Virus record (IMG/VR): IMGVR_UViG_3300036770_007327 | Span: 1,653 to 65,652 of that record | Strand: one strand, 5' to 3' | DNA length: 64,000 bases | Source of the DNA: a virus | Lineage: Duplodnaviria; Caudoviricetes | Shown: piece after piece, positions 1-64,000 of the stretch | Position numbering within the stretch: position 1 is the stretch's first letter | Layout: the number at the start of each line of letters is the position of its first letter | Translations under genes and position numbers: made by a program | Notes under the pieces: generated by a model | Database searches by the model: none | What the model saw: the letters and a program-made list of their open reading frames with translations, nothing else | What the model was told of the DNA's origin: nothing

Positions 1-127
1 TATTGTTGATGTAGTTATTGCGTTTTTAACGTTTATAGGGTTTGTTGTTTGTTTCAGCATTGGAGCAATTATAGCTACTCTACTTGGATTGGTCTAAGGA
101 GATCGAATTCCTTACCATGGAGTGCGA

Positions 128-146
128 AAGGAACTCCAATATAATA
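128..146 (+). promoter_or_regulatory. AAGGAACT-N3-ATATAATA promoter-like motif, copy 1 of 3 (others at ~352 and ~533)
   Basis: Same motif and spacing occurs upstream of three consecutive short ORFs; contains TATAAT. Confidence 0.7.
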
Positions 147-181
147 TTGGAGTAAGTTAAATTAAACAAATACAAACAAAT

Positions 182-328
182 ATGGAAAAATTGTGTATTA
201 ATAATATTAAAATTGGGGATTGTGTTAATATTGTAGGAAAAGGTTTGGGAGAAATTGTTGGTATTGATTATAAGTTTAAGGAAATTTATGTTAACTTTAA
301 TAAAGTTTTTTATGTTTGTAAACTTTAA
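182..328 (+). CDS. 48-aa hypothetical protein (SH3/KOW-like pattern), not in ORF track
   Basis: Manual translation MEKLCINNIKIGDCVNIVGKGLGEIVGID...; follows the repeated motif. Confidence 0.55.
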   Translation: MEKLCINNIKIGDCVNIVGKGLGEIVGIDYKFKEIYVNFNKVFYVCKL

Positions 329-375
329 TTGTAATAGTTGGTAAAGCAAAAAAGGAACTCAGATATAATATTAGT

Positions 376-534
376 ATGCAAACACCACAAATTATTGTAA
401 TCGTTCTAACTGCAGTTAGTTTGGTTGTTAATCTGCTTAAAAATGGCGAATCTAAAAAGTATAACTTTGTTACTGCTTTGATTGATTCGGCTATTTTGAT
501 TGGATTGTTGATTTGGGGAGGATTTTTCGGTTAA
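376..534 (+). CDS. 52-aa two-TM small membrane protein, not in ORF track
   Basis: Manual translation MQTPQIIVIVLTAVSLVV...LIGLLIWGGFFG; follows the repeated motif. Confidence 0.6.
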   Translation: MQTPQIIVIVLTAVSLVVNLLKNGESKKYNFVTALIDSAILIGLLIWGGFFG

Positions 535-603
535 GGAACTGTGATATAATAATAGTGTAAGGTAAGTTAAACTAAACAAAACAAAATAGAAAGTAAATAT
601 AAT

Positions 604-897
604 ATGGCTACTCAATATCGTTTTAAGACTGTTATGGTGACTGATTCTGATCGTTCTAACTTCTCTGCTCTTCGTGATAGTTTTGGTGTGAAGGTTTCTG
701 ATAAAGAGCTCTTCTCTGCTATTTGGAATAGTATGGATGTTGAGAAGGTTAAGAAGGAGATTGTTGAGAAGAAGAAGACTGCTGAGAAGAATAAAGAGAA
801 GGAGAAGATTAAGAAGCTTGAGAAGCAGTTGAAAGAGAAGTTGGCGAAACTTCAGAATGGCTCTACGGAAGAGAAGAAGGAGAAGAATGTTGCCTGA
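604..897 (+). CDS. Hypothetical protein with Lys/Glu coiled-coil tail
   Basis: Open ORF bounded by the promoter motif and a terminator. Confidence 0.75.
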   Translation: MATQYRFKTVMVTDSDRSNFSALRDSFGVKVSDKELFSAIWNSMDVEKVKKEIVEKKKTAEKNKEKEKIKKLEKQLKEKLAKLQNGSTEEKKEKNVA

Positions 898-917
898 GTA
901 GAGCAGAGATAAATATG

Positions 918-950
918 AGAGGGGTGAGAGAAATCTCACCCCTCTTTCTA
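918..950 (+). terminator. Intrinsic terminator-like hairpin
   Basis: AGAGGGGTGAGA-GAAA-TCTCACCCCTCT perfect 12-bp stem with GNRA loop and short T run. Confidence 0.75.
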
Positions 951-962
951 TTATGAGATATA

Positions 963-1044
963 TCTCTAGAATTATAAGGTTCTCTAGAATGATAAGGGTT
1001 CTAGAGAGCAAGAGGGGTTCTAGAAAATATGGGGGTTCTAGAAG
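963..1044. repeat. Five TCTAGA-centred repeats at 17-19 bp period
   Basis: TCTAGA at 965, 983, 1000, 1019, 1037, mostly preceded by GG(G)T. Confidence 0.75.
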
Positions 1045-1236
1045 ACTTAAGCGTGCGAACACTTATAGATATTATGCCGGGGATTGGAAGTGGGAAACTG
1101 CATGCTCTACAAAATTTTTTTTTTCGCGGAAACCCCTCTATATAGCGAAAAAAAGCCCCTCCTGTACTCTCAATTTTTTTCGCTGAGACCCTCTGTATAC
1201 ACGGTAACCTCCCTTTGCCTTATCTAAATACTCTAT

Positions 1237-1932
1237 ATGACTTTTGATACATTGGTGAAGAGAGCTCTTATGGAGTCGCAAGGGGATAATAGCATAAGAA
1301 CACTCGATTCAGGCGCTAAATTTTGGGGAGAGATGGCTATAGCCCCTCAGACTCCGACGGAGATTTCTGTCGAACAATCCAAAGATTACGGTATATCCCC
1401 GTCCTACTATAAGAGAGTTGGGGAGGGTTCCGGGTCTGTTGTGTATTCCGACGGAGAAACTATAGTCAAACTAAGCAAAGCACGGCTCGGGGGAACATTT
1501 GTTAACGGAGCTATACGGGAGACACAATGGACCGATATGCTCGAAAGTAGAATAAGAGAGCATGAGAGATTAAAGAAGATAGAAGATATACCTCCGTATC
1601 TCATACCTCAAGAGGGGACGTTTCTACACTATTCTACTTATAAGAATTTAGATAAGAAGCCCGTAGAGGGCGCTGTCTATAATAAGGATCATAAGGGATT
1701 CGGCATCTTCGATGAATATAAGTTTTCAACAGCTGGCTCACGCATGCTAGATAATGGCATTATAGAGCAGCAGGTGGTTGACACTGGGCGCTATAAAATT
1801 AAGGAAAGAAATTTGCTTCATGGTATAGGCTCTCATATTAAAAAGCATGTTGGGTCTCTTGATAATCGCGGCATATCGGGTAATATATTTTTCGATACAG
1901 ATAATAGGATAGTTTATGTTATTGATAACTAA
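1237..1932 (+). CDS. Hypothetical virion protein, possible degenerate protein-kinase-like fold
   Basis: Propeptide-like N-terminus; VGEGSGSVVY...IVK and D...GNI...VID motifs. Confidence 0.5.
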   Translation: MTFDTLVKRALMESQGDNSIRTLDSGAKFWGEMAIAPQTPTEISVEQSKDYGISPSYYKRVGEGSGSVVYSDGETIVKLSKARLGGTFVNGAIRETQWTDMLESRIREHERLKKIEDIPPYLIPQEGTFLHYSTYKNLDKKPVEGAVYNKDHKGFGIFDEYKFSTAGSRMLDNGIIEQQVVDTGRYKIKERNLLHGIGSHIKKHVGSLDNRGISGNIFFDTDNRIVYVIDN

Positions 1933-1952
1933 AAGACTAAATAGATACGAAT

Positions 1953-2381
1953 ATGAGCAAATTTGATAAGATTTATAATAGTATTATTAATGAATATAGC
2001 ACAACACCTATGATGGGTGATGAGGGCGCAGAAGATTTTCGAGACAGAAAAGGCGACTATATGGACCTTTATTATAACTTAAAGGATTATCTCGATAAAC
2101 TCGGAAGGGATCTCGAGAAGGACTACCACTATTTTACCAGTACTGACGCTCCGGGTCATTCTGAAGCGGCTAATCTAGTTAATAGCATTATTGATACCAT
2201 TGATGGTTATAATGAACAAGCTCAAGGCGAAGGCACGAGAGAGGAATTTGTCGAATTAAAAGATAAGGTAGAGGGGTTCATGAGAGAACTCAGTGATGAA
2301 TATGAGAGCTTTGGACCTGTAGCTCAAAATGTTATTGATAGACTTATGGACGATCTCGATAGTGAATTAGAAACCTACTAA
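1953..2381 (+). CDS. Acidic hypothetical protein, putative internal head protein
   Basis: MSKFDKIYNSIINE N-terminus; TAAATA upstream. Confidence 0.7.
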   Translation: MSKFDKIYNSIINEYSTTPMMGDEGAEDFRDRKGDYMDLYYNLKDYLDKLGRDLEKDYHYFTSTDAPGHSEAANLVNSIIDTIDGYNEQAQGEGTREEFVELKDKVEGFMRELSDEYESFGPVAQNVIDRLMDDLDSELETY

Positions 2382-2394
2382 CCTAAATAACTAT

Positions 2395-2682
2395 ATGTTC
2401 CAGTTTCAATTTGATCTTTTGGTTGAGCAGCTATTAGAAGAAGCTTCTAAATGTACTGGGCCTACCAAAAAGGCTTCATCTACTTCTAAAAATAAGAAGT
2501 GGATGCAATGCGTTAAGAACCCCTCAGGTGGGGGATATAAGCGCGTCCATTGGGGTCAAAAAGGGGTAAAGGTTACTGGAGACTCTGGTAATACGAAGCG
2601 TAAGAAGTCCTTTAGAGCGCGACATAAATGTAGCTCTGCAAAGCCAGGGACTGCTAAGTATCAAGCTTGTAAAGATTGGTAA
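2395..2682 (+). CDS. Small basic Cys-containing protein of a type common in T4-like phages
   Basis: KSFRARHKC...ACKDW motif; TAAATA upstream. Confidence 0.75.
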   Translation: MFQFQFDLLVEQLLEEASKCTGPTKKASSTSKNKKWMQCVKNPSGGGYKRVHWGQKGVKVTGDSGNTKRKKSFRARHKCSSAKPGTAKYQACKDW

Positions 2683-2692
2683 TATATACATT

Positions 2693-2968
2693 ATGACACC
2701 GTTTAATAAATTAGTACAAAATATCATCACAGAAATGCTTGATGATGGTGAAGAGTATCAGGATATCGGTCCTGATGAAGATCCTGGATCTAAAGGGCAT
2801 AACTATATGCTTCAATTAAAGGCTGAAATAGAAGAGCTTCACGACAAAATAGGATACCCTACTTCTAACCTATCTGGCATGTCTGTTAAGCAGCTTGAGA
2901 GAATGGTTAAGATTGCCAGAGAAACCTTAGCTACTCAACGCCGATATGAAGATGAAAGACCTTATTAA
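2693..2968 (+). CDS. Hypothetical protein, putative internal head protein
   Basis: MTPFNKLVQNIITE N-terminus. Confidence 0.65.
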   Translation: MTPFNKLVQNIITEMLDDGEEYQDIGPDEDPGSKGHNYMLQLKAEIEELHDKIGYPTSNLSGMSVKQLERMVKIARETLATQRRYEDERPY

Positions 2969-3347
2969 AAATAGATATTTTTATATAGGGTTAATCATAT
3001 CTGCTTTTGCTGTATTAGGAGTCTCTACTATAACGTTTAACCTATTGGAAAAAGTAGAACCCTCCCTAGACACTTATGTTGATGGAGCATATATTTCTAA
3101 ATCAAAGAAATATGTTAAAGAGATACAGCAAGTATGCGAATCTACCCCAGATAAAGAGTATTTGTTAGTAGCCTTTATAGGATCGACTATGGAAATTATT
3201 ATTAGAGTCGATAGCTATAAAAATTGGAAAGATGAATATACAGATAAGTTAGAGAGATGTATAAAACTAACTCTTATGAGAGGCGGTCATAGCTTTGCTC
3301 TAATGCCTTTACAAGAACAAGATAAGGGATCTCTCGTTATAAAATGA
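2946..3347 (+). CDS. Membrane-anchored hypothetical protein
   Basis: N-terminal hydrophobic helix. Confidence 0.65.
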   Translation: MKMKDLIKNRYFYIGLIISAFAVLGVSTITFNLLEKVEPSLDTYVDGAYISKSKKYVKEIQQVCESTPDKEYLLVAFIGSTMEIIIRVDSYKNWKDEYTDKLERCIKLTLMRGGHSFALMPLQEQDKGSLVIK

Positions 3348-3538
3348 AAACGTTTTTAAATTTCTTTATTGAGAAATCTGTTCACGATCCAGTAAGGCCT
3401 GGTATATTAAAGCGGCAGATAAAGGGCAAGATAACATGCTCAAAAGCGCGGTCGTTAAAGGGAAAGCAGAAGAATAAAGGAAGCAATACCTCTAAGGCCG
3501 CTCAGCGCTTTTGTAATTATAGGGGTTGTAAATGTTAA
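3344..3538 (+). CDS. Small basic hypothetical protein
   Basis: MKTFLNFFIE N-terminus; Lys/Arg rich; coupled ATGA overlap. Confidence 0.65.
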   Translation: MKTFLNFFIEKSVHDPVRPGILKRQIKGKITCSKARSLKGKQKNKGSNTSKAAQRFCNYRGCKC

Positions 3539-4248
3539 TGATACATATTGTATATAAAACGACAAATATTTTAAATAACAAATATTATATCGGAGTGCAC
3601 AGTACTCATAATATTAATGATAATTATTTGGGGTGCGGGCATTGGCGTGGTAGAAAATTAAGAAAAAATTCTAATGTGCCTATATTAAATGCATTTAATA
3701 AATATGGGGATATCAATTTTAAAAGAGAGATTCTTTTTATTTTAGATACGAGAGAGGAAGCTCTATTAATGGAGGAACAGTTAATTAATATTGATGATCC
3801 AATGACATATAATGCTAGAACCGGGGGTAAGTCAGATTATATATTTACCGAGAGTGTAAAAAAGAGAATGTCGGAAAAGGCTATTAATAGATCTAAAAGC
3901 AATTTATTACAAATAAATATTTTAAAAGAGTATAGCAGACAAAGAAAAAATAAAACATATGTTCAAATTTATGGGGAGGAAAAAGCAAAAGAAATTTCCC
4001 TAAAAAAGTCAAAAGCATTAACAGGTAGAAAATTAACTGAGGATCATAAGAAAAAAATGAGCAATAACCGTAAAGGGAAGGACTGTGGTAGGTGCAGTGG
4101 GAGAGTTAATGTGTGGAATTCTTTAGAGGGCAGACTTATGAGACTTTATAAAGAAGATGTTAATACGGGGATAGAAAATGGTTCTATAAAAGAGCAATGC
4201 TACATAGTTAATAAATTTCAAAGAGCGCAATTTATAAAAACAAGATAA
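3532..4248 (+). CDS. Free-standing GIY-YIG homing endonuclease (Seg-like, NUMOD3 repeats)
   Basis: IVYKTTN...KYYIGVHST...YLGCG, YNARTGG, GRKLTEDHKKKMS. Confidence 0.9.
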   Translation: MLMIHIVYKTTNILNNKYYIGVHSTHNINDNYLGCGHWRGRKLRKNSNVPILNAFNKYGDINFKREILFILDTREEALLMEEQLINIDDPMTYNARTGGKSDYIFTESVKKRMSEKAINRSKSNLLQINILKEYSRQRKNKTYVQIYGEEKAKEISLKKSKALTGRKLTEDHKKKMSNNRKGKDCGRCSGRVNVWNSLEGRLMRLYKEDVNTGIENGSIKEQCYIVNKFQRAQFIKTR

Positions 4249-4259
4249 TATTTTTTTTA

Positions 4260-4517
4260 TCAGTTTGCGCTTTCTGAACTATCACTGTTAGCAGGCTTTA
4301 TCTTAACAAGACCTATTGTGAGCTTGATAAACTTTGCGAGCTTATCTATATGATGCTGCTTTGCTTTAATGGTCTGAAATCTCCTGAGAAGCGCTGAACA
4401 ATATATTATCAATTCTTGCTTTCTCTCTTTATCAGCAGATTTATAATCTTCTACTAATTTTATGAGCGGAGTGGCAAGAATGTATTTAATAAATTCGCGC
4501 TTATCATTTTCAGTCAT
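4260..4517 (-). CDS. Hypothetical protein
   Basis: Part of tightly packed minus-strand run. Confidence 0.6.
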   Translation of the reverse strand: MTENDKREFIKYILATPLIKLVEDYKSADKERKQELIIYCSALLRRFQTIKAKQHHIDKLAKFIKLTIGLVKIKPANSDSSESAN

Positions 4518-4523
4518 CTTAGT

Positions 4524-4976
4524 TTACGTACTCGCCATCGCCGCAGCATCTTTTGCAAACTTATTAGCTACTGATTCTACTCCTTTTGCTATTTTATCTC
4601 TTGCCCCAGCCATGCGCCTTGTAGCTGCGTTTAGACTCAAATATTTACCTTCTGGCATCCTGGAGACAAGTTCAAGAGCAGCGTTGATAGAATTAAATTT
4701 GAGATCTTCTGCCTCTTCATCATACTCTTCATCATCCGCTCTTGGATCATCGCCATACGGAACATCAGTATTAGGCTTGCCCTCTACATATTTACCTATA
4801 AGATCGGCAAGACTTTCTTTCTTCCCCTCTTCAGACTCCATCATATAGTTCTCTTCGCACTCATCGCAGCCTCTACAGTTACATCCGTGCGCGGCATGAG
4901 AGCAATGACCCTCTACCAATAGAGCGGCTTCAAGTAAATTTTCAAAATTTGCTTCTGTTCTAGTAAGTTTCCTCAT
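4524..4976 (-). CDS. Acidic hypothetical protein with Cys/His cluster
   Basis: HCSHAAHGCNCRGCDEC motif; FENLLEAALLVE propeptide-like segment. Confidence 0.7.
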   Translation of the reverse strand: MRKLTRTEANFENLLEAALLVEGHCSHAAHGCNCRGCDECEENYMMESEEGKKESLADLIGKYVEGKPNTDVPYGDDPRADDEEYDEEAEDLKFNSINAALELVSRMPEGKYLSLNAATRRMAGARDKIAKGVESVANKFAKDAAAMAST

Positions 4977-4984
4977 AATGTTAT

Positions 4985-5233
4985 TTATTTACCTTTCTTC
5001 CAACTGACCCTCTTTGCGCCTTTTTTCTTATACATTCTACCTTTTATGTTTTTACACTGCGCTCTCGTAGGTCTACAAGCAGGATAAGAGCCTTTTGATG
5101 TATCGGAACGCCCGCAAGGCCCTCCTGTTTTACAATTAATCCAGCCTTTGAAGCTTTTGCCCGTCTTAGGGTCTTTATGAGATTTAAACCAATCTCTCAA
5201 ATTTTCAAGAATATACTCTTGAAACGTTATCAT
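4985..5233 (-). CDS. Small basic Cys-rich conserved phage protein
   Basis: MITFQEYILE start; LRDWFK...GGPCGR...YPACRP. Confidence 0.75.
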   Translation of the reverse strand: MITFQEYILENLRDWFKSHKDPKTGKSFKGWINCKTGGPCGRSDTSKGSYPACRPTRAQCKNIKGRMYKKKGAKRVSWKKGK

Positions 5234-5526
5234 CCCATTTTACCCCCACGCTTAACGCATTTCTGAACATACCCTGACGCATATGCGGATGGCCAAACGT
5301 CATATTTTTGTTTTGCTTTCGCCTGGCATTTTGCTCTTGTTTTAGAGACTTTTTTCTTTTCCTCAAATAAGGCTCTTTGGACCAAATCTTGAAAGGTGTA
5401 TCCTTCGTTAGCTGTAGACGCGTATAATGCTTTTACATACTCCTTCGCTTTAGCAGCGCTCTTCGAGCATCCAACCTTTTTGCCGGTCTTCTTATAGACA
5501 CATTTACCTTTGCGTTCGTACGGCAT
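5230..5526 (-). CDS. Small basic protein (DUF5872-like C-terminus)
   Basis: AKQKYDVWPSAYASG motif. Confidence 0.7.
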   Translation of the reverse strand: MPYERKGKCVYKKTGKKVGCSKSAAKAKEYVKALYASTANEGYTFQDLVQRALFEEKKKVSKTRAKCQAKAKQKYDVWPSAYASGYVQKCVKRGGKMG

Positions 5527-5753
5527 TATTTTTCGCTAAGTTCGTGTTCTATTTTTTTAATCAGATTATTAACATTTATTTGTAGCTTCTTTGCTTTATC
5601 TACATTATCTGATAGTTTATTTTTATTGATTTTCATCTCAAAAAAACCAGACTTATTATATTCATTGCTTAGACTAATATTAAGTTCTGCGATTTCATTT
5701 TCGAGATCTACAAGCTTAGCGCATATTTTAGTTGTCATCTTGTTGGGCTTCAT
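5526..5753 (-). CDS. Hypothetical coiled-coil protein (start uncertain)
   Basis: Fills gap in minus-strand run. Confidence 0.5.
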   Translation of the reverse strand: MKPNKMTTKICAKLVDLENEIAELNISLSNEYNKSGFFEMKINKNKLSDNVDKAKKLQINVNNLIKKIEHELSEK

Positions 5754-6051
5754 ACTTATTTATACATAACTTGAGCCGATCTACCTCTTTTAGCAGAGTA
5801 TTATTGATTTTAACCAGCTCTTCTCTTTCTCTCAATAATCTATCTCTTTCGCCCTGAACATCTTCTAATAGTTTCATAGCTGTTTCAACAATAATTGACG
5901 CTTGGTCTATCTTATCGCTCACAACATCCTGCTCGAGTTTCTTTGTTTCAGCCTTATTCTTATTAAAATTACTTATATAATTTATAAGAGCAGTGAGCGC
6001 TGAAGAAGAAACTATAGCAACTAAGATGCTTACCATACTATTATTGTCCAT
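5728..6051 (-). CDS. Membrane protein with N-terminal TM and coiled coil
   Basis: SILVAIVSSSALTALINY then heptad pattern. Confidence 0.7.
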   Translation of the reverse strand: MDNNSMVSILVAIVSSSALTALINYISNFNKNKAETKKLEQDVVSDKIDQASIIVETAMKLLEDVQGERDRLLREREELVKINNTLLKEVDRLKLCINKYEAQQDDN

Positions 6052-6065
6052 CGATTAAATATTTA

Positions 6066-6093
6066 TTGATTTACCTAATTTTTACTATATATT
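6066..6093 (+). promoter_or_regulatory. Sigma70-like promoter TTGATT-N16-TATATT of queE
   Basis: Same architecture recurs before about ten genes. Confidence 0.7.
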
Positions 6094-6099
6094 CATTAT

Positions 6100-6927
6100 A
6101 TGGACCATCTCACAATTTCAGAAGATTTTTATACGATACAAGGCGAGGGCTTTTCTACCGGGGTACCTGCTTATTTCGTACGGCTAAAGGATTGTAATTT
6201 AACGTGCGGCGCGAGTTTACAGAAGGTAAAAGACGTTAAAGGGGCAGGAGAAGGCGAGACGGAGTCGGGAAGCTTTCAAGGAGACCTTCATTCAGCCGGC
6301 AATGCTACTTGGACTTGCGATACTATTCCGGTATGGATATTCGGCCATAAGAAGCCTTTTAGTTATCTTTTCGATAAATGGGATCAAAATAGACTACTAT
6401 CTGATATTGCGTCAGGGCTAATCCATGTTATATGGACGGGAGGTGAGCCTACTCTGCCCCGCAATCAAAAGTCTATTGTAAGTTTTGATGCTGCGTTTAA
6501 AGACTTCTGTAAGATGAATGATTTGTTTTTCAATCCATATTATGAGATTGAGACGAACGGTACTTGTGTAATTCAAGAGGATCTGCTTTTAAAACTTAAT
6601 CAAATTAACTGTAGTGCTAAATTAGCGAACTCTGGAATGACATTAGAGCAGCGTGTTGTCGCTGATGCTATCGAATCTATTAAATCGCATCCCTTTCATA
6701 CTTTTAAGTTTGTTATTTCTAACGAACAAGATTTGATTGAGGCGTTTGATACGTTTATTAATCCGTTTAAAATATCTCTACATAATGTGTGTATTATGCC
6801 GGGACTTGATGATCAAGATAATTTTCACGAAAGAACTCTCTTCTCTATGGAGATGGCGAAGAAGTATAAAGTGAGAGGTCTTACCAGGCTTCATGTGAGT
6901 GCCTGGAATAAGACTACTGGAGTTTAA
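6100..6927 (+). CDS. queE: 7-carboxy-7-deazaguanine synthase (radical SAM)
   Basis: FYTIQGEG...G.PAYFVRL..CNL.C...CDT, TGGEP, EIETNGT, RLHV..W. Confidence 0.92.
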   Translation: MDHLTISEDFYTIQGEGFSTGVPAYFVRLKDCNLTCGASLQKVKDVKGAGEGETESGSFQGDLHSAGNATWTCDTIPVWIFGHKKPFSYLFDKWDQNRLLSDIASGLIHVIWTGGEPTLPRNQKSIVSFDAAFKDFCKMNDLFFNPYYEIETNGTCVIQEDLLLKLNQINCSAKLANSGMTLEQRVVADAIESIKSHPFHTFKFVISNEQDLIEAFDTFINPFKISLHNVCIMPGLDDQDNFHERTLFSMEMAKKYKVRGLTRLHVSAWNKTTGV

Positions 6928-6928
6928 T

Positions 6929-7591
6929 ATGGCGTATTTAAATCATAACATACCGACCATTACGTGTCTTATTCGTAATGAATATCTTTTTAATTTTGAA
7001 AAAGGTTATAAAGAGTTTACAAAGGCAGATGTTCATAGTGTCGCTTCTATTCAAAAGAGAGTTCCGCTCTTCGAAGCGTTTCTTGAAAACGGAGTGAATT
7101 GGACTCGAAGACCTATACATGCTTTCTGCTGGAGAGAGGACGCAGAGATTCTACCTCTTAGCGAACATATGTATTGGGATTGCTTCTCATCTTATGTTGA
7201 TGTTCAAGTAAGGGAAAGAATGTCTGGTCTTCGAGCGGATTTAATTTCCCTTACCAGTCAGAAGCGTCAAGGCATTTATATGTTTACGCTCGACTGGTCT
7301 CATGAAAATAGAAATATGTTAGATACAAATTTCTCCGAGACCCCTGAACATAAATGCGGGCATCTGTTTAAAATGGATAATGGCAATTATTTTATATATC
7401 CTAATAATAGAATTATTTGGAATGATACTGCTTGGACATTCAATAAAATTGATAAAAATCCTGGATATAAAATCGATATGAATGTATATTCAGTGGAAAA
7501 TAAAAATAATTTTGAAACTGATTATAATTATTTTACAAATTTTAATAATGTCGATCAAAAAACAACAGGAAATAATTCATTCAATAAATAA
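6929..7591 (+). CDS. Conserved phage hypothetical protein
   Basis: ATG 1 nt after queE stop; WDCFS, Y.FT.DW, EHKC.H, YPNNRI motifs. Confidence 0.75.
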   Translation: MAYLNHNIPTITCLIRNEYLFNFEKGYKEFTKADVHSVASIQKRVPLFEAFLENGVNWTRRPIHAFCWREDAEILPLSEHMYWDCFSSYVDVQVRERMSGLRADLISLTSQKRQGIYMFTLDWSHENRNMLDTNFSETPEHKCGHLFKMDNGNYFIYPNNRIIWNDTAWTFNKIDKNPGYKIDMNVYSVENKNNFETDYNYFTNFNNVDQKTTGNNSFNK

Positions 7592-7958
7592 CAATACCAA
7601 AACAAGATTAAAGCCATCTACGGTATGTGATGGGGTGGGGGTATTTGCTTTAATTAATATTAAAGAAGGAGAAAATATTTTTCCAGATATTATTTCCGAT
7701 AGCAATCTTATTGAATGGGAATATATAGATAACAATGTAGTTAAAAAATATTTAAACTCTCTATGTAATACAGATAATAAAGGAATATATCTTTCAAGGC
7801 TGCCTAATGAGATTAACATCTCATATTATGTTAATCATTCTGATAACCCCAACGTTTTTCATAATTTAGACTTGGATCAATATTTCGCTCTCAAGGAAAT
7901 ATATGCGGGGGAAGAAATATTATGTTGTTATACAGAGCAGGAAAAAAAAGACTTTTAA
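7548..7958 (+). CDS. SET-domain lysine methyltransferase
   Basis: GVGVFA..I..GE, Y.NHS..PN, AL..I..GEEI...Y. Confidence 0.88.
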   Translation: MSIKKQQEIIHSINNNTKTRLKPSTVCDGVGVFALINIKEGENIFPDIISDSNLIEWEYIDNNVVKKYLNSLCNTDNKGIYLSRLPNEINISYYVNHSDNPNVFHNLDLDQYFALKEIYAGEEILCCYTEQEKKDF

Positions 7959-7966
7959 TATAAATA
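7959..7966 (+). promoter_or_regulatory. T4-type late promoter TATAAATA
   Basis: Exact T4 late consensus 6 nt before the DUF1501 ATG. Confidence 0.7.
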
Positions 7967-7972
7967 AGAAAA

Positions 7973-9238
7973 ATGGATAGACGTAATTTTATACAAGTTG
8001 GTGGGTTAGGGGCTTTCGGTCTCACCTTCAGCGATATTTTAAGAGCACAATCATCGTATGATGGACCTGCTCCAAAAATAAAATCGGTAATCAATATATT
8101 CTTACCAGGGGGTATGTCAGTTCAAGAATCATGGGACCCTAAACCGAACGCACCGGTAGAATATAAAGGGCCCTATAATGCTATAGATACCTCTGTACCT
8201 GGCATTCAACTTTCAGAACTATTTCCTAATGTTGCGAGAATTATGGATAAGGCTACAATTATTAGGTCTATGACTCACGGGGAAGCAGCCCATGAGAGAG
8301 GCACTCATAATATGTTTACAGGGTGGAAACCTTCCCCCGCGCTCAAATATCCCGCTCTCGGCTCTATTGTATCGCACGAACTTGGTATACGAAATAATTT
8401 ACCCGCTTATATTTCTATACCCAATCAAGCAAATGAGTTTGATACTACAGGGTTTATCTCGTCCAAGCATGGAACATTTAGTCTTGGATCTGATCCTGCT
8501 GATCCTAATTTCAAAGTTAGAGATTTAACTTTGCCGGATAATATAACTATTGAGAGATTTGATAGGAGAAAAAATATACTCGAAACTGTAGATAACAAAT
8601 TTAAGAGTATTGCCGCGTCTGATAATGTATCAGCAATTGATGAGTTTTATCAAAGAGCATATAGTCTCATATCATCAAAAACTGCTATTGAGGCTTTTGA
8701 TATTTCAAAAGAAGATGCTAAAGTTAGAGAAAATTATGGAAATAACCAGGCTGGTCAGAGATTGTTAATGGCGCGGCGGCTTGTAGAAGCAGGTACTCGC
8801 TATATTACAGTCACTTACGGTGGTTGGGATCATCATGACGGCATTCAAGGTGCTATGAAATCAAATGCGCCTGCGCTTGATAAAGCCCTGAGTCAACTTA
8901 TTGTTGATTTAGAGGAAAGAGGAATGTTAAATGAAACTCTTGTTTTAGTTACTTCCGAGTTTGGCAGAACCCCTAAGATAAATAATACGGCAGGTAGAGA
9001 TCACTGGCCGAGAGTGTTTAGCACATTCGTAGCAGGCGGGCCTGTAAAGCGTGGATTTGTATATGGAGCGTCAGACTCTCTTGGAGGAGAAGTTGAGGAT
9101 ACGCCAGTATCTCCTGGAGATATATCAGCAACTGTTTTTAACCTACTAGGTATAAATCCAGAGAAGACGCTCATGACTCCAGATCTTAGACCAATTATGA
9201 TTTCCCCCGGAAAAATCTTAACGGATATTTTCGGATAA
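7973..9238 (+). CDS. DUF1501-family protein with Tat signal
   Basis: MDRRNFIQ twin-Arg; GGMS...DPKP, ARRLVEAG, GGWDHH, SEFGRTP, GRDHWP. Confidence 0.92.
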   Translation: MDRRNFIQVGGLGAFGLTFSDILRAQSSYDGPAPKIKSVINIFLPGGMSVQESWDPKPNAPVEYKGPYNAIDTSVPGIQLSELFPNVARIMDKATIIRSMTHGEAAHERGTHNMFTGWKPSPALKYPALGSIVSHELGIRNNLPAYISIPNQANEFDTTGFISSKHGTFSLGSDPADPNFKVRDLTLPDNITIERFDRRKNILETVDNKFKSIAASDNVSAIDEFYQRAYSLISSKTAIEAFDISKEDAKVRENYGNNQAGQRLLMARRLVEAGTRYITVTYGGWDHHDGIQGAMKSNAPALDKALSQLIVDLEERGMLNETLVLVTSEFGRTPKINNTAGRDHWPRVFSTFVAGGPVKRGFVYGASDSLGGEVEDTPVSPGDISATVFNLLGINPEKTLMTPDLRPIMISPGKILTDIFG

Positions 9239-9246
9239 AAAAAAAC

Positions 9247-9741
9247 ATGAATAAAAAAACAACCCTAATAGTGATAGCAGCGCTTCTATTTGTTCAAAAT
9301 AGTCACGCTGATAATAGTAATTTTTTAACTCGGATAGTTAAAAAAATTGCAGAGGCTTCACAGCCGGCCAATATTAACGGTAACCTAAAAATATATACGG
9401 TAGCAAAAAAGCAAGTAGGCACTTATTATAGGCCTGGTGTAAAGGCGCAATGCGCCAATTTTGTTGGGCATGTTGTCTCAAAAGCCGGTATTGAAAAGCC
9501 TGCTTCTGCTAGCATGGCTCGGGCATGGCTCAAGTGGGGAAAACCGGTTAGTTGGTCCAATAAAAAGCCGGGCGATTTAATTATTACCTGGAGGGGCAGT
9601 CGGGGAGGCTCGTATGGCCATATTTTAATATACGCAGGAGACGAAAAAGCGATACATCGATCTACAAGTGGCAAACTTGTTTCATATGTAGATACGGATC
9701 GATATCAATCTAAAGTTCTTGGAGTGCGTCGAGCAGACTAA
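9247..9741 (+). CDS. Secreted CHAP/NlpC-P60 cysteine peptidase (putative endolysin)
   Basis: Signal peptide; QCANFV Cys, A..W..WG, PGD, GHI His. Confidence 0.8.
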   Translation: MNKKTTLIVIAALLFVQNSHADNSNFLTRIVKKIAEASQPANINGNLKIYTVAKKQVGTYYRPGVKAQCANFVGHVVSKAGIEKPASASMARAWLKWGKPVSWSNKKPGDLIITWRGSRGGSYGHILIYAGDEKAIHRSTSGKLVSYVDTDRYQSKVLGVRRAD

Positions 9742-9763
9742 AATTAACATTAACAAAAAAATT

Positions 9764-9798
9764 AAACCCTTTCTTCTTTCGAAGGAAGGGTTTTTTTT
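9764..9798 (+). terminator. Intrinsic terminator
   Basis: AAACCCTTTCTTC/GAAGGAAGGGTTT stem followed by T run. Confidence 0.85.
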
Positions 9799-9825
9799 GT
9801 GTAAATTGCTTAAATAATAATTAGG

Positions 9826-11631
9826 ATGAAGGCAAAAATTATTATCTTGTTTGTCGGTCTTTTAGCACTAATGTCAAGTGCTCAAGAATATGCGGAAATT
9901 AACAATAGATTAAACCAAATCTATAAAGAAAAAAATATCCAACCCGGAGGTAGAATATCCGATGAAAAATATATTCGTCGAGCCTATCTACAAATAGCGG
10001 GGAGAATCCCAACTATAAATGAATATAATGAATTCATTTTAAACACAGACCCAAACAAGCGACACAAACTGGTTGATAAATTGATTGCCAGTGAAGATTA
10101 TGTTTCTCATTGGTTTAATTATTGGGCAGATATCCTTAGAACAGAAGACAGATTTAATGTTAACTATATGGTTGGTGAGCCTTATATTGATTGGATTAAA
10201 TCTTCAATAAAAGAAAACAAGCCGTATGATACTTTTGTAAAGGAAATTATCACCGCTACTGGAACTGTTTATGAGTCTCCCGCGACGGGGTATTTTTGGA
10301 AAGATAGAGGAATGCCTCTTGATAATTTAGCAGGTACCTCTGAAATATTTTTTGGAACAAATATAAGTTGCGCTCAGTGCCATGATGATCCATTTAATGA
10401 TTGGACCCAAATGGATTATTATAGATTTGCTGCCTTTTTTGTTCAAACTCAGGAAGCGGCAGGCACAAAAGAAGAGAAAGAAAATATTAATAAACTTCGA
10501 GACTATGTAATAGAAACTCGAAAAAAATATGAGAGTGAATCTGCCAGTGAGTCTCCTTCTGTAGAGCCAGATGAGTTGACTAAAAAGATTATTGCTCGGG
10601 GAACGGAAAACAATATAACTCAAATATTACGCGCATCTAATATAGCGATAGAAGTTAATAAAGATCGCAAAATGAAGTTGCCTCATGATTATAAATATGA
10701 AGATGGCGAACCTAATCAAAGTGTTACGCCGGCCTTCTTATTCGGCAGCAAAGACGTGAAGACTCCTGAAGATTATCGCAAAGATTTTGCTGATTGGGCC
10801 GTATCAAAAGATAACCCCTATTTTACAAGGAATATTGTAAACAGGTATTGGAACGCTGTATTCGGAGTCCCTATAATAACCCCTATCGAAGAGATATCTA
10901 CAACAACAAATATTCAAGATGAAAAACTAATATCTCTTTTAGAAAAAATATTTAAAGAGCAAAATTATGATACTAAAAAGTTTTTGGCTACTCTTTATAA
11001 AACAAATCTATTTGAAAGATTTAGTTATGTTGAGGAAAGTTTAGATAAGTATAATTTTCAAGGGCCCTTGCTACGAAGGCTCTCTGCGGAACAGGTTTGG
11101 GACTCCTTACTTACCTTATCTGTGGATAATGTAAACTATTTTAAATCTACATATTCGGCAGAATATAATACTCTAATGAATGTAGACGCATCTAAAATAA
11201 CTATAGAAGACTCTATTAAAATGGTAGATACCTATAATAAAATACGCAGCGCAAAATATGAGACGGCCCAAAAATCAAATGGGCTTGTTCTTATTAGAGC
11301 ATCTGAAATAACTATACCAAACGCAACAACAAATATATTGAGAGAATTAGGGCAATCAGAAAGATTACTTATACAAGACTCTACCAGAGAAGGGTCAGTA
11401 ACTCAATCTATAATGTTTATGAACGGGCCCATTTCAAGTATAACAACCGATAAGAATTCTGCTCTAATGAAGAGTATACAAGGCAAAGAGGCTAAAGATG
11501 TAGTAGATATTGTGTTTAAATCCATCCTACAGAGATTGCCATCTATACAAGAGAGAGATTTATTCTTACAGTATCCTAAAGAGGATTTAATATGGGCTTT
11601 AACCAACTCACACGAATTTAAATTTAACTAA
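9826..11631 (+). CDS. DUF1549/DUF1553 (PSCyt2/PSD1) protein with CxxCH motif
   Basis: Signal peptide; RRAYL...GRIPT, W...WAD, CAQCHD, IVNRYW, RRLSAEQVWDS, WAL.NS.EF. Confidence 0.92.
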   Translation: MKAKIIILFVGLLALMSSAQEYAEINNRLNQIYKEKNIQPGGRISDEKYIRRAYLQIAGRIPTINEYNEFILNTDPNKRHKLVDKLIASEDYVSHWFNYWADILRTEDRFNVNYMVGEPYIDWIKSSIKENKPYDTFVKEIITATGTVYESPATGYFWKDRGMPLDNLAGTSEIFFGTNISCAQCHDDPFNDWTQMDYYRFAAFFVQTQEAAGTKEEKENINKLRDYVIETRKKYESESASESPSVEPDELTKKIIARGTENNITQILRASNIAIEVNKDRKMKLPHDYKYEDGEPNQSVTPAFLFGSKDVKTPEDYRKDFADWAVSKDNPYFTRNIVNRYWNAVFGVPIITPIEEISTTTNIQDEKLISLLEKIFKEQNYDTKKFLATLYKTNLFERFSYVEESLDKYNFQGPLLRRLSAEQVWDSLLTLSVDNVNYFKSTYSAEYNTLMNVDASKITIEDSIKMVDTYNKIRSAKYETAQKSNGLVLIRASEITIPNATTNILRELGQSERLLIQDSTREGSVTQSIMFMNGPISSITTDKNSALMKSIQGKEAKDVVDIVFKSILQRLPSIQERDLFLQYPKEDLIWALTNSHEFKFN

Positions 11632-11635
11632 TATT

Positions 11636-12886
11636 ATGAAAGCGCAAAATAGACGACAATTCATATCAAATATAGCAAAAGCAGGCCTAGGGGTTTCTGC
11701 TCTGTCCTATATACCTAAATCATTTGCTTCCCAAAATACAGGTAAGGCAAAACATATTATATATATCTATATGGAGGGTGGAATGTCTCATCTTGATACA
11801 TTCGATCCAAAAGAGCATCCCGAGACAAAAGGTAAGTTTAGTAAAATATCTACTTCTGCCGACGGTGTGTATATTTCTGAACACTTAAAAGGTATAGCGA
11901 AACATATGGATAAAGCCGCTATTGTGCGGTCTATGGCAGTTACGACTGGAGACCACGCAGGGGCTCAATATAACGTTAGAACATCTTATAAGCAAATAGG
12001 CACTATAATCCACCCCGCTCTAGGCGCTTGGATGGCTAAATTTAACAAACAAGACACGACCTTACCAAGCAATGTTCTAATATCTGGGCCTGCTAAACAC
12101 CCCGGCTCGGGTTGGATGCCTAAAATTTATTCCCCCATACCGGTTATTGATCCATCTAAAGGTCTTCAATACTCTGATATTAAAGATATAGAAATGTTTA
12201 AATCGAGATGGGAGATACTAAACAAACTCAATAAGAACATTAATGAGAATGCTAAATCCCCTGAAGTAAGAGCATATGTTGAGTTCTATGATGAAACAAT
12301 AAAACTTCTACAAAGCAAAGAACTTGAATCGTTTGATATTAGCAAGGAAGATAAAACCTTACGCGAGACAAAGTATGGTAATAATCGCTTCGGTCAGGGC
12401 CTCTTGCTAGCGAGAAGACTAGTAGAAAATGGAGTTTCTTTTGTAGAGGTCAAATCTGGAGGCTGGGATACTCACGTTAATAACTTTGATGCCTTAGAAA
12501 CATCCTTGCCTCAGCACGACCAATCAATAACCGCTCTTATAGAGGATTTACAAGAGAGGGGATTGCTCGAATCTACTCTAATTGTTGTAGCAACAGAGTT
12601 TGGTAGAACCCCTATTATAAATGTTAATGATGGAAGAGACCACTGGCCTGGTGCTTTTTCTTGCGCTCTAATAGGAGCGGGCGTTAAGGGAGGAACAGTC
12701 TTTGGTAGCACTGACGAAAAAGGCGCTATTGTCGCTGAGGGTAGTAGAAAGATAGACCCTAAAGACTTTAACGCTACTATTGCTAAGATTGCCGGGCTAC
12801 CACTTGAGGAGGAATTCTTCTCACCGAACGGCAGGCCGTTTAAAATAGCCAGTGATGGTAAGCCTATAGATGAAGTAATTGGATAA
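11636..12886 (+). CDS. Second DUF1501-family protein with Tat signal
   Basis: NRRQFI; GGMSHLDTFDPK, GGWDTH, TEFGRTP, GRDHWP. Confidence 0.92.
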   Translation: MKAQNRRQFISNIAKAGLGVSALSYIPKSFASQNTGKAKHIIYIYMEGGMSHLDTFDPKEHPETKGKFSKISTSADGVYISEHLKGIAKHMDKAAIVRSMAVTTGDHAGAQYNVRTSYKQIGTIIHPALGAWMAKFNKQDTTLPSNVLISGPAKHPGSGWMPKIYSPIPVIDPSKGLQYSDIKDIEMFKSRWEILNKLNKNINENAKSPEVRAYVEFYDETIKLLQSKELESFDISKEDKTLRETKYGNNRFGQGLLLARRLVENGVSFVEVKSGGWDTHVNNFDALETSLPQHDQSITALIEDLQERGLLESTLIVVATEFGRTPIINVNDGRDHWPGAFSCALIGAGVKGGTVFGSTDEKGAIVAEGSRKIDPKDFNATIAKIAGLPLEEEFFSPNGRPFKIASDGKPIDEVIG

Positions 12887-12915
12887 AAAAAGGGCCCCTT
12901 AAGGGGCCCTTTTTT
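12885..12915. terminator. Bidirectional terminator
   Basis: AAAAAAGGGCCCCTTAAGGGGCCCTTTTTT palindrome between convergent genes. Confidence 0.9.
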
Positions 12916-13169
12916 CAAGGCACTCTGTTAACTGTTCTCCAGTCCTTTACTTTTTCGAGATATCTAGTTTGTTGGATAGACTTTTTTATAAGTTCATCAG
13001 AAACTATATAGTTATTTTCCCCATCAGGCAAATTCGTGCTCTCTATTACGGGCAATCTAGTATATGCTTCCCATTTAGGCTCAATAGGAAAAATACTATA
13101 TTTTATGCTCGGGTTAGATGTTTTACATCCTACCGTTAGGAAGGCTAAAGATAATAAAAGGTATTTCAT
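12915..13169 (-). CDS. Small lipoprotein, possible o-spanin
   Basis: Lipobox LTVGC; Pro-containing periplasmic part. Confidence 0.6.
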   Translation of the reverse strand: MKYLLLSLAFLTVGCKTSNPSIKYSIFPIEPKWEAYTRLPVIESTNLPDGENNYIVSDELIKKSIQQTRYLEKVKDWRTVNRVP

Positions 13170-13175
13170 TTTCGC

Positions 13176-13457
13176 TTAGTATTTTTTTTTGGTGGTAATT
13201 TTTTTAGGTTGATTCTTCTCTACATTAGCCTTTTTACGGCCTCTCTTTTTTGGAGCATTAGAAGCAGTATAACCTAATTCCTTATTCAGCTCCTCTATAT
13301 TTTTTTCTTTTAACTTTATATCAGTAGCATTATCTTCTACTTCGTTAGTTGTTTGCTGCTCCTTTACTTCGTTAATTGTCAATCGTTCTTTCATAGTACC
13401 ATATATCTCGCTTAGAAGACTAACAACTTTTTCTATTATAACAATAATACTTTTCAT
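13176..13457 (-). CDS. Hypothetical coiled-coil protein, possible spanin partner
   Basis: Upstream of the lipoprotein; TATAAATA at 13465-13472 (minus). Confidence 0.55.
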   Translation of the reverse strand: MKSIIVIIEKVVSLLSEIYGTMKERLTINEVKEQQTTNEVEDNATDIKLKEKNIEELNKELGYTASNAPKKRGRKKANVEKNQPKKITTKKKY

Positions 13458-13514
13458 ATGATTTTATTTATATGTATAGTTGTAAAAGTAAAATGAAAAT
13501 ATAAATAAAATTAT

Positions 13515-13742
13515 ATGAGAATACTTAATAATGATACTGTTGTTTTATGTTGTGGTGGTAATAAGAAATGCCCGGTTGTGGAGCAACAAACGAATGGAAT
13601 GGTAAAGATTACCGATGACTACGGTCATTCCATTCTTGTTAAAAAAGAAGAACTCGAAATGGTGCCTGACGCTTTAAAGCATTTCGATTCTAAAAAGCCC
13701 TTACAGGAAGCAACTAATACTGAGCAATTGATTTTAGGATGA
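13515..13742 (+). CDS. Hypothetical protein
   Basis: CC....CP motif; TATAAATA at 13500-13507. Confidence 0.7.
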   Translation: MRILNNDTVVLCCGGNKKCPVVEQQTNGMVKITDDYGHSILVKKEELEMVPDALKHFDSKKPLQEATNTEQLILG

Positions 13743-14038
13743 TTGGCATTTCTATAGCTAGTTGCGTCGGGCTTACTTTAATATTAAAATACGGCAAGCC
13801 TACCAAGCCTATTAGAGATTTTTTCAAAACCAAGGTAGAGGGGCTATTTGAATGCTCTCTCTGCCTTGGTTTTTGGTCTGGCATAATACATTGTATTCTG
13901 CTATCTATTATAGCGCCATCAATATGGCTCTTAATGCTACCATTCGCATCCGCAGCCTTATCATGGCTTACAGATACTATTATATTATGTGTAGAAATGG
14001 TAGAGATTTATTTAAAGGAAAAACTTAAATCTCCTTAA
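13739..14038 (+). CDS. Membrane protein (DUF1360-like)
   Basis: Multiple TMs and CSLCLGFW motif. Confidence 0.65.
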   Translation: MIGISIASCVGLTLILKYGKPTKPIRDFFKTKVEGLFECSLCLGFWSGIIHCILLSIIAPSIWLLMLPFASAALSWLTDTIILCVEMVEIYLKEKLKSP

Positions 14039-14369
14039 GAACTCTAGATAATTTAGATATGGGGATCTTAATCACTGCCCCTACTCGCTTATCCTTTAAG
14101 TAGGCGACTTCATCTACAACTTTCATAAGGCTAAAAACATTGCCTTGATCGTCCCTGTATTTGAATTTAGATTCACCCTCCTCCTGCTCTGGAGTCAATC
14201 TATCAGGCTTTGCTGGCCCGGTAATTCCGCGCCATGTGCCAGAAGTTGATAAATGAGGGGAATAATTAGGGTGTTGAACATTGGCTAAATTTGCACTAGG
14301 CTGCGTTGTTTCGATATTTCTAAAATTTTCATAAAGTTGATATATTTCTTCTTGATCCTTTGTATTCAT
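14025..14369 (-). CDS. Hypothetical protein (start moved to MNTKDQ)
   Basis: TATAAATA at 14381-14388 (minus); avoids overlap with the lipoprotein. Confidence 0.6.
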   Translation of the reverse strand: MNTKDQEEIYQLYENFRNIETTQPSANLANVQHPNYSPHLSTSGTWRGITGPAKPDRLTPEQEEGESKFKYRDDQGNVFSLMKVVDEVAYLKDKRVGAVIKIPISKLSRVLKEI

Positions 14370-14387
14370 GTTATATATTATATTTAT

Positions 14388-14906
14388 ATGAAACAAAAAA
14401 ATAAGTTCATTGTTGGGGCGATTATCGGAAGTATTCTTCCTTTTCTCGCTGTGTCGTGTAAAACTACCGGGGTGTTGTCTGATGAGACTAAGGTGGAGTC
14501 TATTGCTGGAGTTCTTAAGGCTGGAACGCAAATTAGTGTTTCCGCTGTAGTTGCTTCTAGACCTGAAACTCGAAAATATTTCGAGGCTGCCGCGGTTGCT
14601 ATTGATGTAGCCTTGGGAGGCAAAGATCTTACTCCCGAAACGGTTGCGAGTATCATTAAGAGTAATGTAGCGGCTCTTGATAATTTCGGTCAATATGGCG
14701 GCCTAGTTGAAGGAGGTATTAGCCTCGCTCTCGGCGCCTATAAGACGTTCTATCAAGTTAATATTGAAAAGTCTATTCAGCCATATCTCGTAACCCTGCT
14801 TAAAGGCATTCAAGGGGGTATTCGTGTGGGTGTTGATTCTAGCGGTCCAGCGCCGCAAGGAACCAATCCTATTACTACTCTAACCAAGGAAGCCCTTACC
14901 CTGTAA
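14388..14906 (+). CDS. Lipoprotein
   Basis: Basic N-terminus, hydrophobic core, LAVSC lipobox; followed by terminator. Confidence 0.8.
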   Translation: MKQKNKFIVGAIIGSILPFLAVSCKTTGVLSDETKVESIAGVLKAGTQISVSAVVASRPETRKYFEAAAVAIDVALGGKDLTPETVASIIKSNVAALDNFGQYGGLVEGGISLALGAYKTFYQVNIEKSIQPYLVTLLKGIQGGIRVGVDSSGPAPQGTNPITTLTKEALTL

Positions 14907-14921
14907 TCAATTCAACCTTAT

Positions 14922-14959
14922 GCCCCGTGGGAAATTAAATTTCCCACGGGGCTTTTTTT
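14922..14959 (+). terminator. Intrinsic terminator
   Basis: GCCCCGTGGGAAAT/ATTTCCCACGGGGC stem plus T7. Confidence 0.9.
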
Positions 14960-14964
14960 ATTTT

Positions 14965-15399
14965 ATGTATACGGTAAATCTAAGTTGGCAGGAGATTGAA
15001 GATGGCTGCGATCATATCGCTGACTATTTTTTAAATAAAAATATTTCAACTGTTGTAGGTATTGCTCGGGGAGGTATTATTCCCGCATCTATTATTGCTC
15101 GAAGACTTAAAGCAAACTTTATAGCAATAAGCGCAAAATCTTATAATGAACAAAATGTGAGAGAAACTTTACAGATACAGACTGTTAGTTCTATTGAAGA
15201 TTTAGATAATGTTTTATTTGTAGATGATATTTGCGACTCTGGGCACACCCTAAAAGAGATTAAAAAAATATACAGCCATATTCCTAATTTATATACAGCC
15301 GCTATTGTATATAAACAGAACGATAATGTAATCCCGGATCGTTATTACATGCCCGTGTTTAATGATAACTGGATAGTCTTTCCTTGGGAGAAGGACTAA
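14965..15399 (+). CDS. Type I purine phosphoribosyltransferase (Gpt-like)
   Basis: LSW, GIARGG, LFVDDICDSGHT PRPP loop, WIVFPWE. Confidence 0.92.
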   Translation: MYTVNLSWQEIEDGCDHIADYFLNKNISTVVGIARGGIIPASIIARRLKANFIAISAKSYNEQNVRETLQIQTVSSIEDLDNVLFVDDICDSGHTLKEIKKIYSHIPNLYTAAIVYKQNDNVIPDRYYMPVFNDNWIVFPWEKD

Positions 15400-15408
15400 A
15401 TATAATTA

Positions 15409-15807
15409 ATGATATCATTCAAACGTTTCTGCGAAGAGTTTATACACTACGATTCTCAAGTAGCGAGAACAGGGGGCGGTCCTAGCGTATCTAATGCTGC
15501 TAGCACTGGTATCTTGAGAAAGCCTAGCCAGGTATCAACCCCGATTGTAGGAGATACTACATCATTTTCCGGCAATAACGTTTATCTTGTTAAAAATGCT
15601 AAGATACCTTTTGAATTAAAACTAAAGGAAAAGGATGGTATGTATAGCATTATAATACGAACCAAGGGAGACGATAAGTTTATACCTCTAGCCAGAACCG
15701 AATTTAGTAAACAAACAGAGTGCGATTTCGATGATAGAGAAGAAGCAGTACGAGCAGTAAGAGAATTAATTTTTAGAATTTCTCAAGTTGAAACTCCCCA
15801 AGCCTAG
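15409..15807 (+). CDS. Hypothetical, putative internal head protein
   Basis: MISFKRFCEE start; TAAATA upstream. Confidence 0.7.
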   Translation: MISFKRFCEEFIHYDSQVARTGGGPSVSNAASTGILRKPSQVSTPIVGDTTSFSGNNVYLVKNAKIPFELKLKEKDGMYSIIIRTKGDDKFIPLARTEFSKQTECDFDDREEAVRAVRELIFRISQVETPQA

Positions 15808-15820
15808 ATTATATTGATAT

Positions 15821-16174
15821 ATGCCAAGATTAACTTGTAATATTACTGGTCATTCCTATTACGCTACAAATGGTCAAATAGAATCAAAAGCAAAGGCTGT
15901 TGAATTGCCGGTAGAAGAGTTTCTCGATATTTATGTAAGTAAAAAGGCTGCTTCCCTTCTTCAAAAGGGTCATACAATACAAGACATTAGACATCTTGTA
16001 GAGTGCGCTGAAGATATTCCAGAACTAAACGATTCCAGAATAGAAAAGATAACTTCTATTTATGTTCAATCTAACGTTAGACGAGTGCTTTCTAACTTTA
16101 CTACAATCTCCTCTCTAGCCATCGACGAGAGCGACTCTTCAGTTTCAAAGTATATTGCTTTCCTAAAAAAATAA
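15821..16174 (+). CDS. Hypothetical protein
   Basis: ORF with TTGAAA-N16-TATATT promoter. Confidence 0.7.
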   Translation: MPRLTCNITGHSYYATNGQIESKAKAVELPVEEFLDIYVSKKAASLLQKGHTIQDIRHLVECAEDIPELNDSRIEKITSIYVQSNVRRVLSNFTTISSLAIDESDSSVSKYIAFLKK

Positions 16175-16290
16175 TAAAAAAACCTTTTTAAGCGGTTATT
16201 TTAACATAATGGGTTTCAATAAGTTATCCATTATGTTTTTTATTTTTAACCTTTCATTACCCTACCATACTTTATAAATAGAAATACTAT

Positions 16291-19200
16291 ATGAACAATA
16301 CTATCAGCGTTATTAAGCGAAACGGCGACAAGGCCAAATTTGACGAGAAAAAGATTAGAGACACTGTAAAGCGCGCCTGTAAGAACCTTAAAAGCGTAGA
16401 TTCAAAGTTAGTTATATATAACGCAGAGGTTAAACTATACGACGGGGTCACCACAAAGGAAATTGATGAGTCCTTGATTAAATCTGCGCGTGCATTGGTC
16501 GAGGAAGACCCTGAATATAAGTATGTTGCTGCTCGATTGCTTCTTTTTACTATCTATAAATCCTGCTTCGGTCAAAGCACTGACGAGTCTGTGTTTGATA
16601 TGCAATATAAGGCTTGCTTTAAAACAAATCTCGATTCGCTTATTAAGGAAGGTATAGTAAATCCTGAGCTTAAGAAGTTTGATTTTAAACGTATCGTAGA
16701 AGCTCTTGACCCTTCTAGGGATGAGCTATTTGCGTTCGAAGGCCTTGCTGCTGTCGCTGAAAGATATCTCTTTAAAGTTAAGAATCGTATTCTTGAAACC
16801 CCGCAAGCTTGGCTTATGCGAGTCGCTATGGGACTTTCTATTGGAGAGAAAGAAGAAGAAAGAACAGATAGAGCCATTGAGTTCTATGAGATGCTTTCTA
16901 CTTTCTCTTATATGTGTTCTACCCCGACTCTTTTCTATTCCGGGTCGACTAAGAACCAGCTTAGTTCTTGCTTCTTAAATACCTTTGAAGATTCTATTTT
17001 TGGTATCTTTGATGGCTTACATCAAGAGGCTCAAAAGTCTAAGTTTGCTGGCGGTCTTGGTATGGATTTGACTCCATTCAGAGCAGGTAATGCGTACATT
17101 AACGGTACCAATGGATATACCCAGGGAGCTGTTTTCTTCTGGAAACTTTTCAATGATATGCTTGTAGCGGTAAACCAATGCTTTCCAGGCAATACAAAAG
17201 CAATTACACGAAATGGTATTAAATCTCTACAAAATATTGAAGCAGGTAATGATTATGTCTTAACAAAGAATGGGTGGCGGTTAGTAGAAGAATTATATTA
17301 TTACCCTAAAGATGGTAAGGAGCTTGTCGATATTAAGCTTAGACACGGATACGAGCCAGTGACTTCAACCAAGGGACATCCTTTCTATACCATTACTGGC
17401 CATCGAAGCGATGTCACTGGTCTTTGTAACAAAGAAGTACTTAAATTATTAGAGCGGGGAGAACAGAAAGTTGAATGGGTTGAAGCTAAAGATTTAAAGA
17501 TCAATCAATATATCGGTTTTCCTATCCCAACAGATACAGAACCTCATCGAGATTGGAAAGTTGAGGATGCTAAATTATACGGCCTCATACTTGGCGATGG
17601 CTGGGTAACTGAATCGAAGTCTGAGATGGGAATTTGTTTTAACTCTGAAACGAATATAGAGACAATTGAATTTGTTTTGAACTATTTAGATAAAAGGAAA
17701 ATTAATTATTGGGTTAATGATGGCAAACAGATTGAAGGTCTTAGTGATAAATATGTATCGTTTGTATGGTCCTATAAAAAGCATATTGATAAGATGCCTT
17801 TTAAATACGACGATATTTATTGCGAAAAAAGAAAAAAACGCATTAGCGGTAGATTATTAACTATGAGAAATGAGTTAATTCACCATATTATTGAGGGCTT
17901 AGTACTATCTGACGGTCATGTTCATTTTAATAAAGAAATAACGTTTTATAATAATAGCGAAGAACTTATAGACACAGTAAGATATCTCCTACTTAAAGTA
18001 GGGGTATTGTGTAGTGGAAATATAAACAAGGGTAAAATAAATGGTAATGCAAAATTAAAAGGTATCTGTAAGGTTAATTCTGATGATAGCTTTGTACTTA
18101 GAATACCTGCTTATGAAGAATTGGCCACGATTCTAGATATAACCCCCGTAACTAAAAAACATTGGCTAACATATAACGGAATGGTCTTTACTAGAATAAA
18201 AAGTATTTCATATTCTGCCCGAGATTTTCCTATTGATTTATACGATTTAAAGGTTAATGGTGAACCAAATTATACGTTAATATCGGGAGGATTAGTTCAT
18301 AATGGCGGCAAGCGTCGTGGGGCTGGTTGCGGCTATCTTGAAACTTGGCACTATGATATCGAAGACTTTATTGTTCTTAGAAAGAATGTGGGAGACGAAA
18401 GACGTCGAACCCATGATATGAATACCGCTAACTGGATTCCAGACTTGTTTATGAAGCAGGTAAACGTCGACGGGCCGTGGTATCTTTTCTCGCCTGACGA
18501 AACTCCTGACTTACACTCTCTCTTCGGTGCTGCGTTTGAAGCGAGATATTGGGATTATGTTGAGAAGGGCAAGCGCGGTGAGCTTAATCTCTTCAAAGAA
18601 GTAAAGGCTAAAGATCTTTGGAAAAAGATGCTCGCTATGCTTTTTGAAACCGGTCATCCCTGGATTACGTTTAAAGATCCTTGTAATGTAAGATATACTA
18701 ATCAGCATGTCGGGGTTGTTAACAGCTCGAACCTTTGCACTGAAATAACTCTCCATTCAAAGGCTACTCAATATGAGCCAAATAATAATAGAGCGATTAA
18801 AGAGTATGGTGAAACTGCTGTTTGTAATTTAGGTTCTATTAACTTAAAAGAGCATCTAATCAAGTTAGATGGAAAATATACAATCGATTATAATAAACTC
18901 GCTAAGACTATCAAAGCGGGCACGAGAATGCTTGATAACGTTATAGATATTAACTTCTACCCGACCCAAGAAGCTAAAAACTCTAACGTCAGGCATCGCC
19001 CGATCGGGATGGGGTCTATGGGCTGGCATGATTTGTTTATTGCTCTTGATATTAACTACGATTCAAACGAAGCAGTTGAGCTTAGTGATAAATTGTACGA
19101 ATTTATTTCTTATCATACTATTCTTGCGAGTAGTGAATTAGCTAAAGAGCGTGGCAAGTATAGCACTTATGAAGGGTCTCTTTGGAGCAAGAACATATTG

Positions 19201-19908
19201 CCGATTGATACATATAAGGAATTGGTAGCCTCGAGAATTAATAAAGCGGAAGATGACTACTTTATTAACAGAGGAGAAGAACTTGATTGGTCAGTTGTTA
19301 GGAATCATATTGAAGAATACGGTATGCGTAATTCGAATACAATGGCTATTGCCCCGACCGCTACTATTTCTCAAATCGTAGGATGTTCTTCTTGTACCGA
19401 GCCATACTTTAACGTATTGTTTGTTCGCTCTGTTTTAGGAGGAGACTTTACAGTTATTAACGAATGGTTTGTTAATGATATGAAGTCGAGAAATATCTGG
19501 AATCACAATATGATTACTAAGATTAAGCAGGTCGATGGAGACCTTTCCAGAATACCTGAGATACCAGCAGACATTGCTTCTAAGTATCGCGACGCATTTA
19601 ATATGGACCAGTTCCAATTGCTTAAAGCTGCGACAGCGAGAGGTAAATGGATTGATATGGGAATGTCGGTCAATCTTTTCAATAATAAAACTAGCACAAA
19701 GTATCTACACGAGCTTTATACCACTGCCTGGAATATTGGATTGAAGACCACCTACTACTTGAGAAATAAGAGTGCTTCTCAGGTAGAGAAGGCTTCTACT
19801 ACTTCTGTATCTAGCTTTGAACCTATGGCATTAGAATCTCTATCCGAAAGCGAGCTTGAAAGTAAGGTATGCCGCTTAGACGATCCAACTTGTGAATCTT
19901 GCCAATGA
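16291..19908 (+). CDS. nrdA: Class I ribonucleotide reductase alpha subunit with ATP cone and an intein
   Basis: VIKRNG cone, STPTL, QLSSCFL, SNLCTE, CNLGS, IAPTAT, GLKTTYY, C-terminal CESCQ. Confidence 0.97.
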   Translation: MNNTISVIKRNGDKAKFDEKKIRDTVKRACKNLKSVDSKLVIYNAEVKLYDGVTTKEIDESLIKSARALVEEDPEYKYVAARLLLFTIYKSCFGQSTDESVFDMQYKACFKTNLDSLIKEGIVNPELKKFDFKRIVEALDPSRDELFAFEGLAAVAERYLFKVKNRILETPQAWLMRVAMGLSIGEKEEERTDRAIEFYEMLSTFSYMCSTPTLFYSGSTKNQLSSCFLNTFEDSIFGIFDGLHQEAQKSKFAGGLGMDLTPFRAGNAYINGTNGYTQGAVFFWKLFNDMLVAVNQCFPGNTKAITRNGIKSLQNIEAGNDYVLTKNGWRLVEELYYYPKDGKELVDIKLRHGYEPVTSTKGHPFYTITGHRSDVTGLCNKEVLKLLERGEQKVEWVEAKDLKINQYIGFPIPTDTEPHRDWKVEDAKLYGLILGDGWVTESKSEMGICFNSETNIETIEFVLNYLDKRKINYWVNDGKQIEGLSDKYVSFVWSYKKHIDKMPFKYDDIYCEKRKKRISGRLLTMRNELIHHIIEGLVLSDGHVHFNKEITFYNNSEELIDTVRYLLLKVGVLCSGNINKGKINGNAKLKGICKVNSDDSFVLRIPAYEELATILDITPVTKKHWLTYNGMVFTRIKSISYSARDFPIDLYDLKVNGEPNYTLISGGLVHNGGKRRGAGCGYLETWHYDIEDFIVLRKNVGDERRRTHDMNTANWIPDLFMKQVNVDGPWYLFSPDETPDLHSLFGAAFEARYWDYVEKGKRGELNLFKEVKAKDLWKKMLAMLFETGHPWITFKDPCNVRYTNQHVGVVNSSNLCTEITLHSKATQYEPNNNRAIKEYGETAVCNLGSINLKEHLIKLDGKYTIDYNKLAKTIKAGTRMLDNVIDINFYPTQEAKNSNVRHRPIGMGSMGWHDLFIALDINYDSNEAVELSDKLYEFISYHTILASSELAKERGKYSTYEGSLWSKNILPIDTYKELVASRINKAEDDYFINRGEELDWSVVRNHIEEYGMRNSNTMAIAPTATISQIVGCSSCTEPYFNVLFVRSVLGGDFTVINEWFVNDMKSRNIWNHNMITKIKQVDGDLSRIPEIPADIASKYRDAFNMDQFQLLKAATARGKWIDMGMSVNLFNNKTSTKYLHELYTTAWNIGLKTTYYLRNKSASQVEKASTTSVSSFEPMALESLSESELESKVCRLDDPTCESCQ
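17179..18303 (+). mobile_element. 375-aa intein with LAGLIDADG endonuclease; +1 residue is Gly
   Basis: AVNQ|CFPGNT...T.GHPF...LYGLILGDG...IEGLVLSDG...YDL.V...LVHN|GGKRRGA. Confidence 0.93.
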
Positions 19909-20129
19909 AAACTTTTCACAAACATGAACTAAATAAGCTTACAGATTTGCAAAAAGCATTTCTATTATTAATCGTTGAAAAATATACTGGTAATAAATAT
20001 TCAGATTTATCCTTTATAAGACGAGATGTACTAGGAGCAATGCTTAATGATGTTCAGGATAAGATAACAAAAAAAGGCTTTAAACAATTACAAAATATAA
20101 TCAAAAAATTAAATTATGAAAACAGGTAA
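19905..20129 (+). CDS. Hypothetical protein
   Basis: ATGA overlap with the nrdA stop. Confidence 0.6.
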   Translation: MKTFHKHELNKLTDLQKAFLLLIVEKYTGNKYSDLSFIRRDVLGAMLNDVQDKITKKGFKQLQNIIKKLNYENR

Positions 20130-21117
20130 ACTATTCGGAGATGTAAAAGAGGGGGTAAATCAAATTTTACCACACGTAAATAAATGGGCTTGGGACCTTT
20201 ACAAGAAGGGCAAAAATAACCATTGGAATCCAGAAGATATCGCAATGACCAGAGATATTCAAAACTGGTCTAACGGGACGCTCAGTGAGGATGAAAAACT
20301 CGTTGTAAAGCGTTGTCTCGGCTTCTTTGCCGGGTCTGAATCACTAGTAGGTAATAATCTTGTTACTCTTTTCGGATATATTACTGATCCGGAATGTAGG
20401 CAATATTTATCACGTCAAATATGGGAAGAGTGTCTACACAATGATACCATTGTATATATGTGTGATTCTATTCAAGATTTAAAGATTGAAGAAATCTATG
20501 AAGCATATAGCAATATACCTGCTATTGCCGCTAAGGATAACTTCTTGATGGAAGTGACAAGACGTATCAATACCAAGAATATTGATTCTTCTACTATCAG
20601 AGGCAAGCAAGATATTATTAGAACAAGCTTTCTTTATTGGATTATCTGTGAAGGGACCTTTTTCTTCTCTGGATTTGCTATGCTCCTCGCTCTTAAAAAT
20701 AAGCTTCCCGGCATTGGGGAACAAATTGAATATACATTGAGAGATGAATCATTACATATTCAATTTGGAACACAGCTTATTAGAACGGCTATCGAGCAAT
20801 ACCCGGAGATATGGACCGAAGAGTTTCAAGAAGAGTTAATTGGATACGTTAAGCAGGCTGTTGAGTTAGAAGTTCAATACGCTAAAGATGTTCTTCCTCG
20901 CGGCATCTTGGGGTTAAATTCTAAGATGTTCTTAGAATACATGCAATATATCGGCAATCGTAGATTAGAAGCGGTTGGATTGAATTATAGATTTGAAAAC
21001 GATAAGAATCCTTTTGATTTCTTGTCTGAAGTTCAAGACCTTATTAAAGCTAAGAACTTTTTTGAAACTAGAGTTATTGATTATCAGTCCGCTGGTGCCC
21101 TGGATGACGATTTCTAA
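20116..21117 (+). CDS. nrdB: Ribonucleotide reductase beta subunit, class Ic-like
   Basis: FFAGSESLVGNN, EECLH, EGTFFFSGF, DESLH, KNFFETRV. Confidence 0.95.
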   Translation: MKTGKLFGDVKEGVNQILPHVNKWAWDLYKKGKNNHWNPEDIAMTRDIQNWSNGTLSEDEKLVVKRCLGFFAGSESLVGNNLVTLFGYITDPECRQYLSRQIWEECLHNDTIVYMCDSIQDLKIEEIYEAYSNIPAIAAKDNFLMEVTRRINTKNIDSSTIRGKQDIIRTSFLYWIICEGTFFFSGFAMLLALKNKLPGIGEQIEYTLRDESLHIQFGTQLIRTAIEQYPEIWTEEFQEELIGYVKQAVELEVQYAKDVLPRGILGLNSKMFLEYMQYIGNRRLEAVGLNYRFENDKNPFDFLSEVQDLIKAKNFFETRVIDYQSAGALDDDF

Positions 21118-21139
21118 TACAAAATGACTAAATATATAT

Positions 21140-21373
21140 ATGAACTCCGGTGTAGCATCTAAACTTACATTATATATACTTATATCATGTATAACAGCAT
21201 ATATAAGCGAGTTTAACAATATTACATTAGTAGACTTGCAAATGCTTGATCCCCTACAATGGACAACTAAAGTAATCAGTATACTCCTACCCGGCCTCAT
21301 TACATGGCGAGCATTTATAGACCAATCCATCACAACCAGCGATATCATTAACGATAAAAGCGACAACCTTTAA
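21140..21373 (+). CDS. Small two-TM protein, holin-like
   Basis: Two hydrophobic segments; TAAATA upstream. Confidence 0.5.
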   Translation: MNSGVASKLTLYILISCITAYISEFNNITLVDLQMLDPLQWTTKVISILLPGLITWRAFIDQSITTSDIINDKSDNL

Positions 21374-21379
21374 TTTTTT

Positions 21380-21997
21380 ATGGCAAATCCAATAGAAGAC
21401 AAACAAGCTAAGCAATCTGAGCCCAATATCAAAATATTCTTAGATGATTTAGATAATAAAACTATACTCTTTTATGAGGAGATAGATGACATTTCAGCTC
21501 TACATGCAAATAGATTGTTGTTGAGTATTGATAAAAAGCTTTACAAAAAGTATTTGAATAAGCAATCTGAAGTCGATAGGTATAACGGCAAGGTTAGCCG
21601 CCCTATTATTAACCTTAGGATTCACTCTCAAGGGGGAGATGTTTTTTCTGCTCTATCTATTATTGATGTAATCAACCAACTTAACTGCGACGTTCATACG
21701 TATATCGATGGATGCGCTGCCTCTGGAGCAGCGATGATTGCCCTCCATGGCAAAAAGCGATTTATAGGGAAGAATAGTTTTATGCTTCTACACCAACTTC
21801 GCGGTTCTCAGTCTGGCAAATTTGAGGACATGCAAGATGAAATCAAGAATAGTGAAAAAATAATGCAACTTATTCGCGAAATGGTTAAGGAGAAGAGCAA
21901 GATTGAGCCAAAAGAAATTGATGAAATCTTAAAACACGAATGGTGGCTTACCTCTAAAGAATGTCTCGAATATGGTCTTATTGATGTAATAAAATAA
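21380..21997 (+). CDS. ClpP-like (S14) serine protease
   Basis: IHSQGGDV, G.AASGA, MLLHQ, GLID. Confidence 0.9.
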   Translation: MANPIEDKQAKQSEPNIKIFLDDLDNKTILFYEEIDDISALHANRLLLSIDKKLYKKYLNKQSEVDRYNGKVSRPIINLRIHSQGGDVFSALSIIDVINQLNCDVHTYIDGCAASGAAMIALHGKKRFIGKNSFMLLHQLRGSQSGKFEDMQDEIKNSEKIMQLIREMVKEKSKIEPKEIDEILKHEWWLTSKECLEYGLIDVIK

Positions 21998-22031
21998 TTT
22001 GATTTTATTTTTTTATATCATATATTAGTAT

Positions 22032-22994
22032 ATGCCTAGATACTATTGTTATAGAGATATTAGTCTTATACCCAGCCTTGGTAATATTGGTTCCCGTTCT
22101 GAAGCGGATACCTGGCAAACTTTTCTTGATAGAGAGTTTAGAATGCCAGTGTGCCCTTCGAATATGAAATGCACCATTGACGCAGATATTGCTAAAAGGC
22201 TTTCTGCTGATGGCTATTTCTATATAATGCATCGATTCGACCACGATCAATTTGATTTTGTGGAAAAGGCGCAGAACTGGGATTTTATTTCTATATCAAT
22301 AGGGGTAAAGCCTGAAGACATTGACCTTATTAAAAAAATAGCAGCCACATCTCTAAAGGTACACGCTATCACGATTGATGTCGCTCACGGTCATCACCCC
22401 TGGGTGAGGCAAATGGTTAAAACTATTAACTCTCATTTAGGATCGCGAGGCGTAAAAATAATCGCGGGAAATGTCGCTACAGCAGAGGGGGCTAAATATC
22501 TCTATGATTCAGGGGCAGATGCTGTAAAGGTTGGTATCGGTCAAGGAATGGCTTGTACTACAAAAGATAAAACCGGTTTTACATTGCCTATGTTTTCCTG
22601 TATTCGTAATATCTACGAGCAATATCCCCAGATACCTCTCATTGCTGATGGCGGTGTTAGATGTAATGGAGATATTGCCAAGGCATTGGTCGCGGGAGCG
22701 GATATGATAATGGCGGGAGGTACTTTTGCTCAATTATCTGATAGCCCTGCTAAGTTAATAACTGGCGCGGATGGTAAAAAATATAAAGAGTATTATGGTT
22801 CAGCTTCTTATCACAACAAAGGCCATATGAAAAATATTGAAGGCACCTTAGTATGTATTCCCGCAGAGTTTGCTTCATATAAAGATAAACTCGAAGAAAT
22901 GAAACAAGACTTACAGAGTTCGATATCTTATAGCGGCAAAAAGAATATAAAAAATAAGTCCCTTGCTTCTACTAAGTGGGCTGTTGTTAGGTAG
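22032..22994 (+). CDS. guaC: GMP reductase
   Basis: SNM, MHRF, IDVAHGH, AGNVAT, KVGIG.G.ACTT, IADGG, YYGSAS, LQSSISY. Confidence 0.92.
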   Translation: MPRYYCYRDISLIPSLGNIGSRSEADTWQTFLDREFRMPVCPSNMKCTIDADIAKRLSADGYFYIMHRFDHDQFDFVEKAQNWDFISISIGVKPEDIDLIKKIAATSLKVHAITIDVAHGHHPWVRQMVKTINSHLGSRGVKIIAGNVATAEGAKYLYDSGADAVKVGIGQGMACTTKDKTGFTLPMFSCIRNIYEQYPQIPLIADGGVRCNGDIAKALVAGADMIMAGGTFAQLSDSPAKLITGADGKKYKEYYGSASYHNKGHMKNIEGTLVCIPAEFASYKDKLEEMKQDLQSSISYSGKKNIKNKSLASTKWAVVR

Positions 22995-25749
22995 TAGCAG
23001 AGCGTATATCGTCTTGATTACCGACCCCGTCTCCTGTTATATTCGGGTGAGACGAGTTATTATTTGAGATTTTTCTCGCTTCCTGTTGGGCGTATTGTTG
23101 AATAACTTTATGGCTTTTCGATTCACCATACTCCTTAACTAATACCTTCGCGGGCCTTGATCCTTTTGATATGCCTCTTACCTCAGGGTAATTCTCTACA
23201 TCTCTTGCTTCTGCTATAACATCTTGAGGGGTAGATCGTAACGATAGGGGTAAATTCTTAAATTGGTGAGCGTGTGCTTCGAGCTCCACAGCGGTAATTC
23301 TATTAGTACCTTTAACGGGCACATCTGAATTTGGTACGCCCGTTACCGCGGATACGTCTCGCGATGCCCCGAAGCCAGTGAACGGCTTTTGTACATATTC
23401 ATCGATATCTGGATTGTATTCATATTCCGGCGGCACTCCGTAAGATACCCCGCTCGGATTCCAAGCCTTAACTCTAACGAACAGTTCGCCGAGAGATGAG
23501 GGCGCCTGGCCCTGACCGGAATACCCAGCAGCAATATTAACTATATCCACACAATCCTGTACCGTAAGCTTAGCCAACACCCTACCTTCAGGAATTGAAC
23601 CTACTGTATCTTGCTCTCTCGACCAGCCTCTTAGTTGATACGTTTGGTCTGTAGTTTGAATTTCCGCGGGAGCGGTAACGTGCTGAAGATATAACTCTCC
23701 ATTTACTATAGCACTGCCCCCAACGGTGATATTATTCTCCACCCCTACAGAGCCCCCCAGAGCGATTTGCTTACTCTTAGATTGTCTTAACGATAATATG
23801 TCAGCTGTTATAGTTAGAGACTTGCCCGCGTCAATAGACATACTACCTGCGGTTGTAAGTTCTACCAAATGTAGCCCGGATACCTTTGTTGTGACTCCAG
23901 CAATTTCACTTACCCCTGTTGTCCTTAAAATAATGCCCCCAGACCCCGCATCAATATTAAACTTATTACCGCAAGATATGGTATAGTTACCGCAAGGAAA
24001 ATTACTGTCATTACCAGTATATTCTACGAGATTGGTTTGTTTATATATAGACGATGCCCCATTATCTCCTTGAACAACTCCAGCAAAGACTATACCCCCA
24101 ATTGGGTCAACGCGAACAGCGGGAAAATCATTACTCACAGCGCCCACCCGCATATAATAATCTTTTGTTATTTCTACGCTTTGGTCTCCTCCGTTGCCTT
24201 CATTTTTCAATACATCGTCGAGTTTTTTATTTATCTCGATTAGTTTATTTTTAATTTCCGTAACAGATGTACCTTCGGTACGATTAAACGACCCCCCAGC
24301 GGTCGAAGGGCTTCTATCGACGGACGATCTTGTATCCCATCCAACCTTATTGGCATTCGTTCTATAGTTTCCACTCGAAGACCACGCTTGCTTATTTTCC
24401 TTTATCGGAGGACGCTCGCCGCCCTTGAGGCCAAGTTGACCCTTTACATTAAGTTGTTTTATATTGCTATACGATGCTGTTTCTGGGGGTATTGCGAGGC
24501 CGGTAGGATTGCTTTTTGCCGCGGCTCTAACCTCCTTAGGGGTAAGAGTTTTAATAGATTTTATCGACGTTGATGTCTTACTACCCCCACCTGCTGTATA
24601 TAAGTTTGGATTTGGTCTGCGTTGACTCTCATCTATTTTTTCTCTATGATTACCATATATAGAGTTAGTAAGGTCGGTCCCAAGAGTTCTCTCTGTCTTA
24701 AATTTGGATAGGATAGCCGCCCTTTCTGCTATTACCTCTTTCGCTTTTTTATATACCTCATGATTTCTACTGCCTGTTCTAACAGAGAAAGATTGGTCGC
24801 ATACAATATTATAATTTTTATACGACCTTATTATAGTATCCCCTTTTATGGTTTTAAATTCATCCCCTAATATAAATTCACTACTCTTGCCATGTATCAT
24901 TTGTTTATACCCGGAATTATCCATTTGTATAAACGAGCCGTCGCGGTGAGATATATTTATCTTGGGAAAATAGTCTGTACCGGTAAATGATAAAGCGCCT
25001 GCTCTACTATTAAATATGAGTTTTTCTCTAAGTAGTTGCTCACCTTCTTCCTTATTATTTTCAAAATTATTAGGATAATCTATCCCGCGGAATCCCTCAT
25101 TATCGGCCCCGTAAAGACTTTTCCACTCAGATGAACTATAGTGATATCCGAAATATACCGGAAGGTCCCATTCCCCGTTTTCAAAAAATACCCAAACAAG
25201 AGAGCCCACGCTTGGTATAGAAAACATCCCCTTAGCCTGATTAGAGTATAACTCAGGCATCATCGCGTTATTATCAGGGTCAGTAGTCGGGGTAACAGGT
25301 ATATTATTTATTGTTTCATCCTTAGTATGTCCCGCGGAGAGTATAAAATCACTTTGCTGTAAAGTAAATCCAGCAGACTTAGGATCATTTATTGGCTGCT
25401 CCCCGGCTTTTAACTTTTCAGCAAACTCTAATCTCTGTATAGGATTATCTACTGTGGTTACTGTATGGTTTTGAGGATTATATGAAGAACTTGCCCCAGA
25501 TCCAATAAGAGGGGATATTTGCCGAGCCCAAGGAAGTATATTCTTTAATTTTTGTATAACTTGCGCAGGTAATGTAGAAAAATCTTTGAAATCTATTTTT
25601 ATGTTTGCGTCTTCTTTATCTATCTCCTCAGGGATTCCCGCGAGGGTAGGCATTAAAGTTGGGATGAATATCTTTACTTTGCCTGCTCTGTCCGGGTCAT
25701 TATTTTGAACAACGTACCCTAAGTAAAATCCTGTGTATTTTTTGTGCAT
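22987..25749 (-). CDS. Baseplate hub / spike protein (gp5/VgrG-like OB fold)
   Basis: G.VVQNNDPDRAGKVK...PWA...IP.VGS.VWVFFENG...PVYFG; beta-helix-like repeats. Confidence 0.8.
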   Translation of the reverse strand: MHKKYTGFYLGYVVQNNDPDRAGKVKIFIPTLMPTLAGIPEEIDKEDANIKIDFKDFSTLPAQVIQKLKNILPWARQISPLIGSGASSSYNPQNHTVTTVDNPIQRLEFAEKLKAGEQPINDPKSAGFTLQQSDFILSAGHTKDETINNIPVTPTTDPDNNAMMPELYSNQAKGMFSIPSVGSLVWVFFENGEWDLPVYFGYHYSSSEWKSLYGADNEGFRGIDYPNNFENNKEEGEQLLREKLIFNSRAGALSFTGTDYFPKINISHRDGSFIQMDNSGYKQMIHGKSSEFILGDEFKTIKGDTIIRSYKNYNIVCDQSFSVRTGSRNHEVYKKAKEVIAERAAILSKFKTERTLGTDLTNSIYGNHREKIDESQRRPNPNLYTAGGGSKTSTSIKSIKTLTPKEVRAAAKSNPTGLAIPPETASYSNIKQLNVKGQLGLKGGERPPIKENKQAWSSSGNYRTNANKVGWDTRSSVDRSPSTAGGSFNRTEGTSVTEIKNKLIEINKKLDDVLKNEGNGGDQSVEITKDYYMRVGAVSNDFPAVRVDPIGGIVFAGVVQGDNGASSIYKQTNLVEYTGNDSNFPCGNYTISCGNKFNIDAGSGGIILRTTGVSEIAGVTTKVSGLHLVELTTAGSMSIDAGKSLTITADILSLRQSKSKQIALGGSVGVENNITVGGSAIVNGELYLQHVTAPAEIQTTDQTYQLRGWSREQDTVGSIPEGRVLAKLTVQDCVDIVNIAAGYSGQGQAPSSLGELFVRVKAWNPSGVSYGVPPEYEYNPDIDEYVQKPFTGFGASRDVSAVTGVPNSDVPVKGTNRITAVELEAHAHQFKNLPLSLRSTPQDVIAEARDVENYPEVRGISKGSRPAKVLVKEYGESKSHKVIQQYAQQEARKISNNNSSHPNITGDGVGNQDDIRSATT

Positions 25750-25750
25750 T

Positions 25751-26293
25751 TTATTTCAAAAGTTCTTTTACTGTCTGTAAATTTTTTGACGCGCTTTCAT
25801 TAGTATTATTGATATAATTGGTAATATTGGAATACCGCTCAGCCTCTTCTTGTAATATTTTATATATATCTGTTTTACTTTCTACTGCGTTTGGGTCTCT
25901 CTTGAAGCTATATATTTCTTTTGCTGTAGATCCCGCATATACATTATCTATTTCTTTTGATACTCTATATTCTACTCTACTCGCTGCGGAAGATATAGCG
26001 TCTCGCTGTTTAGTGCTTGATATATACTCGCTAGTGCTCAGAGATGCTTCTTGAGAGCTTTTTACTAAATTACTAGCAATTACATCCTCTTTAATATTTT
26101 CAACAGCGTTCTTTTTTACCGCTACATATACTACAGCTTCTTTTGCTGTAGGGTCAATATTATTTTTGTTTTTAATAATTTTAGAGACTATTCTGGTTGA
26201 CTCATCAGCCTGCTCGTTAAGAGGCTTCTCGTTTGTAAAAACGAGCAGTTTATTATTTTCCTGAACTAGTTGCTCAAAAATATTATTTGACAT
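25751..26293 (-). CDS. Hypothetical protein
   Basis: ORF adjacent to hub gene; TAAATA upstream. Confidence 0.7.
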   Translation of the reverse strand: MSNNIFEQLVQENNKLLVFTNEKPLNEQADESTRIVSKIIKNKNNIDPTAKEAVVYVAVKKNAVENIKEDVIASNLVKSSQEASLSTSEYISSTKQRDAISSAASRVEYRVSKEIDNVYAGSTAKEIYSFKRDPNAVESKTDIYKILQEEAERYSNITNYINNTNESASKNLQTVKELLK

Positions 26294-26341
26294 TTATTAT
26301 ATTTAATGTTGAAATCCTCGTTTTCCAGTATATATTGTATT

Positions 26342-27145
26342 ATGAATATATTGATCGCTCATGAAGCGCCCATCGCTCTTATGGAAGAAGTGCAACAGCA
26401 TACTGACTATGATTATGCTCTTGTTCATCATTTTGAACACTACGAAAACTATTTTAACTTCTTTAAGAGAGGTATTGCTAACGGTAGAGAGGTAATTCTT
26501 GATAATAGTATATTTGAACTCAAGACTGCATTTAATCCTGAAAAATATATAGAATGGATTGAAAAACTCCAACCGACCTTTTATATTGTACCTGATGTTC
26601 TTGAAGATGGTTATCAAACTATCGATAACTATATGAACTGGGTTGATAATCATAGCAACTTACCTGGCATCGCTATGGGTACTATCCAGGGTAATAATTA
26701 TCATGAAATTGCGGATTGCTATAGGGCAATGTCTCTTCATTGCCCGTATATTGCCATTTCTTTTGATATGGAGTATTATGATATTACCGGGGTCGGTAGA
26801 CAGAGAGCGGAGCGTAGATGTGATGGCAGAAAGAGACTTGTAAAGCAATTGATCGCAGATGGTTTATGGAATTGGGATAAACCTCACCATTTACTAGGCT
26901 GCTCTCTCGCAAAAGAATTCTCTTTCTACAAGCATAATAATATTTACAATATTCGTTCTATCGATACCTCTAACCCGGTAATCGCTGGTATCCAAGGAAT
27001 GAAATATACTAGCGATTTTGGCTTACCTGAGGAGATTCATCTTGCTGATAAGGCAAACGAGATTTTTAATAAGGAAGATTTTAGTGTAGATCAGATACAA
27101 CTAATTAAAGAGAATATTTGGTCGTTCTTAGATATTGTTAAATGA
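26342..27145 (+). CDS. TGT-fold DpdA-like deazaguanine transglycosylase
   Basis: ILDNS.FE, VPDV, .QG, HHLLG, RSIDTSNP motifs; operon with queF. Confidence 0.7.
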   Translation: MNILIAHEAPIALMEEVQQHTDYDYALVHHFEHYENYFNFFKRGIANGREVILDNSIFELKTAFNPEKYIEWIEKLQPTFYIVPDVLEDGYQTIDNYMNWVDNHSNLPGIAMGTIQGNNYHEIADCYRAMSLHCPYIAISFDMEYYDITGVGRQRAERRCDGRKRLVKQLIADGLWNWDKPHHLLGCSLAKEFSFYKHNNIYNIRSIDTSNPVIAGIQGMKYTSDFGLPEEIHLADKANEIFNKEDFSVDQIQLIKENIWSFLDIVK

Positions 27146-27696
27146 AGAAAAAGTGGATAGCATGTTGTAGTCAAACAGGCAGTGAAATTTTAAATATATC
27201 GAGAGCAATAGGCAACTTTCCAGATATTTTACTTACTAATAATTCGTTTGATAAATTAAATCCGAGCATTATAGACTACTATAAGGATTGTGAAGAAAAG
27301 ACTCTTCTACAGGTTGATGTAAAAGTCACAAGCAGGATATATAATGAGGTCTTCTCTAAATTTAAATCTCCTATAATAACTCTTAACGGCTGGTTAAAAA
27401 TTATACCTCCTGATATTTGTGATAAATTTACTATCTATAACGGTCATCCTGGACTGATTTCTAAATATCCTGAGCTCAAGGGTAAAGACCCGGTTGAGCG
27501 TGTCTGGGAAAATAAACATCAATACACTCACTTCGGTAGCGTTATTCATGTCGTAACTCCTGAAGTAGATGAAGGTAAAATTATATTAGAGAATAGTGAT
27601 ACTCTTAACTTCGATACATTTGAAGAACTTGATACTGCTCAGAGAAGTATATCTTTAAATTTGTGGATTAATTTTTTAAAGAAATATATTAAGTAA
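27142..27696 (+). CDS. PurN-like formyltransferase (DpdN-like, putative preQ1 formyltransferase)
   Basis: SQTGS, L.GW.KI, YNGHPG, GSVIH.V...VDEG. Confidence 0.85.
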   Translation: MKKKWIACCSQTGSEILNISRAIGNFPDILLTNNSFDKLNPSIIDYYKDCEEKTLLQVDVKVTSRIYNEVFSKFKSPIITLNGWLKIIPPDICDKFTIYNGHPGLISKYPELKGKDPVERVWENKHQYTHFGSVIHVVTPEVDEGKIILENSDTLNFDTFEELDTAQRSISLNLWINFLKKYIK

Positions 27697-28262
27697 TGGG
27701 AAAAATAATTTCATTTAGCGGTGCTCAATCTTCGGGTAAAACTACTTTGTTGAATATTTGTCAGCGTCAGAGTTGCGAAGTACTCAGTCCTTTCAACGGG
27801 TATGAGTTTGTTCCTGAGGTGACGAGATTGATTAAAAATAAATATAACTTACCAATAAACGAAAGTGGTACAGATATAACTCAACTTTGTATTATCAATC
27901 AGCATATTGATAACTATCTTACCTACCAATATAAGAATGTAATAATGGATAGATGTATACTGGATGGTTTAGTTTATACGGAATATCTTGTAGAAAATAA
28001 TCAGGTAGATAGTCGCGTCTTAGATTTTGCTCGGTATATCTATGATATGCTTATATCAAAGATAGATGTAATTTTCTATACTGATCCAGCTATACCGCTT
28101 ATCGACGACGGCGAGAGAAGCATAGATGTAGATTTTAGAAATAGTATTATTGATAAATTTAATTTCTATATTAAAAGTCTAAATAATGTAATAAAATTAG
28201 CTGGATCTGTAGAAGATAGGCTTGATAAAATCAAACGAACACTTATATTAAACAATGAATAA
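27696..28262 (+). CDS. P-loop nucleotide kinase-like protein (AAA_28/NadR type)
   Basis: GAQSSGKTT, DRC..D...Y, DDGER. Confidence 0.8.
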   Translation: MGKIISFSGAQSSGKTTLLNICQRQSCEVLSPFNGYEFVPEVTRLIKNKYNLPINESGTDITQLCIINQHIDNYLTYQYKNVIMDRCILDGLVYTEYLVENNQVDSRVLDFARYIYDMLISKIDVIFYTDPAIPLIDDGERSIDVDFRNSIIDKFNFYIKSLNNVIKLAGSVEDRLDKIKRTLILNNE

Positions 28263-29193
28263 ACTAGATAACTCCAACATCTCCGTTCACCTCGGTCAAA
28301 CCTCGCAATATAAAAGCCAGTACGATCCTAAACTCTTGGTTAGAGAGCCGAGAGAGAATAATAGAAAGCACCTTAAAATTAAAGATCATAATCTACCTTT
28401 TGTAGGGTATGATACCTGGAATGCTTACGAAATTTCAGCATTGACTGATGACGGTTTACCTGTTACTGGTGTTGCTAAGATCGTCTACCCTTGTTCTAGT
28501 AAGTATATTGTTGAGTCTAAGTCTATCAAGTTATATTTTAACTCATTTAATATGACCAAACTTGGCAACTCTGCTGATCAAGTATTGGATAGTATTGCTG
28601 CTATCGCAAGTAAAGACTTGTCTGATTATCTTGAGACTACTGTAAAGGTCTGTGTTCTTAGCAACGCTTTGTGTTTAGATACAGATGGAGCGGAAGCTAG
28701 TAATGAGTGGGGACATGTTAAAGAGCACTTTACTAATCAAAGTTATACTACTCTAGAAGATGAATATAATCTTGACGGTGTAGTTTTTAAGGTATATGAG
28801 GAAACTCCTAAACTTCTTGAAGTTGTAGAGTCTGTGTTCGATACTGTCCGATATCATAGCTCTCTCTTAAAATCTAACTGCCGCGTAACTTCTCAGCCCG
28901 ATTTCGGGGATGTATATATACATATTAAGAAGGAAGGTAAGACGATTGATCCTATCTCACTTCTAAAGTATATTGTGTCGTTCAGAGATGAGTGCCATTT
29001 TCATGAAGAGATTTGTGAAACTATATATAACTCCTTGTGGAAAAAATTACAGCCTGAGGAGCTTCACGTAATGTGCTTGTATACTCGTCGAGGAGGTATT
29101 GATATATGCCCACAGAGAGCCTCTCATGAGCATCTACTTCATAAAGGTCTTGCAAATCATAAGAGACTTCATATTAAGACTCCCCGACAATAA
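28255..29193 (+). CDS. queF: NADPH-dependent preQ0 reductase (bimodular type)
   Basis: D.W..YE, VESKSIKLY.NSF, SNC.VTSQPD.G, FHEE.CE, YTRRGGID. Confidence 0.95.
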   Translation: MNKLDNSNISVHLGQTSQYKSQYDPKLLVREPRENNRKHLKIKDHNLPFVGYDTWNAYEISALTDDGLPVTGVAKIVYPCSSKYIVESKSIKLYFNSFNMTKLGNSADQVLDSIAAIASKDLSDYLETTVKVCVLSNALCLDTDGAEASNEWGHVKEHFTNQSYTTLEDEYNLDGVVFKVYEETPKLLEVVESVFDTVRYHSSLLKSNCRVTSQPDFGDVYIHIKKEGKTIDPISLLKYIVSFRDECHFHEEICETIYNSLWKKLQPEELHVMCLYTRRGGIDICPQRASHEHLLHKGLANHKRLHIKTPRQ

Positions 29194-29195
29194 AA

Positions 29196-29930
29196 TTATA
29201 AAATCGCCCACCCGTGGGAGCTTTTTTGGAGCCCACGGGTGAGGTGATAAACATCTACTTTGTATTGCTTTTTCCACTCTACGAAGTAGAGCGTTTTAAT
29301 CTCTCCTGATTGCTTATTTATTAGAGTGTACAGCTCTTTCTTTAGAGTATTACTAATCTTATCGTTAATTTGCTTTTTTTGCTCTTCTGTTCTTAATTGA
29401 TGTACGCTCTTAACTACATTTGAATGATGTTGCTTGCGCATATTTTTTTCGTCCGTCGTAAGGGAGAGCTTTTTTAACTGCCTTGCCTCTAGAGATTTTT
29501 CTATTCTATCACGATTTATAGCGTCTCTCTCTTCAGCCGGCCTCGATAGAAATGTTTCTCGAGCCTTTATGGCCGCAGCCTTCATTATTTCTGGATTTTG
29601 TTGCTTGGTGAGTAATTCCTTTCTCTTCTTTAACTGTACTTGCTCGCTTGTCATTTTTTTAGTAGTATTCCCCCCATCTCCTCCTTCTGTAAAATTAAAG
29701 CAGGTTGTATCGGTAAATGTATTGTAAAATTTTATATAAAAAATTTCTTTTTCATTAAGTAATAATTCCTCTTTAACTATCTCTATAATTTTATATTCAA
29801 ATCTGCTAGGATATTTCTTAAACAACTTAACTATATGTTTACCGTGGGGTAAGAAATCATTTTCATTTTTTGTCTTACCAATATATACAAATTTACTTCT
29901 TTCATTATCAAAAATGCCGTATATTCTCAT
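29196..29930 (-). CDS. Free-standing GIY-YIG homing endonuclease
   Basis: RIYG...YIGKT, E..YI, N.TEGGDGG; TATAAATA 5 nt before ATG. Confidence 0.88.
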   Translation of the reverse strand: MRIYGIFDNERSKFVYIGKTKNENDFLPHGKHIVKLFKKYPSRFEYKIIEIVKEELLLNEKEIFYIKFYNTFTDTTCFNFTEGGDGGNTTKKMTSEQVQLKKRKELLTKQQNPEIMKAAAIKARETFLSRPAEERDAINRDRIEKSLEARQLKKLSLTTDEKNMRKQHHSNVVKSVHQLRTEEQKKQINDKISNTLKKELYTLINKQSGEIKTLYFVEWKKQYKVDVYHLTRGLQKSSHGWAIL

Positions 29931-29985
29931 AATATTATTTATATCACTTCGCAACCTGATTGGAAGTTTTTTTAATTAAAATAAA

Positions 29986-30075
29986 ATTAACCCTCAGAGA
30001 GCCTCTCACGATTACTTACTTCATAAAGGCCTTATGAATCATAAGAGACTTCATATTAAGACTCCTAAGCAGTAA
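29986..30075 (+). pseudogene. Orphan duplicate of the last 90 nt of queF
   Basis: Translates INPQRASHDYLLHKGLMNHKRLHIKTPKQ* versus queF ICPQRASHEHLLHKGLANHKRLHIKTPRQ*. Confidence 0.9.
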
Positions 30076-30079
30076 AAGA

Positions 30080-30616
30080 TTAGCTTATATAAGACTCTTC
30101 ATCGAAGACTCCGCCGTCCATCCTATCCTTATACCATCTCACATCATCGAGAGATATAGGGTAATAGTGATGGACGTCCACCCCTACATTAATAAGGTTC
30201 TTTCGTATCTTCCAGGCATCATGAACATGCCCAGTTAAGGAAAATTTAGACTTGGGGCACTTTGAGGGTATGTGATTCATATAGATGCTAGTACCATCTA
30301 TATCACCATCCCACTTATCTAATATCTTTCTAAAATGCAAATCTAGAACAGGCATTCTCTCGTCAGTATCGTGATTACCTCTTATTAGTATTTTATTTTT
30401 ACATTTTATTTTGCTTAATAGCTCCCTGGCTTTATCGTAATAATCGGTTAAAAAGACATCACCGATAACCCATAGAATATCCTCGTCTCCTACACGCTCA
30501 TTAATGTTCTCTATAAGAGTATAATAATACTCATTGGGAGATCTAAAAGGTTTGTGATGCCTTTTAATGTCATTATCAAGGAAATGTAAATCAGATGTAA
30601 ACCAATGCATATTCAT
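30080..30616 (-). CDS. Calcineurin-like metallophosphoesterase
   Basis: SDLH, GD, GNHD, GHVH, NVGVD. Confidence 0.92.
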   Translation of the reverse strand: MNMHWFTSDLHFLDNDIKRHHKPFRSPNEYYYTLIENINERVGDEDILWVIGDVFLTDYYDKARELLSKIKCKNKILIRGNHDTDERMPVLDLHFRKILDKWDGDIDGTSIYMNHIPSKCPKSKFSLTGHVHDAWKIRKNLINVGVDVHHYYPISLDDVRWYKDRMDGGVFDEESYIS

Positions 30617-30630
30617 ATTTATATATAAAC

Positions 30631-30670
30631 AAAAAGAAAGCCCTGGGGATTAAATCCCCAGGACTTCTTT
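30631..30670 (-). terminator. Terminator downstream of the major capsid gene
   Basis: CCTGGGGATT/AATCCCCAGG stem with U-rich tail on minus strand. Confidence 0.85.
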
Positions 30671-30697
30671 AGATCATCCTTTGTCGTTTTCAGTATA

Positions 30698-32191
30698 TCA
30701 AAAATATACTGATTGGCTCGCCGGCGAAAACGCCGCACCGAGTCCCTGAAGAATAATAACGTGGTAGTAGAGATTAGCACCGAAGATATTATCAACAACA
30801 CCGTATCTGGTCAAGAGACCGACACGAGGCGCGAAATCATTCGGACCAATCGTACGCTGTACCATGACCGGAATGTACGGGCAGTAGATAATACCAGTAT
30901 CGTAGAACTCAGGACCCTTATAGCCAAGGAGCGCATATTCAACGCCCTTGGAGTAGGTATTAGCAGAGCCATCCGGGAGAGTGCCATTGCTATAACCAGG
31001 TTCAGTTCCATAAATGCCGGTATTTTGAACTTCCGTACGAGTGTCACGATAAACATTGAAACGACCACCAAGATTACCTACCTTAGCAACACCGACGGGC
31101 TGAGTATTCACGTTGCCTTGGACCGGAACCCATTGGAATTCCGGAAGCATTTCGAGAATAGCGGCAACACGCGGGGTACAAACAATAAAGTTCGCAGCAC
31201 CACGACGGTTACGTACAGCAATACGGTTAGCTTCGATAATAAGTCTTTGATAGAAGTCTCTGTTGCGTTCTACAAGCCAGCGACCATCGGCAGAAGCAGG
31301 GGACCAGACGGAGTACCCAACACCATAAGAGGTGTTAAGACAGGTCTGAATCATACGAACAATCATCTCACGGTCGATTTCCGCTTGGATCTCATACGCC
31401 ATGGCGTTAGTGATCTCAGCATCAACATCGATACCGTTCATGTTCTTAAGGTCCTGCTCAAGTTCGACGGACCAGCGCGCGCCAAGACGTCTCGTACCAG
31501 CTTCAACAGCGGTCTTCTCGAACGAAATGTCGACTTGAGGGATGTTATTATTGATTTCCCAGTTCTTAAGGATCTCGGCGACGCCTTGATCCTGAGCTGC
31601 GAAGTTCCAATAAGTAGACTCCCCGGAAAGTCTCGAGGACGAGGTACCGGTAAAGCGAGTATCGATGAACTGATAGCCAAGCTCTTTGCTGTTAGCGTTA
31701 CTAACGTTGGTGTGAGTACCAACGGTACCGCCACCATCAATACCACCAGTACCAAGACCAGTAGTATTGTATTTATAACGCAACGCGAAAGCAAGGCCAA
31801 CAGGGCCACTCATGGGCTGAACGCCAACGATCTCGTTACTTATTAATTCAGGGAAAGTACGACGAATCATCGGAATAAGAATCTTCGGAAGACGAGCATC
31901 GCCAGTAGCATAACCGTCATTGCTAGTAATCGTGCCGGGAGGGCTATAAACCCCACCAACAGAAGACCCGGACCCAAAAGAGCCCCCATTCCCGCCGTAG
32001 CTGTTCTCCATAAGGAGACCACCTTCGGGGTTACGGCACCAGGCCTCTTGGTTCTCAAGCATGATAGCAGTATTGATACGAGTCCGCTCATCTTCAATTG
32101 GAGCGATAGACTTCGAAGAGTAGTTGAGCACTGGTGCCCACTTCTCAAGAAGAGTTTTCGCTTTATTTTGATCGATATAGTTTCTATTCAT
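30698..32191 (-). CDS. Major capsid protein (T4 gp23-like)
   Basis: KW.P.L, LENQ, VGVQPMSGP.GL.FALR, ELEQDL, EIDRE, YCPYIP, TRYG. Confidence 0.98.
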   Translation of the reverse strand: MNRNYIDQNKAKTLLEKWAPVLNYSSKSIAPIEDERTRINTAIMLENQEAWCRNPEGGLLMENSYGGNGGSFGSGSSVGGVYSPPGTITSNDGYATGDARLPKILIPMIRRTFPELISNEIVGVQPMSGPVGLAFALRYKYNTTGLGTGGIDGGGTVGTHTNVSNANSKELGYQFIDTRFTGTSSSRLSGESTYWNFAAQDQGVAEILKNWEINNNIPQVDISFEKTAVEAGTRRLGARWSVELEQDLKNMNGIDVDAEITNAMAYEIQAEIDREMIVRMIQTCLNTSYGVGYSVWSPASADGRWLVERNRDFYQRLIIEANRIAVRNRRGAANFIVCTPRVAAILEMLPEFQWVPVQGNVNTQPVGVAKVGNLGGRFNVYRDTRTEVQNTGIYGTEPGYSNGTLPDGSANTYSKGVEYALLGYKGPEFYDTGIIYCPYIPVMVQRTIGPNDFAPRVGLLTRYGVVDNIFGANLYYHVIILQGLGAAFSPASQSVYF

Positions 32192-32256
32192 AATTCATTT
32201 TCTTTCACTAAGTTCAGGCTTCGCGAGCCTCGACAAAAGGGGTTAAAAAGTATTTA

Positions 32257-33183
32257 TTACATGTATTTATCCAACTGCTCAAGATACCCATCAGTAGGGG
32301 TTCTTTGAGGGCGGGGTTGGGGAACTCTGTTTACTTGTTCGTTAATAATAAGATCGTCTATAGAAGGAGATTTAACTTTGACCTTTCTGGTCTCCATTGC
32401 TTCTTCTCTAAGGTTTTGAAGTTGCTCTTTTTCTTTCTTATCGTAAAGCTTGAGAGTATATTCAAAATTCTCGTTAATAAATTCAGGGGATCTGCTACCA
32501 AGAACCTTCTTAAGGTATTCTTTCTTCTTGGTAGGAAGGCCAGCGCTCTTCTGCTCAAGGAGAAGATTAGCAGCAACTACCCGGTAATGCTCAGTGAGAT
32601 TTTCAATTTGCTTATTTTTCTCATCTAACTGATCTTGAAGAGCGTCGATTTGCTGCTTACCGTCAATAACTGCGGTACGAACAGACTCATCGAGAAGAGA
32701 ACTTCCAATAGACAATTGGTTTCTCAAACCAGCAAGCACGGAGTAAGCTTTCTTATTTTTAACCGCTTCGTTAATCGCTTGCTGAGGAACTAATTCCTCA
32801 AGATAAACTTCTAAGTAATCACTGATATGCTTAACAACAGACTCTTTAAATGCGCGAGCATCCCCATGAAGAGCATTGTTATACTTTCTGATAACTTTCT
32901 TGAGCTTAAGAGCGTTATTCCTGTCAATAGCTTCAACAACTTTTACAAGCTTTTTCGTCTTATCGCGATCAATAGCTTCTAAAACTTGAACTAACTTATC
33001 GGAATATTCTTGATCTTGTAATTCTAAAGCAGCTTGCTCTCTAAGAACGGCTCTCTTCTCGACCTCTTCATTAAAAGCGGATTCGATAATTTCAAGAGAT
33101 TGTTCATTGAGAAGCCCGTTTGTAGCTTCTCTAAGAACAGTCGCTATATTACTGTTGGAGGATGTTTTCTGTTGCTTACTCAT
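32257..33183 (-). CDS. Prohead core scaffold protein (gp22-like)
   Basis: Coiled-coil protein directly upstream of gp23; SDYLE motif. Confidence 0.85.
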   Translation of the reverse strand: MSKQQKTSSNSNIATVLREATNGLLNEQSLEIIESAFNEEVEKRAVLREQAALELQDQEYSDKLVQVLEAIDRDKTKKLVKVVEAIDRNNALKLKKVIRKYNNALHGDARAFKESVVKHISDYLEVYLEELVPQQAINEAVKNKKAYSVLAGLRNQLSIGSSLLDESVRTAVIDGKQQIDALQDQLDEKNKQIENLTEHYRVVAANLLLEQKSAGLPTKKKEYLKKVLGSRSPEFINENFEYTLKLYDKKEKEQLQNLREEAMETRKVKVKSPSIDDLIINEQVNRVPQPRPQRTPTDGYLEQLDKYM

Positions 33184-33338
33184 GGGTTAAAAATTTTATG
33201 TTGTCCAGCGGATTTAATGCGGTCTTTAATTTTTAATTCTACCGCCTTCTCTAAAAAGAGATTAGCGAATTTGTAATCCTCCGCGATGATGGATGCTACA
33301 AATCCCTTTATACATTTTTTCTGAATACGCTTATTCAT
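33180..33338 (-). CDS. 52-aa small prohead core protein (gp67-like), not in ORF track
   Basis: Manual translation MNKRIQKKCIKGFVASIIAEDYKFANLFLEKAVELKIKDRI...; ATGA overlap with gp22. Confidence 0.6.
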   Translation of the reverse strand: MNKRIQKKCIKGFVASIIAEDYKFANLFLEKAVELKIKDRIKSAGQHKIFNP

Positions 33339-33362
33339 TTATAATAAATATATTTAATCAAC

Positions 33363-34040
33363 TTAGTAGATATTTCTTAAAAATTTGATAATTTGTTCTG
33401 TTAAATATTGCTCTTTTTCTTTAGAAGGCAGATTTACAAATGCTTTTTCAAATACTTCATAGTTTTCTTGAAAATGCCCATCATCTTTTAATACCCATTC
33501 CTTAGATTCAAGAATGCCATTTACAAACGCTTCACTAAAAGAGGGGTCAGCGACACAGTCAATAGCGACGAGTCTCATATTCTGAACTTCATTATACGAA
33601 GTCTTTTCAGTGAGTTGACCGAGAGCGCGAGAAGACATACCAACCGTTACACCGTCATTAACAAGAGAATGAACGATTTTGCCGCAGGGTGTAGTTAAAA
33701 CTTTAGACCTGCCAACAAACACATATCTATCTCCTTCTTTTTCTTCTTTGAGGAATTCAACCAAGTGGCAGGCTCTTTCGAGATCTACATCGGCAGAAGA
33801 AGGGTGATTGAGTTCTCCCATGGCTCTTTTCTTGCCGATCATTTCCTTGGTATATCTATCTACCTCTGAGCGCATCTCTTCAATAGGATAGCGGCGCTTA
33901 TTTCTATTGACTGCCTCAGCAAGCATATAAGGGCCCTGAATATATAGAGACCTTGGCTGATTGCGATCCTTCTCTTCAAAAATATATTCGAATTCATCCA
34001 GAGATGAAGCTGCCTCGTCTGTAATTAGTCGGAATCCCAT
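33363..34040 (-). CDS. Prohead protease (gp21-like)
   Basis: NRNKR.YP, GELNHP, GMSSRALG, D.VADPS. Confidence 0.95.
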   Translation of the reverse strand: MGFRLITDEAASSLDEFEYIFEEKDRNQPRSLYIQGPYMLAEAVNRNKRRYPIEEMRSEVDRYTKEMIGKKRAMGELNHPSSADVDLERACHLVEFLKEEKEGDRYVFVGRSKVLTTPCGKIVHSLVNDGVTVGMSSRALGQLTEKTSYNEVQNMRLVAIDCVADPSFSEAFVNGILESKEWVLKDDGHFQENYEVFEKAFVNLPSKEKEQYLTEQIIKFLRNIY

Positions 34041-34092
34041 GTATATATTTATATGTACTTATCTAAAAAAGGTAAAAATATTAACATTTTTT

Positions 34093-34551
34093 TTATATAT
34101 TTAATTCTTTTTCTGTAAGAATAACAAATTCTGCCCCGTGTCTCTTGGACCATTCCTCAGCAGCCGCCCATTTTGCCTGGTTTTGATTAAACATAGCCTG
34201 CTCGTAAAGTAGATTATTTCTATTGCGATAGCGTTTAGGATCTGGCGGGCTTGTATGTTTCTTAGGTTTAATCTCTATTAAATACCTTTTTATCTTATCA
34301 CCTTCTTTGAGAATAATAAAGTTATCTACAAAATAGCGAGATGGTTTATTATTATTGGGATTTACATATGGTATAATAATATTTTCGCTTCCCCATTTAA
34401 CTACATTCGGATTTTCATCGCACCATCTAAAAAACTTTAACTCATACGAAGACCTATAAACAGCAGCTGTGCCCTCGAACTTGAGATTATTCTTTGGCTT
34501 AAAAACACCTTGTTTATATGGTCTTGATGGTTTTTTTCTGTTAAGTGGCAT
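34093..34551 (-). CDS. Head completion nuclease (gp4-like, TnsA-type)
   Basis: YRSSYE, W.SE, RYFVD, EIKP, NQAKW, LTE. Confidence 0.93.
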   Translation of the reverse strand: MPLNRKKPSRPYKQGVFKPKNNLKFEGTAAVYRSSYELKFFRWCDENPNVVKWGSENIIIPYVNPNNNKPSRYFVDNFIILKEGDKIKRYLIEIKPKKHTSPPDPKRYRNRNNLLYEQAMFNQNQAKWAAAEEWSKRHGAEFVILTEKELNI

Positions 34552-35461
34552 TTATATATTTAATAAAAATCGTTTCCCCGTGAGTATAAGGATGTCGAGT
34601 ATTTTTTTGGCGCTTAATAGTATATTTTCCAGATATTTTTAATTTCGATAGTTGTGGGCTGGAAAAATTAGTCTTTGATATAAAGTCCGCCTCACCCTTA
34701 TACACTATATCGCCTAAACTAGATGTAACTGTAAATGGTTTAGCACGCGGATCAATATAACCGTCTCCGCGGATTTCAGACATTTTTTTACCAGTATTCC
34801 ACGCTGGCTTATTTGTCTTTCTACCCTTCCGCGGATCGATATAACCCTCGCCTAGACGCTCCTTCATTGTTTTACCTTTCTGTCTCTCTGAGCATTTTTT
34901 ATGGGCCTCTAATTCTTTTTCGGTATATTCTCCAGATCCGCGTCTTTCATGGGATAATTTTAGAGAATCTCTTAGCTTTTGATTTTTTTCAGGATTTGAC
35001 CACGTCGAAAGTAGGGATTTTGCTGCTTTTTCACGAGAATCAGCTGATTGCATGGCAACAACTCCTTTTTTTCTTGATGATTTTTCTCTCTCGGTTAACC
35101 CATCCTCTTTAATTCGTCGCTTAAACGATTTAATACGACGCAGCACAACTTCTGGTCGCTTAAGAGGTTCAGCAGTAGTTTGACAGCATTCTACTGTTAA
35201 ATTTGCAAAGTCTTTTGAATTAACTACATCCCACAATTCCGAATATTTAAGACCACATTCTGTAGCTTGATCTTTATTTTCTGTTTCTAGCAGGATTATA
35301 GTAGTAATATCCTTACCGTGTTTTCTTAGATGGTTAGTCCAATACGATCCAGATCCTTTGTATATAAACGCGTTCTCATGTGTGCCAAAATGATAGCAGA
35401 GATATTTTAAGCCGGTTGACTTGTGCTGCTTAAGCATAACTATATGTCTTTTTCTTTCCAT
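34541..35461 (-). CDS. Divergent GIY-YIG-type homing endonuclease with repeated DNA-binding modules
   Basis: H..TGLKY, YKGSG.YW..HL..HG, FANL; repeated G.GYIDPR units. Confidence 0.78.
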   Translation of the reverse strand: MERKRHIVMLKQHKSTGLKYLCYHFGTHENAFIYKGSGSYWTNHLRKHGKDITTIILLETENKDQATECGLKYSELWDVVNSKDFANLTVECCQTTAEPLKRPEVVLRRIKSFKRRIKEDGLTEREKSSRKKGVVAMQSADSREKAAKSLLSTWSNPEKNQKLRDSLKLSHERRGSGEYTEKELEAHKKCSERQKGKTMKERLGEGYIDPRKGRKTNKPAWNTGKKMSEIRGDGYIDPRAKPFTVTSSLGDIVYKGEADFISKTNFSSPQLSKLKISGKYTIKRQKNTRHPYTHGETIFIKYINAT

Positions 35462-35502
35462 ATAGTTATTTAAGATTACACCCAGGTTTATCGACACCGA
35501 CC

Positions 35503-36684
35503 CTAGCCGACGAAAAAACAAATTGGGTCCGCATCGCCCATTCCTGGAGCAACTTGTTCATAAAGCATTGTTTCGAGTTTTTCTTTCTCCTGCGAGCCCT
35601 GAGTCATTAAATCTGTAGCATTAAAGGTCTGCCCACCGAATAGAGTAAGATTGCCATATTTGCCTCTTACTTGAGCGAGCGTAATCTTACAAAGAGCGAG
35701 AGTATATTGATATACCCAAGGCTCTTTAATAACATCTCTGATAGGCCTCTCTACATAGCATGATAAGACTCCATAAAATCTTGAGTTTGGAGTAGGTTCA
35801 GGATACATTTGTAGCATCTGAGTGCGGTCATTAAAAGTATAAGTTCTTCGAATAGCGAGAAGTTTTTCTCTCATCTCGAGCCATTCTTTTAGAGTATACC
35901 AGGATACCAAGTCAAACCCATAATTGCCCATAGCATATGAGAAATATGTTTGCTGGGCTAGGGTTTGTTCTATAGTAAATAGAGTGTTGATACCAGTAGA
36001 AGAACCTTCCTCAAAATCACTAACAGCCATTACTTTGCGATAATCTAATATGTCATAATCAAACATATTGTTAGTCTTATAACTATCATCTCTTGTTTTA
36101 GTTTCGCCTCCGAGAGTTGGCTCATTGATGAATGATTCTAAAAACATCGAACTTACCGCTATAGCACTCAATGTATTGCTTGCTTGGAAAGATGTTAAAA
36201 TTTCCGTGTATGTGGACCTATCAAATATTTGATTTTGAAACACCCCATTTTCAAATATAGAACTTAAATTTACAAGAGAAGTAAAATTACTACCCGCTAT
36301 CGCAGAAGTAGCGATATACATTGTCTTTGGCTCTGTAATGTAAAACGCTGCCTCAGGAGATTGTATTGTATGATCGGCTTTTTGCTCAAGAGTTAGGGTC
36401 GGGTTAGATAGGGTAAAAAGATAATCCAATCGCAGACCTTTATTCTTCTCATAAAGATTTGAATCGAAAACCAAATACTCTGAGGTATATCCTGCGAATT
36501 TTGTAAACATTTCTATCGCTATAGAAATGTTTTCGAATATCTGGTCTTGATGTAATTCAACCTGTATGAGAGGTGCTCCCAGCGCTCTAACTACCCGGTC
36601 TCCCAATCTATTAAAGGTGTTAATCCTACTGTTTAGATTGGTCGTCTGGAACGCAGAAATCGGGGTAATATTACAGGAAGCCAT
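35503..36684 (-). CDS. Neck protein (gp13-like)
   Basis: LGAP.I.VEL..DQI, WV..Y..A..K....RGKY, FFVG end. Confidence 0.9.
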   Translation of the reverse strand: MASCNITPISAFQTTNLNSRINTFNRLGDRVVRALGAPLIQVELHQDQIFENISIAIEMFTKFAGYTSEYLVFDSNLYEKNKGLRLDYLFTLSNPTLTLEQKADHTIQSPEAAFYITEPKTMYIATSAIAGSNFTSLVNLSSIFENGVFQNQIFDRSTYTEILTSFQASNTLSAIAVSSMFLESFINEPTLGGETKTRDDSYKTNNMFDYDILDYRKVMAVSDFEEGSSTGINTLFTIEQTLAQQTYFSYAMGNYGFDLVSWYTLKEWLEMREKLLAIRRTYTFNDRTQMLQMYPEPTPNSRFYGVLSCYVERPIRDVIKEPWVYQYTLALCKITLAQVRGKYGNLTLFGGQTFNATDLMTQGSQEKEKLETMLYEQVAPGMGDADPICFFVG

Positions 36685-36709
36685 AAATATATTTAGGCCG
36701 TTGTGCTAT

Positions 36710-38530
36710 CTATGCCGGCGCTTCGGGTGCTGGCGGCGCCCCCTCTGCGGGGGGCTCGGCCGTCTCGGCTGGGACCGGCTCTTCAAGACCGGTAGCGGCT
36801 GGTCCTCCGCTAAATGCTGGAGGCCCTCCCGCGCCGAGGTCTAATCCCCCGCCTCCCATATCTCCTCCCATATCACCGCCGCCAGCAGCTCCTGCTGTTG
36901 CTTCAGCGCTCGCCGCTACCTGTTCGCGCCAGTTTGGCCCCATATTGGTAATTTGCGCAAGCTCCCACTCGAGCTCTTTATCAACACGAAGATACTGTCT
37001 ATTTGCCAATATAGCATGGTCATCCCATCCAAGATATTTCTTCTGGCAATATGTTTTCGATATAAGTTCGTTCTGCGATAAGTTAGTATAATTATCAAGC
37101 TTAAGTCCTAATTTCTGAGCTTCTCTCAACTCGTAATAGTTGGACGGGGGATTAAAATCAAAGTCAAAATCCGTCTCTTTAATCTCTAAGTTATTCCAAA
37201 GTTTGGTCATTTTGAGATGGGTAATAAACCCTTGCTTCAAACTCGTCGCGAAGTGTTGTTGAATTCTAACAATGAACTTAGCAAATTTAAGTTCTTCGCG
37301 AAGCATTGATTTCGGGTCCTGGAGAGCCGACTCTTCACTCAATCTATTAACAGGGACCTTTAATGCTTTATATAACTTCTTAACAAAATACATTAGGTCA
37401 GTCAACTCTCCAAGATTCGCGCCGCCGGCGAGCTGAGTTACGGAAGTTCCCTCAGCGCCTTGCCTCTTAGCAAACCAGAACGCATCAAGCATTGATTGAG
37501 GGTTAAACTTATTAACAATATCTCCTTGACCGGAATCAAATGTCTTTGTAGACCAATATTGAGACATTAGTTTGCGGAGATATTGCTCAGCCTTTGGAGG
37601 GGCCATATTGCCTACATCTACATTGAATACTAATCTTTCTGGCGCTCTCACCATTCTATAAATAAGAATAGCATCTTCAATTAAAGATAACTGTCTATAA
37701 GCGCGGCGAGCGTTTTCAATAAAAGGCAGTCTAACATTTTTAGTTTCGTTCCATATACCACTATCAAAATAAACTACCTGATTTTCATTGAGTGGTATAT
37801 AATCAAAATTATCTTCAGCCTTATTAGGCTTGTTGGGATCAAGAATCGGCTTTCTATATAAGTATCCTTTAATTAAAAGGTTTTGTATATTATTATAAAT
37901 TGGATCTATTAACTCTGTAGGCACTCTCACTACACCTAATACACCCTTATCCGCGTGCTTAGAGTGTATAATATGCTCGAAGTATACTTCACCTTCAATA
38001 AGAATATCCCTAAAATATCCCCATCCTTTTCTTTCAAGTTCAAAATAATTTATATATTTCTTATACTCCTCAAGAAGTTGCTGCTTATCATCAAACGAAA
38101 GTTCTTCTTCGAAGGCTCTATCAAATCGTAATTTTACAATATCCCCATTATCATCTTTATTGATAATCTCGTCACATATCTCATCAAGAGCATCAGCAAT
38201 TTCCGCGAACGCAGCCATTACTCTATAATCATTTATTCTAGCATGCTTGTTCTTCTGAACGTTAGCATACATCATCTCGCTGAACTTGCCAGCGGCATCA
38301 ACCATCCCAATGCCCTCGTTATTGAATTCGTTCGACTGAGATATAGAATATTTGGCAAGAACTTCTGGTCTTCTTACTCCTTTGTTTTCAAAGTGCTTAA
38401 ACTTAGGGTTAGATTCGTGCGTTGTATCTATTGCCTCAAATCCCGAATAGGGTAATTTCGAAGCAACATAGTTCATTAAGTTGCGACCGAAAGTAGATTG
38501 TTTGCCCTCGCCTGTAAAGTTTTTTGCCAT
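36710..38530 (-). CDS. Portal protein (gp20-like)
   Basis: QL..IEDA..IYR..RAPER.VF.VDVGNM..KAE.Y, L.GG.NLG, RE.LKF. Confidence 0.97.
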   Translation of the reverse strand: MAKNFTGEGKQSTFGRNLMNYVASKLPYSGFEAIDTTHESNPKFKHFENKGVRRPEVLAKYSISQSNEFNNEGIGMVDAAGKFSEMMYANVQKNKHARINDYRVMAAFAEIADALDEICDEIINKDDNGDIVKLRFDRAFEEELSFDDKQQLLEEYKKYINYFELERKGWGYFRDILIEGEVYFEHIIHSKHADKGVLGVVRVPTELIDPIYNNIQNLLIKGYLYRKPILDPNKPNKAEDNFDYIPLNENQVVYFDSGIWNETKNVRLPFIENARRAYRQLSLIEDAILIYRMVRAPERLVFNVDVGNMAPPKAEQYLRKLMSQYWSTKTFDSGQGDIVNKFNPQSMLDAFWFAKRQGAEGTSVTQLAGGANLGELTDLMYFVKKLYKALKVPVNRLSEESALQDPKSMLREELKFAKFIVRIQQHFATSLKQGFITHLKMTKLWNNLEIKETDFDFDFNPPSNYYELREAQKLGLKLDNYTNLSQNELISKTYCQKKYLGWDDHAILANRQYLRVDKELEWELAQITNMGPNWREQVAASAEATAGAAGGGDMGGDMGGGGLDLGAGGPPAFSGGPAATGLEEPVPAETAEPPAEGAPPAPEAPA

Positions 38531-38576
38531 CTATATCTAGTATTTAATAAAAATAATGAAAATTACAATGCTCTAT

Positions 38577-39731
38577 TTATAGAATAAAGTTTCCGGACAT
38601 AGCGCTATATGTAGTATCCCATCCTACTATAGTATCAATAATAATATTAAAATTACCGCTACCTGTTAACGATGGTAAGACAATTTCCATAATGTTTTCT
38701 GTTACGACCCTATACGAATTTTCCGGAATAATAGACGCTGTAAATGATGGGTAATAAGTAAAATTAGCAGCAGTTAAATTATTATATATAGAGCTACCGC
38801 TACTCACATACACATTTCTTGTATGGTTAAATCGCTTACCATATATTATAATACTACCGGGATTAGCAATATCGTAGTTAGTATCAATGAGAGGAAATGA
38901 GCCACGACCGCTGCCAGACGGAGCATAAAATACATTTGTGATGGTAGGCGACCCTGATATACTTACAGTATCGATCTCTGTTATTTTTATCTGACCTTCA
39001 CTGTAAGAATAATCTGCTCCCGAGAGAGTAGCATAGTCATCATATGTAATAAAATTGCCAGCAGATAAAATTCTTGTATTATGGAAATTGGCATCAATAA
39101 AGAATATGTTATTTATAGGGTCTACGACGTCCTTAAACAACCACCCTTCAATCGTAAAAGAAGCATCAGCCGTTATAACAGTTCTGCTCGAATGGTTAAT
39201 ATCGACAGGGTAACTGAGTGATATACCACCGTCCCATTCTACTTTAGAATTGAGAGGCATTGATGCGGGGAGGCCAAACTCTTCAGGAACCTTCCAGGAA
39301 ATTATAATATATGGATTGGCATATGCGGCAAAATTGGAAATTAACTGGTCAATATCAGTCTGATATGTAGCTAATAGCGATAACTTTACCTTTATATCTA
39401 CCGGAACAACAGAGGGAATCTTTACTGTTGTTTTTGAGAAGCGATCCTGCCTTCTCGCTGGATATGTAAACCCCTCAATCTTATTAAACGCTCTATTATT
39501 ATTTCTTGATACGCTCTCAATAACAACCGCTCCAATAGGTAGTTTTAAATTTTGCGCCCTGTTTTCAATATCATGTAGAACTCGCGCTTTAGGTTGATAG
39601 ACATAAGCAACCTCTATCCTGTCCTTTTCTTCTCTATTGCGATTAAAGCGCCCGATAACAACATCATCAAATGCTGCTATAAATTGGCCAACAAGGTCAT
39701 GTATCTCCCAACTGAACGCTCTACTCTTCAC
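38577..39731 (-). CDS. Tail terminator / sheath stabiliser (gp15-like) with C-terminal extension
   Basis: F...F.D..I.R, V..VY....R, VP..I...L, FTIEGWLF. Confidence 0.8.
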   Translation of the reverse strand: MKSRAFSWEIHDLVGQFIAAFDDVVIGRFNRNREEKDRIEVAYVYQPKARVLHDIENRAQNLKLPIGAVVIESVSRNNNRAFNKIEGFTYPARRQDRFSKTTVKIPSVVPVDIKVKLSLLATYQTDIDQLISNFAAYANPYIIISWKVPEEFGLPASMPLNSKVEWDGGISLSYPVDINHSSRTVITADASFTIEGWLFKDVVDPINNIFFIDANFHNTRILSAGNFITYDDYATLSGADYSYSEGQIKITEIDTVSISGSPTITNVFYAPSGSGRGSFPLIDTNYDIANPGSIIIYGKRFNHTRNVYVSSGSSIYNNLTAANFTYYPSFTASIIPENSYRVVTENIMEIVLPSLTGSGNFNIIIDTIVGWDTTYSAMSGNFIL

Positions 39732-39743
39732 AATATTATTTAT

Positions 39744-41327
39744 TTACTGTACCCTATCTACAAAGAATTTAGGCAATTTAGTCTTGCTTCTTTGTATCAC
39801 GCTTGATGCGCCCCCGTCAAGAATATAAGTAATGCACCAATCATCTTGACTTCTCACTCCTCGACCGCAAGCCTGAACGAGATTAGAAAGCATCTTATTA
39901 GTATACCAATTTGAATCTTCTTCAAACAATGTTTTAATTCTCTCGTCTCCTAAAGGCATATATGGTAGTTTTACAATAATTTGAAATCTAGCTAAATCAT
40001 CCTTTAGGTCTACCCCATGAGTAATAGAAGGGCTTACAAGAACGCTTGGATAATCTGCTACAATGTGTTCTTGTATTAACTTTTCATTATTTACCTCTTC
40101 ATACCTATACTGAAATCTATTACCAGATAGTTTATTTTTTAAGAACTCTGTAATATAGCTAGTATGGGTATGGATTACTCCTTTTTCGTCTCCATGCTCG
40201 TCGCATATCTGTTGAATTAGGTTAGCGACTTTAGGCAAGTTCTCTTGAAGACTCTTATAATTGAGTTTATATTTTGAAGAAATATAGATAGGAGATTTAT
40301 CAGCACTAAACGGAGACTTTGTTTCTATAAATTTATATCTTTCAATTCCCAAGGTCTTCGCAAAGTTTTGAGGGTCAATAATAGTAGCAGACATTAAAAG
40401 TATTTTTTTGCCATACTTAAATATCTTCGATGATAGCGTTGATATATAAAGCGGTGTTACAGTAATGTTATCATCCTTTTTAGTAATTACATACTTACAA
40501 GTATTCCACGATTCAATAATAAGTTTAACTTTATCATTTAACCTAGTTAATGCTTTATATTTGGTAATATCCTTTTCAGTCTTTTTGTTAGAAGAAATAG
40601 TATTTTTCAATTCAACAACCAAATCCGACATTAAGGAATCTAAATCAGTAAGCCATTTAAAGAATGTATTATAGTTAGAAACATTAGGTAGTTTAGTTTT
40701 TATATCCAGAAACTTTAAAGCTCTACTTGTAATAGAAAGGGTAAAATGCTTTACAAGTTGGTCTTCAATTTCACTTGCCTCATCGCAAATCAGATATTCT
40801 TTTTGCTTGAGACCAGAAGGAAGAGCAAAGAACATATCATAACTATAAGCAGAGAATTTATTAGTTAGCGCTTTATTGCGTTGCTCATAATAAGGGCACT
40901 TATGTTGCGACCAACATTCCTTCTTTAGCTTAGGCAAATACATGCAAGGGGCTACCTCTACATCGCAGTTCGTATCTACCGCGCACATATAATTGCTCTT
41001 ACCTTTTAGAGACTCACAATCGTCGAAAAGAGACGTATATTGGTCTTGAAGCGCTTTGGTAATCGTCAAAACAGCAGCGCCCTGATCGGGCCAAACTTCC
41101 TCATAGTCCTGACGAAACGCCTTAAACGTTGTTACATCGTCTATAAAGTCCGGGTCAATATCTCTACTGGCATTGCCGAGAGTTTTAGATAAAAACGACT
41201 TACCAGTTCCTGTAGGAGCACTACAAATAACAAAGTCGTACTCCTCAAACGCTTTTTCTATTTGCTCAATAAGTTCAATCTGAGCCGCCCGAGGCTGTAT
41301 ATTGGCAGGAAATTTTGATATAAGCAT
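39744..41327 (-). CDS. DinG/XPD-family SF2 helicase
   Basis: APTGTGKS, LKGK.NY.C with Cys cluster, DEA, MSAT, QACGRGVR. Confidence 0.92.
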   Translation of the reverse strand: MLISKFPANIQPRAAQIELIEQIEKAFEEYDFVICSAPTGTGKSFLSKTLGNASRDIDPDFIDDVTTFKAFRQDYEEVWPDQGAAVLTITKALQDQYTSLFDDCESLKGKSNYMCAVDTNCDVEVAPCMYLPKLKKECWSQHKCPYYEQRNKALTNKFSAYSYDMFFALPSGLKQKEYLICDEASEIEDQLVKHFTLSITSRALKFLDIKTKLPNVSNYNTFFKWLTDLDSLMSDLVVELKNTISSNKKTEKDITKYKALTRLNDKVKLIIESWNTCKYVITKKDDNITVTPLYISTLSSKIFKYGKKILLMSATIIDPQNFAKTLGIERYKFIETKSPFSADKSPIYISSKYKLNYKSLQENLPKVANLIQQICDEHGDEKGVIHTHTSYITEFLKNKLSGNRFQYRYEEVNNEKLIQEHIVADYPSVLVSPSITHGVDLKDDLARFQIIVKLPYMPLGDERIKTLFEEDSNWYTNKMLSNLVQACGRGVRSQDDWCITYILDGGASSVIQRSKTKLPKFFVDRVQ

Positions 41328-41356
41328 AATACAATATAATGTATGATTTCAAAAAA

Positions 41357-41704
41357 TCAAATATCATATTGAATCTTAACCTTATTATCAAACATTTTAT
41401 TCTTCTTTACCCTATTCAAAACCTTTAATTTATACATGAGCATCTTATTGCCCTTCGATAAGGTATCGAGTGTATAGTCAAACTCGATACCGTCTTCGAG
41501 AATGTTTACAGAGAAGGGATAAGGAAGCTCGTAAACTTTATTGTCGCGATTACTACCCCCAGAAATTGTAAACGTAGTATAGAAGTCTTTTATATTAAAA
41601 ATAATTAACCTCCCGCTGCGTATTACTTTATTATTAATAATAAACTTTACATTACGTTGAAGTAAATGCGAAATCTTCTTTTCTATTGCTTCCCTGTTTA
41701 TCAT
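41357..41704 (-). CDS. Hypothetical protein
   Basis: Coupled ORF in minus-strand operon. Confidence 0.7.
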   Translation of the reverse strand: MINREAIEKKISHLLQRNVKFIINNKVIRSGRLIIFNIKDFYTTFTISGGSNRDNKVYELPYPFSVNILEDGIEFDYTLDTLSKGNKMLMYKLKVLNRVKKNKMFDNKVKIQYDI

Positions 41705-42078
41705 GTGTTCATATAGAGGACTTTTTGCGCTGGAGACATTATGAAAAACTTTTCATTAAAGACTTTCCAGAACTCGTCATTCGCTGGATATTTATTAAGC
41801 AATTCGCAATCATCCATAGATACTGCTCTAAATTCTTGCATTAAAATATCCCACGTCATAACGATATTTTTACCCGCTGGGCTGAACTTCAAACCCTGTT
41901 TTGGTGGTTTAAAGTTTAAGGTAATTCTACCATTGACGCTTTGAAGTAGAGCATCACTATTCGTACAGAGCATTGTTCGATAAGGCGCGCGGGTAGGGTC
42001 ATTAACCCTTCTCCTGAATCTTATTTCAGCAACATTATCGAGCAAGAGATTCTGCAGCTGCGCTCTACCGACTTTCAT
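41701..42078 (-). CDS. SH3-like / WYL_2-type phage protein
   Basis: V..I.F....R.M.CT...WD....FR pattern. Confidence 0.6.
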   Translation of the reverse strand: MKVGRAQLQNLLLDNVAEIRFRRRVNDPTRAPYRTMLCTNSDALLQSVNGRITLNFKPPKQGLKFSPAGKNIVMTWDILMQEFRAVSMDDCELLNKYPANDEFWKVFNEKFFIMSPAQKVLYMNT

Positions 42079-42079
42079 A

Positions 42080-42475
42080 TTATTCAGCCTCTACGCAGAC
42101 CCCAAATATTCTCGATTCATTTAAAAAGACGCCATGTTTAATTTTGCCTTTTCCATCAATCTCAAGATTTTCAATAGCAACCCCATAGTTATTTGGAAAT
42201 AAGACTATCTCATCCTCTTTAGTCCATTTAGCATCTACCCCAGCGATGACAACGCGAGCCTTTCTCCAAGCCTTTGTTTGGACATGCAAGGGTACAAAGA
42301 TACCATTGCGTAAAATGGATTCCCCATCTTCCGACATATCAATAAATTCACACAACAAAACATCCCCGTGGAGTCTTTTTAATTTAAAATTATCAACATC
42401 CATATCGACGATAGTGTCGGATGAAAGTTGTATTAGCCCTCGTTCGGGTAGAAGTTTATCAATATCGGCTCGCAT
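42080..42475 (-). CDS. GroES-like co-chaperonin
   Basis: L..D.LL, GI.VP, A.VV..G, FLNE..I.G. Confidence 0.75.
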   Translation of the reverse strand: MRADIDKLLPERGLIQLSSDTIVDMDVDNFKLKRLHGDVLLCEFIDMSEDGESILRNGIFVPLHVQTKAWRKARVVIAGVDAKWTKEDEIVLFPNNYGVAIENLEIDGKGKIKHGVFLNESRIFGVCVEAE

Positions 42476-42505
42476 ATAACTTATATATTAAATAATAATT
42501 TTATT

Positions 42506-42871
42506 TCAACTATCAAAAAGGTCTTTATATAGTTTTAATTCTCTAACGCTTATCTCTTTATTAGCAGCAATAATATTAAGATTGTCTTCTTTAATCTCTT
42601 CCTTTACCGCTTTGTTCTTTTTGATGTATTGAATTTTTTTAAAGCGAAGTTTAGGGAAGAGATGATAATACCAGTTATATTGCTGGTCTTTTGTATTAAA
42701 AAGATTTCCATACTTATTTGAGGTATTGTTTATAACTTCTACCATGTCATCAGAATACATCGATACCCATCTATTAATCATAAACGGACTAAATGTTGCC
42801 TCATTATCGAGAGACAAGTCTATTTTCTTTTTACTAAAAAAGATTGAATTAATAATATTGAAAATAGTCAT
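42506..42871 (-). CDS. Clamp loader small subunit (gp62-like)
   Basis: IF..INSI, PFMINR..S, QY..Y, Y.KK. Confidence 0.75.
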   Translation of the reverse strand: MTIFNIINSIFFSKKKIDLSLDNEATFSPFMINRWVSMYSDDMVEVINNTSNKYGNLFNTKDQQYNWYYHLFPKLRFKKIQYIKKNKAVKEEIKEDNLNIIAANKEISVRELKLYKDLFDS

Positions 42872-43053
42872 CTAATAATTTTATTTGGATACGTATGGTA
42901 CTCACGCTTTTCGCAATGCTTGCATTTAACGAATCGGTATTGATCGCTACCTATATGAATTTTTACGGAACCCTTTACCGGTTCCCAATTATGCTGACCC
43001 ATCGAGCATAAAAAATCAAAAATCCACTTTCGAAGACGCAATAAAAATTTCAT
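42868..43053 (-). CDS. Small Cys/His protein
   Basis: C...H.W ... CKHC. Confidence 0.5.
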   Translation of the reverse strand: MKFLLRLRKWIFDFLCSMGQHNWEPVKGSVKIHIGSDQYRFVKCKHCEKREYHTYPNKIIR

Positions 43054-43606
43054 CGTTAATAGAATAAAAAATTTGAATTACTGCATTCATAAATTCAACG
43101 CACTCTTCATTACTAAGATTAGTTGAATAAGCAAACGGAGGCGCCTTTCTACCAGCGGATACGTTAATGCCAGTATGACCGATAGCAACATTATCTTTAG
43201 AGTAGGTGATAGACACACTACACTTTCCCTTGTCTCTCAGTTGGTTATCGCTCCCATTAAATTCATCTACAACCATTAAGTCATCCCCCTTCACTTCAAT
43301 AGGCTTTTTAATAAAGTCGAGAGATAATACATTGGCAATTTGAGTATTAAAAAGACGCTGAAATGCTACAGCGCCCTTCGGACAAAGGTTAGGAATTTCC
43401 CAGCAGAAGTTAATAGCATCATCGCTAACAATAGTATCATTTTGCAAAACATCCTCCTGGTCAATCATATTGTCAATAGAGACATCCATAGGCGCTCTAA
43501 ACGCAACAATATTACCGATAGGTAGAGTATGGTTCCGGAAAAAGTTATATGCGAATCTCTTATGAATTAGAGAACCATCGTAGAGTTTTATGTCTTTAAT
43601 AATCAT
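43016..43606 (-). CDS. DUF366-like protein (class II aaRS / biotin-ligase-like fold)
   Basis: YDGS, IV.FR.PM.V, MID.ED, QRL, GDDL, K.SVSI, H.GIN. Confidence 0.7.
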   Translation of the reverse strand: MIIKDIKLYDGSLIHKRFAYNFFRNHTLPIGNIVAFRAPMDVSIDNMIDQEDVLQNDTIVSDDAINFCWEIPNLCPKGAVAFQRLFNTQIANVLSLDFIKKPIEVKGDDLMVVDEFNGSDNQLRDKGKCSVSITYSKDNVAIGHTGINVSAGRKAPPFAYSTNLSNEECVEFMNAVIQIFYSINDEIFIASSKVDF

Positions 43607-43694
43607 ATTTTATAATATAAAATAAAATATAACAATATCAACTATATTATACATTAGCATAAACCTTTAACCAGCGCCCATATTAACACTAGCG

Positions 43695-44309
43695 TTATTT
43701 TTCTCCCCACTTATTTTTTAATACATCGATACTGCCATGGGTCATACTATAAATATCCTCTACCATACAATGACTCTTCGATCCTTCATGGTGAGCGATA
43801 GCGTCTCCTATTAAGGCATGTGTAAAATTTTTTTCTCTTATAAAACTACAATAATCGTTATCTTGATACCAAAATGTAAACCGCTCATCCCACTCGCCCA
43901 TCGCTTCATATACCTTACTTGTTAACCCTATACACCAGCCTTTTACATGATGACCGACCTTATTGCCAATTTGGGTTTCTTGTAAACTCTCAGAAGGAGA
44001 TACTGAGTCATAATTATCTAGTTCATCAAAAAGTTTTTTAATACATCCCGACTCATATACAACATCGTTATTAGATATAATAACTTTTTCTTTTTTACCT
44101 ATATTTTGAAATCCTATATTAAGAAATCTATTGTAGTTAAATTTTTCTTCCGGAAAGATAAACCTTGCAGGTAACATCATATCCTTACTCTTTAACTTAC
44201 TATTGGTTTCAACTACTAGTATCTCGTAATCACCTATAGAATTTATACAATTCTTAAGCATTGTATAGTAAGCGGGGTTTTTTGTATATGATAATATTAT
44301 TATAGTCAT
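43695..44309 (-). CDS. GT2-family glycosyltransferase
   Basis: FNYNR..N.G, NNDV, WDE.F.FWYQDND. Confidence 0.85.
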   Translation of the reverse strand: MTIIILSYTKNPAYYTMLKNCINSIGDYEILVVETNSKLKSKDMMLPARFIFPEEKFNYNRFLNIGFQNIGKKEKVIISNNDVVYESGCIKKLFDELDNYDSVSPSESLQETQIGNKVGHHVKGWCIGLTSKVYEAMGEWDERFTFWYQDNDYCSFIREKNFTHALIGDAIAHHEGSKSHCMVEDIYSMTHGSIDVLKNKWGEK

Positions 44310-44310
44310 A

Positions 44311-44961
44311 TTATAATTGTAAAAGCTTTTTAATTGTACCCCAAATCCCCTTATCGATTGTATCGCGGTCAAAATCATTTCTGATCCGTATTTGAGGATA
44401 TGCCAATGCCTTTTCTATCTCACTCTCTGCAGGAATACATTTTCTATCTGATATATTATATCGCTCTAAGTATGTTTTTTTCACCCCTCTAGATTTAAGA
44501 TAATTGCCTATAGACAAATCATCTTCTATATTATAAGATAGAAAGTCCTTACCTTCAACTATTCTATCAATAACACTCTTTGAAAAAATATTCAAAGCAC
44601 CAGAACAAAAGTTCCAATCTTTCTCAAAAAAACCCATATAAAGATCTTTTTCATTTTGATGTTGCAATAATTCTATTATTTTATCTATATTAATAAATGT
44701 CGAGCTATTAACTCTGATAACGTAATCATAATCTCTGTTCTGTTTTATAAAATCAATAAATTTTTTTAGCATAGCAGGTATAGGGCCTTCATCTGTATAA
44801 TAATTTATTTTATTAGCTTTCAAATCATTTAACGACATATCCACACTATTATACAAAAATTTGAACTCAATATTTTTACTCTTTAGATATTTTTCTTTGA
44901 TTCTATCAAAGAAGTTGTAAAGTGGGTCATTATGTGTTAAAACTAAAACTATTATTTTCAT
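44311..44961 (-). CDS. GT-A glycosyltransferase (GT31-like)
   Basis: YDYV.R.N.STF, SGA....S, EDD..IG. Confidence 0.7.
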   Translation of the reverse strand: MKIIVLVLTHNDPLYNFFDRIKEKYLKSKNIEFKFLYNSVDMSLNDLKANKINYYTDEGPIPAMLKKFIDFIKQNRDYDYVIRVNSSTFINIDKIIELLQHQNEKDLYMGFFEKDWNFCSGALNIFSKSVIDRIVEGKDFLSYNIEDDLSIGNYLKSRGVKKTYLERYNISDRKCIPAESEIEKALAYPQIRIRNDFDRDTIDKGIWGTIKKLLQL

Positions 44962-45789
44962 TTATTTTAAAATTTTTTTCCAGTAATTAATATCTAGCAT
45001 GTCTATATTATTAAACATTTTATTATGGTCGTGTTTTTTTGGTATACTGTCAATCAAAAACTGCTGAGTGACTTCCTCCCAGCTATCTACAAATATAATA
45101 GGCAAATGCTTAAATTGTTCTAAAGCTTCATGCTTTAGAACAATGGGCATACTTTTGAGATACAAGCATTCCCATATCCGATGACAATCAATACCGTTGC
45201 CTGGTGGAGATATAACAAACACACTATTTGCAATATTTGTCCAGTATTGCAAATTAGATGTTCTTTGCGACATCATAATGTTATTATGCGAAGTTATCTC
45301 ATCACATAGACGTCTCGCATTTATATTTGTACTACAGTCGAAATTTTTAAATACTAAATTATTTTTTAATATCGAAGTGTTTCTCACGCTCTTAATAAGC
45401 TGTTGATCTCCGTGCTGCCATTGACTATTCGCTAGCCCTATAGGCAATGAAATTAGCTTTGGATGGCTTACTAACCTATTCTGACAATACCATTTACTAA
45501 TTTTATTTCCTTCAAGATATTTTATAAATGTGTCATCAACGCAATGATCGGAGTTATGAGATATTATAATTGTATCGTCGCTGAGATGATCATAAAACTT
45601 ATTAAAGAAATCCATTAAAAAATGGGTATAAATAAATATTTTTTTATATTGCTTTATATGTGAGGTCTCAAGATCATTTAAGTTTACTAAGTTTTGCTTT
45701 AAGTGCCTATTTTGATCCTCAATAATGCAATTAAGCTCGCCATACAAACTTATATCAGCTAGTTTTTGAAATTGTTCGCCTGATATCAT
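44962..45789 (-). CDS. Exostosin/GT47-like glycosyltransferase
   Basis: HNSD, LPIG, FVISPPGNG.DCHR.WE.L...PIV. Confidence 0.8.
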   Translation of the reverse strand: MISGEQFQKLADISLYGELNCIIEDQNRHLKQNLVNLNDLETSHIKQYKKIFIYTHFLMDFFNKFYDHLSDDTIIISHNSDHCVDDTFIKYLEGNKISKWYCQNRLVSHPKLISLPIGLANSQWQHGDQQLIKSVRNTSILKNNLVFKNFDCSTNINARRLCDEITSHNNIMMSQRTSNLQYWTNIANSVFVISPPGNGIDCHRIWECLYLKSMPIVLKHEALEQFKHLPIIFVDSWEEVTQQFLIDSIPKKHDHNKMFNNIDMLDINYWKKILK

Positions 45790-45836
45790 TTTTTATGAGA
45801 AATTAATAAGCGGTTTTATTGTAAGTTTTAACCATA

Positions 45837-46565
45837 TTAATTATGTCTACGCCATTCGTGATTAGCGATGTAATGATAGTTTGCTTTGTCTATATTTTTA
45901 TAATCATCGACATCTGCATATTCTAAATATCTAATAATATAATTATTAGGATATTTTTTAAAAATATAATGAAAGTAAAGTTCATATTCTGAAAATCCAT
46001 GATGCCAATTTTTAACTGATCGTATTATCGTTTCATACACTTCCTCGCCTCCTCTTTTAATTAAATTAAAAATTTCAGCTAGAATCTCTTTTTCAAATAC
46101 CATGTGATGGCAAATACCAGATTTATTTACGCTCCTTTCAAAAAAAGGATTTAATATATTCATACATTCAAAATAATCAGGTGTAAATTCAGACGAATAA
46201 TTATACAATAACTTGCCTTGATCTATAAAGTTTACATCTCGCAAAAATATTACATCCGAATCTAATACTAAAAATTTATCGCTTATATTAGGTATAATAA
46301 AGCTATACAGCTTTAATAGTTGCTGAAAATACCAACCAGCGCGACTAGCTGGTATTGCGCTATTTATTCTAATAATATCATTTTTTTTGAAAGGGAATAT
46401 ATGTTCATCTATCCATTTATAATTTATATTAGACCTACACTGCGGATTATGATCAGCTAAAATATATACATTACCTCTATCTCTAACGTGGACTAGAGAG
46501 TTTAAACAAGATTCGATCGTATAATTATCTTTCGCACTATACGGTATTACCACATCGATACTCAT
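45837..46565 (-). CDS. GT-A-like protein (DUF6492-like)
   Basis: GWY.QQLLKL, LDSD, FSEYELY. Confidence 0.7.
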   Translation of the reverse strand: MSIDVVIPYSAKDNYTIESCLNSLVHVRDRGNVYILADHNPQCRSNINYKWIDEHIFPFKKNDIIRINSAIPASRAGWYFQQLLKLYSFIIPNISDKFLVLDSDVIFLRDVNFIDQGKLLYNYSSEFTPDYFECMNILNPFFERSVNKSGICHHMVFEKEILAEIFNLIKRGGEEVYETIIRSVKNWHHGFSEYELYFHYIFKKYPNNYIIRYLEYADVDDYKNIDKANYHYIANHEWRRHN

Positions 46566-47355
46566 ATTTTGATAAATTTTTTGAATGTATATGTAGGTTA
46601 AAAATATTATATTTTTTGTTATTAGCTATTATATACGGCGCGCCGTCAAATATAATTTGGATATCGTTGGTTAATTTACTACCGACGTATTGATCTCTAT
46701 CTATAAATCCTGGAGCATGGCCGTTTGGTGTACCGCCAATATATTGGCCGTAGGAGGAAGGATCGAATATAAAATTAAACTCGTTTAGCTCATCTGGTAA
46801 AACAGGCAGTTTCGTTATTATACCATCATCTATATGACCCAATAATCTCATTTCATGAATTTCGTCACCGGTAATAGATCTCGCTACATCTTCTCCTAGC
46901 CGTACAATATCAAAAACACGCTCTGTAATGTTTGACATTTTTTCTTTATTATTTATAATGCTAAACCCAAATGCATACTCTGTTTGCTTATGAGGTGTAA
47001 TATATATTTCTTTCTTTATTTTATCTTTTAATATTTCAGGATCATTATAATATAACACATCATTATCGAAATGTATTAAAGGTTCATCGTCACAATAATT
47101 CTGATAATATTCATTTAAATAAAAAATCCTTAGTAGGGAGGTAATCCATAAAGGATTAGATTCGTAATGAAAATAGTTTTTTATTAGAGCAGGTCGGAAT
47201 TTATTTACATTTATATTATTAACCCTATCATTATTATATACAATAGATTGATCTGTACACAATAATACCTTGTTATTTGGATATTTAAGTATACTTTTAA
47301 TACACGTATATAGGTGATTAGGTATAGGCCCTAAATGAAATAAGAAATGTTTCAC
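46537..47355 (-). CDS. Putative glycosyltransferase
   Basis: R.FYL, H.DNDV, EM, FDP..YGQY.GG, NLHIHSK. Confidence 0.65.
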   Translation of the reverse strand: MKHFLFHLGPIPNHLYTCIKSILKYPNNKVLLCTDQSIVYNNDRVNNINVNKFRPALIKNYFHYESNPLWITSLLRIFYLNEYYQNYCDDEPLIHFDNDVLYYNDPEILKDKIKKEIYITPHKQTEYAFGFSIINNKEKMSNITERVFDIVRLGEDVARSITGDEIHEMRLLGHIDDGIITKLPVLPDELNEFNFIFDPSSYGQYIGGTPNGHAPGFIDRDQYVGSKLTNDIQIIFDGAPYIIANNKKYNIFNLHIHSKNLSKYEYRCGNTV

Positions 47356-48116
47356 AATATATACTTACCGCAAGTATCTCCAAAATCAAAATATAAATCA
47401 ATATCATCTCTTTGCGGTTCAATTGGCCACCAGCTCATATCTCTTCTATAAGGAAATATAATCTTTTTATGATTACCTAAAAAGGCTGACCACCACGAAA
47501 AGCTTGATTGAGATATAGCTATATTTTCACTATATAAAAGGGTATTAAAATCTTTTATAGCTCTTTTATCACCGCTAACGCTAAACTCTACAACAACGCC
47601 CTCTGAATTTAAGCTACATCCATCAGCTATTAATTTCTGAACCGTTTCGCATTTCGAGTTATCAGTTACGATAATGATATCAGTAAACCCGCTATCTTTA
47701 ATTAGGTTTTTATAGAAATTGTAGCCTAAAAAGGCATTAACTTGTATATAATCAGTTTCACGTACATGAATTACTAATTTGCCTTGATTTATAATATTAT
47801 CTCTTATGTTAAATATTGATCGTAAATCATCTCTCTGACTTAGATAATAAGTGCTTTTCTGCACAAATGAATCAACTATAATATCTCCATTATGTCTTAT
47901 TAGCTCGTTTATATCTACATATTGGTTGCCGAAACTTTTAGTATTGATAATGTTATTGAGCGTACCTAAAAACTCCCTTTTTTCTATATTAAAGTCCGGC
48001 AATTCATCATGATAAAAATCATGATGCTTAAGTTTGGATATAACATATCCAAACGCATATTGAAACATTCTATTGCCCATTCTGCTCCAAGGATCATATT
48101 TTACACATATACTCAT
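47352..48116 (-). CDS. GT11 alpha-1,2-fucosyltransferase-like protein
   Basis: MGNRMFQYA, HVR.TDY, SSFSWW.AFL. Confidence 0.88.
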   Translation of the reverse strand: MSICVKYDPWSRMGNRMFQYAFGYVISKLKHHDFYHDELPDFNIEKREFLGTLNNIINTKSFGNQYVDINELIRHNGDIIVDSFVQKSTYYLSQRDDLRSIFNIRDNIINQGKLVIHVRETDYIQVNAFLGYNFYKNLIKDSGFTDIIIVTDNSKCETVQKLIADGCSLNSEGVVVEFSVSGDKRAIKDFNTLLYSENIAISQSSFSWWSAFLGNHKKIIFPYRRDMSWWPIEPQRDDIDLYFDFGDTCGKYIL

Positions 48117-48931
48117 CCCCAGTAGCATCCCCCCTCTACAACCTCTATTCCTGCAGGAGTTTCTTCGGAAAGAGGATATGTCCAATTTTCGTTGAAGAAT
48201 TTAAAAAAATCTGGCATATTATCCCAGCGCTTGCCCCTTATTCCGAATAGAATTTGAGTGGCTCCTCCTAAATGTATTCCTATTTTTCCCATTTTTTTAA
48301 CTTCGTTAGCAAACATTAGGCCAGTAAATCCAGTACTAAAAATTGCAATGTCAAAATTTATTTGTGATATTTGTTCTAAAAATTTGTAAAAAATTTGTTT
48401 ACAATCTGTAAATTCGTCGTTATTAGATAATGGCAAAGCCGTAGGATATGTAAGGGTTTTGAGATTAAAATCAAAAGCTAATTTATTTCCCCAAATTTTA
48501 TTAATATTTTTAAAATTGTTTTCAATAGATTTTGCGAATGGAGAGACTACAAGAACAACCTTATCTTTAATTTTATTAATCCAGGGATATTCATGAAAAT
48601 ATGGCTCTAAATCTTGCAATTGGCATTTGTACGAATTATTGCTTATAACCTCTTGCTCAAACGCAGGTATTACCTTGTTCCAAGCTGCAACTAGATCGAC
48701 ATTAGAAATATTTTCAAATATATAGCTAGAAAACCATTTTATATTTTCCTCGTTGCAAGGACTTAGTCCTGCAACATGCTCACTTTCAAACAAAAACCGA
48801 CTCCCCCAGGGATTTGCCCCGTATTTGTACAGATATAATAATTGGAGTTCATTCCCCCCAATTTTACCAGCGCAGAAACTTCTACCATTTTTTATATAAT
48901 GGCTAATAAAATTATTACCGTCAATAATCAT
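48113..48931 (-). CDS. Glycan-cluster hypothetical protein, probable glycosyltransferase
   Basis: K.G..E, PW....K.VLVVSPF, IHLGG..Q.LFGI.G.RW, VEGGCYW. Confidence 0.65.
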   Translation of the reverse strand: MIIDGNNFISHYIKNGRSFCAGKIGGNELQLLYLYKYGANPWGSRFLFESEHVAGLSPCNEENIKWFSSYIFENISNVDLVAAWNKVIPAFEQEVISNNSYKCQLQDLEPYFHEYPWINKIKDKVVLVVSPFAKSIENNFKNINKIWGNKLAFDFNLKTLTYPTALPLSNNDEFTDCKQIFYKFLEQISQINFDIAIFSTGFTGLMFANEVKKMGKIGIHLGGATQILFGIRGKRWDNMPDFFKFFNENWTYPLSEETPAGIEVVEGGCYWG

Positions 48932-48936
48932 ACACT

Positions 48937-49728
48937 TTATAATATATCTTTACCTACATATTTTATTATAGTATTAGTATAGCTCCACCTTATATTAGGG
49001 CCTAATAAATCTATAACAGGTATTATTCCTTTATTATCTTGAATATTTTTCCATCTCTCATACAGGCCATCATATCCGCTGTAATATCTTTCTTTGAATA
49101 TAACATCCTTATCGAAGTAATACGAATAGTGTATAAATCGTTGCGGTAATAAATATCCTGGGCCGTTTTTACCGATTAGTGTCGGTGGCTCATGAGCTGC
49201 AAATTCTTCTCCCTCCCATATCCACAGTCTCCTCCATGTATCATTTATACATTCGCCCCATTCGCCAAAAACTTGCTGATTTTTACCTACAAAATAATCA
49301 CATAAAAAGCATCCTGTTTTACCTTTATACTCTAATAACATTTCTTCTGCTTCTTTTAGTTGCTGCTCTTCCCAATGTTCATCTACGTCTACTTGCCATA
49401 AAAAACATTTTTTATGTCTCTTTTTAATTTCAGCAATTCCTGCATTTACTTGCTCATCTTTACTAATCCACGGTCTATTGTGCGGTCTTACAACGACCAT
49501 TTTGGAATTTTTATTTGCATCTAAAAATTCTGTTGTACCATCTAAAGATAAAAAATTTTTGTGAAATTTCTCATTTATATCTTTACACCATGATGTTGAC
49601 CCTCCAGGCTTTGCCACTCCCTCAATTATAACCCATAAATCAAACTGCTGTAACATTTTGTTAAAGAAGTTTTTATGATTTAAATGGTGCAGACCGTTTA
49701 AAATTATTGTTAAAGCAATTCTTTTCAT
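48937..49728 (-). CDS. GT2-like glycosyltransferase
   Basis: IEG, S.DGT.E, DVDE. Confidence 0.7.
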   Translation of the reverse strand: MKRIALTIILNGLHHLNHKNFFNKMLQQFDLWVIIEGVAKPGGSTSWCKDINEKFHKNFLSLDGTTEFLDANKNSKMVVVRPHNRPWISKDEQVNAGIAEIKKRHKKCFLWQVDVDEHWEEQQLKEAEEMLLEYKGKTGCFLCDYFVGKNQQVFGEWGECINDTWRRLWIWEGEEFAAHEPPTLIGKNGPGYLLPQRFIHYSYYFDKDVIFKERYYSGYDGLYERWKNIQDNKGIIPVIDLLGPNIRWSYTNTIIKYVGKDIL

Positions 49729-49729
49729 T

Positions 49730-50497
49730 TTATAAAAGAGCATGTCTGCTCATTTTTTTCATATTAACAAATTTAGGGTTTATATAAACATTATCAATTG
49801 ATTTGCAAAAATGTACCCACTCGCAATCGATATCGCCTTCGGCATCGTAGGGAGAAAATGAACTATTAATTGCAGCTTCTGTTTTTATAAAAGCTGATCC
49901 TCCAAAAGCAGATTTAACCTTTATTAGGGGATGATCGCTAGGTATATGTAAAAACCTGCTTCTTACATATATATTTTTAGCTTCATTTTCCGACATAAAT
50001 GTTGGTCTATTTCCAATCATTTTCCAACAATTAAACGGCATCCATATATCATGTCTTAGTGCATATAAATCATAATATAATTGCTCCTGATTCGCGCAAA
50101 TCATATCCCACTCTTTTTCTGTGCTAAAACACGACATTATACTTTCAAGATTATATGGCTCAACGTTGGTCTCGTTAAAATCGAGCATATAAATATAATC
50201 AAAAGTAGAATATTTTTCTTTAATTATATCTAGATAATAATTCCGTGCATATGATATTTTCTCCATTCTAGTCTCAAATGAGACATTATTTAAAGATACA
50301 CACGTTAAGCTGCAAGATAATTTATCTCTATATTGCTTAATAGCATTTAATGTATTATCTGTACTATTAGATTCTATTAATATGCAGCGAACCTCATCAA
50401 ATTGAGTCGCGAGTTTATTTATATTTAAAAAAATAGGATCAATTATTTTTTCTATATTATTAATTGCTGCAGCAATTATTAAATTTTTTTTAGACAT
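49730..50497 (-). CDS. Glycosyltransferase (CAP59/GT69-like)
   Basis: ES.S.DNT, ARN, YYDLYALR, V.SAFGG, CE. Confidence 0.75.
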   Translation of the reverse strand: MSKKNLIIAAAINNIEKIIDPIFLNINKLATQFDEVRCILIESNSTDNTLNAIKQYRDKLSCSLTCVSLNNVSFETRMEKISYARNYYLDIIKEKYSTFDYIYMLDFNETNVEPYNLESIMSCFSTEKEWDMICANQEQLYYDLYALRHDIWMPFNCWKMIGNRPTFMSENEAKNIYVRSRFLHIPSDHPLIKVKSAFGGSAFIKTEAAINSSFSPYDAEGDIDCEWVHFCKSIDNVYINPKFVNMKKMSRHALL

Positions 50498-51125
50498 TTT
50501 TTACATATATTGCGTATCCATTTCTTTTTGTATTAGAAAAGCTTTCTAGTTTCCATTCCGGATCTATACTTAGTTCATACGAGGCTTGCCTCGTCTTAAA
50601 AGCATTATATGCATCATCTAGAAAAAAAACTCTAGTTCGGTTCTTTAATAGTTTGAATTCTTCAAAACCGGTAAATTCACTACCATCAATTAAAACTCCG
50701 TCAAAAGAATCTTTAGTACTTTCTAGAAAACCTTTTCCAAAAATCATCATTAAATTTTTATCATCATCATACCACTTTTTTACCAATTCTCTCGACGAAC
50801 TTGTATTATTTTTTATACCGTTAAATTTACTATCCCAAACACTATCAAAATCAGGTAGCTTTGTTATATTAACTGATGTAGTATTATGACAGCTTATCCA
50901 ACTATAAAACTGTGTATTCGTACATAAATCTTTATACCGTGATTCATTAATTTCTATACAATGCAAATGAATTGGTTCGGGTAGTTTAAGCATTCCCTCT
51001 ATAAAACATTGTGTAGACCCTGTACCGTCCCACGACCCGATTTCCAAATTATTTGCTAGATTATATTTTACAATACAATCTATAATAGCTTTTCCGAATT
51101 CATCATTGCTTGTTATTTCTGCCAT
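50490..51125 (-). CDS. Class I SAM-dependent methyltransferase-like protein
   Basis: LEIGSWDGTGST, FDGVLIDG, LDD. Confidence 0.75.
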   Translation of the reverse strand: MAEITSNDEFGKAIIDCIVKYNLANNLEIGSWDGTGSTQCFIEGMLKLPEPIHLHCIEINESRYKDLCTNTQFYSWISCHNTTSVNITKLPDFDSVWDSKFNGIKNNTSSSRELVKKWYDDDKNLMMIFGKGFLESTKDSFDGVLIDGSEFTGFEEFKLLKNRTRVFFLDDAYNAFKTRQASYELSIDPEWKLESFSNTKRNGYAIYVKNV

Positions 51126-51130
51126 ATTTT

Positions 51131-51877
51131 TTAATCTACTACGTTAAAATTAGGAGTAATATTTAAATATCTTCCTAACTTATTAATATCATTAATACGC
51201 TCCTTTGATAGGTCAATCCACATCTGATCGCTAATTTTATCCTTGTTATCCGAAAGCATTCTATCCGCAACTTTATCTTTCTTTCTTTGACCGAAAACCC
51301 AATGATTATGTTGAATATGAATATCGGGTCTATATTTAACTCTATTAAAAGCTTTGAATGTCTGATAGAGCCATCTATCAGACCAGTTTATTAAAAATTC
51401 CTCCCTACACATATAACCAATTACCTCGGTATATTTCTTATGGAAAAATGCATTTACACATATTTCGTCTCTTGTTCTATAACCATCATAACAATGCACA
51501 AGCTTAATATTATCTGCCCAGCCATCTTTTATTTCTTTAATAATTTCTGTGTCCCAGCCTCTAGTCATAAAGACCATATCATCTCCGATATACCCTAATA
51601 TATCGTTTTTTGCGTGAGGATAAAGTAGGTTCCAGATTTTGTTTATACCGATAAATTTACCGTCATTTGCAATATCAACAATTTTAACAAACGGTATAGC
51701 ATCAGCTATTTTATAAGCGATATCGCGGGTAGGGTCATCTTCGTCAATTCCAAATATTAGTTCTACATTATTAATATCATCTACACTCGTAATTATAGAT
51801 GATATTAACGTGAGTTTTAGATTAAGCCTCTCCCTACTTGGGACAAGAAGACTTATCTTATTCCGTTGTGTCCCCAT
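51131..51877 (-). CDS. GT2-family glycosyltransferase
   Basis: ISLLVPSR.R, D.DD, GDD..F...WD, D.W, H.H. Confidence 0.8.
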   Translation of the reverse strand: MGTQRNKISLLVPSRERLNLKLTLISSIITSVDDINNVELIFGIDEDDPTRDIAYKIADAIPFVKIVDIANDGKFIGINKIWNLLYPHAKNDILGYIGDDMVFMTRGWDTEIIKEIKDGWADNIKLVHCYDGYRTRDEICVNAFFHKKYTEVIGYMCREEFLINWSDRWLYQTFKAFNRVKYRPDIHIQHNHWVFGQRKKDKVADRMLSDNKDKISDQMWIDLSKERINDINKLGRYLNITPNFNVVD

Positions 51878-52169
51878 ATTTGTTTTTAAGTCGGGTAATA
51901 GTCCCCTTGAGCCCTCCAATCGCCTGAGCATCGCGAATCTTTTGCTCGCGCAATTCATTCAACTCTTCTGTAATTACAGCGCTACTACCTGCTTCCAATG
52001 CTCCCCATTTATAGGAGCTGGTTAGTAATGCCACAAAGCCATCTACAATTTGACCAGGCAAGCCCTTCACTGTAAATTGTGTTTTATTATCGCATGAATG
52101 TATTGTCGCGTCAACAATACCGTTTTCATACTGCTTATCCATTCTCCAAGTCCAAGGTAATTCTTCCAT
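51858..52169 (-). CDS. Hypothetical protein
   Basis: Fills operon gap. Confidence 0.6.
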   Translation of the reverse strand: MEELPWTWRMDKQYENGIVDATIHSCDNKTQFTVKGLPGQIVDGFVALLTSSYKWGALEAGSSAVITEELNELREQKIRDAQAIGGLKGTITRLKNKYGDTTE

Positions 52170-52178
52170 ATTCTCTAT

Positions 52179-53021
52179 TTAATCACGGTATAAATTCAAA
52201 TCAACACTGTATTTTTTAAATATATCAATAAGGCGCTCTTTTATTTTTTGCTCAGATTGGTCTGGGACAAAGTTATCCCAAGCAGGTCTGTATCCATGCT
52301 TCTTATAGAAATATTCCGCGCCCTTCATAATATTTTCCTTCCAATCACTTCTAGGTCTTATAGTAGATGATTCTTCACTACATTTTATTTCATCAAGCAA
52401 TTCATAGCTCTTATCAATATCTGGCCACCACCAATAGCCTGGTATCATATCTGCCTTAGCGACCATATAGGAGTGATCGACATGCTCGAAAGCATTATTG
52501 TAGTTATCATCCATATAGCCAACCCTGCTTATACAGCGCGCCGAATAATAGCAAAACGCTCCTACACAATGAAGATTCAAAAGAACTCTTATATCGTCTG
52601 AGTATTCAAATATAGAACGCGGTAAAGGAGAGCCCTTAGATATATTTCCTTTATTTGCAGGGCCGTGATATCCAAACATAAAATGCTGAATACCGGTTGA
52701 TCGGCTATACTTTATATATTCCTCAAAAACATTCTTATTGCTTCCTTTATTCTTTATAATATCATCCTCAATTATAAAAATATGGTCGCATCCTTTTTTA
52801 TAAAGTTTTTTAATAGCAATATTTTTCGTTTTACCGACGCCTAGATTTTTTTTATTAGTAAAAACATTCTTAAAGTCTCCCTGTAGCGGCTTTCCATCGT
52901 TTACAATGATAACATAAGGATCATCAAGATTTAAAATATCCTCGCTAAAGGAATCTACTGATTGTTTTAAAAAGTCTTCCCTATTACAAGTAATAAACGC
53001 AATTCCTACCTTATCTGTCAT
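52179..53021 (-). CDS. GT2-family glycosyltransferase
   Basis: TCNR, IVNDG, N.GV...KN, IEDD, FEH.D. Confidence 0.88.
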   Translation of the reverse strand: MTDKVGIAFITCNREDFLKQSVDSFSEDILNLDDPYVIIVNDGKPLQGDFKNVFTNKKNLGVGKTKNIAIKKLYKKGCDHIFIIEDDIIKNKGSNKNVFEEYIKYSRSTGIQHFMFGYHGPANKGNISKGSPLPRSIFEYSDDIRVLLNLHCVGAFCYYSARCISRVGYMDDNYNNAFEHVDHSYMVAKADMIPGYWWWPDIDKSYELLDEIKCSEESSTIRPRSDWKENIMKGAEYFYKKHGYRPAWDNFVPDQSEQKIKERLIDIFKKYSVDLNLYRD

Positions 53022-53077
53022 ACAAATATAGTAATATAGTAAGTATATATATCAACTTTTTTGTATAAATAAAATTG

Positions 53078-55030
53078 ATGTCTGATGCAAATTTAAGACG
53101 AATTCTACCTGAAAGTGAGTCTATTATTAGATCCACTGACAAAATTATTATTGAATCGCCTGAAACTAAAACAACTGTATCAGAATTCGGTAATATAATT
53201 TTTGATAGAAGCAATTTCGAACTCTCAAATACACTCGAAAGCAATCTTACATTAGCTCAGCAAATTTCAAGTGATATACATAATTATGTTGACGAAAAAA
53301 TAAATACTATTGTAGTCCCGGAAGTATTATGTTTATATTTTAAAGAATTCACAAATAGTACTGGAGTTGTAATAGGGCAGCAAAGTATTGCTACAACCAA
53401 TTTATCCCTAAACTACTTTCAAGTTAGTACTATAAAGCCATTCGATCCAGTAGAGGGGGTAGAATTTAGCGTTGACGCGTCCGGTCTTCAAAATGTTTTA
53501 CAGGATAATGGTATTATTCTCTCGCCTGGAATTTATAAAATTGAATGTGTTGGGGCATTTACCCTAACAGGACCAGCTGGTTCCTTTAATCAGGACGGTA
53601 CCTCGGTTGGCAATGGGGATAGAGGGTATATAAATCTCGAATTATATAAGGATACGGAACCTAACGAATCCTTACTCGTAAGTACCCCTATAATCGACTA
53701 CGCTCCAGCAGTAAAAATAACTACAAAGCCAGCAACCTGGTGCGGTACTCAAGAAGAGTGGGAATTTTATCTTAGAACTAATTATGAAACATCTACTACA
53801 CATAACACCTATATGTATGGGTTTATATCTATATGTAAGACCTCAAATATAAAACTTAAAGCCCATACAGCGGGCTCCTATACAATTGGCTACCCAAATC
53901 CAGATAGTGAGAGTGAGCTTCCCCCTTCGCTATACAACCCTATACAAATTATATTTGAAAAAATTACAGATAATCCTTTTGAATTTGATATTACATCCCC
54001 CGAAGTAGATATTTTATCGACCGTTCCACAAACACGCGTAATTACCTCGACTACTACAACTACCACATCCTCAGTATCCACGACTCCTACCTCAACGACT
54101 CCGCTATCAAGCCCTCCCCCCTCGTCAGCAGTGAGGTCTGGAGATAGAATAATAACCGGAGTAGGACCGACATCCTGGATTGTACCTAGCGGGGTAACCT
54201 CTATATCAGTTGTAGCGGTCGGTGCTGGCGGAGGCGGCGCAGCAACAAATGATAAAATACCAAATGGCGGCAACGGAGGGGATCTAAGATGGCGCAATAA
54301 TATAAGTGTTACCCCTGGCTCGAGAATCTGGGTAGATATTGGAGCTGGGGGGACCTCTTTTGCGTCTAATATCGACGGTCGAGATACACAAGGCACTGAC
54401 GGAGGCGATACTGAAGTAAGATTTTCAAATAATAACGGTAATTTAATATTGAAGGCAACTGGAGGTCGTGGAGGCCGGGTAGGTAACATAGCTCAACCCC
54501 CAAACAAAAGCGCGAGTACAGATATTAACACTGCGAGACAAATTGGCGGGGGCAACGGAGGCCTCGGGGGCCGCGGAGCAACACCTGAAGGTGCAACTGC
54601 TGGCGGGGGAGGAGGCGGCGCTGGGGGATACACCGATGATGGCGGCAATGGAGGAAACTGGCAAGCCGGGGGAAAAAATGGTAAAGGTGGTGCGGGCGGT
54701 GGAGGATCTGGGGGCCGGGGAACTGGCACTGCAGGCGGTGGCGGCGGGGGAGTAGGTTTATTCGGTAAGGGAATAAACGGAGACGGTGGAAATACACCCT
54801 CATCTCGCGGCAATGGTAGACCTGGCAGTACTGGCTCTAAAAATCTCCATAAAGGAATTGATCTTAATGAAAGAGATTCATTTGGATTTGATTACGGCGG
54901 CGGTGGCGGAGGTAAGGGTGAATTTATGGGCCAAGTAATCGGTCGCAATAAATCAGTCAAACATGGGGGCAATGGAGCTGTTAGAATAATATGGGGTCCA
55001 GGGAGAAGTTTTCCAAATAACGCAGAATGA
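53078..55030 (+). CDS. Fibre-like virion protein with Thr/Ser/Pro linker and glycine-rich C-terminal domain
   Basis: TATAAATA upstream; W.VP.GV..I..V.VGAGGGG ... GAVRIIW. Confidence 0.8.
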   Translation: MSDANLRRILPESESIIRSTDKIIIESPETKTTVSEFGNIIFDRSNFELSNTLESNLTLAQQISSDIHNYVDEKINTIVVPEVLCLYFKEFTNSTGVVIGQQSIATTNLSLNYFQVSTIKPFDPVEGVEFSVDASGLQNVLQDNGIILSPGIYKIECVGAFTLTGPAGSFNQDGTSVGNGDRGYINLELYKDTEPNESLLVSTPIIDYAPAVKITTKPATWCGTQEEWEFYLRTNYETSTTHNTYMYGFISICKTSNIKLKAHTAGSYTIGYPNPDSESELPPSLYNPIQIIFEKITDNPFEFDITSPEVDILSTVPQTRVITSTTTTTTSSVSTTPTSTTPLSSPPPSSAVRSGDRIITGVGPTSWIVPSGVTSISVVAVGAGGGGAATNDKIPNGGNGGDLRWRNNISVTPGSRIWVDIGAGGTSFASNIDGRDTQGTDGGDTEVRFSNNNGNLILKATGGRGGRVGNIAQPPNKSASTDINTARQIGGGNGGLGGRGATPEGATAGGGGGGAGGYTDDGGNGGNWQAGGKNGKGGAGGGGSGGRGTGTAGGGGGGVGLFGKGINGDGGNTPSSRGNGRPGSTGSKNLHKGIDLNERDSFGFDYGGGGGGKGEFMGQVIGRNKSVKHGGNGAVRIIWGPGRSFPNNAE

Positions 55031-55887
55031 GTCAGCAAAATTACATACAGGATATAGATGTTCCAGAATCAAACGATTTATTACCAAATCAATTATTTTA
55101 TTTTTCCGGATTTTTATTCTATGTAGAGGGTTGGAGCTGGGACAATATTACTGTGGATAGTAATATACAATATGAAGGGGTCAAAGATAATTTAAACGAT
55201 ACTGTTGATAGTTTTGCGGTAAATCCGTTTAAAGCGATTAGAGATATAAAAAATAATTCCTCGCGTATAATTCCCGACGATTCATCCTTCGATGCCGGGG
55301 ATAGTTATAGATTTCCTGAATTATACACTGTAGCAGCGACGTGTAGGCGCTTTCAAATATATAACACTTGGCGACAGAAATATAATGATATTATAACTCC
55401 AGAATTTTTTGAAAGCTATAGCCAGGACATACCCACAAAAACCCCTCTTCAGGAGGGAGAGCTTACTTGGTCGTTATGGGCTGGGGACGTACAATCATAT
55501 ACTAATCTGCCAGGGGGTAGATTAGAAATCGGTAGTTATATATATACAAAAAAATTATCTCTACAAAAATATACCCCAGCCTCTATACAGAACAGTTCAA
55601 AAAATTTAAAAACCGATAGAGGCTTTGGTGAAATAAACGGCAATTATATTACTAACTATTATAACCCTGTTGATGCGTATGTAGATGAATTATCCACTCT
55701 AAAGAACGGGTGGTATGGCGTCGTCTCCCTTGAGAGTACTCCATATACCTTTGAGGCGGGCAGAGGCATAAATTTTGATACATTTATAAAAATAAAATCA
55801 AATAAAATAACCGACTTTCACGACGACTATCCTCAAAACAATATATCAGCATATGGGCAAAAGCAAAAACAATATATTGATAGTTAA
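55027..55887 (+). CDS. Hypothetical virion protein
   Basis: Coupled to fibre gene; GWYG....T..I motif shared with next ORF. Confidence 0.65.
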   Translation: MSQQNYIQDIDVPESNDLLPNQLFYFSGFLFYVEGWSWDNITVDSNIQYEGVKDNLNDTVDSFAVNPFKAIRDIKNNSSRIIPDDSSFDAGDSYRFPELYTVAATCRRFQIYNTWRQKYNDIITPEFFESYSQDIPTKTPLQEGELTWSLWAGDVQSYTNLPGGRLEIGSYIYTKKLSLQKYTPASIQNSSKNLKTDRGFGEINGNYITNYYNPVDAYVDELSTLKNGWYGVVSLESTPYTFEAGRGINFDTFIKIKSNKITDFHDDYPQNNISAYGQKQKQYIDS

Positions 55888-55899
55888 ATAAATAATAGT

Positions 55900-58218
55900 A
55901 TGTCGTCGCAGGGTATCCCAAAAATAAATGAACTTCCCTTAAGTCAGGATTTTATCCCCGGCGACAAGATTATTATAGATAGAGACAAAAAGGCATATCT
56001 TGTTGATTATGATAATATATTCGTACAGACAAATCAAATATCCTTTCAACAGGATATTATAAATGATACTAATGAAGTAACTAATCTACAGCAATATTCT
56101 ACAGATAAATATAATGAACTTGTAGTAGAGTTGACTGAAAAAAGTATAGGTAGGTCTACTGCTCATCTCATTGATTTAACTAATACTACATCCACGGGGA
56201 CATTAAGTTCAGCGAGTTATAGAGAATTTATAACGTCTACCGACGCTCCCTTTATAGGGCCTAATAATCTTGTAGTTTTTGACACAGCGCTCGTAGATAA
56301 GCTGTCTCTTAGCATCGACGGCGTAGAGACGGAATCGACAGAGTGCGATGTAGATCGTGTGGTTTTCGGGCAGGGGACTATATCGATACCTAAGGGGACT
56401 TATAGGGTGCGAGCGAGTATTAGTCTGTCTCCGGAAATAAATCTAGATTTAGATCAAGACTCCCTTGACGAATATATTAGGAGAAAGCAGCAAGTATGGT
56501 CCTATCTATCTTTTGTACAACTAACAAACCCGGAGAGAACAATACTTAATGGGTCTGGTGCATCTACTTATAATAATATAGGTCAAAGTATCACTCTGAC
56601 TTTAAATGGATATTTCTATACGGATAAAACAAAACAATACGGGCTTAAAGTTCATACTTTAGGAAAATTATACCCAGGAGTAGTTACTGGGACATATACT
56701 CAAAATACAGACAGCGGAGTTGTTGACAATAAATATCTCAGTATAAGTGATTTATTTGGGAGAGAGCAATTCAATCAATCAAGAATAATAATAGAAAGAA
56801 TTTCCGATACAGATACCTTAACACCTCTCGAAGATTCTCCTCAAGGTTTTAGATCCCAGGCTCTCACTCTTCAGCCGCGGATACCGCTTACATACAACGC
56901 TGGATGGCTTCAAAAAATTAACGCTCAAGATACAAGTGTAACACCAGCTTCTTCTTTATTCGTTATAACAACATTACCTTTCAATAAAATAGGAGACAAG
57001 TATGTTGGCGATTTAAGAGGTTATATTACAGAACCTAAATCCTATCAAGGATATATTAAAATCGGGGATACTGTAAGATATCGAAAACAACAACCTAATT
57101 CAGAAGGAATTTTACCTCAAGTATTTAACAAATATGACATAAGAGATAGTGAGCTAAAAAGCCCCCAGCCTGGGTGGTATGGTCTAATTATAGATGAAAC
57201 TACAAAGAAAGTAGGGGAAAAATACGATACAATTTTTAGGGTAGATATAAACGGAGTAGTATCTCAAAGACAATATATTATTGACCCGGGTGAATATTAT
57301 CTTAAATGTGCCGCTGGCAGTATATCTCAATCTGTATCTGCTGCTTCCACATCCTCATCGACTAACACTACAACGGGTAGCGGAACAATAACAACTCCTC
57401 CCCCGGTAGTGCCGCGCGGTGAGGTTACGGCAATAAATAGTACTATCGAATATACTATACCTGATGGCGTTAACTTTATACACGCTATATGCGTAGGTGG
57501 GGGAGAGGGAGGTTATAGATCTGAATTAAAGAACTTTGATTATAATTCCGGCAACGCAGGAGAGGGAGGTACCCTTTCTTATATTAATAATATAAGCGTC
57601 AAGCCTGGTGACAGGCTTGAGCTCATCCCCGGGTCTGCTGGCGAGGGAACTAGCTATAGCAATAGATCGCAAGATCGACGTAAGGGGGGTAATTCTCTAC
57701 TCTATATAAATAGAACAGACGGTAGCAGAGATTTATTATTAAGAGGGACCGGCGGAGGCAGATCTGCGAACCCGATTGCAGGCGCTATCAACGGGTCAGG
57801 TGGTAAGGGAGCTCAAAACAAATATATTACTGGCGGAGGTAAAGATGGACGCAAACTTAGAGAATATATAGGAGGCGGTGGTGGCGCTGGAGGATATGGA
57901 GGCCCGGGAGGTAAGGGGGGTCGAGATTCAAAAGGCGAAAATGGCACTCAAGGCGGCGGTGGAGGCGGTGGGAGCAAAGACGGGGTGGGAGGACCAGCCG
58001 GCGGGGTAGGTATATATGGTAAAGGAACTAACGGTCAAGGAGGCGCGCCGGGTGAAAGCGGTACACCAGGATCTGGAGGCTCCAGTAGAAATTATGGCGG
58101 CGGTGGGAGAAGTATTTATTACGACAACCCAAATATAGACTCGATGGACGGTGGTAGAGGCGCTGTGAGAGTTATATGGGGTACTGGCCGGTCATTTCCA
58201 ACTAATGCGAGTTCATGA
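55900..58218 (+). CDS. Second fibre-like glycine-rich virion protein
   Basis: INELP start; Ser/Thr linker; IPDGV..I...CVGGG ... GAVRVIW. Confidence 0.8.
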   Translation: MSSQGIPKINELPLSQDFIPGDKIIIDRDKKAYLVDYDNIFVQTNQISFQQDIINDTNEVTNLQQYSTDKYNELVVELTEKSIGRSTAHLIDLTNTTSTGTLSSASYREFITSTDAPFIGPNNLVVFDTALVDKLSLSIDGVETESTECDVDRVVFGQGTISIPKGTYRVRASISLSPEINLDLDQDSLDEYIRRKQQVWSYLSFVQLTNPERTILNGSGASTYNNIGQSITLTLNGYFYTDKTKQYGLKVHTLGKLYPGVVTGTYTQNTDSGVVDNKYLSISDLFGREQFNQSRIIIERISDTDTLTPLEDSPQGFRSQALTLQPRIPLTYNAGWLQKINAQDTSVTPASSLFVITTLPFNKIGDKYVGDLRGYITEPKSYQGYIKIGDTVRYRKQQPNSEGILPQVFNKYDIRDSELKSPQPGWYGLIIDETTKKVGEKYDTIFRVDINGVVSQRQYIIDPGEYYLKCAAGSISQSVSAASTSSSTNTTTGSGTITTPPPVVPRGEVTAINSTIEYTIPDGVNFIHAICVGGGEGGYRSELKNFDYNSGNAGEGGTLSYINNISVKPGDRLELIPGSAGEGTSYSNRSQDRRKGGNSLLYINRTDGSRDLLLRGTGGGRSANPIAGAINGSGGKGAQNKYITGGGKDGRKLREYIGGGGGAGGYGGPGGKGGRDSKGENGTQGGGGGGGSKDGVGGPAGGVGIYGKGTNGQGGAPGESGTPGSGGSSRNYGGGGRSIYYDNPNIDSMDGGRGAVRVIWGTGRSFPTNASS

Positions 58219-59075
58219 GCAATCACACTACAGAGATAAATTTCGGTAATATACCTGAAACTAAAATAGTAGACAATAGTAGCAAAATTATTATTGATAC
58301 TGAAGATGGCTTACGTTTAATTGCAATAGACGATATAATATATAAGAACTATAACGCTGAATTCGGCCCTACAGTTGAAAATAATACTGCAAATCTCAAT
58401 ACAATAAACGATAACTTCTTTATTGCTGCGAGTGCTCTAAATATTAACACAGAACTAAAAGGTTCGATTGCTCTCTATTATAAAATGAGGCCTTCCGATT
58501 TAAGGGAGATAATTGTTAAGAATGCTGTAGACTACACAATACCTTTTAATTTTATAGGAGCCAATTCTCTCAATAATCTCTATACTAATTCAGATCAAAT
58601 TCTCGCAAATGATGGTAGTATATTATTGCCTCCCGGTACTTATCGCGTCAGAGCAGCTACTACATTTAGTATTAGAAATCCTGGCAAATATTATGAGGAA
58701 GCTGGAGTTTTCGTAGGAGAGCCTTATGGATGTAATTTATATACAAATATAGCTCAAATTGACACCCCGACAAGAACCATGCTCGTCGGGGATATTAAAT
58801 ACGCTCCGGTTAGAGCATTAAAAGGTAAGACGTGTATTACCTCCACAATAGATGGATTTTTCTATATATGTAAAACAGCTCGTATTGCTTTGCGAGTCTC
58901 AACCGATGGTAATCTCGTACTCGGCGACGGCTCCTTAGATAACAATGTTATACCTAAGCCTCCTCTTATAAATTACGCGCACTATAACGGAACTACCTAC
59001 CCGGCTCAAATTATGTTAGAGAGAGTATCTCAAGATGATATCTACAGCCTATTAGGGGTGAATCTTGACGTTTAA
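58215..59075 (+). CDS. Short paralog of the fibre N-terminal module
   Basis: P......KIII.T, I.LP.GTYRVRA, G.FY, ER motifs. Confidence 0.7.
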   Translation: MSNHTTEINFGNIPETKIVDNSSKIIIDTEDGLRLIAIDDIIYKNYNAEFGPTVENNTANLNTINDNFFIAASALNINTELKGSIALYYKMRPSDLREIIVKNAVDYTIPFNFIGANSLNNLYTNSDQILANDGSILLPPGTYRVRAATTFSIRNPGKYYEEAGVFVGEPYGCNLYTNIAQIDTPTRTMLVGDIKYAPVRALKGKTCITSTIDGFFYICKTARIALRVSTDGNLVLGDGSLDNNVIPKPPLINYAHYNGTTYPAQIMLERVSQDDIYSLLGVNLDV

Positions 59076-59779
59076 GTAAAGATAATATTATCTTTCTTAA
59101 ACAACTCCTCCTTCTGAGACTTAAAGAGTTCTTCCATCGCATCTTTACCGATTATAGACTCCATATCCCCATCAATAGCGTCTCCATCGTTATCAATATA
59201 AAGACCTGCCATATAGAGCCTTTCCTGTCTACTACCAAAGATTTCAATTATAGCAGGAGAATCATCTTGAGGAAAGAAAGGCTCCAGCGATTGATGATTA
59301 TATCGTCTTTGAAATTCCTTGAATAGAAAATCTACTTCCTTAATATACTGCTCATTTACTTGACGCATTCCATCATCCTCAATAGCAATAGGAGCTGCTT
59401 TTGTAATAGGTATAAAGAAAATAATATCAAGATTCTTCATTGACTCTCTAACAAGAGGGATACACTCGTCAATAAATTTTTCATTTATATCTCCCTCGCC
59501 CTGGTTTAGAGCCCACATAGAGTATACAAGATTGTCAAACGGACATCTATCAAAAATTACATTATCTGTTTTCTTATATTGAGATTGGGTTAATACTTGA
59601 TGGTCCAGAATCGCTCTCTGGGTTGCTATAGTAGTTTTATCGCTATGAGCTAAATTACCTTCAGCAATAACATCGCGATAAGTTTTCTCAGGGGTAGTGT
59701 AGTTTTTCCATTTACCAAGAAAATCCTTGATAAAAGTAGATTTGCCCGTATTTGCTGTGCCTGAAACTGCTATTCTCAT
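59072..59779 (-). CDS. Second P-loop nucleotide kinase-like protein (AAA_28 type)
   Basis: GTANTGKST, FDRC..DNL.Y, EDDG.R. Confidence 0.8.
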   Translation of the reverse strand: MRIAVSGTANTGKSTFIKDFLGKWKNYTTPEKTYRDVIAEGNLAHSDKTTIATQRAILDHQVLTQSQYKKTDNVIFDRCPFDNLVYSMWALNQGEGDINEKFIDECIPLVRESMKNLDIIFFIPITKAAPIAIEDDGMRQVNEQYIKEVDFLFKEFQRRYNHQSLEPFFPQDDSPAIIEIFGSRQERLYMAGLYIDNDGDAIDGDMESIIGKDAMEELFKSQKEELFKKDNIIFT

Positions 59780-59839
59780 ATTGGTTATTTACTTTAGATA
59801 AACTGTAAATCCAAGCGAAATATGACTAAATATTAGTAT

Positions 59840-60580
59840 ATGCCAAGAAAAGCAAGGCCTAAGTCGGACTCTGTCAATGTTGTTGAAACAAGTCTAGAGA
59901 AACAATGGAATAATAAATATGACATAATAAATGAATATCCCCTAAGTGATACTCATAAACAGTTCCTAAATCATATATTATCCCCGGACACTAATATGTG
60001 TATAGTAAACGGCCCGGCGGGCAGTGCCAAGACATTTATAGCAACTCTAGGCGCTCTATTACTTTTACGTAAATCTCAGGTAGAGGACATTGTATATATT
60101 CGAAGTGTAGTAGAATCTGCGAGCCAAAAACTCGGCCACCTTCCCGGGGACTTACATGAAAAGTTCCACCCATGGTCAATGCCTCTAATGGACAAACTAA
60201 ATGAACTTTTATCTCCAACTAATGTTCACCACATTACTAAATCTGGAGTAATCCATTGTGTGCCGGTTAACTTAGTTAGAGGCTTAACATTCAAAAATAG
60301 TATTGTAATCGTTGATGAATGTCAAAATATGACTAAATCTGAACTTATTACTGTATTAACACGATTCGGTATTGGGTCGAAGTATGTCCTCCTCGGTGAT
60401 AGCAGACAGAGCGATATCGGTAATAAGACAGGATTTATGAGTGTTCATGGGGCTTTCAATACAGAAAAAAGTAAAGATATGGGAATCCATACCTTTACCT
60501 TTACTAATAATGAGATTGTTAGGCACCCATTACTCGCTTATATTTGCGAAGTAGTCGAAGGAATATCACCTACCGGCTAA
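59840..60580 (+). CDS. phoH: PhoH-family protein
   Basis: GPAGSAKT, LGHLPG, RG.TF, DECQN, LTR.G, GD..QSD, IVRH. Confidence 0.95.
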   Translation: MPRKARPKSDSVNVVETSLEKQWNNKYDIINEYPLSDTHKQFLNHILSPDTNMCIVNGPAGSAKTFIATLGALLLLRKSQVEDIVYIRSVVESASQKLGHLPGDLHEKFHPWSMPLMDKLNELLSPTNVHHITKSGVIHCVPVNLVRGLTFKNSIVIVDECQNMTKSELITVLTRFGIGSKYVLLGDSRQSDIGNKTGFMSVHGAFNTEKSKDMGIHTFTFTNNEIVRHPLLAYICEVVEGISPTG

Positions 60581-61144
60581 GATATCCGCAAGCGACTTAT
60601 CTGTTTTACAATACAAAGGCGCTGCTCTATCTCGAGCAACCGCTGGCACTTCAACCTGTTGGACTGCTGCTGGGTGTTCAATAACTTCAACAGCAGGTCT
60701 TACTGCGGAATAGATAGCAGAGTTGTCCTCATGCTCAAACACCTCTACTCTTTCTACCCATACTCGCTCGCCATATTTTTCTTTAATAAACTCAGAAGCA
60801 GTATTAAAACAATATTCCGCTGCCCTCTCAATACCTACACCATTTTCAAATATAGATAACTGGACCGCCCCCTTCTTCTCGAGAAGAATAAACTCATCCA
60901 GGCATGGGTCGTCTGACGCAATAAGCAGTTTATGGTCAAACGTATTATGTAAAATAGACTTGAGTTCTTTTAAGCCTCCAAAGTCAGCAGCCCAGTTCTT
61001 TTCATCCAGTTCTGAGCATCCAAACCAAAACTTAGCCTTTAACTGATATCCGTGAACATATTGACAATGACTATGCGATGCTCTCCACTGTCTAAATGCT
61101 GCTGAACCTAACTCGATTACTTTTGTACTTTGAAACTTACTCAT
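60566..61144 (-). CDS. queD: 6-carboxy-5,6,7,8-tetrahydropterin synthase
   Basis: HC...HGY, DFGGLK, FDH, E..A, V.E...NSA. Confidence 0.92.
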   Translation of the reverse strand: MSKFQSTKVIELGSAAFRQWRASHSHCQYVHGYQLKAKFWFGCSELDEKNWAADFGGLKELKSILHNTFDHKLLIASDDPCLDEFILLEKKGAVQLSIFENGVGIERAAEYCFNTASEFIKEKYGERVWVERVEVFEHEDNSAIYSAVRPAVEVIEHPAAVQQVEVPAVARDRAAPLYCKTDKSLADILAGR

Positions 61145-61173
61145 ACCATAATATATGGTAAGTTTTTATTTTA

Positions 61174-62184
61174 TCAACCAAGATTCGATAGAGATTTATT
61201 CAAAAACCATATATTACCGGTAGGCATTTCATTATAAAGTTTGGTATCAAAATAATTTTTAGATTTAGCTGGATCTGGCGCACTACCATATAAATTAGCG
61301 AGACGGACTAAAATATATCGCTGATCTGAAAGATGAGGAGCAATTTTTATTATATCATTAGTTTTTGTATTATGAAAATACCAACTATTATCATTAGTAT
61401 TTTTATATACTTTAAAAATATTAGAGATTCTCCCGCTATTAAAATACCCCATTATACTATCAGTTTTACTATATGATGTTGGCGAGATACCATCCACCCT
61501 AGAGGTAACCTGATGCGGTGGTTTAGGGTAGCTAATATTGCCCTGAGGTTTATCGGCCTGAGACTCATCCTTATCCGTCTCGTCGCTTTCCCAGTCCTGT
61601 TTAATTTTGCCTTTTATCTCATCAAATTTCTTTGTTACTTTCTCCCGACCCTTGTTTATCAAACCCGCTATAGCATAATCAGGCTGTAAGACGGTACCTA
61701 ATACCTTGCCCGTGCCTCTCACTATTTTGCCCGCTGCTCTTAAAGCGTTTTCATTTATTGTATCACTTAAAAGAGCCTTTTTATAAACATCCTTTATTTC
61801 GCTGTCATTAAGACCCTCTTCTTTTAGATACTGCTCGAGAAAATCAATACTATTACACGCTTGAATTTTATTTATTATTTCCATCGTCAGACCCTTTCTC
61901 TCCTCAATAGCCTTGAGCCCAAACATCCTAACATTATTAAATGTTTCATCGCAAGGAATATCAACTACCTTAATAACAGAGAAAGGAACATCCATAACAG
62001 GTATATCTATATTCTCAAATAACACAGACCATTTGTTATTATTCTCCTTTAATATATACCCTTCGTATCCGTCAAAATCTCTATAGTCCTTATTTACGCT
62101 ATTAGCCGGATCGACCTTGAGCATTATTTTTGTTAACGCTTCACTCTCCTTTACATATTGCTCAAGTATCCTATTAAATTTCAT
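61174..62184 (-). CDS. Hypothetical protein, probably virion-associated
   Basis: MKFNRILE start; KVDP...YEGYIL.E motif. Confidence 0.7.
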   Translation of the reverse strand: MKFNRILEQYVKESEALTKIMLKVDPANSVNKDYRDFDGYEGYILKENNNKWSVLFENIDIPVMDVPFSVIKVVDIPCDETFNNVRMFGLKAIEERKGLTMEIINKIQACNSIDFLEQYLKEEGLNDSEIKDVYKKALLSDTINENALRAAGKIVRGTGKVLGTVLQPDYAIAGLINKGREKVTKKFDEIKGKIKQDWESDETDKDESQADKPQGNISYPKPPHQVTSRVDGISPTSYSKTDSIMGYFNSGRISNIFKVYKNTNDNSWYFHNTKTNDIIKIAPHLSDQRYILVRLANLYGSAPDPAKSKNYFDTKLYNEMPTGNIWFLNKSLSNLG

Positions 62185-62234
62185 TTTTATACATTTATTT
62201 ATTGATTTTTACCAAAATAACATTATTTTATATT

Positions 62235-62861
62235 ATGCTAAAATACGCTAACTTAAATATACCACGGTCCGAAGAAGAGAAGCAAATCATCATTACTAAC
62301 GCTGCTAAAGCATATGAGTCCTATCTCGATGCTCTTGGATTTGACTGGAGAAACGACCCTAACTCTGCCGATACTCCAATGCGAGTTGCCAAGGCGTTCG
62401 TCAATGATGTGGCGATGGGCTGCTATTCTGACCCTCCTAAGGTCACCGCATTTGATAATATTGATGGATATGACGGCATCGTAGCTCAGACTAATATTAA
62501 AGTAAATAGCCTCTGTAGCCATCACCATATGATATTCTCAGGAATGGCTCACGTTGCTTATATTCCCAGTAAGGAGGGCAAGGTAATCGGGCTTAGTAAA
62601 CTGAATCGAATCGTTGACTGGTTCTCTCGTCGTCCTCAAATCCAAGAAGGCCTGACTTCGCAAATCAGTGATTATATCAATAGTATCTGCGAAGGTAATA
62701 AAGGGGTAGCGGTCTTTATTGAGGCTAATCACACTTGCTGTAGCAATCGAGGAATCAAGCATGACAGTAGTATGAAGACCGCGCGGATGACAGGAGCATT
62801 CCTCGACGAAGAGTCAACCCGCAATGAGTTCTATAAGTTTGTAGAGTTTACAAAGAAGTAA
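62235..62861 (+). CDS. folE: GTP cyclohydrolase I
   Basis: TP.RVAK, SLCSHH, GLSKL.R, RPQIQE, H.C...RG. Confidence 0.96.
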   Translation: MLKYANLNIPRSEEEKQIIITNAAKAYESYLDALGFDWRNDPNSADTPMRVAKAFVNDVAMGCYSDPPKVTAFDNIDGYDGIVAQTNIKVNSLCSHHHMIFSGMAHVAYIPSKEGKVIGLSKLNRIVDWFSRRPQIQEGLTSQISDYINSICEGNKGVAVFIEANHTCCSNRGIKHDSSMKTARMTGAFLDEESTRNEFYKFVEFTKK

Positions 62862-63626
62862 TCACTCTTTACTTACATCAATAAGAGCATTAATTTGCTT
62901 AAGAAAATCAGCACCTATTAACACTGGGTGCTGATTTTCTGTTCTATCCCCGATGCTAAACTTAACATCAGGATACACCTTATTTCCTATTTCTACGGTA
63001 AACTCTACAACTGGTCGATGTTCATCATGACCCGCACCAACGTGTATAGTAATCTCGTCTATCTTAGGCCTTACCACCCTAATATTATTGGTAGTTATAA
63101 ACTCTACTTCGCTGCCTCTATCCTCAATGTCTACACCGTGTAGCACATTATAAGCGGCGTTTCCTGAGTCTATAAGGGCTACAAGTTCTGTATCAATACC
63201 TTCAATTTTTATAGGCTCTACCAGTCCCAGCGTCTCTTGATCGAGGGCCTCGGCAAGATTATAATAGTTATTAAATGAAATAGATTCCTCCATTTTTTTA
63301 AGTTTAGTATAATATCTAGGATCTTCCTCGAGATGATCAAGAGCAATATCTTTTGATTTCAAAGGATCTCCCTTATGCTCCTTATGCTCATCTTTTATAC
63401 CCATCTCAATCTCTTTAGCGAGTTGTTTAGGGGTAATTTTAGTCGAGTTTGCTAGATTTTTTTCTCTAGCAGCCATAAGATCGCGAATTTTGCGTTTTAT
63501 CATCTCTCTATATGCCTCGACTGTATACCCAGGAGGAGGTCTAAAATTCTTATCTTTATTTGCTAAATTAAGTAAATCAAGATAAGAATTAATATCCTCG
63601 TCAATATCGTCCGAATGAACTGCCAT
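62862..63626 (-). CDS. DUF5661-like domain fused to a retropepsin-like (RimK-associated type) protease
   Basis: G...E.KEH...IALDHL.E.P.YYTKL; ALIDSG, RPVV, DR....VLIG. Confidence 0.75.
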   Translation of the reverse strand: MAVHSDDIDEDINSYLDLLNLANKDKNFRPPPGYTVEAYREMIKRKIRDLMAAREKNLANSTKITPKQLAKEIEMGIKDEHKEHKGDPLKSKDIALDHLEEDPRYYTKLKKMEESISFNNYYNLAEALDQETLGLVEPIKIEGIDTELVALIDSGNAAYNVLHGVDIEDRGSEVEFITTNNIRVVRPKIDEITIHVGAGHDEHRPVVEFTVEIGNKVYPDVKFSIGDRTENQHPVLIGADFLKQINALIDVSKE

Positions 63627-63634
63627 GAATATAT

Positions 63635-63810
63635 TTATGCTATATTCGGTAAATTAGCAATGCCATCGATCATTTGCTGTTTAGTTGCATCGAAAACCGC
63701 TATTTGATCCGCGGTAAAATCCGGCTTTGCAACAGCATATTGTATTATAGCAATAGCCGATTTATCATCTCCTTCGTCTAGTAATCTATTTGCTGCTGCG
63801 ACCGAATACA
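63635..63810 (-). CDS. 3' part of a hypothetical gene whose 5' end is replaced by foreign sequence
   Basis: Plausible protein only on the AT-rich side of the GC junction. Confidence 0.45.
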
Positions 63811-64000
63811 ATGACAACCTCCGTTGCTGAATCGCCCGACTTGCCAGCAAGGGATGCGAGTGGCGTGTCTTGCCCTGGCGCGGCAACGAATCGGTCTAGG
63901 CGTAGGTCGTAGAAGAGTTTCATGCGTGTTATTTGGCGGTGATCTCAGCAGACCGGGTCTCGTCGATGATACCGGCGGAGACGAGGGCGGCGAGGCCCAT
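63810..64000 (-). other. GC-rich foreign segment with two gene fragments
   Basis: Abrupt GC rise; ...GLAALVSAGIIDETRSAEITAK* followed by MKLFYDLRLDRFVAAPG..., which stops just past the junction. Confidence 0.6.

What the first reader, a model, noticed from the sequence alone, without database searches (positions are those of the whole stretch)
7959..12915. Phage-borne DUF1501 + DUF1549/DUF1553 periplasmic module under late control (top candidate system)
Seen: two intact Tat-signal DUF1501 paralogs and a Sec-signal DUF1549/1553 protein with CAQCH. They carry phage late-type promoters (7959, ~9810), their own terminators and phage-like AT content, so they look domesticated rather than contaminating. 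The paralogs differ at a conserved site (GGMSVQES versus GGMSHLDT) but keep WDxH, EFGRTP and DHW. Established: these families are adjacent, highly expanded signature genes of Planctomycetes and Verrucomicrobia, function unknown, with DUF1501 resembling the alkaline-phosphatase/sulfatase fold. I know of no characterised phage version. Inference: the phage builds or poisons a host periplasmic complex late in infection, for envelope remodelling, lysis, superinfection exclusion or P/S scavenging. It could be a minimal model for this uncharacterised system, and it indicates a PVC host.
Basis: partly seen in the sequence, partly recalled or inferred. Interest (0 to 1): 0.85.

Follow-up and report, generated by a model that had tools for sequence, protein, structure and literature searches.

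The report
Phage-borne PVC-type DUF1501/PSCyt2 periplasmic cassette
An uncultured freshwater T4-like phage carries, and has long conserved, four exported genes copied from Verrucomicrobia-type bacteria: two phosphatase/sulfatase-fold proteins, a haem-motif partner and a cell-wall peptidase, which gives a small handle on a large bacterial gene family of unknown function.

Summary
They are DUF1501-1 (7973-9238), an unmentioned exported NlpC/P60 peptidase (9247-9741), DUF1549/DUF1553 with CAQCH (9826-11631) and DUF1501-2 (11636-12886). The contig is a 65.6-kb fragment of a T4-like phage.

Misassembly is excluded. Three independent metagenome contigs keep the same four-gene order and the same flanks, and contigs from three other studies bridge both borders. 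The genes have phage-like GC3 (0.27-0.32) and dN/dS of 0.02-0.19.

The cassette has two units.
- PSC-D2 is a pair. The complex model supports binding (0.68 against 0.00 for controls). One lake relative lacks exactly this pair.
- D1 is an orphan copy from the conserved PVC cluster DUF1501 - PPC protein - Big_2/PSCyt2/PSD1. Its partner genes were not found in the phage records searched.

D1 models as an alkaline-phosphatase-superfamily fold (Z 20 to NPPs, 17-19 to sulfatases) and has no formylglycine motif. For both paralogues the nearest cellular copy lies on one verrucomicrobial MAG contig.

Function, haem binding, expression timing and host are not shown. I found no phage report in print, in PHROGs or in GenBank phages. 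This scan has already flagged the same module on other DNA (171 notes, at least 121 genomes).

The parts
7959..7966 (+). TATAAATA, matching the T4-type late-promoter consensus, 6 nt before the D1 start codon
   Evidence: 9 of 21 copies in the window lie 0-44 nt upstream of same-strand starts. Function and timing were not tested.
7973..9238 (+). DUF1501-1 ('D1'), 421 aa, twin-arginine signal. It is an orphan orthologue of the DUF1501 gene of the conserved PVC cluster DUF1501 - PPC protein - Big_2/PSCyt2/PSD1.
   Evidence: Pfam E 9.2e-108. AF2 model pLDDT 91.9. Alkaline-phosphatase-superfamily fold, Z 20. 54-60% identical to PVC genome copies. Tree placement at 99*.
9247..9741 (+). Exported NlpC/P60 (CHAP-like) cysteine peptidase, 164 aa, Sec signal. 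It starts 8 nt after D1 and is followed by a terminator.
   Evidence: PF00877 E 3.1e-8 and PF05257 E 2.5e-5. It matches the lysin domains of phrog_329 and phrog_1259. The same position is kept in L163, L164 and L165 at 38-46% identity. dN/dS 0.14-0.20.
9764..9793 (+). Intrinsic-terminator-like hairpin plus T-run between the D1-NlpC/P60 unit and the PSC-D2 unit
   Evidence: 13 pairs. (-19.2 kcal/mol, z -4.8).
9826..11631 (+). PSCyt2 (DUF1549) + PSD1 (DUF1553) protein ('PSC'), 601 aa, Sec signal, single CAQCH motif
   Evidence: Pfam. CxxCH invariant in 117 sequences. Only two Cys. The C-terminal PSD1 motifs form the modelled interface with D2.
11636..12886 (+). DUF1501-2 ('D2'), 416 aa, twin-arginine signal. 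It starts 4 nt after PSC and is the modelled partner of PSC.
   Evidence: Pfam E 8.7e-100. Complex score 0.68 against a best control of 0.00. It falls in a clade with no genome row, at 96*.
12886..12915 (.). Perfect GC-rich palindrome flanked by an A-run and a T-run. It is a bidirectional terminator-like hairpin shared with the convergent gene 12915-13169.
   Evidence: -22.1 and -24.5 kcal/mol; 0 of 200 shuffles as good. Not listed by the consensus scan.

Best explanation
This is a genuine, long-resident cassette of a freshwater T4-like phage. It encodes four proteins exported to the host periplasm and consists of two separable units.

Unit 1 (TATAAATA, D1, NlpC/P60, terminator).
- D1 is a Tat-exported metalloenzyme-like protein with an alkaline-phosphatase-superfamily fold.
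- It was copied from the conserved verrucomicrobial/planctomycetal cluster DUF1501 - PPC protein - Big_2/PSCyt2/PSD1, without its partners.
- It is followed by a secreted peptidoglycan peptidase.

Unit 2 (PSC, D2, terminator).
- This is the usual two-gene unit of the family.
- The Sec-exported CxxCH protein docks through the conserved C-terminal motifs of its PSD1 domain onto the helical cap of the Tat-exported DUF1501 protein, giving a periplasmic heterodimer.

My odds for each step:
- Shown: a real phage cassette under selection (about 0.95).
- Supported by a model only: PSC-D2 bind (about 0.7).
- Inferred: D1 works with the host's own PPC/PSD1 partner, or with the phage PSC, as a phage-supplied catalytic subunit (about 0.4).
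- Inferred: the chemistry is hydrolysis or transfer of a phospho- or sulfo-ester at a metal centre, without formylglycine. The purpose would be to keep or boost a host periplasmic scavenging or envelope function during infection (about 0.3).

The overall confidence given (0.6) is for the statement as a whole.
For: Phage identity:
- T4-type major head protein, portal and RNR.
- IMG/VR virus record of 65,652 bp, CheckV 31% complete.
- Major capsid protein about 32% identical to cyanomyophages.

Not a chimera:
- L163, L164 and L165 keep the order D1 - NlpC/P60 - PSC - D2 and the window's flanks.
- The left border is bridged by an X2 contig (7400-8820) and an X3 contig (7277-7990). The right border is bridged by an X5 contig (9690-13029).

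Conservation:
- 213 of 269 candidate IMG/VR stretches encode a D1 relative.
- Five loci (L075, L072, L071, L069, L021) keep D1...PSC-D2 directly beside the tail-sheath-stabiliser and portal genes.
- All 4 of the 4 records that are at least 90% complete (204-243 kb) have a T4 major capsid protein.

Selection: for pairs with dS below 1, dN/dS is 0.027-0.19 for D1, 0.041-0.093 for PSC and 0.019-0.106 for D2.

Amelioration: module GC3 is 0.27-0.32. Cellular loci have total GC of 0.42-0.68.

Two units:
- 53 of 66 genome loci with enough flank have D1, then a gap of about 2.6 kb, then an 810-1026-aa PSC.
- The gap gene carries PPC, and the PSC carries Big_2 + PSCyt2 + PSD1.
- No PPC and no full PSCyt2 were found in four near-complete phage records that each carry DUF1501 genes.
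- One X5 contig joins 9742 to 12903 and so lacks exactly PSC-D2.

Binding:
- Scores 0.68, 0.66 and 0.68 against a best control of 0.00. The mark was reached by 58 of 80 solved complexes and 2 of 110 mismatched pairs.
- Partner pLDDT at least 88, with at least 84% of contacts shared between runs.
- Interface columns are 26% identical between D1 and D2 (12 of 46), against 36% overall (146 of 407).
- The window D1 is 68% identical to 57 cellular orthologues at the interface-equivalent columns, against 57% elsewhere.

Fold:
- pLDDT 91.9.
- ENPP7, ENPP6, ENPP4 and Xac NPP at Z 19.9-20.0, rmsd 3.0-3.3, 243-244 residues aligned. PafA at 19.4. Sulfatases at 17-19.
- Conserved D55, S99, H107, D286, H288, E329, D343 and H344.
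Against: - There are no expression data, and no RNA run is listed.
- No activity, metal or haem measurement exists.
- The canonical Asp-His pair after the central strand reads Glu-Phe in the HMM alignments to sulfatases and LtaS. The nucleophile could not be assigned because I had no coordinates. Catalysis is therefore not assured.
- The complex score is a model's confidence, obtained with my own alignments.
- The PSD1 docking motifs are shared by cluster-type and pair-type PSC proteins, so partner specificity is open.
- The variant lacking PSC-D2 rests on one 356-letter contig of a roughly 91%-identical relative, laid at 90% likeness.
- The TATAAATA-to-ATG spacing (6 nt here; 0-11 nt in 8 of the 9 positioned copies) leaves almost no leader under the T4 rule. 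That rule is recalled, not tested.
Confidence: 0.6

Rival explanations
1. Periplasmic oxidoreductase. The Tat-exported DUF1501 subunit carries a redox-active metal centre and passes electrons to the Sec-exported c-type haem of PSC. This resembles other pairs of a Tat catalytic subunit with a cytochrome c subunit; the SorAB type is recalled, not tested. The phage would tap it for energy or detoxification.
For: - CxxCH is invariant in 117 sequences, and these are the only two cysteines of PSC.
- The Tat/Sec split of the two partners is visible in the translations.
- Kamneva et al. 2012 proposed electron transport for the module (PMC3542564, passages read).
- A weak FMN-reductase-like gene sits between D1 and PSC in the second phage clade (E 6.5e-5, 23 bits, below the cut-off of 24).
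Against: - Every structural neighbour of D1 at Z 15 or more is a hydrolase, transferase or mutase of the alkaline-phosphatase superfamily.
- The modelled interface involves PSD1, not the CxxCH-bearing PSCyt2 domain.
- Four near-complete phage records carry DUF1501 genes without any full PSCyt2.
Confidence: 0.2
2. Envelope or lysis role. The exported proteins remodel the host envelope late in infection, for example by phospho-group transfer as LtaS, EptA or PbgA-type members of the fold do. They would act together with the secreted NlpC/P60 peptidase and the neighbouring spanin-like genes, for lysis or superinfection exclusion.
For: - D1 is followed 8 nt later by an exported NlpC/P60, before the terminator.
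- The convergent neighbours are an 84-aa lipobox protein and a 93-aa coiled-coil-like protein preceded by TATAAATA.
- LtaS, EptA, PbgA/YejM and MCR-1 appear among the fold matches at Z 15.4-16.7, and LtaS gives the best sequence-profile hit (E 0.017).
Against: - NlpC/P60 is present only in the window's own clade. The second and third phage clades keep D1, PSC and D2 without it.
- The cellular homologues occur in tens of copies per genome (97-123 first-look candidates in three PVC genomes), often with carbohydrate-binding domains (PMC5615132, passages read). This fits substrate-diverse catabolism better than envelope building.
Confidence: 0.15
3. Contaminating or misassembled bacterial DNA, or a recent neutral passenger with no role for the phage.
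For: - The families are bacterial signatures, and IMG/VR contains some host-flank DNA.
- One phage record (L026) has lost PSC and keeps only a 133-aa D2 remnant. One relative lacks PSC-D2. The pair is therefore dispensable in some lineages.
Against: - Same gene order and flanks in three independent metagenome contigs.
- Contigs of three further studies bridge both borders.
- Module GC3 is 0.27-0.32, while cellular loci have total GC of 0.42-0.68.
- dN/dS is 0.02-0.19.
- The phage D2 clade at 96* contains none of the 12 best hits from 802 PVC genomes.
Confidence: 0.03

Closest known systems
DUF1501 + PSCyt1/PSCyt2/PSD1 'conserved genetic module' of Planctomycetes, Verrucomicrobia and Lentisphaerae (Kamneva et al. 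2012, PMC3542564; also He et al. 2017, PMC5615132)
   Same: - Same Pfam families over threshold.
- Same adjacency and order, PSC then DUF1501.
- Same Tat/Sec signals and CxxCH.
- D1 is an orthologue of the DUF1501 of the cluster DUF1501 - PPC protein - Big_2/PSCyt2/PSD1. This matches the paper's description of its most complex cluster in the passages I read.
   Different: - It is carried by a T4-like phage at phage composition.
- D1 has lost its PPC and PSC partners.
- PSC is the minimal 601-aa form, without PSCyt1, Big_2 or carbohydrate-binding domains.
- An NlpC/P60 gene is inserted.
- The function is unknown in the cellular system too.
Alkaline-phosphatase superfamily enzymes: NPP phosphodiesterases, PafA-type phosphatases, S1 formylglycine sulfatases, LtaS/EptA transferases
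   Same: - Fold: Z 19.9-20.0 to NPPs, 19.4 to PafA, 17-19 to sulfatases and 15-16.7 to LtaS, EptA and PbgA. Foldseek E 5e-8 to sulfatases and LtaP.
- Conserved acidic and His residues lie near canonical ligand positions.
   Different: - 10-17% sequence identity.
- No C/S-x-P/A-x-R formylglycine motif, and D1 has no cysteine at all.
- Glu-Phe stands in place of the canonical Asp-His.
- A large helical cap serves as the docking site for a partner.
- Export is by Tat.
Phage auxiliary metabolic genes for periplasmic or nutrient functions in T4-like phages (for example cyanophage pstS and phoA, and psbA as a phage-supplied subunit of a host complex). This comparison is recalled, not searched.
   Same: - Host-derived.
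- Kept under purifying selection in T4-like genomes.
- Placed among phage genes behind a phage promoter-like motif.
   Different: - The biochemical function is unknown.
- The genes are not represented in PHROGs v4. Among GenBank phages, PSC has no match and D1 has one weak partial match.
- The host is uncultured.

Membership tests
DUF1501 (PF07394) | Match to the family model over Pfam's gathering score | tested here: met
   361.3 and 335.0 bits against a cut-off of 27.
DUF1501 (PF07394) | Twin-arginine (Tat) signal peptide | tested here: met
   RRNFIQ and NRRQFIS, each followed by a hydrophobic stretch. RR is at least 90% conserved in 150 sequences. This rests on sequence motif only; export was not measured.
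PSCyt2/PSD1 (PF07583 + PF07587) | Both domains over the gathering score, in the order PSCyt2 then PSD1 | tested here: met
   150.3 bits (cut-off 29.8) at residues 25-209, and 95.4 bits (cut-off 28.5) at residues 318-582.
PSCyt2/PSD1 (PF07583 + PF07587) | c-type haem covalently bound at CxxCH | not testable with these tools
   The motif is invariant and the protein has a Sec signal, but haem attachment needs a haem stain or mass spectrometry.
Kamneva two-gene module (PSCyt/PSD1 gene next to a DUF1501 gene) | Adjacent, co-oriented PSC and DUF1501 genes | tested here: met
   PSC ends at 11631 and D2 starts at 11636. The same order appears in most metagenome loci listed.
Kamneva multi-gene cluster (DUF1501 - PPC protein - PSCyt2/PSD1 with Ig-like domain) | The DUF1501 gene is accompanied by the PPC-domain gene and the long PSC gene | tested here: not met
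   D1 is an orthologue of that DUF1501. However, no PPC match was found in the window's record or in four near-complete related records, and there was no second PSCyt2. The window's record is only 31% complete.
S1 formylglycine sulfatases | C/S-x-P/A-x-R motif that is converted to formylglycine | tested here: not met
   No such motif in D1 or D2. D1 has 0 cysteines and D2 has 1.
NPP / alkaline phosphatase type bimetallo-phosphoesterases | Six canonical metal ligands plus a Ser/Thr nucleophile | tested here: inconclusive
   The fold match is Z 20, and D286, H288, E329, D343 and H344 are conserved. But Glu-Phe replaces Asp-His, and no residue-level superposition was available.
T4-type late promoter | TATAAATA at about -10 of a late transcript | tested here: inconclusive
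   The exact motif lies before D1 and is enriched by position. Before PSC there is only a 6-of-8 match. The motif also precedes nrdA. Transcription was not measured.
Phage auxiliary (host-derived) gene | Lies inside a bona fide phage genome, with phage genes on both sides, and is under purifying selection | tested here: met

The most novel reading that the evidence does not exclude
The phage supplies only the catalytic DUF1501 subunit (D1) of the most conserved PVC DUF1501 - PPC - PSCyt2/PSD1 machine. It plugs this subunit into the host's own scaffold during infection, much as cyanophages supply PsbA. Next to it the phage carries a complete minimal haem-protein/AP-fold heterodimer (PSC-D2) that occurs as a natural presence/absence variant in lakes. 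Together these would be the first tractable single-copy models for a gene family that fills PVC genomes with tens of copies. They would also be a direct marker of Verrucomicrobia-infecting T4-like phages.
Probability: 0.3. Interest if true: 0.75.

Novelty: new variant of a known kind. Interest (0 to 1): 0.6.

Why it matters
The DUF1501/PSCyt/PSD1 genes are among the most expanded gene families of Planctomycetota and Verrucomicrobiota. Their function was still described as unknown in the 2012 and 2017 papers I read.

A phage that keeps one orphan DUF1501 and one minimal pair under strong selection does three things:
- It narrows the system to three small proteins that can be expressed and assayed.
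- It gives a modelled interface to mutate.
- It offers natural variants with and without the pair, which can be correlated with lake chemistry.

It also ties an uncultured, cosmopolitan clade of freshwater T4-like phages (holders in 12 studies) to verrucomicrobial hosts, for which I know of few described phages (recalled, not searched).

Tried and rejected
Searches and models that gave little or nothing:
- Single-protein scans of IMG/VR found no relatives. Only the alignment-based scan did.
- The first AF2 run, with 23 sequences, was poor (pLDDT 57.3) and was not used.
- PDB by sequence gave only marginal hits for D1 (best E 0.017-0.022) and none for PSC.
- NCBIfam has no model for D1, PSC or D2.
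- The protein atlas gave only weak leads for PSC (best 0.81, below the 0.9 mark), and I draw nothing from them.
- No tRNA genes in the window.
- No RNA holder is listed among the sequencing runs, so nothing can be said on expression.
- X6 laid only short, unlike pieces and was ignored.
- The consensus terminator scan did not list the 12886-12915 hairpin. I folded it instead.

Questions left open or not attempted:
- The donor phylum of D2 cannot be decided by identity alone. The best identity was 48% in 401 Verrucomicrobiota genomes (21 with E at most 1e-100) and 52% in 401 Planctomycetota (54 with a match).
- I considered and dropped a Pfam survey of the neighbours of cellular PSC-D2 pairs, and a spacer search for the host.
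- No residue-level active-site superposition was possible, because model coordinates are not exposed.

Material I could not see:
- Supplements are closed. Supplementary figures S13 and S14 and table S5 of PMC3542564 may bear on whether my D1 cluster is exactly their four-gene cluster.
- Of papers, I saw search listings and passages of PMC5615132, PMC5418858, PMC3542564 and PMC2754498.

Rows dropped:
- One search was given 50 of the 80 IMG/VR loci, and 47 records were held.
- The trees used sets made non-redundant at 88% identity: 217 of 326 rows, 89 rows and 76 rows. In one search, 32 of the remaining 54 genome rows were drawn at random.

Full report
WHAT IS THERE.

The interval holds four co-oriented genes, not three.
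- D1, 7973-9238, 421 aa, DUF1501, E 9.2e-108.
- An exported NlpC/P60 peptidase, 9247-9741, 164 aa, E 3.1e-8.
- PSC, 9826-11631, 601 aa, PSCyt2/DUF1549 (E 9.4e-44) plus PSD1/DUF1553 (E 4.6e-27).
- D2, 11636-12886, 416 aa, DUF1501, E 8.7e-100.

- Both DUF1501 proteins start with a twin-arginine motif. The RR pair is at least 90% conserved in 150 family members.
- PSC and the peptidase have Sec-type signal peptides.

PSC carries one CAQCH.
- It is invariant in 117 relatives.
- It uses the protein's only two cysteines.

The regulatory features are partly as described.
- An exact TATAAATA lies six bases before the D1 start codon.
- A strong hairpin plus T-run follows the peptidase gene.
- A perfect GC-rich palindrome flanked by A- and T-runs follows D2. 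It serves the convergent gene too.
- The claimed second promoter near 9810 is only a 6-of-8 match.

THE CONTIG IS A PHAGE, AND THE CASSETTE BELONGS TO IT.

The window is nearly all of a 65,652-bp IMG/VR record with a CheckV completeness of 31%.
- It has a T4-type major head protein, portal, tail-sheath stabiliser, helicase and ribonucleotide reductase.
- Its capsid and portal proteins are only about 31-33% identical to the nearest GenBank phages, which are cyanomyophages.

Three independent metagenome contigs (L163, L164, L165) keep the order D1 - NlpC/P60 - PSC - D2.
- The protein identities are 71%, 38-46%, 59-61% and 71-72% respectively.
- They also keep the window's flanking genes: the QueE-like gene upstream, and the lipoprotein and two small genes downstream.

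Contigs assembled in other studies bridge both borders.
- Left border: X2 covers 7400-8820 and X3 covers 7277-7990.
- Right border: X5 covers 9690-13029.

The cassette has phage-like composition. Its GC3 is 0.27-0.32 and the window's GC is 0.367. The loci of its closest cellular relatives have total GC of 0.42-0.68.

IT IS OLD AND SELECTED IN PHAGES.

An alignment-based scan of IMG/VR found 213 relatives of D1 among 269 candidate stretches. I kept 80 loci.

A second clade of T4-like phages (L075, L072, L071, L069, L021) has this layout:
- D1, then one or two small genes, then PSC (40-41% identical) and D2 (56-58%).
- These lie directly upstream of the tail-sheath-stabiliser, portal and head genes.

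A third clade (L073, L043, L047) has D1 and PSC-D2 about 6.5 kb apart. L048 and L037 appear to belong with it but are cut at a locus end: L048 shows D1 and PSC, and L037 shows D1 only. L026 has lost PSC and keeps a 133-aa D2 remnant.

I searched 47 IMG/VR records for the T4 capsid family. Six have it, including all four records that are at least 90% complete (204-243 kb).

Nei-Gojobori dN/dS for pairs with dS below 1:
- D1: 0.027-0.19.
- PSC: 0.041-0.093.
- D2: 0.019-0.106.
- The peptidase: 0.14.

TWO UNITS WITH DIFFERENT HISTORIES.

In bacterial genomes the closest D1 relatives are 54-60% identical. Their records are labelled mostly Verrucomicrobiales or Akkermansiaceae and Pirellulaceae or Planctomycetaceae.
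- In 53 of the 66 loci with enough flank, D1 sits about 2.6 kb upstream of an 810-1026-aa PSC protein.
- The gene in between carries PPC domains. The long PSC carries Big_2 + PSCyt2 + PSD1.
- This matches the most complex DUF1501 cluster described by Kamneva et al. (PMC3542564, passages read).

The phage has D1 but not those partners.
- No PPC match and no second PSCyt2 were found in the window's record.
- None was found in four near-complete related phage records either. Three of those carry two DUF1501 genes, and the fourth (G018) carries one plus a remnant.

PSC-D2 is instead the ordinary two-gene unit of the family, with PSC immediately followed by DUF1501, as in most metagenome loci.

One contig of a roughly 91%-identical relative in a lake metagenome joins 9742 to 12903. 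It goes from the stop of the peptidase gene to the final terminator and so lacks exactly PSC-D2. It is a single 356-letter contig, so this is a lead. It agrees with the loss seen in L026.

WHERE THE GENES CAME FROM.

In an IQ-TREE of 89 D1-type sequences, a group supported at 99* contains:
- the window's clade,
- the second and third phage clades,
- three genome rows: L114, L144 and L155.
This group nests among Verrucomicrobiota rows with moderate support (82-87).

The phage D2 sequences form a group at 96* with no genome row. That held even after I added the 12 best hits from 401 Verrucomicrobiota genomes (best identity 48%) and 401 Planctomycetota genomes (best 52%). Phage clades are 56-61% identical to each other.

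The nearest genome row to the phage D2 clade (support 88) lies on the same MAG contig, L114, whose D1 is sister to the phage D1s.

A verrucomicrobial donor is therefore the best reading. That Verrucomicrobiota are also the host is an inference.

HOW IT MAY WORK.

The D1 model:
- With a 150-sequence alignment D1 models well (pLDDT 91.9, pTM 0.89).
- Its neighbours all belong to the alkaline-phosphatase superfamily. NPP phosphodiesterases score Z 19.9-20.0 with rmsd 3.0-3.3 over 243-244 residues. PafA scores 19.4. Sulfatases score 17-19. LtaS, EptA and PbgA score 15-16.7.
- It is not a formylglycine sulfatase: the motif is absent and D1 has no cysteine.
- Conserved D55, S99, H107, D286, H288, E329, D343 and H344 could build a metal site.
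- The canonical Asp-His pair aligns with Glu-Phe.

The complex model:
- It supports PSC-D2 binding. The scores are 0.68, 0.66 and 0.68 against a best control of 0.00.
- The mark was reached by 58 of 80 solved complexes and by 2 of 110 mismatched pairs.
- Partner pLDDT is at least 88, and at least 84% of contacts are shared between runs. I used my own alignments.
- The interface joins the most conserved C-terminal motifs of PSD1 (PSC residues 512-535 and 576-600) to the helical cap of D2 (residues 162-225).

What the interface says about D1:
- The interface columns have diverged between D1 and D2 (12 of 46 identical, against 146 of 407 overall).
- In D1 they are better conserved with 57 cellular orthologues than the rest of the protein is (0.68 against 0.57).
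- The PSD1 docking motifs are shared by cluster-type and pair-type PSC proteins.
- This fits D1 still docking onto a PSD1 partner, most simply the host's. It does not prove it.

WHAT IS NOT SHOWN.
- Expression and its timing. TATAAATA is enriched by position, with 9 of 21 copies just upstream of same-strand starts. But it also precedes nrdA, and its spacing to the start codons is very short.
- Haem binding, metal content, substrate, the role of the peptidase, and the host.

IS IT KNOWN?
- Among GenBank phages, PSC has no match and D1 has one weak partial match.
- PHROGs v4 has no family for D1, PSC or D2.
- Full-text searches for DUF1501, DUF1549, DUF1553, PSCyt2 and the Pfam numbers gave 12 and 6 papers. 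None is about a phage copy, apart from a weak CDD note on a 61-aa Pseudomonas phage protein.
- 'Phage' combined with 'planctomycete-specific cytochrome' gave none.
- Within this scan the same module has already been noted on other DNA: 171 notes in at least 121 genomes. My results agree with those notes.
- For this window they add the two-unit decomposition, the orphan status of D1, the mapped interface, the variant lacking the pair, and the NlpC/P60 insert.

VERDICT.

This is a new, phage-borne variant of a known but functionally orphan bacterial module. Interest is moderate to high (0.6).

Noticed in passing
window 12915-13169 (-) and 13176-13457 (-), with TATAAATA at 13465-13472 (-): Convergent with the cassette lie an 84-aa proline-rich protein with a lipobox-like LTVGC and a 93-aa protein with a coiled-coil-like middle. 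They are preceded by TATAAATA. They could be an o-spanin/i-spanin pair, which together with the secreted NlpC/P60 would make a lysis neighbourhood. The lipoprotein is conserved in L165 at 41%.
   Followed up: partly
window 5764, 7959, 13472, 13500, 16273, 30623, 34053, 53064: In 8 of the 9 positioned TATAAATA copies the motif ends only 0-11 nt before the start codon. If the motif is a T4-type -10 element, the mRNAs would be leaderless or nearly so. The motif also precedes nrdA, so it is not restricted to structural genes.
   Followed up: partly
L028, L030, L070, L074 (IMG/VR loci): These viral contigs carry three or four tandem DUF1501 paralogues of different subfamilies with no full PSC gene in the locus. 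The related records that were searched lack a T4 capsid match (G020 and G022). A different phage group seems to collect orphan DUF1501 genes.
   Followed up: no
L026:12381-12782: In a 204-kb, 96%-complete T4-like record, PSC is gone and D2 is reduced to a 133-aa remnant, while D1 is intact.
   Followed up: partly
L075:11558-12376, L021:6376-7143, L071:9637-10089: In the second phage clade a 255-272-aa gene with a sub-threshold FMN-reductase/flavodoxin-like match sits between D1 and PSC (E 6.5e-5, 23 bits against a cut-off of 24). In L071 a 150-aa P-loop kinase follows D2; its best match is APS kinase (E 1.1e-7, 32.5 bits).
   Followed up: no
G047:C1:49221-49358, G042:C1:119589-119795, G044:C1:22081-22269: Complete T4-like phage records hold small ORFs (193-216 aa) that match only the N-terminal part (positions 17-87) of the PSCyt2 model. 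They may be remnants or a separate small domain protein.
   Followed up: no
window 30698-32191 and 36710-38530 versus 7973-12886 and 16291-19908: The capsid and portal genes have GC3 of 0.52-0.55. The cassette and RNR have 0.27-0.34. This is a strong codon-usage split within one phage.
   Followed up: no
L155, L149, L129, L159 (genome contigs): Contigs with PVC-type clusters of D1, then a gap of about 2.5 kb, then PSC sit in MAGs labelled Klebsiella, Polynucleobacter, Chitinophaga and Alcaligenaceae. They are probably mis-binned contigs, so taxon labels of such MAGs should not be read as the family's range.
   Followed up: no
window 7482-7958 (+): A SET-domain protein gene (E 6e-11) ends one base before the TATAAATA. 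It is absent from the syntenic locus L164, where a 139-aa ORF with no Pfam match sits instead.
   Followed up: no
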